From: a virus
Taxonomy: Duplodnaviria; Heunggongvirae; Uroviricota; Caudoviricetes
Direction: 5' to 3' (one strand)
DNA length: 6,936 nucleotides
IMG/VR virus record: IMGVR_UViG_2778261570_000005
Span: 1 to 6,936 of that record
A program made the translations under genes and the position numbers. This document shows positions 1 to 6,936 of the stretch, piece after piece. The notes under the pieces are model-generated. The model did not search any database and was not told the origin of the DNA. It saw only the letters and a program-made list of their open reading frames with translations. Every line of letters starts with the position of its first letter. Positions within the stretch are counted from its first letter, which is position 1.

Positions 1-604
1 ACGCCGGCGTCAGTTTACCTTTAAGCCTGAGAGTTCCGGCCGGCAGAACCAGCTCGCAGCACAGACTGTCGGACGGTGTATTTATCTGCTCAACCTGCAC
101 GGGGGCCGGGATTTTATTATCCGGCTCCGGAGTTAACGTCACGGGAAGTAGCGATGTTTCATGTTCGCCGGGCGGCTGCAGGCCGCCGTTACGCCAGAGA
201 TGCCGCCAGTTAAAGAGCAGGTTATCGTTAATTCCATTCTCTCGAGCTATTTGTGCGACACAGGCACCGGGTAAAAGAGTTTGCTGAACAAGTCTCCATT
301 TAAACTCCGGTGAAAATCGGTTCCGGCGGGTTTTCTCTGCTTTCACAGGCTGAGTCACGGTCGGGGTTGAAGGATATCGCCCCGGGAAAAGAGCCCGGGC
401 CAGTTGCCCGCAGGAATATTCACCGGAAAGAGGCCAGTCAGTGAATACCTGGTGAAATCGCCTCACCAGAGAAAAAATGGCGGTTTTGCTGACACCAGTC
501 TGCGCAGAAATGCGCGGGTACGACAGTGACTCGTCAAATCTCAGCTGTAGCACACGCAGGATCAATTCCGGATTATCTGCCAGTACCGCCTTTCGTGCAT
601 TCAT
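1..604 (-). CDS. IS66-family Orf1/TnpA-like HTH protein, partial (start ATG at 604..602, runs off window at position 1)
   Basis: My own minus-strand translation from the ATG at 604..602 is open for 201 codons to position 1 (MNARKAVLADNPELILRVLQLRFDESLSYPRISAQTGVSKTAIFSLVRRF...RRNRFSPEFKWRLVQQTLLPGACVAQIAREHGINDNLLFNWRHLW...CELVLPAGTLRLKGKL). The ORF is missing from the supplied track because it has no stop in the window. The central motif matches the IS66 Orf1 signature as I recall it (RRRxS-E-K-xVQ-PGASVS-VAR-HGV-N-LF-WR). The first in-frame upstream stop is at 688..686. Confidence 0.5.
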   Translation of the reverse strand, partial: MNARKAVLADNPELILRVLQLRFDESLSYPRISAQTGVSKTAIFSLVRRFHQVFTDWPLSGEYSCGQLARALFPGRYPSTPTVTQPVKAEKTRRNRFSPEFKWRLVQQTLLPGACVAQIARENGINDNLLFNWRHLWRNGGLQPPGEHETSLLPVTLTPEPDNKIPAPVQVEQINTPSDSLCCELVLPAGTLRLKGKLTPA

Positions 605-689
605 CTTAAATGTCCTTTTACTGCGAAAATGGACATTAGTATCGGAAACAGGAAAGGAAGGCGAAAGACGGTTTAAATGATGCGCTTAC
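1..689 (-). mobile_element. putative left end of an IS66-family insertion sequence (terminus at 689; bulk of the element outside the window)
   Basis: Minus-strand sequence starting at 689 reads 5'-GTAAGCGCATCATTTAAACC; IS66-family inverted repeats characteristically begin 5'-GTAA(GCG). The TnpA-like ORF starts 85 bp inside this end. The boundary coincides exactly with the start of the sheath ORF at 690. Confidence 0.4.
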
Positions 690-2111
690 GTGCAGACCAT
701 CTCCACGGCAGTGATTGGCCTGGTGGGGACAGCGCCGGACGCCTCTGGTGGTGTGTGCGCTTCCGGCACAGCCGGCTCCTGGCTGCTGGGAACGGCGCTG
801 GATTTCACGGCGAAACAGGAAGGTCGGGCCGGTAATAAGATTTCGGTTGTTGCTGTGGCTGCCACAGAACAAAACGCGCAGACAGTGGCCTCGCTGAAAG
901 GTACGACCCTGACGATAACACTGGGGACGGACGAACACAGCCAGGTTAACGCCACGGCGGACCGTGTGACTGAAGTGGTGAATGCGCTGGGGGATTCGCC
1001 TGTGACGGTGGCTGTCAGCACTCTGAATGCAGGAGGCGCTGAAAATAAAGTGGTGTCGCCGTTCAGCCTGACGTTATCCGGCGGAGAAGATGAGGCGTTC
1101 CCGGTCAATACACCGGTGGTAGTGGCAGGGGCCATTACTCAGGCAGGGAAACTGGGCACAGCCGGAACATTATACCCGGCCCTGCGTGATATTTTTGACC
1201 AGACTGGTGCGCTGGTGATTGTGGTGCGCGCAGAAAGTAAAACAAAGGCGAAAGAGGCCGAACAGCGTGCGGCGGTGATTCAGGCCATGGAGGCGCTGAC
1301 AGAAAGTAAGGGCGTCACAGGCTATCAACCGCGCATCCTCATTGCCACGGGGTACAGTGAGGATGATGGCGTGGCAAAGGCGCTGGAAACGTATGCCGCG
1401 AAGTTGCGGGCTGTGGCCTATATTGACTCGCCCTCAATGGCAACGCCGCAGGATGTGGTTCAGCGGCGCGCGTCATTTGGCGGACGTGTGGAGCTGCTGC
1501 GTCCGCGCGTGTCAGTGACGGATGACAGCGGGCAAACGGTATTTCGTCCATATTCGGCTCGTGCTGCCGGGCTGCGTGCCCGTATTGATTATGAAAAAGG
1601 GTGGTGGTGGTCCAAATCAAACCAGGACGTGATGAATATCACCGGTCTGGAGCAGGTGGATACGTTTATTCTCGGGGAGCAGAACTGCACGGCAAACCTG
1701 CTGAACATGGAAAATATCTCCACCATTATTCGCCATGACGGTTTTAAACACTGGGGTAACCGTCTGTGCACATCCCACAGTCAGTGGCGCTTTGAACCGG
1801 TACGTCGCACTGCAGATGTGATTGAGGACAGTATCCAGGAGGCCATGTTGCCTTATGTCGATCGCCCGCTTGATCGGGATGTGGCAGACGACATTCTTGG
1901 CAGCATTAATGCCTATATGCGTCAGCTTAAAAATCTGGGTGCGATCCACGGTGGCAGCGCCTGGCTGAATGATGAACTGAATACAGCAGAAACCCTGGCT
2001 GCCGGGCAGTTGTATATCGATTATGACTTTGGGCCGAAGTCACCACTGGAGCGCCTGACACTGCGGGCGATGATTAACAATAAACTGGCGCTGGAGGAGC
2101 TGACGGTATGA
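690..2111 (+). CDS. contractile tail sheath protein (P2 gpFI family), apparently 5'-truncated with a fortuitous GTG start
   Basis: 473-codon ORF. N-terminal ISTAVIGLVGTAPDAS and C-terminal blocks (LRARIDYEKGWWWSKSNQDV, IIRHDGFKHWGNRLCTS, LYIDYDFGPKSPLERLTLRA) match conserved blocks of P2 FI-type sheaths as I recall them. The start is GTG with no Shine-Dalgarno within 5-12 nt, and an in-frame TGA lies at 678-680. Stop TGA 2109-2111 overlaps the tube start (ATGA). Confidence 0.85.
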   Translation: MQTISTAVIGLVGTAPDASGGVCASGTAGSWLLGTALDFTAKQEGRAGNKISVVAVAATEQNAQTVASLKGTTLTITLGTDEHSQVNATADRVTEVVNALGDSPVTVAVSTLNAGGAENKVVSPFSLTLSGGEDEAFPVNTPVVVAGAITQAGKLGTAGTLYPALRDIFDQTGALVIVVRAESKTKAKEAEQRAAVIQAMEALTESKGVTGYQPRILIATGYSEDDGVAKALETYAAKLRAVAYIDSPSMATPQDVVQRRASFGGRVELLRPRVSVTDDSGQTVFRPYSARAAGLRARIDYEKGWWWSKSNQDVMNITGLEQVDTFILGEQNCTANLLNMENISTIIRHDGFKHWGNRLCTSHSQWRFEPVRRTADVIEDSIQEAMLPYVDRPLDRDVADDILGSINAYMRQLKNLGAIHGGSAWLNDELNTAETLAAGQLYIDYDFGPKSPLERLTLRAMINNKLALEELTV

Positions 2112-2626
2112 TTACGGGTGAAAAAAAACTGTTGCGCGCATGGGCGTTATTTCTTCCTGGCGGGATCCGTCTTCAGGGGGCACATGAGTACACGCCGCCA
2201 GCCATTAATATCACGACAGTGGATATCAAAACCGGCGCAATGGATGCACCGGTGGCAGTGGATGACGGCATGGAAGCGCTGACCTGCTCATTTAAGATTT
2301 ATGGCTACGATGTTGCCATGCTGACCCTGCTGGGATTACAGGCCGGGCTTTATTCGCCGGAGATCGTTGTCCGCCAGGCTTACCGGGTGGGGAATGCGAC
2401 CAGCGGACAGGTGGAAACACTGCAGGGGATGATCACCAGTATCACGCCGGATGCGCGCCCGGCAACGTCACAGGCGGAGGCTTCGGTGACGGTGGAGATG
2501 TCGCTGAGTTATTACCGTCAGGCTGTAGATGGTCTGGAAACCATCTGCATTATTCCGGAGGAATTTGTTCGTCGTATTAACGGCGTTAATGTTCTGTCGG
2601 ATCTGAAAAAAATCATCCGGGTTTAA
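2108..2626 (+). CDS. tail tube protein (P2 gpFII family)
   Basis: 172 aa, the same length as P2 FII. C-terminal ...IIPEEFVRRINGVNVLSDLKKIIRV resembles the FII C-terminus (...KVNGVDRLEQHRRNIGL). GGAGGA at 2093-2098 lies upstream of the ATG at 2108. Start overlaps the sheath stop; position is immediately after the sheath gene. Confidence 0.8.
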   Translation: MITGEKKLLRAWALFLPGGIRLQGAHEYTPPAINITTVDIKTGAMDAPVAVDDGMEALTCSFKIYGYDVAMLTLLGLQAGLYSPEIVVRQAYRVGNATSGQVETLQGMITSITPDARPATSQAEASVTVEMSLSYYRQAVDGLETICIIPEEFVRRINGVNVLSDLKKIIRV

Positions 2627-2646
2627 TCCGGGGATCCTGTCATTCA

Positions 2647-2669
2647 GGCGGCTCAGGCCGCCTTTTTTT
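2647..2669 (+). terminator. rho-independent terminator between tube and chaperone genes
   Basis: Perfect 6-bp G/C stem GGCGGC (2647-2652), loop TCAG, GCCGCC (2657-2662), followed by T7 (2663-2669); 21 nt after the tube stop codon (TAA 2624-2626). Confidence 0.65.
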
Positions 2670-2680
2670 AGGAGATGCTT

Positions 2681-2983
2681 ATGTCGGAAAAAAACAGTGT
2701 TCCTGCCAGCTGCGTGGAAATTGTGTTATCCGTGCCGTATGTCACCGCATCAGGACAGACGATCACGCACGTCACTATGCGTGCGCCCACTGTCCGCGAT
2801 CGTCTGTTGCATCGCCGGAGTAACAAACCGGAAGCAGAGGCTGATCTGGATATGATTGCTGGTCTGTGTGGGATGGACGCGGCAGACATGATGAACATGG
2901 AAGCGTGTGATTACCTGGCCCTGGAGCGTCAGTTTAATGTTTTTTTGCTGCCGCCGGTCCGGCGGAAGAAGAAAGCATCCTGA
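2681..2983 (+). CDS. tail assembly chaperone (P2 gpE-like), zero-frame product
   Basis: Small ORF between tube and tape measure genes. GGAG at 2671-2674 is 6 nt upstream of the ATG at 2681; the track start at 2675 has zero spacing to that GGAG and is less likely. Ends ...QFNVFLLPPVRRKKKAS with the slippery T-run near its 3' end. Confidence 0.7.
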   Translation: MSEKNSVPASCVEIVLSVPYVTASGQTITHVTMRAPTVRDRLLHRRSNKPEAEADLDMIAGLCGMDAADMMNMEACDYLALERQFNVFLLPPVRRKKKAS

Positions 2984-3120
2984 CAGCGATACGGCGTGCC
3001 GGTGCCTGGTTCGGGTGGTCTCCCGGAGATGTGATGGCGCTGCCGTATACGGATTTTGTGGCAATGATGCTGGCGGAGTCGGAAGAGAGGAAGCTATGTT
3101 ATGGCAACGGTGGGCGATAA
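2681..3120 (+). CDS. tail assembly chaperone frameshift product (P2 gpE+E'-like), join(2681..2947,2947..3120) by -1 frameshift
   Basis: The -1 frame opens right after a TAA at 2935-2937 and runs to TAA at 3118-3120. It encodes protein-like sequence (AAAGPAEEESILTAIRRAGAWFGWSPGDVMALPYTDFVAMMLAESEERK...). The slippery heptamer T_TTT_TTG sits at 2941-2947. Predicted fusion is about 146 aa (P2 E+E' is 142 aa). Confidence 0.6.
2941..2947 (+). promoter_or_regulatory. programmed -1 ribosomal frameshift slippery site (TTTTTTG)
   Basis: Heptamer T TTT TTG in the zero frame of the chaperone gene, at the start of the open -1 frame; the same heptamer is the conserved slip site of P2-family E/E+E' genes. 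Confidence 0.6.
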
Positions 3121-4753
3121 CCTTAAAGCGAATATCCGGATCGGAGGCACGATAGATCCGTCGTGGAAAAAATCGGTTGATGGGTTGAAGCACGGATTAT
3201 CAGGAGCAACACAGGAAGTGGCTCGTCTGACACGCCAGCAGGACGTACTGAAACGAAAAATTCAGGCTGGCGTACTGGCAGGGCAGGATATTACCGATCT
3301 GCGAAAGCAGTATGAAAAGCTGAAACGGAAAATCAATGATGCTGCAGCGGAGCAGGAGCGATTTAATCGCCAGCTTGAACGGGCAGAGCGCCTGGAACGC
3401 TGGAAAGGACGGGCAGGGACATTTCTTAAAACCGGACTCGGACTCTCTGTTGGTTCCGGGCTGACGCTGGCAGCAGGTGCCAGCGCGGTACTGAACCGGA
3501 ATTCGGAAACGGCAGAGCGGGCAGGGATAGCCCGGAGTTACGGGGTGGATTACGAAACCTATGCGGCGTGGGATTCACTGGGCCGTCAGATGGGGTTAAA
3601 CGGCGAAAACATTGGTGATCTGTTTGAGGAATACCGGAACAAGGTTTTTGACGATGATAATGGTGCCACGGATAAAGGGGCCATTCAGGAGGTCTTTGGC
3701 AAACTGGGACTGAAAGCCGGGGTGATGGCAGGGAAAAGTAACCAGGAGCAGGTCGAATTTTTATTTGATCGCTTACTGCAGGTAGAGAATGAACAGGTGG
3801 CTGCCGGAATGGCAGATGCGTTGTTCGGTGGTGAGGCCAATAAAATTCTGACCTGGATGCGTCTGTCAGGGAAAACTTATCGGGAGCTTATCAGTGAGCA
3901 GAAACGCTATAACCTGGTGACAAAGGCAGGGGCTGATGGCGCAGTTCAGGGACATGTGGCACTGTCAAATCTCCGTAATGTTCTGAGTTCTTCCATTGAT
4001 GAAATCAGCGGACAGCTGGGTAATGAACTTGCCCCACATATTCAACAGGTGACGGATGACCTTGCGGCCTGGTTTAAGAATGGTGGGCTGGAAAAAATCC
4101 GGGCATTTATTCGTGATGATGCCCTGCCGGCGCTGATCGACATGGCTGCCTGGATGTGGAAATTTGGAAAAGTTCTGGCCGGAATAACGCAGAAAGCCAT
4201 TGAGTGGGGGCTGGCAGATGATCCGCGTCAGGACCGGCGAGAGGTACTGGAATATCTGGCAAAAATGGGGTCGCCGGAGCTGGCGAGAGCGGTGGCGCAG
4301 AAAAACGGCCAGGGAGAATGGTTTGATGAACTGCTCAGGCAAAATCCGGATCTGACGAAACAGGTTGTACAGGCTTATAAAGACACCCGCGGTTATCTCC
4401 CCTGGAATCATGACGATAAAAAGTTTGATGCATTTCTCGACCCTCTGCTGGGGCCGAAAGAAGAACCTGATTTTAAGGCGATAAAAGAGAAATCCCGCAC
4501 CTACATTGATGGACTTCATGCAGCAGATCCGGGGCAGGGTAATTCGGATCCCCTCTCAGCTCTTCAGTATACACCCGGCAGTGTCAGCCAGGTGGAAGTA
4601 AAACCCACATATCAGATACGGGCGGAATTTAACATCACTCAGAAGCCCGGCGAGGATGCCGGACAACTGGCAGACAGGGTAACGAAAAATCTGGGAGATA
4701 TTAATTTTGGTCAGCGTTCCCGCATGACTGATGGTGATGCATTCTGGGGGTGA
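3101..4753 (+). CDS. tail tape measure protein (P2 gpT-like)
   Basis: 550 aa, directly downstream of the frameshifted chaperone pair. N-terminal charged, coiled-coil-like region (QQDVLKRKIQ..., LRKQYEKLKRKINDAAAEQERFNRQLERAERLERWK) followed by a Gly-rich hydrophobic segment (GLGLSVGSGLTLAAGASAVL). GAGGAAG at 3086-3092 precedes the ATG at 3101. Confidence 0.8.
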   Translation: MATVGDNLKANIRIGGTIDPSWKKSVDGLKHGLSGATQEVARLTRQQDVLKRKIQAGVLAGQDITDLRKQYEKLKRKINDAAAEQERFNRQLERAERLERWKGRAGTFLKTGLGLSVGSGLTLAAGASAVLNRNSETAERAGIARSYGVDYETYAAWDSLGRQMGLNGENIGDLFEEYRNKVFDDDNGATDKGAIQEVFGKLGLKAGVMAGKSNQEQVEFLFDRLLQVENEQVAAGMADALFGGEANKILTWMRLSGKTYRELISEQKRYNLVTKAGADGAVQGHVALSNLRNVLSSSIDEISGQLGNELAPHIQQVTDDLAAWFKNGGLEKIRAFIRDDALPALIDMAAWMWKFGKVLAGITQKAIEWGLADDPRQDRREVLEYLAKMGSPELARAVAQKNGQGEWFDELLRQNPDLTKQVVQAYKDTRGYLPWNHDDKKFDAFLDPLLGPKEEPDFKAIKEKSRTYIDGLHAADPGQGNSDPLSALQYTPGSVSQVEVKPTYQIRAEFNITQKPGEDAGQLADRVTKNLGDINFGQRSRMTDGDAFWG

Positions 4754-4755
4754 AT

Positions 4756-5244
4756 ATGGTGGATTTGCTGGGCTGGGGCGTAAACCGGCTTGAGCGTGAA
4801 GCATGGGACGCGGTGGGATCATTAACGGATGTCGCCTCCCGCGTCATGCTGTCGTTTGGTGAGTTTGAATTCAGTATTGATACTGCTGCTTATAACGCCA
4901 TGAAGCGCACGATGGAATGGCGATGGGATGAACAACAGCTTATCGGAAAAAACGACCTGCTGCAGTATACCGGCAAGGGGGCCAGAACAATAACCCTTGA
5001 AGGTATGGCGCATGCAGGATTTCGTGACGGTGTGGGAATGGACGCTCTTGATACACTGGTTCAGATGGTGGATGACAATCCGGCCCCGCATCTTCTGGTC
5101 TCGAGCACAGGTGATGTGATGGGGTATTTCGTGGCAACTGCCTATTCAGATAACACCACGTCCTTTCTTCCCGGCGGTGCGCCGAAGAACAAAACGTTCA
5201 CACTGGAGCTGAAATACTATGGCGAAAAACTGGCGGACCACTGA
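4756..5244 (+). CDS. tail protein, P2 gpU-like (tail terminator/sheath-completion-type)
   Basis: Size matches gpU (about 160 aa). Internal blocks YTGKGARTITLEGM, LLVSSTGDVMGYFV and KTFTLELKYY resemble P2 gpU as I recall it (YTGEGAETVTLTG, PLVSGSGRVLGTWV, KIDFTLEL). Start ambiguous: GTG at 4750 (track) or ATG at 4756 with GGGGG 5 nt upstream; the ATG is preferred. Confidence 0.8.
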   Translation: MVDLLGWGVNRLEREAWDAVGSLTDVASRVMLSFGEFEFSIDTAAYNAMKRTMEWRWDEQQLIGKNDLLQYTGKGARTITLEGMAHAGFRDGVGMDALDTLVQMVDDNPAPHLLVSSTGDVMGYFVATAYSDNTTSFLPGGAPKNKTFTLELKYYGEKLADH

Positions 5245-5437
5245 CGGCGATATGCTGGATGATATCTGTCAGAGACACTATGGCAGCGCCGGACTTAACC
5301 AGTCACTGGCGGCGGTACTGGAAGCCAATCCCGGACTGGCTGATATTGGTCCGGTCTATCCGGCGGGAGTGGAAATCGTGTTGCCGGACTGGGTGTATGA
5401 ACCGGAGGAAAAGGAGACGTTTCAGCTATGGGACTGA
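5219..5437 (+). CDS. tail protein X, P2 gpX-like (LysM-like)
   Basis: 72 aa. DGDMLDDICQRHYG...LEANPGLADIGPVYPAGVEIVLPD aligns with P2 gpX (QGDTLDAICVRYYG...LAANPGLAELGAVLPHGTAVELPD). Overlaps gpU 3' end by 26 nt and the gpD start by 10 nt. Confidence 0.8.
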   Translation: MAKNWRTTDGDMLDDICQRHYGSAGLNQSLAAVLEANPGLADIGPVYPAGVEIVLPDWVYEPEEKETFQLWD

Positions 5438-6516
5438 ATGAGTATCAGCCGGATTTCAGCCTGACAGCAGAGGGGGAGGATATCACGAAGGCCATAAAGC
5501 GGGGGCTGGCTGAACTGCGTTATACCGATAATGGTGCTGCCACAAAGCGCTCCGATGAACTGATGATAACCCTGTTCAGTGAGACGATGGCGCTGCCACC
5601 AAAAGGCGCAGTATTAACGCTGGGACTGGGATTCAACGGAAAACTGGTAAATAAAGGCAGCTTTACCGTCTGCCAGGTGGCAAGTGGCGGTCCTCCCCGC
5701 CGGATCACCATTTATGCCACCGCAGCCCCCATGAATGCGTCAAAACATGGCGCAGACGTGACCGCACTGAAAACCCGGGCTTTCAGCGATATCACACTGG
5801 GCGACCTGGTGAAAACCATCGCCACTGAAAATAATCTGGTGGCGCGCGTCTCATCGGTGCTTGCTGATATTCATATCCCGTGGGTGATGCAGTCATCAGA
5901 ATCTGATGCTGCCCTCTTGTCCCGCATTGCAGGTATGTACGGCGCCACCAGTAAACCGACCAATGGCTACTGGTTATTTCTGGAATACGGGGCATCACAA
6001 AGTACGGGGGGCAGAAATGCGCCTGAGATAACCATTATGCCGGGTATGGTATCAGACTGGGATTATCGTGAAGGTGAGCGACAGGGCGCTGCGGGTGGTG
6101 CGAAGGGGGATAAAAAGAGCGGGAAAGTTGGGGTCCGGTATTTTGATGCCCGTGACGGACGCACACGTGAAGTTAAAGTTGACGTGGAGTCAACAGATAA
6201 GCGGCATCCGTTTACCCAGCCTGACCATGGCACCGCAAAACACTGTGCAGAGTCGAAGGTTAAACGTGTGCAGAAAGCCGGACGCCAGATGACGATAACG
6301 TTGCCCTGCAGGCCGGAACTGCTGAAAGCAGGGGCGGAGATGCGTTTTGTCACGCAGGGATTTGGTGTGCGTGAGGACCATCACTGGCAGGCTGAGTCTG
6401 TGGAGTTTTCACTGGTACCGGGACAGGGATTTACGCTGAATCTGTCACTGACCACGGATATTTCTGCAAAGGGGAAAGCCAGTGGCAAGAAAAAAGGCGT
6501 CAATTATTTTGGTTAA
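5428..6516 (+). CDS. tail late control protein D (P2 gpD-like, baseplate hub-type)
   Basis: 362 aa. Blocks GAVLTLGLGFNGKLVNKGSFTV, TLGDLVKTIATENNLVARV and SESDAALLSRIAGMYGA correspond to P2 gpD (GAVLTVHIGWQGE...GKFTV, TLGAIVKAIAARNRLEARV, ESDAKFLTRLADRYGA). AAGGAG at 5410-5415 is upstream. Confidence 0.85.
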   Translation: MGLNEYQPDFSLTAEGEDITKAIKRGLAELRYTDNGAATKRSDELMITLFSETMALPPKGAVLTLGLGFNGKLVNKGSFTVCQVASGGPPRRITIYATAAPMNASKHGADVTALKTRAFSDITLGDLVKTIATENNLVARVSSVLADIHIPWVMQSSESDAALLSRIAGMYGATSKPTNGYWLFLEYGASQSTGGRNAPEITIMPGMVSDWDYREGERQGAAGGAKGDKKSGKVGVRYFDARDGRTREVKVDVESTDKRHPFTQPDHGTAKHCAESKVKRVQKAGRQMTITLPCRPELLKAGAEMRFVTQGFGVREDHHWQAESVEFSLVPGQGFTLNLSLTTDISAKGKASGKKKGVNYFG

Positions 6517-6540
6517 TGTTTTCTGAATCAGGAAATAAAC

Positions 6541-6936
6541 ATGTCTGTATTAATTTCGGGGGTGCTGACGGATGGCGCGGGACTCCCCATGTCCGGATAC
6601 CATATTATTCTGAAAGCCCGACAGAATACATCCGCAGTGGTCATGAGAACGGTGGCAACAGTGGTGACAGGGTCGGCAGGAGAATATGCATTTGGGGCTC
6701 AGACCGGAAGATATGACGTTTATCTTCGGTCATGTATTGAAAGAGAATATTGTGTTGGTGATATTTCGGTTTACGACGATTCAAAGCCCGGCACACTGAA
6801 CGACTTTCTGACCGCCCTTGATGAAGGCGATTTAAAGCCGGATGTAGTGAAACGCTTTGAGGAAATGGTGGCGCAGGCGCAGCAGAGCGCGGAAGCGGCA
6901 GCGGAAAGCGAACGACAGGCCGGGCAACATGTCGCT
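6541..6936 (+). CDS. tail fibre protein, N-terminal domain homologous to lambdoid side tail fibre Stf; 3'-partial (runs off window end)
   Basis: ATG at 6541 with AGGAAA 7 nt upstream; open for 132 codons to the window end, so absent from the supplied track. MSVLISGVLTDGAGLPMSGYHIILKARQNTSAVV...ISVYDDSKPGTLNDFLTAL...VVKRFEEMVAQAQQSAEAAAE closely parallels the lambda Stf N-terminus as I recall it (MAVKISGVLKDGTGKPVQNCTIQLKA..NSTTVV...ITVYEDSQPGTLNDFL...LRRFELMVEEVARNAS). Confidence 0.8.
   Translation, partial: MSVLISGVLTDGAGLPMSGYHIILKARQNTSAVVMRTVATVVTGSAGEYAFGAQTGRYDVYLRSCIEREYCVGDISVYDDSKPGTLNDFLTALDEGDLKPDVVKRFEEMVAQAQQSAEAAAESERQAGQHVA

Follow-up and report, generated by a model that had tools for sequence, protein, structure and literature searches.

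Elements of the IS66 family are recognized by terminal repeats that begin with GTAAGCG and by 8-bp direct repeats created on insertion, and the classic members carry three open reading frames (PMC11946415; PMC12888890). In phage P2, Gly7 to Val10 of the sheath protein gpFI lie within a four-stranded "handshake" sheet (2026 preprint on the P2 tail), and in the R2 pyocin sheath the N-terminal arm comprises residues 2–25 (PMC5807055). When the equivalent N-terminal strand was deleted from Francisella IglA, T6SS function was abolished (PMC5924787).

Here we consider a 6936-bp stretch of DNA, referred to below as the window, which is the entire draft contig NLMT01000126.1 of assembly GCA_002228995.1 and in which an IS66-family element meets a contractile-sheath gene. 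The left edge of the contig lies within tnpA of the insertion sequence (IS), and its right edge lies within the repeated "prophage tail fibre N-terminal" domain (PF08400). We put the probability at roughly four in five that an IS66-family IS transposed, by simple insertion, into the sheath gene of a resident prophage at codon 18/19 and disabled its sheath and tails.

Results

Positions 683–689 of the window read CGCTTAC, which is GTAAGCG on the minus strand, and directly adjoin a GTG codon at 690. This arrangement had been picked out in a first-pass annotation, and its premise that IS66 ends start with GTAA agrees with the published family criterion of GTAAGCG (PMC11946415). The heptamer forms the outermost bases of an imperfect 25-bp terminal inverted repeat (665–689, minus strand), which together with the tnpA leader makes up the non-coding left end of the IS (605–689). 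Beyond the leader lie codons 1–201 of the 215 codons of tnpA (2–604, minus strand, with ATG at 604–602), open at the contig edge and preceded by an AAGGA Shine-Dalgarno-like motif 8 nt upstream of the ATG. TnpA scores 283.9 bits against NCBIfam NF038385 IS66_access_TnpA (cut-off 150) and also matches Pfam HTH_Tnp_1 (PF01527).

A complete 2701-bp copy of this element interrupts yhaV in E. coli PSS-15 (L004:1489–4189) and is 99.86% identical to the window over 689 nt, with one mismatch. It contains tnpA, tnpB, and tnpC and is flanked by the 8-bp duplication CTATAACG; each of its ends starts with GTAAGCG and belongs to an imperfect 25-bp inverted repeat. Its TnpB matches PF05717 with 136 bits, and its TnpC matches PF03050 with 344 bits and NF033517 with 476 bits. 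The terminal 40 nt of the IS end in the window agree base for base with the PSS-15 copy at its tnpA side, and the opposite ends of the PSS-15 copy and of a copy in E. coli M8 (see below) likewise begin with GTAAGCG. Because of the GTAAGCG terminus, the complete PSS-15 copy, and the published family criteria, the IS boundary is placed exactly at 689|690. By these sequence criteria, window positions 1–689 (minus strand) belong to an element of the IS66 family, 2.7 kb long when complete, of which they hold the tnpA-proximal end up to the contig edge. The IS66-family terminus proposed earlier is borne out by the NF038385-type TnpA and by the nearly identical complete copy with its three genes and 8-bp duplication. 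The GTAAGCG at the junction is thus much more than a heptamer arising by chance: IS66-family matches to the whole of 1–689 occur in 1758 of the 5426 complete E. coli genomes, and at least 80% of this segment is covered in 613 E. coli records, with a top identity of 99.9%.

The GTG at 690 opens a 473-codon reading frame (690–2111, plus strand) that we assign to a 5'-truncated tail-sheath gene, codons 19–491 plus stop, from its Pfam matches and its identity to WP_086625568.1. Two features noted in the first pass, the absence of a Shine-Dalgarno sequence and an in-frame stop shortly upstream, are readily seen: codon 678–680 is TGA, and no GGAG/AGGA-type Shine-Dalgarno sequence is found in 670–689 (GTTTAAATGATGCGCTTAC). 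In every other genome, the match to intact sheath loci begins at 689/690. The intact sheath gene in E. coli E41 and other strains is 1476 bp long and encodes 491 aa, and the window sheath is 100% identical to residues 20–491 of the 491-aa E41 protein WP_086625568.1. The 5' end of the intact gene reads ATG TCC GGA TTA CAT GGT GTT GAA ACC ATT GAA CTG ACG ACA GGC ACG GTT GCC GTG CAG ACC, so that intact loci have 54 more coding nucleotides and, upstream of these, the Shine-Dalgarno sequence GGGAGAA and a hairpin resembling a terminator. Absent from the window frame are the ATG, the GGGAGAA sequence, and residues 1–18 (MSGLHGVETIELTTGTVA). As judged from this alignment, GTG 690 is the codon for Val19 of the intact gene and not a native start, and the suspected N-terminal truncation amounts to exactly 18 residues relative to the intact 491-aa allele.

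Could the sheath nevertheless be short by nature and start at GTG 690, with the IS merely lying upstream? NCBI PGAP annotates the same start in M8, and RefSeq lists the 473-aa protein under an accession. However, the frame of intact alleles continues upstream for another 54 nt, as far as an ATG that is preceded by a Shine-Dalgarno sequence, distant homologues keep the N-terminal LHGVETIE motif, and the listed full-length cluster members are otherwise 491 aa long. Close homologues do not share the GTG start, since they are 491 aa long and the GTG-start form is a singleton. We consider a native start at 690 to have almost no likelihood.

The truncated form is rare. In a large protein collection, the 491-aa form is found on 274 contigs versus one for the 473-aa form (WP_089566223.1), this one being the window contig. 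Among the full-length cluster members listed, all others have 491 aa, and the sole other shorter member, of 322 aa, is annotated as partial. The junction sequence GATGCGCTTACGTGCAGACCATCTCC has 0 exact matches in species-representative genome contigs and is absent from complete E. coli genomes too. Among the latter, at least 80% of window 1–1400 is covered only by M8, and there in two pieces. Given that the gene otherwise matches the intact allele exactly and that the 473-aa form occurs once, the insertion, on these comparisons, is private to the window contig and probably recent.

We also considered an assembly artefact, a chimera of an IS read with prophage sequence. The assembly is a short-read draft, and the contig ends within repeats on both sides. 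The break, however, is exact to the base at the IS terminus, as transposition yields and unlike a random chimera, and the identical contig has been recorded in three samples. An artefact is highly improbable in our estimation.

On the plus strand, a 67-codon reading frame antisense to tnpA (477–680) ends at the TGA at 678–680, 9 nt before GTG 690. This frame is probably spurious, and it would be the sole conceivable route for translational re-initiation if a plus-strand transcript crossed the IS.

The core of the sheath protein matches PF04984 (Phage_sheath_1) with 53.6 bits and PF17482 (Phage_sheath_1C) with 61.3 bits, and among solved structures it is closest to PA0622, the sheath of the R2 pyocin (3j9q; E=1e-52). 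Residues 1–18 of the intact allele align with the N termini of the sheaths of Hafnia phage yong2, Escherichia phage vB_EcoM-569R10, Vibrio phage Valp1, and P2 (gpFI). In those homologues, 18–21 residues with an LHGV-x-x-(I/L)E motif precede a (Q/S)T(I/V)STA(V/I)(I/V)G block. The LHGVETIE motif of the intact allele aligns to P2 G7–V10 and is missing from the window frame. The first-pass annotation had pointed to a handshake arm of about 15–20 residues in P2 FI-type sheaths; such an arm is kept in all aligned homologues including P2 FI, and the alignment against the FI family confirms that the window frame has lost this N terminus. The window sheath has no strand-donating N-terminal arm and is therefore a truncated, incomplete member of its family. 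Because the N-terminal strand that links subunits is missing, a product started at GTG 690 could not be expected to build a working contractile sheath, and there is good reason to regard it as assembly- or contraction-defective.

A further feature of this sheath is the segment encoded at 795–1130 (residues 36–147), which is absent from P2 FI and PA0622; the alignment with PA0622 starts only at residue 148. This segment is probably an extra surface domain.

From 690 onward the window contains, in order, genes for the sheath, the tube, an E-like chaperone, a tape-measure candidate, gpU, gpX, and gpD, followed by the start of a second tail-fibre gene. The tail-tube gene (2108–2626, plus strand) is identified from the list of open reading frames, TGACGGTATGATTAC, and Pfam Phage_tube. 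In the remainder of the P2-type tail operon (2675–6516, plus strand), which encodes the E-like chaperone, the tape-measure candidate, and homologues of gpU, gpX, and gpD, every reading frame is intact, with Pfam matches to Phage_TAC_7, Phage_P2_GpU, Phage_tail_X, and Phage_GPD and in agreement with the annotations of the E41 locus. Gene order and Pfam matches together show the context of sheath, tube, chaperone with -1 frameshift, tape measure, U, X, and D.

Three details of this region deserve mention. The E-like chaperone gene (2675–2983) contains the in-frame slippery sequence T TTT TTG at 2941–2947, and the -1 frame is open past 3100. At the tape-measure position, a 550-aa reading frame (3101–4753) has no Pfam family above threshold; it is annotated as "hypothetical protein" in most RefSeq genomes and as "tape measure" in a few. 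The second tail-fibre gene (6541–6936; PF08400, E=1e-56) comes after gpD, in the place that ogr takes in P2, and is open at the contig end.

The E41 tail module is 98.7% identical to that of the window and sits in a complete-looking prophage (NZ_CP069707.1, 2989000–3026000; L007) integrated beside tRNA-Ser, next to the hya operon. Its gene content is mosaic: the genes for terminase, portal, S49 protease, decoration, capsid, gpFI, lysis, RusA, and replication are lambda-like, and the tail side, with baseplate, sheath, tube, and U-X-D, is P2-like. None of the isolated phages in the collection matches the tail DNA; at the protein level, the sheath finds its best matches in Hafnia phage yong2 (63%) and Citrobacter phage Chris1 (62%).

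Other IS66-family insertions are found in this tail module. E. coli M8 (NZ_CP019953.1, 1398441–1401144) has a 2704-bp IS, of the same group as that in the window, in the 5' end of the sheath gene, in the same orientation as in the window and with the duplication GGATTACA. The M8 site, at codons 2–5, lies 48 bp upstream of that in the window. In TUM9812 (L005:8851–11898) and bR_120_Kylling (L006:8853–13497), the tail-fibre gene after gpD is interrupted by another member of the family, distinct from the window IS (84% identity over 274 nt); the duplications GAATACAT and GCTCAGAC correspond to window positions 6624–6631 and 6697–6704, and the two elements have opposite orientations. TUM9812 (NZ_CP128926.1) has two copies of the tail module, at ~2.81 Mb and 3.23 Mb, one of which has the IS-disrupted fibre gene as well as other pseudogenes. 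With two copies present and one degraded, related prophages evidently coexist and decay independently.

The M8 insertion suggests a second route to the junction in the window, an M8-type insertion at codons 2–5 followed by a 48-bp deletion beside the IS end. The kind of IS, its orientation, and the gene are the same, and the sites are 48 bp apart. Identity, however, is only 95.4% between the IS copies and only 91.3% between the prophage parts, and we take the two events to be independent because of this divergence. The lineages also differ: the window IS is 99.86% identical to the PSS-15 copy elsewhere, and the window sheath is 100% identical to the E41 allele. Descent from an M8-type insertion appears very improbable.

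The four independent insertions, in the window, M8, TUM9812, and bR_120_Kylling, pair up closely: the two at the sheath 5' end are separated by 48 bp and the two in the distal tail-fibre gene by 73 bp. The target octamers GTGCAGAC and GCTCAGAC are alike. A strict hot spot is not seen: of the genomes that carry the intact junction region, M8 alone shows a break in the 5' end of the sheath gene. It is doubtful that IS66-family elements strike the prophage tail module nonrandomly, whether by target preference or by selection for tail-disabled lysogens. With so small a sample, the pairing of the four sites is a curiosity and the clustering only a mildly interesting lead.

Discussion

In the window, an IS terminus abuts codon 19 of a sheath gene, and from this we infer a simple insertion. 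Such a transposition would have duplicated GTGCAGAC, of which the predicted copy at the tnpA end occupies 690–697 (plus strand) and is projected from the related insertions only, and would have left the 5' fragment of the sheath gene 2.7 kb upstream, across the IS. It predicts that the far IS end borders ...ACGGTTGCCGTGCAGAC, with ...GGCACGGTTGCCGTGCAGAC directly before the tnpC-side end GTAAGCGGCTCGTCAG / GTAAGCGGCTCGTCAGAACCG. The 5' piece of the gene may accordingly be displaced rather than removed. The first-pass annotation had held that the IS took away the promoter, ribosome-binding site, and N-terminal arm of the sheath gene. The Shine-Dalgarno sequence, the ATG, and the arm are indeed lost from the frame, but loss of a promoter is not supported, the spacer before the intact gene being only 54 nt.

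The junction could instead have formed by IS-mediated adjacent deletion or by recombination between IS copies, with deletion or inversion. The 5' end of the sheath gene, and possibly prophage genes upstream of it, would then have been removed or relocated. Recombination partners exist, given up to 19 places per E. coli genome that match the window IS, and the contig ends inside the IS, with the far side out of view. Location of the junction at the exact IS terminus is expected under simple insertion and under deletion or recombination alike. On the other hand, all four complete IS66-family insertions examined, in PSS-15, M8, TUM9812, and bR_120_Kylling, are simple and carry 8-bp duplications (CTATAACG, GGATTACA, GAATACAT, and GCTCAGAC, respectively), and we regard deletion or recombination as unlikely.

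How the sheath region is transcribed bears on the consequences of a simple insertion. The tnpABC genes are on the opposite strand and point away from the sheath. Our scan for sigma-70-like sites facing the sheath found none in window 1–1000 or in the whole IS, and none upstream of the intact sheath gene, results that are absence of evidence only. The earlier suggestion that the tail genes might be expressed by read-out from the IS finds no support in this arrangement, with tnpABC facing away and no promoter-like site directed toward the sheath. In P2, a pF activator site and a transcription start are annotated ahead of FI. A search of the region before the intact sheath gene for a late promoter of the P2 type (TGT-N12-ACA) gave no match, but the same scan also missed the annotated pF region of P2 itself and is uninformative. 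The 54-nt spacer of the intact locus consists of the terminator-like hairpin and the Shine-Dalgarno sequence. Because the regulatory genes of the prophage are lambdoid and not those of P2, its late promoter is probably far upstream. Antitermination of the lambdoid type could carry late transcription through the IS.

The hairpin in E41 (GACCGCCTGAGGGCGGTT followed by TTTTTTT; L001:2912–2929) is strong and sits in the gap that separates the fibre-assembly gene from the sheath gene, only about 20 nt ahead of the intact ATG; it is not in the window. This placement points to a need for late transcription to pass through the hairpin, whether by antitermination or with the hairpin tuning the ratio of sheath to fibre.

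Translation of the sheath would be largely abolished by the insertion, with little or no sheath protein made, although GTG 690 could start low-level translation without a Shine-Dalgarno sequence. The sheath stop codon overlaps the tube ATG as ATGA (2108–2111), and because of this overlap translation of the tube gene is probably coupled to that of the sheath. The tube gene would lose this coupling, and the tube and downstream tail genes would suffer polarity. By analogy with homologous systems, sheath function appears to be lost, and because of this loss together with polarity on the tube and downstream tail genes, the prophage would no longer be able to make functional tails or infectious tailed particles.

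For annotation, the prophage should be scored as probably defective, and WP_089566223.1, the 473-aa "sheath", should be marked as an IS-interrupted pseudogene that lacks its 5' end. The locus illustrates how a reading frame that opens with GTG beside the end of an IS can pass for one with a genuine start. Beyond annotation it has little import. It offers a clean example of ordinary prophage decay through IS insertion, a form that is already well known, and does not represent a new kind of system.

Overall, the window joins parts that each have close counterparts in described systems. Its IS belongs with the IS679/ISCro1-like 2.7-kb group common in E. coli, with which it has in common the GTAAGCG terminus, the imperfect 25-bp repeat, and an NF038385-passing TnpA with a helix-turn-helix match. 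The name IS679 is tentative and goes by size, IS679 being 2704 bp long with 25-bp repeats. Near-identical complete copies of the group are 2701–2704 bp long, with tnpA-tnpB-tnpC and 8-bp duplications, whereas the window shows just 689 bp. The M8 locus resembles the window in the gene and 5' region hit, in IS orientation, and in the GTG-start 473-aa reading frame that PGAP calls there, but its insertion site differs. The arrangement of the slippery heptamer in the window matches that of the annotated programmed -1 frameshift of P2 (NC_001895), which makes E+E'. P2 differs in its regulatory and head genes, for which the window-type prophage carries lambdoid ones. With P2 gpFI and PA0622 the sheath has in common its Pfam domains, the N-terminal arm motif (in the intact allele), and the gene order sheath-tube-E/E'-T-U-X-D, but neither of these proteins has the ~110 extra residues (36–147) that lie between arm and core in the intact allele.

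Follow-up and report, generated by a model that had tools for sequence, protein, structure and literature searches.

The question raised by this locus is whether the small gene located between the tail tube and tape measure genes encodes a single protein, or whether a second, longer protein is made from the same start when ribosomes shift into the -1 frame near its 3' end. The window (the whole stretch of 6,936 nucleotides analysed) contains a P2-like contractile-tail module on the + strand, in which the sheath, tube, chaperone, tape measure, gpU, X and gpD genes are recognized from the ORF list and Pfam scans. The features are listed in Table 1. It is highly probable from the evidence given below that the small gene encodes the chaperone pair of a P2-like contractile-tail prophage, and that this pair is expressed by programmed -1 ribosomal frameshifting.

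Table 1. Features of the tail module and of the proposed frameshift site (positions in the window)
Feature	Position	Strand	Remarks
Sheath gene	690-2111	+	PF04984/PF17482
Tail tube gene (FII-like)	2108-2626	+	PF04985 Phage_tube, E = 3e-22
Tail assembly chaperone (gpE-like, 100 aa)	2681-2983	+	Pfam PF10109 Phage_TAC_7, phrog_166
+1-frame track ORF, spurious	2907-3155	+	mod3 = 0; GTG start; 82 codons
SD-like GGAG	2923-2926	+	14 nt upstream of the heptamer; invariant in 35 close copies
TAA stop, -1 frame	2935-2937	+	Upstream bound on the shift
Slippery heptamer T_TTT_TTG, proposed -1 slip site	2941-2947	+	Zero-frame codons TTT 2942-2944, TTG 2945-2947
-1 extension (E'-like, 57 codons + TAA 3118-3120)	2947-3120	+	Peptide AAAGPAEEESILTAIRRAGAWFGWSPGDVMALPYTDFVAMMLAESEERKLCYGNGGR
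Small GC hairpin CCGCCG-GUC-CGGCGG	2951-2965	+	Possible, unsupported stimulator; 3 nt after the heptamer
Tape measure protein gene (550 aa)	3101-4753	+	Position between chaperone and gpU; phrog_3654 match
gpU gene	4750-5244	+	PF06995
Tail protein X gene	5219-5437	+	PF05489
gpD gene	5428-6516	+	PF05954

The zero-frame product matches PF10109 with an E-value of 2.1e-12 and 47.3 bits (cut-off 25) over profile positions 2-78 of 79, and P2 E gives 47.5 bits on the same profile. It also matches phrog_166, a family of tail proteins, with an E-value of 1.6e-22, and RefSeq names the equivalent 303-nt CDS in relatives 'phage tail assembly protein'. The ORF list puts the start of this gene at ATG 2675. 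Because the Shine-Dalgarno sequence AGGAG (2670-2674) abuts this codon, the real start is ATG 2681, in agreement with RefSeq in relatives. The zero-frame product ends with ...QFNVFLLPPVRRKKKAS at TGA 2981-2983. The tube gene is the upstream neighbour of the chaperone gene and defines the canonical position of the chaperone. The tape measure protein matches phrog_3654 over its full length and several tape-measure PHROGs weakly (E-values down to 4.5e-9), and its ATG at 3101 is preceded by the SD sequence GAGAGGAAG. The chaperone gene thus has the place of a gpE-pair gene in a contractile-tail module, with the tube gene (FII) before it and the tape measure gene (T) after it.

The zero-frame codons around the proposed slip site are ...AAT GTT TTT TTG CTG..., and this split, GT|T TTT TTG, makes the site a true X_XXY_YYZ heptamer in register. 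The heptamer is located 40 nt before the zero-frame stop, and the run of T to which it belongs is actually 7 long (2940-2946). Because the TAA at 2935-2937 closes the -1 frame upstream, the frame must change within 2938-2983. The spacing between the upstream stop and the heptamer, tight in the window, is not kept in all relatives: it is 30 nt in two of the close ones and 57-117 nt in Cedecea-like loci. The -1 frame (positions mod3 = 1) is open from 2938 to the TAA at 3118-3120, with 57 codons after re-reading of G2947. The predicted fusion CDS, join(2681..2947,2947..3120), encodes 146 residues, ...QFNVFL-AAAGPAEEESILTAIRRAGAWFGWSPGDVMALPYTDFVAMMLAESEERKLCYGNGGR, and overlaps the tape measure gene by 20 nt. 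The sequence-only reading had placed the heptamer 3 nt past a -1 stop and the end of the -1 product 20 nt inside the tape measure gene, and both placements, with the codon register, are verified.

The pattern in this single sequence alone is within chance and is not compelling. A single TTTTTTG is present in the window, where shuffles predict 1.31, and at 8% of the codon positions in the genes of the window the -1 frame stays open for 57 codons or more. The seven genes contain four in-register slippery heptamers, among which only that at 2941-2947 is located near the 3' end of a gene with a -1 frame that passes the zero-frame stop. When the comparative evidence is counted, the pattern is judged, from sequence, to be far beyond chance.

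Among 5,426 complete genomes of E. coli, 74 contain prophages that match the region with identities of 88-98%; a blastn search of the phage collection with the region gives no match. Three sets of relatives were compared. The close set consists of 35 copies, of which 25 are unique within the 520 nt analysed, with chaperone identities of 91-99%, the mid-tier set of five loci (Trabulsiella, 56%, and Cedecea-like, 54% identity), and the distant set of about 42 loci, mostly from Pseudomonas, at roughly 30% identity. TTTTTTG is invariant in the 35 close copies, and the 57-codon -1 frame is uninterrupted in all of them (25/25 unique sequences). Trabulsiella has TTTTTTG followed by a 55-codon extension, and the Cedecea-like loci have TTTTTTA followed by 59 codons. 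The peptides encoded by the extensions show clear homology across the tiers (RRAGAWFGWSPGDVMALPYTDF, RRAGAWFGWQPSEVMALPLKDF and RRLGSWFGWQPDQILAMPFETF), with the pattern RR.G.WFGW.P...A.P...F in the relatives at 54-56% identity. In a more distant metagenomic relative (L164), the -1 extension is kept and CAA_AAG alone is available in place of the T-run; the heptamer is therefore not universal in the family. A 975-nt Logan contig (L165) was left out as uninformative; other indels break its chaperone ORF, and its T-run is shorter by one base.

The substitution pattern among the 25 unique close sequences was analysed over 2984-3100, where neither the zero frame of the chaperone nor the tape measure ORF overlaps. 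The pN/pS value is 0.28 in the -1 frame, 1.55 in the zero frame and 2.02 in the +1 frame. For 2984-3030, which is upstream of any -1 start codon, it is 0.13 in the -1 frame, as compared with 4.0 and 3.0 in the other frames. The variable columns are -1-frame third codon positions in 25 of 40 cases. As controls, the chaperone body (2690-2934) gives 0.08 in the zero frame and the start of the tape measure gene gives 0.24 in its own frame. These values indicate that the -1 frame is under purifying selection, even upstream of any possible start codon. Because this conserved coding sequence has no start of its own and begins 3 nt after a stop, it can be reached only from the chaperone frame.

It is very improbable that the -1 ORF is instead an independent small gene, which is translated from its own start codon and needs no recoding. 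PGAP calls a 45-aa -1-frame ORF in some relatives, and databases hold fragments of 41-61 aa. An example of such an orphan call is WP_156841731.1 (45 aa, 984-1121 of locus L002), which starts at a Thr-to-Met variant codon; the start codon used in those relatives is ACA (Thr) in the window. The called starts vary among relatives, as is typical of gene callers that take any available Met. The earliest ATG, GTG or TTG in the -1 frame of the window is at 3031, within the conserved core WFGWSPGDVM and without an SD sequence, and the strongest purifying selection in the -1 frame acts upstream of this codon, in the region with a pN/pS value of 0.13.

The other open frame across the site, ORF 2907-3155, has 82 codons and a GTG start, and could on this account be proposed to be the true gene in the interval between chaperone and tape measure. 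This proposal is effectively refuted. The ORF has no family match in Pfam, NCBIfam or PHROGs, its product is rich in Cys and Arg (6 Cys and 12 Arg in 82 aa), and its GTG start is changed to GCG in 3 of the 25 unique close relatives. In-frame stops interrupt it in 14 of these 25 relatives and number 3-5 per mid-tier locus, and with a pN/pS value of 2.0 it evolves like non-coding sequence. These stops and the unconstrained evolution indicate that the ORF is spurious. RefSeq annotation of relatives calls neither this ORF nor a joined product; it contains the short chaperone and, in some genomes, also a 'hypothetical protein' of 45 aa in the -1 frame. Separately, the antisense ORF 2750-3193 is rejected for its internal stops in 5 of the 25 relatives. 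The earlier views that the -1 frame is protein-like up to 3120 and that the track ORF is non-coding and in the wrong frame are thus borne out, and the heptamer and the -1 frame, whose conservation in homologues had been proposed as a check, are conserved down to about 55% identity if TTTTTTG and TTTTTTA are taken together.

The frame may in principle be changed in the mRNA rather than on the ribosome, if RNA polymerase slips on the run of seven T and adds an extra U to a fraction of the transcripts. Homopolymer runs can give transcriptional slippage (PMC5009743), and seven consecutive T are present at 2940-2946 both in the window and in close relatives. Nevertheless, this explanation is improbable, because the Trabulsiella relatives and P2 have only six T and yet retain X_XXY_YYZ exactly in register. 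The codon register and the G or A after the run are conserved, and the length of the run varies. Efficient transcriptional slippage in E. coli takes longer runs, of about nine or more. The junction of the long product could be ...VFL/AAAG (peptide QFNVFLAAAGPAEEESILTAIR) upon simultaneous slippage of both tRNAs, and could be ...VFF/AAAG (peptide QFNVFFAAAGPAEEESILTAIR) upon P-site slippage or upon insertion of an extra U in the mRNA.

Two candidate stimulators of ribosomal slippage are present around the heptamer. The hairpin at 2951-2965 has 6 bp, and its fold is no better than those of shuffles (z = 0.51 for 63 nt; z = -1.78 for 171 nt). It is weakened in 3 close copies by a change of CCG to CAG, and is absent in Cedecea-like loci and in P2. 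Lacking both significance and conservation, the hairpin is rejected as a stimulator. Nor is a stable and conserved structure of the dnaX/IS type, hairpin or pseudoknot, found 5-9 nt downstream of the heptamer, and the whole window gives no Rfam match at E <= 1. Downstream hairpins are reportedly absent at P2-type sites (PMC3091744). The GGAG sequence at 2923-2926 is invariant in the close copies while nearby synonymous sites vary, and it is also present in mid-tier loci; it might act from upstream as a stimulator like that of dnaX. GGAG encodes a conserved Leu-Glu, and its constraint is therefore inseparable from coding; a stimulatory role is thus hypothetical.

The extension alone gives no usable family match in Pfam, NCBIfam or PHROGs up to E <= 10. 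PF06528 (Phage_P2_GpE) matches 3 of 12 extension peptides of relatives, with a best E-value of 0.029 that is below the 23-bit cut-off, and P0009 matches it with an E-value of 0.068, also below this cut-off; P2 E+E' scores 76 bits. When the alignment of the extension family is compared with the P2 E' core by hhalign, the probability is 79%, with an E-value of 1.5e-5 over 29 columns. This result suggests that homology of the E' domain between the family of the window and P2 is likely, although unproven. A word-indexed protein search with the extension gives only 5 E. coli 'hypothetical' fragments. An exhaustive HMMER search gives 13 matches, six of which are short -1-frame fragments of relatives; the long multi-stretch matches P0007 and P0013 are unrelated tandem-repeat proteins and were rejected, and the remaining five long multi-stretch matches are presumed to be tandem-repeat proteins as well. 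A sequence search of the PDB gives nothing meaningful, and a search of IMG/VR with the P2 chaperone gives 80 near-identical P2 loci, which are too uniform for a diverse E' profile.

The copy in the window does not represent an intact prophage. Positions 1-689 are the end of an IS66-family element that is 99.9% identical to other copies, and the match with the intact prophage sets in 53 nt into the sheath gene. The prophage of E. coli A36 (NZ_CP028739, 1.537-1.545 Mb) is an example of an intact relative. Because the first 18 sheath codons are absent, as is the upstream promoter region, this copy of the tail operon, cut by the IS66-like element, is probably no longer working. It may be asked whether the site is then an inactive relic, in which the sequence is intact, the operon is dead in this genome and no frameshift product is made here. 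The loss of the sheath codons and of the promoter region to the IS66-family end argues for this explanation. The chaperone, the heptamer, the extension and all downstream tail ORFs are intact, which argues against it, and an IS element can supply outward transcription. The relic explanation is given somewhat less than an even chance, and it bears on expression in one host, leaving the identity of the element untouched.

If the site functions as a programmed -1 frameshift site, the expression of the two products would proceed as follows. Most ribosomes would read 2681-2983 and release the 100-aa gpE-like chaperone. A minority would slip back by 1 nt on T_TTT_TTG, where tRNA-Phe and tRNA-Leu would re-pair on UUU_UUU, and would read the -1 frame from G2947 to the TAA at 3118-3120 to give the 146-aa E+E'-like protein. 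This long product would have the same N-terminus as the short one and a different C-terminal domain of 57 residues. By analogy with lambda G/GT and P2 E/E+E', the N-terminal part common to both products would coat the tape measure protein and the extension would recruit the tube subunit, so that a fixed low ratio of the long to the short product would control initiation of the tail tube. Neither product would be retained in the virion, again by analogy. We infer the occurrence and efficiency of the slip and the binding partners of each part from these known systems.

The arrangement is ordinary and well known in phages, and annotation pipelines miss it here. Annotation of join(2681..2947,2947..3120) corrects three gene calls. 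It also adds a divergent E'-like sequence family, which could extend the Pfam GpE model, and would provide a further natural example of T_TTT_TTG as a tail-chaperone slip site without conserved downstream structure. The understanding of frameshifting and of tail assembly is unchanged by this example, which is unsurprising to a specialist.

Three known systems are compared with this locus. The P2 pair gpE/gpE+E' was reportedly studied by Christie et al. in 2002, the lambda pair gpG/gpGT by Levin et al. in 1993 and by Xu, Hendrix and Duda in 2004, 2013 and 2014, and the -2 frameshift extension of Mu gp41 by Xu et al. in 2004. In the P2 record NC_001895 (P2p25/P2p26), E occupies 431-706 of the P2 locus L082 and E+E' is annotated as a join at '-1 translational frameshift'. 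The slip site of P2 is GGT_TTT_TTG, the extension has 57 codons and ends 8 nt inside T, and E+E' scores as Phage_TAC_7 plus Phage_P2_GpE. According to PMC3091744, which cites Christie 2002 and Xu 2004, no hairpin follows the TTTTTTG of P2, at which the -1 shift yields E, of 91 aa, and E+E', of 142 aa; T7G and T7C slip variants exist in other P2-like phages (PMC3931495).

The window has the identical T_TTT_TTG, read in the same register, towards the 3' end of a Phage_TAC_7 gene between the tube and tape measure genes, followed by a -1 extension of the same 57 codons, which has neither a start codon nor an RBS and stops a few nt into the tape measure gene. When the full-length sequences are aligned, F-L at the slip site and the F-x-W-x-P motif of P2 E+E' share columns with those of the family of the window. 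As far as can be judged from its nucleotides, the locus agrees with the P2-type arrangement in gene position, chaperone family, heptamer and -1 frame, as the sequence-only reading had proposed. The differences are in detail. The identity over the fusion is about 25%, and the extension of the window is below the threshold of PF06528 (GpE), unlike that of P2 E+E'. The overlap with the tape measure gene is 20 nt in the window and 8 nt in P2, and the zero-frame tail past the slip site is 12 residues in the window and 6 in P2. The window has a tail X gene between U and D, unlike P2, and its tape measure protein has 550 residues, as compared with about 815 in P2.

The lambda gpG/gpGT pair resembles the predicted pair of the window in its common N-terminus, -1 shift, fixed ratio and position between the major tail subunit and tape measure genes. 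The two systems differ in that they have no sequence similarity, that lambda slips on G_GGA_AAG and that the lambda tail is non-contractile. In lambda, the domain common to G and GT binds the tape measure protein and the T domain binds the major tail subunit; both proteins are chaperones that are absent from the virion (PMC5009743). The G:GT molar ratio is about 30:1, and the efficiency of P2-like sites is 2-3 times higher (PMC5009743). A shift of the G/GT type is conserved among long-tailed phages and has a defined mechanism (PMC5009743).

Mu gp41 is also a Phage_TAC_7 protein ('E, or 41 or 14'), is encoded between the tube and tape measure genes, and has an extension ORF downstream of the chaperone stop. 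The -2 shift of Mu is documented (PMC5009743). The Mu extension is in the +1/-2 frame after CGG_GGG_CGA, whereas that of the window is in the -1 frame and follows a T-run. As to the frame of the extension, the Pseudomonas-tier relatives resemble Mu. About 40 of these loci have a homologous extension (…LGFSSAEIMSMSFSDMIWWL…) in the +1 frame, beginning at the stop of the zero frame, with CTT_TGA (33), TTT_TGA (5) or GTT_TGA (2) as the last sense codon and the stop. Substitution counts in these loci reveal constraint on the zero frame up to the stop and on the +1 frame after it.

A tentative view, held to be somewhat doubtful, is that the 57-residue extension represents an E'-like domain family missed by Pfam, NCBIfam and PHROGs, and that the route to the extension has been switched within the chaperone family. 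Enterobacterial prophages have the -1 arrangement at T6G or T6A, one metagenomic relative apparently has an A_AAG-type site, and the Pseudomonas-type loci pass from NTT_TGA into the +1 frame. If this view is true, the tail chaperone of the Pseudomonas type would be an example of +1 shifting coupled to termination in the manner of RF2, or of -2 shifting in the manner of Mu, the latter adding one residue. Because slip sites and frames differ among the relatives, Mu and the metagenomic locus that lacks the T-run, the two-product architecture appears to be older than any one slip site. Xu et al. are said to have proposed likewise that this architecture predates the individual slip sites.

Public 'hypothetical proteins' of 41-61 aa (P0003-P0005, P0009, P0010 and P0016), which were matched in searches with the -1 extension peptide, are fragments of this extension called from any available Met. 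The N-terminus of P0009, MFFAAAG, lies directly on the T-run. These fragments should be joined into one ribosomal-slippage CDS. The fragment in the relative locus L002 and further features are listed in the table.

Features of the chaperone region and in-register heptamers
Feature	Locus	Position	Details
Heptamer A_AAA_AAA	window	2122-2128	tube gene codons 5-7
Intrinsic-terminator-like hairpin	window	2646-2669	AGGCGGC-TCAG-GCCGCCT, then T7; in the 54-nt tube-chaperone gap
Heptamer A_AAA_AAC	window	2689	chaperone codons 3-5
Heptamer A_AAA_AAC	window	4947	gpU
-1 extension fragment	L002	984-1121	equivalent to window 2983-3120

The region at positions 2947-2983 is dual-coded: the zero-frame tail is Lys-rich (RRKKK, AAG AAG AAA) and the start of the extension is Glu-rich (EEE, GAA GAA GAA). 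Both are encoded by one purine run, read in different frames; the short chaperone may therefore have acquired its basic C-terminal tail as a by-product of this overlap, or vice versa. The homologous -1-frame extension (…LRRLGQWFSWPPSEVMNLPY…) is kept at positions 2440-2626 of L164, a metagenomic relative with the same module order as the window. The T-run is absent from the chaperone locus of L164, and CAA_AAG, an A_AAG-type site, is the sole slip-prone motif in its 40-nt shift window. The in-register A_AAA_AAA of the tube gene is probably incidental, because the -1 frame is open there for just 19 codons.

The hairpin between the tube and chaperone genes is kept in the close relatives, with two compensatory changes in one of them (GGCAGC...GCTGCC). 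Cedecea-like loci have another hairpin followed by T6 at the same position, and the hairpins of Trabulsiella and P2 lack a T-run. The hairpin of the window is plausibly a partial terminator, which would reduce expression of the chaperone and tape measure relative to that of the sheath and tube.

The putative tape-measure protein (3101-4753) is short, with 550 aa as compared with ~815 aa in P2. Pfam and NCBIfam give no tape-measure match; the protein matches phrog_3654 ('unknown function') over its full length, and most of its RefSeq copies are annotated as 'hypothetical protein'. Its identity as a tape measure is based only on position and weak PHROG matches.

Positions 1-689 represent the end of an IS66-family element, with 99.9% identity to copies in other E. 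coli genomes that are annotated beside 'IS66-like element accessory protein TnpA'. Homology to the intact prophage starts 53 nt within the sheath gene, indicating that the first 18 codons of the sheath ORF (MPGLHGVETIELTTGTVA) and the upstream region are missing. The GTG at 690, its apparent start, is a Val codon from the interior of the gene. This prophage copy is probably defective.

In the Pseudomonas-tier chaperone relatives (L006-L017 and L054-L081; ~30% identity), the homologous extension occupies the +1 (or -2) frame, starting precisely at the zero-frame stop (~2768, locus coordinates). Constraint is on the zero frame upstream of this stop and on the +1 frame downstream. The stop context is NTT_TGA (CTT_TGA in 33, TTT_TGA in 5 and GTT_TGA in 2); in L052 and L053, the chaperone instead ends in GCG_TGA, with an upstream GGG_G run. 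The NTT_TGA context resembles the CUU_UGA +1 site of RF2, and the +1 (or -2) extension frame parallels the documented -2 shift of Mu.

Follow-up and report, generated by a model that had tools for sequence, protein, structure and literature searches.

Positions 6517-6936 of the window, the term used here for the whole 6,936-nt stretch of DNA analysed, are best explained as the 5' portion of an accessory gene for a second tail fibre, which would belong to the same lambdoid prophage as the tail genes preceding it, one that combines a lambda-type head with a contractile tail of P2 type; we put the probability of this reading at about 0.85. Translation of the fibre would start 24 nt after gpD from its own Shine-Dalgarno sequence, and the gene would most likely be co-transcribed with the sheath-to-D unit. 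The product would be a trimeric fibre, with residues 1-94 forming a PfN/StfN beta-sandwich that would fix it to the virion, a coiled-coil shaft from about residue 100, and a distal part which, judging from relatives, would be either a very long collagen triple helix with a globular tip or a tip like that of lambda Stf and T4 gp37. This distal part would bind a host surface receptor and would require the chaperone gene(s) located downstream. In the prophage family the cassette always closes the tail operon, beside attR, and is optional; it is exchanged by recombination at two conserved joints, one upstream of the gene and one at the PGTLNDFL motif that links anchor to shaft, and would serve as a second swappable host-range determinant beside the P2-type gpH fibre. 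That the fibre is built into a virion of P2 type is a prediction, made for a prophage family known from genome sequences.

The window is organized as follows:

1-689, minus strand: tnpA-side end of an IS66-family insertion sequence that runs up to the sheath gene (95% identity to a region of phage GER2 that carries no annotation; matches to ISCro1/IS66 copies in E. coli genomes)
690-2111, plus strand: tail sheath gene without its first 18 codons (Pfam PF04984, PF17482, PF22671)
2108-2626, plus strand: tail tube gene, P2 FII type (PF04985, E = 3e-22)
2675-3120, plus strand: gpE-type tail assembly chaperone at 2675-2983, and its E' extension in the -1 frame, which stays open as far as 3120 (PF10109, E = 2e-12)
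3101-4753, plus strand: tape measure protein, 550 aa (position and size; RefSeq 'phage tail tape measure protein' on the homologue in several genomes)
4750-5244, plus strand: gpU-type tail protein (PF06995, E = 3e-27)
5219-5437, plus strand: gpX-type tail protein (PF05489, E = 7e-19)
5428-6516, plus strand: gpD-type baseplate hub or 'late control D' protein, the last P2-type core gene (weak PF05954; tblastn)
6517-6540, plus strand: spacer with Shine-Dalgarno AGGA at 6530-6533 (sequence; specific to the prophage family)
6541-6822, plus strand: Stf/PfN anchor, residues 1-94, a six-stranded beta-sandwich and short helix up to the PGTLNDFL motif region (PF08400, 9e7m, AF2, dN/dS of about 0.1)
6823-6936, plus strand: start of a long helix, residues 100-130 in the AF2 model (AF2; fibres of E. 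coli E41 and PSS-15)

The sheath-tube-E(/E')-T-U-X-D content of a P2-type contractile tail module is therefore present in the window. By tblastn its gpD is 28-50% identical, over more than 90% of the length, to the D proteins of phiCTX, Hafnia phage yong2 and Citrobacter phage Chris1. The gpE-type gene carries a slippery TTTTTTG at 2941-2947, and by analogy with E/E+E' of P2 we infer that E/E' frameshifting occurs. For the tape measure ORF the Pfam search returned zero families above the cut-off. At the other end of the module the IS66-family element adjoins sheath codon 19, and the first 18 codons and the ribosome-binding site found in E. coli PSS-15 are absent from the window; in locus L001 the start of the intact sheath homologue lies 53 nt before the position at which homology to the window sets in. 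The sheath gene is free of IS elements in the intact relatives E41, PSS-15 and VTB97432v. The same IS66-family element (tnpA-tnpB-tnpC) lies between tfa and the sheath gene in E. coli M8. Because this element removes the start of the sheath gene, the tail module of the window's own strain is probably defective, and this copy of the prophage may be non-functional as a phage.

Downstream of the gpD stop codon (TAA, 6514-6516), the Shine-Dalgarno AGGA lies within the 24-nt spacer, 7 nt 5' of an ATG at 6541 that opens a reading frame continuing through the end of the window, with 132 codons inside it. A scan of the interval between gpD and the fibre start for promoter-like or terminator-like sites found none, and on the minus strand of 6517-6936 a 51-aa ORF was seen and nothing else notable. 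The 132-aa ORF matched the Pfam family PF08400, 'Prophage tail fibre N-terminal', with an E-value of 1e-56 and 191 bits (the gathering threshold, used as cut-off, is 26.6 bits), over profile positions 1-130 of 134. A phmmer search against the PDB matched it to residues 1-93 of the N-domain of Ur-lambda Stf (9e7m/9mgh; E = 3e-18, 46% identity), and in a profile search lambda StfN (9e7m) matched the anchor profile with E = 1e-42. The AF2 model of the 132 residues (pLDDT 80.7) has six strands within residues 2-77, a short helix at 86-90 and a long helix at 100-130, and in Foldseek its top PDB match, alongside the collar spike of phage XM1, was 9e7m (TM 0.88 normalised to the target, 46% identity). 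These results confirm that the ORF and the identity of its N-domain are far beyond chance, and they bear out the first-pass annotation in placing a lambda-Stf-like N-domain, with its own ribosome-binding site, 24 nt after gpD. The anchor is under strong purifying selection within the prophage family: dN/dS on codons 1-96 was 0.08-0.2, with values of 0.08-0.11 within the family and 0.1-0.3 between lineages.

At least 80% of the window is covered in 74 of 5426 complete E. coli genomes, and by this measure it is E. coli DNA. In PSS-15, which is 98.7% identical, the module lies inside a single prophage of ~50 kb inserted in ompW. From its start this element carries int, xis, exo, dicB, the repressor region, replication genes, RusA, Q, lysis genes and a lambda-type head (terminase, portal, S49 protease, decoration protein, capsid, FI and FII-like genes). 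Two neck or tail-completion genes follow, and then V-W-J-I, a PF12571 gpH-type fibre, a Caudo_TAP tfa, the genes from sheath to gpD, a 798-aa PF08400 fibre, DUF4376 and DUF1353 genes, a few remnants and the ompW 3' fragment. One int gene and one ompW duplication surround the whole, with neither a second att site, integrase or structural set nor host DNA between the modules. The same layout was found in M8 at potB, where an Stf of 465 aa and tfa are followed by potB, and in E41 at a tRNA-Ser next to the hya operon, where an Stf of 708 aa and a DUF4376 gene precede the tRNA; E41 is 100% identical to the window over 6100-6936. At all three integration sites the Stf cassette is the last structural cassette before attR. 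In place of P2-type head, lysis and regulatory genes, the relatives carry lambda-type int/xis, Q and a lambda-like set from terminase to FI/FII, and by this gene content the fibre gene is part of a single lambdoid prophage with a P2-type tail. Q, the lysis genes and the lambda-like head mark the whole prophage as lambdoid, so that a fibre of lambda type is no foreign element there.

This layout is routine within the family. gpD and the D/Stf junction, each at no less than 80% coverage, were both recovered in the same number of genomes as the window itself, that is, 74 of 5426. A scan of IMG/VR with the 132-aa anchor as the query gave 80 loci at 74-98% identity, which were classed by tblastn with marker proteins. 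Among these 80, the layout of the window, with gpD ending about 24 nt before Stf, was seen in 26 loci and one remnant (L031). A Rac-SA53-like context surrounded Stf in 32 loci, a phiP27-like context with a Mu-type tail in nine and a lambda-like context in three; six belonged to a sister lineage in which V and sheath…D are followed by W-J-I-H-tfa and then Stf, and three were unclassified. The spacer is the same or nearly so in L001, L031 and M8, and is unlike the tfa-Stf joint of the other lineages. Comparison of gene order with related prophages, as advised in the first-pass annotation, placed Stf and its chaperone(s) at the end of the phage genes, where host DNA resumes. Whatever the context, the final fibre cassette of the tail operon is Stf, situated after tfa or, in the family of the window, after gpD; the terminal position is also seen in phiP27, Rac-SA53, pPE4 and the lineage with the yong2-type order, such as L084, and in lambda-like prophages the window-type Stf comes second, after an Stf and tfa. 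The sequenced phages nearest by gpD, yong2 (50%) and Chris1 (47.5%), have the sister gene order and no annotated Stf. Exceptions to the layout were IS insertions (strains E275a and TUM9812), a deletion (STEC307) and strain A19. In A19 a related prophage, with 86.6% nucleotide identity in gpD, stops at gpD, which adjoins the host gene yodB, and the cassette is absent. The Stf cassette is thus optional, and gpD was the last structural gene in the A19 variant only, and neither in the window nor in the 74 genomes.

The window reaches 132 codons of the fibre gene, and its distal part and chaperones are deduced from relatives. Throughout these 132 residues the fibres of E41 and PSS-15 show no difference from the window; they continue as a coiled coil to about residue 203, followed by a Gly-X-Y collagen repeat of 354 or 444 residues with an 18-residue unit and by a C-terminal domain of about 150 residues. 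PfN, coiled coil and collagen are all present in these fibres, but Pfam did not find PF06820 (PfC), the C-terminal trimerisation domain of EPcl proteins, in their C-terminal domains. The M8 fibre instead has a lambda-Stf/gp37-like C-terminus (Collar domain) and a Caudo_TAP tfa. On the conserved anchor, fibres of 405, 465, 467, 654, 667, 708, 726, 757, 798, 1042 and 1046 aa were found, with N-domains about 90-98% identical and less so in the most diverged members, and the chaperones differ with the distal part, being either DUF4376 with or without DUF1353, or a Caudo_TAP tfa. Furthermore, some database proteins are chimeras that switch from a lambda-type sandwich to a window-type helix precisely at the invariant PGTLNDFL motif. 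Taken together, the distal variety, the chimeras and the purifying selection suggest that the gene encodes a functional, modular and exchangeable second receptor-binding fibre. By homology with Ur-lambda Stf, it would most likely add to or alter the host range alongside the gpH-type fibre. The view of the first-pass annotation that this is a mosaic in which host-range determinants are swapped is well founded in this respect, given one N-domain that bears fibres of 405-1046 aa with differing chaperones, and the absence of the cassette from A19.

The anchor itself occurs in several subtypes. That of the window (…SCIEREYCVGD…) is 87-91% identical to the anchors of M8 and of the second Stf of the lambda-like locus L029, 73-79% identical to the QDWRDE type found in Rac-SA53, phiP27, the sister lineage and L038, and 43-49% identical to the lambda anchor. 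Among 307 phage records, anchor identity above 60% was confined to Rac-SA53, phiP27 (two records) and pPE4, and all siphoviruses were at or below 47%. The idea that the window-type anchor is specific to contractile tails was nevertheless ruled out by the lambda-like loci L029, L030 and L038, which carry M, L, J, lom and a lambda-type Stf (with tfa in L029) plus a second Stf with a window-type anchor, 75-88% identical. Likewise, the variable loop (SCIERE vs QDWRDE) does not track tail type, since the QDWRDE anchor is 96-100% identical on Mu-type, Rac-SA53-type and P2-type contractile tails. Intermediates and chimeras of the anchor types are also present in the protein database, where the matches are mostly partial proteins.

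From the position of the fibre after gpD, the first-pass annotation had proposed either a junction with a second lambdoid prophage remnant or a rearranged module order. In the former, the P2-type module would end at gpD and Stf would come from a neighbouring degraded lambda-like prophage. The lambda-Stf type of the N-domain speaks for this, as do the A19 prophage ending at gpD and the fact that gpD closes the structural module both in P2, where ogr and int come next, and in R-pyocins, whereas here an extra fibre cassette follows. However, the element is a single prophage that runs from int at one end to the att-site duplication at the other (the ompW 3' fragment in PSS-15), its layout recurs unchanged at three integration sites, where Stf and chaperone lie directly against host genes, and the 24-nt joint is shared by the members of the family, which were found in 74 genomes and 26 viral contigs. 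In addition, tblastn of the IMG/VR loci with marker proteins found none of the lambda tail genes V, H, M, L, J and lom flanking Stf in the prophage family. A junction is accordingly hardly credible, and a fibre after gpD is, on the evidence of gene order, the ordinary layout of this family. A rearrangement, in which the sole fibre gene would have moved from upstream of the sheath to downstream of gpD, is in our opinion very unlikely. It could be argued from yong2, Chris1 and the six IMG/VR loci of the sister lineage, in which W-J-I-H-tfa lie after gpD, and from the window itself, where the IS replaces the region upstream of the sheath and H/G genes are not visible there. Against it, the intact close relatives keep the P2 order V-W-J-I-H(PF12571)-tfa-sheath-tube-E-T-U-X-D, with the PF12571 fibre and Caudo_TAP tfa between gpI and the sheath, and carry Stf in addition, while the lineage with the other gene order still has Stf last, after H and tfa. 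Since the PF12571 fibre and its tfa are retained beside Stf, the latter does not replace the primary fibre.

It is also conceivable that Stf has spread by recombination and is not assembled on the P2-type virion, being kept as a reservoir or becoming usable after transfer to a compatible tail. This would agree with the lack of an exposed equivalent of the lambda gpV/gpM docking site on a sheathed tail, with the 96-100% identical anchors on unrelated tails, with the dispensability of the cassette in A19 and with the IS elements that interrupt it in some strains. We nevertheless consider this unlikely, as the anchor shows a dN/dS of about 0.1 within the family, many full-length variants are intact, each with its matching chaperone, the translation signals are conserved, and a PfN homologue is a proven virion component of the contractile phage XM1. 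The accessory second fibre of a single lambdoid prophage thus remains the reading that we prefer.

If the fibre is assembled on the virion, where would it dock? In lambda, a collar of twelve StfN domains surrounds the tail where the last gpV tube ring meets the gpM ring (PMC12617516). tblastn with marker proteins found no gpV or gpM homologues in the prophage family. Because a sheathed tail hides the junction of tube and distal tail protein and gpV and gpM are absent, the lambda docking site is probably unavailable on a P2-type tail, with no exposed equivalent. On the other hand, the N-domain of the collar spike gp40 of XM1 matched the anchor profile with E = 3.6e-6 over residues 1-127 and gave a Foldseek TM of 0.61-0.63, and in this contractile phage six gp40 trimers bind the neck via the connector gp4 and the terminator gp5 (PMC10457771). 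Weaker fold matches in Foldseek were the neck fibre of the myophage A-1(L) and tail-tip proteins of Bxb1. The solved precedents for such anchors are at the tail tip in siphoviruses and at the neck in myoviruses, and as the myovirus precedents sit on the neck, our best guess is that the anchor docks as a neck collar, on the head-tail connector or tail terminator rings, and not at the lambda site; docking on the baseplate or the primary fibre is possible. Candidate partners, with their coordinates in locus L001, would be the FII-like head closure protein (13953-14357), the Neck1 or tail completion protein (14338-15060) and a phrog_1072 protein (15072-15623), besides the sheath, gpJ and gpI. Standard rise values give a rough estimate of about 103-129 nm for the collagen part (about 0.29 nm per residue) and of about 83 nm for a tail with a 550-aa tape measure (about 0.15 nm per residue). 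A neck-docked fibre would be physically possible, because the estimated collagen length exceeds that of the tail.

By sequence comparison, the near-identical anchors on unrelated tails appear hard to reconcile with a specific docking partner. A tentative proposal, which we regard as doubtful, is that the PF08400 anchor of contractile coliphages is a neck collar from which collagen fibres hang past the baseplate, and that its docking is generic on P2-, Mu- and Rac-SA53-type and lambda-like tails. If this were true, the cassette would be a near-universal plug-in host-range module. Knowing how one anchor docks on sheathed tails and on several unrelated ones would be useful for the engineering of host range in phages and tailocins.

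The kind of gene, its domain and its general genomic habit are already known, and RefSeq annotates the gene. In contrast, we found no isolated or described representative of the prophage family among the sequenced phages or in the literature searched. When the entire window was compared with sequenced phages by megablast, matches were confined to the IS end and the N-domain of the fibre, with zero isolates of the prophage family, and no description of the layout was found in the literature on this family, on 'lambda-like head / P2-like tail' hybrids, or on Rac-SA53, yong2 and Chris1. A paper on Sf14 was discarded as a source, as it concerns short tail fibres of T4 type and not Stf. These results imply that annotators should not take a PF08400 'lambda-like' fibre immediately behind gpD for a prophage boundary or an assembly artefact; the reading as a mosaic junction gives way to that of a normal family layout. 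They would also provide a further case of temperate phages with two fibre systems, the second of which passes freely from one unrelated type of tail to another.

Ur-lambda Stf, a fibre that accelerates adsorption and has OmpC as its receptor (PMC12617516), resembles the present fibre in its homologous anchor and in being accessory, as laboratory lambda is without a working copy; judged from relatives, the linker and trimeric coiled coil after the anchor and the fibre chaperone gene downstream would be further common traits, and the M8 variant further shares the lambda-Stf-like C-terminus and tfa. It differs in that the tail here is contractile, of P2 type and without gpV/gpM homologues, in that the anchor is of a distinct subtype, and in that the distal part of the nearest relatives is collagen-like. 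The latter feature recalls EPclA-D (Ghosh et al. 2012, PMC3368898), prophage proteins with the arrangement PfN-coiled coil-collagen for which experiments showed trimers of dumbbell shape with a length of about 60 nm. The E41 and PSS-15 fibres have the same order of PfN, coiled coil, collagen and C-terminal globular domain; however, their collagen comprises 354-444 residues versus a longest reported length of 322, and EPclA-D come from EHEC prophages, including short-tailed Stx phages, and not from a P2-type contractile tail.

XM1 gp40 (7kjk) is a remote homologue (24% identity) of the anchor and of the start of the coiled coil, and shows docking on a contractile-tailed virion, although it is neck-docked as six trimers and its distal part is a tailspike. 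With P2 the prophage shares the content and order of the genes FI-FII-E-T-U-D and, in the intact relatives, the gpH-type fibre and tfa before the sheath, while the rest of the relatives' prophage (regulation, lysis and head) is lambdoid. The likeness to L56 of phiP27 and tail3 of Rac-SA53 includes the anchor subtype (amino-acid identity of 77-79% within the first 100 residues), the position as the final fibre gene ahead of attR, with a DUF4376-type or small fibre gene behind it, and the addition to a primary fibre and tfa on a contractile tail. Their tails, however, are of Mu type and of phrog_205-sheath type, respectively, and their Stf follows the conserved tfa-Stf joint, whereas here it follows gpD through the family-specific 24-nt spacer. 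A match labelled 'DH5alpha' corresponded to a Rac-SA53-like prophage and not to the classical K-12 stf gene.

The fibres of the E. coli PSS-15 and E41 prophage regions, which belong to the same family as the window, are available at full length, and both contain a collagen-like domain:

L001 25853-28249, full-length PSS-15 fibre, whose Gly-X-Y collagen repeat runs uninterrupted for 444 residues
L091 7442-9568, full-length E41 fibre, whose Gly-X-Y collagen repeat runs uninterrupted for 354 residues

In both proteins the repeat is built from an 18-residue unit, and the two differ in length by exactly five units. Both exceed the 322-residue domain that a 2012 survey of collagen in E. coli prophages described as by far the longest (PMC3368898). 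The C-terminal domain of approximately 150 amino acids that the two fibres carry gave no match in Pfam.

Two chimeric anchors, P0107 and P0110, joined a window-type linker and helix to a lambda-type beta-sandwich, with the joint exactly at the invariant PGTLNDFL motif (columns 83-92 of alignment A1); the motif resembles a joint at which anchor and shaft recombine. Upstream of the anchor, a comparison of the 70 nt preceding the Stf ATG in L002, L003, L008, L036, L046, L059, L067, L073 and L084 revealed one conserved block, which extends from the tfa 3' end across a spacer of about 23 nt into the start of Stf, in loci of the Rac-SA53, phiP27 and sister P2 types. Therefore, the tip of the primary fibre, tfa and the Stf anchor may move together. 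The window's family differs from these tfa-Stf lineages in having its own spacer and in its location after gpD. In PSS-15, the segment running from the Stf cassette to attR (L001 29423-32470) contains a DUF4376 gene that has lost its 5' end, along with an ORF6N gene interrupted by IS100, both of which are probably scars of past cassette exchange. The related E. coli A19 prophage (L092 9001-10913) lacks the Stf cassette altogether, with gpD as its last gene, about 800 nt ahead of the host yodB, which shows that the cassette is optional.

The sister lineage (Hafnia phage yong2, Citrobacter phage Chris1, L067, L072, L081 and L083-L085) is also a hybrid of a lambda-type head with a P2-type tail; its tail genes follow a different order from that of the window's family, namely V, sheath…U-X-D and then W-J-I-fibre-tfa. 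Its prophage members have a PF08400 fibre added downstream of tfa, whereas Chris1 carries instead an invertible fibre segment and a DNA invertase.

Three lambda-like loci, L029 (7049-10765), L030 and L038 (6661-12346), harbored two tandem Stf genes of differing anchor subtype downstream of M, L, J and lom, the lambda-type anchor being first and the window-type second. In L029 a tfa gene follows the first Stf. L038 contains a stop-interrupted copy of the tfa-spacer-Stf block, and only a stop-interrupted remnant of a tfa 3' end separates its two Stf genes. If one virion had both anchor types, either two docking sites or rivalry for a single one would be implied.

Two putative expression signals were located among the tail genes, one in the window and one in PSS-15:

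window 2941-2947, P2-style slippery heptamer TTTTTTG, shortly before the gpE-type chaperone gene ends
L001 19893-19948, strong terminator-like hairpin separating the tfa and sheath genes, with the sequence GACCGCCTGAGGGCGG and then TTTTTTT

Past the heptamer, the -1 frame remains open up to 3120 and overlaps the tape-measure start, as expected for an E/E+E' programmed frameshift. Given the position of the hairpin, sheath…D-Stf may form a separate unit, comparable to the P2 F operon and read through under Q antitermination.

An IS66-family element (window 1-689) directly abuts GTG 690 of the sheath gene, which is consequently missing both its ribosome-binding site and codons 1-18; this prophage copy is probably tail-defective. 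E. coli M8 carries the same IS 48 nt farther upstream, at sheath codon 4-5, flanked by the 8-bp target duplication GGATTACA. Either the element inserted independently in the two prophages, or a deletion next to the IS accounts for the different positions. In E. coli TUM9812 (L007 14852-17899) a copy of ISCro1, also of the IS66 family, interrupts the Stf anchor domain, and the fibre region downstream of it is broken up into pseudogenes.

The tail region of Actinobacillus phage vB_Apl-pPE4 (L008) is collinear gene-for-gene with that of E. coli phage Rac-SA53, and the beginning of its fibre shares 79.5% identity with the window; the attribution of this record to Actinobacillus pleuropneumoniae as host looks doubtful.

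The gpI-type baseplate protein has 803 aa in M8 (L006 7559-9970) vs. 196 aa in PSS-15, and is longer still in A19 (L092 1-2552); the M8 and A19 proteins appear to be fusions to a long extension. In A19 the long gpI coincides with the missing Stf; M8 has both.
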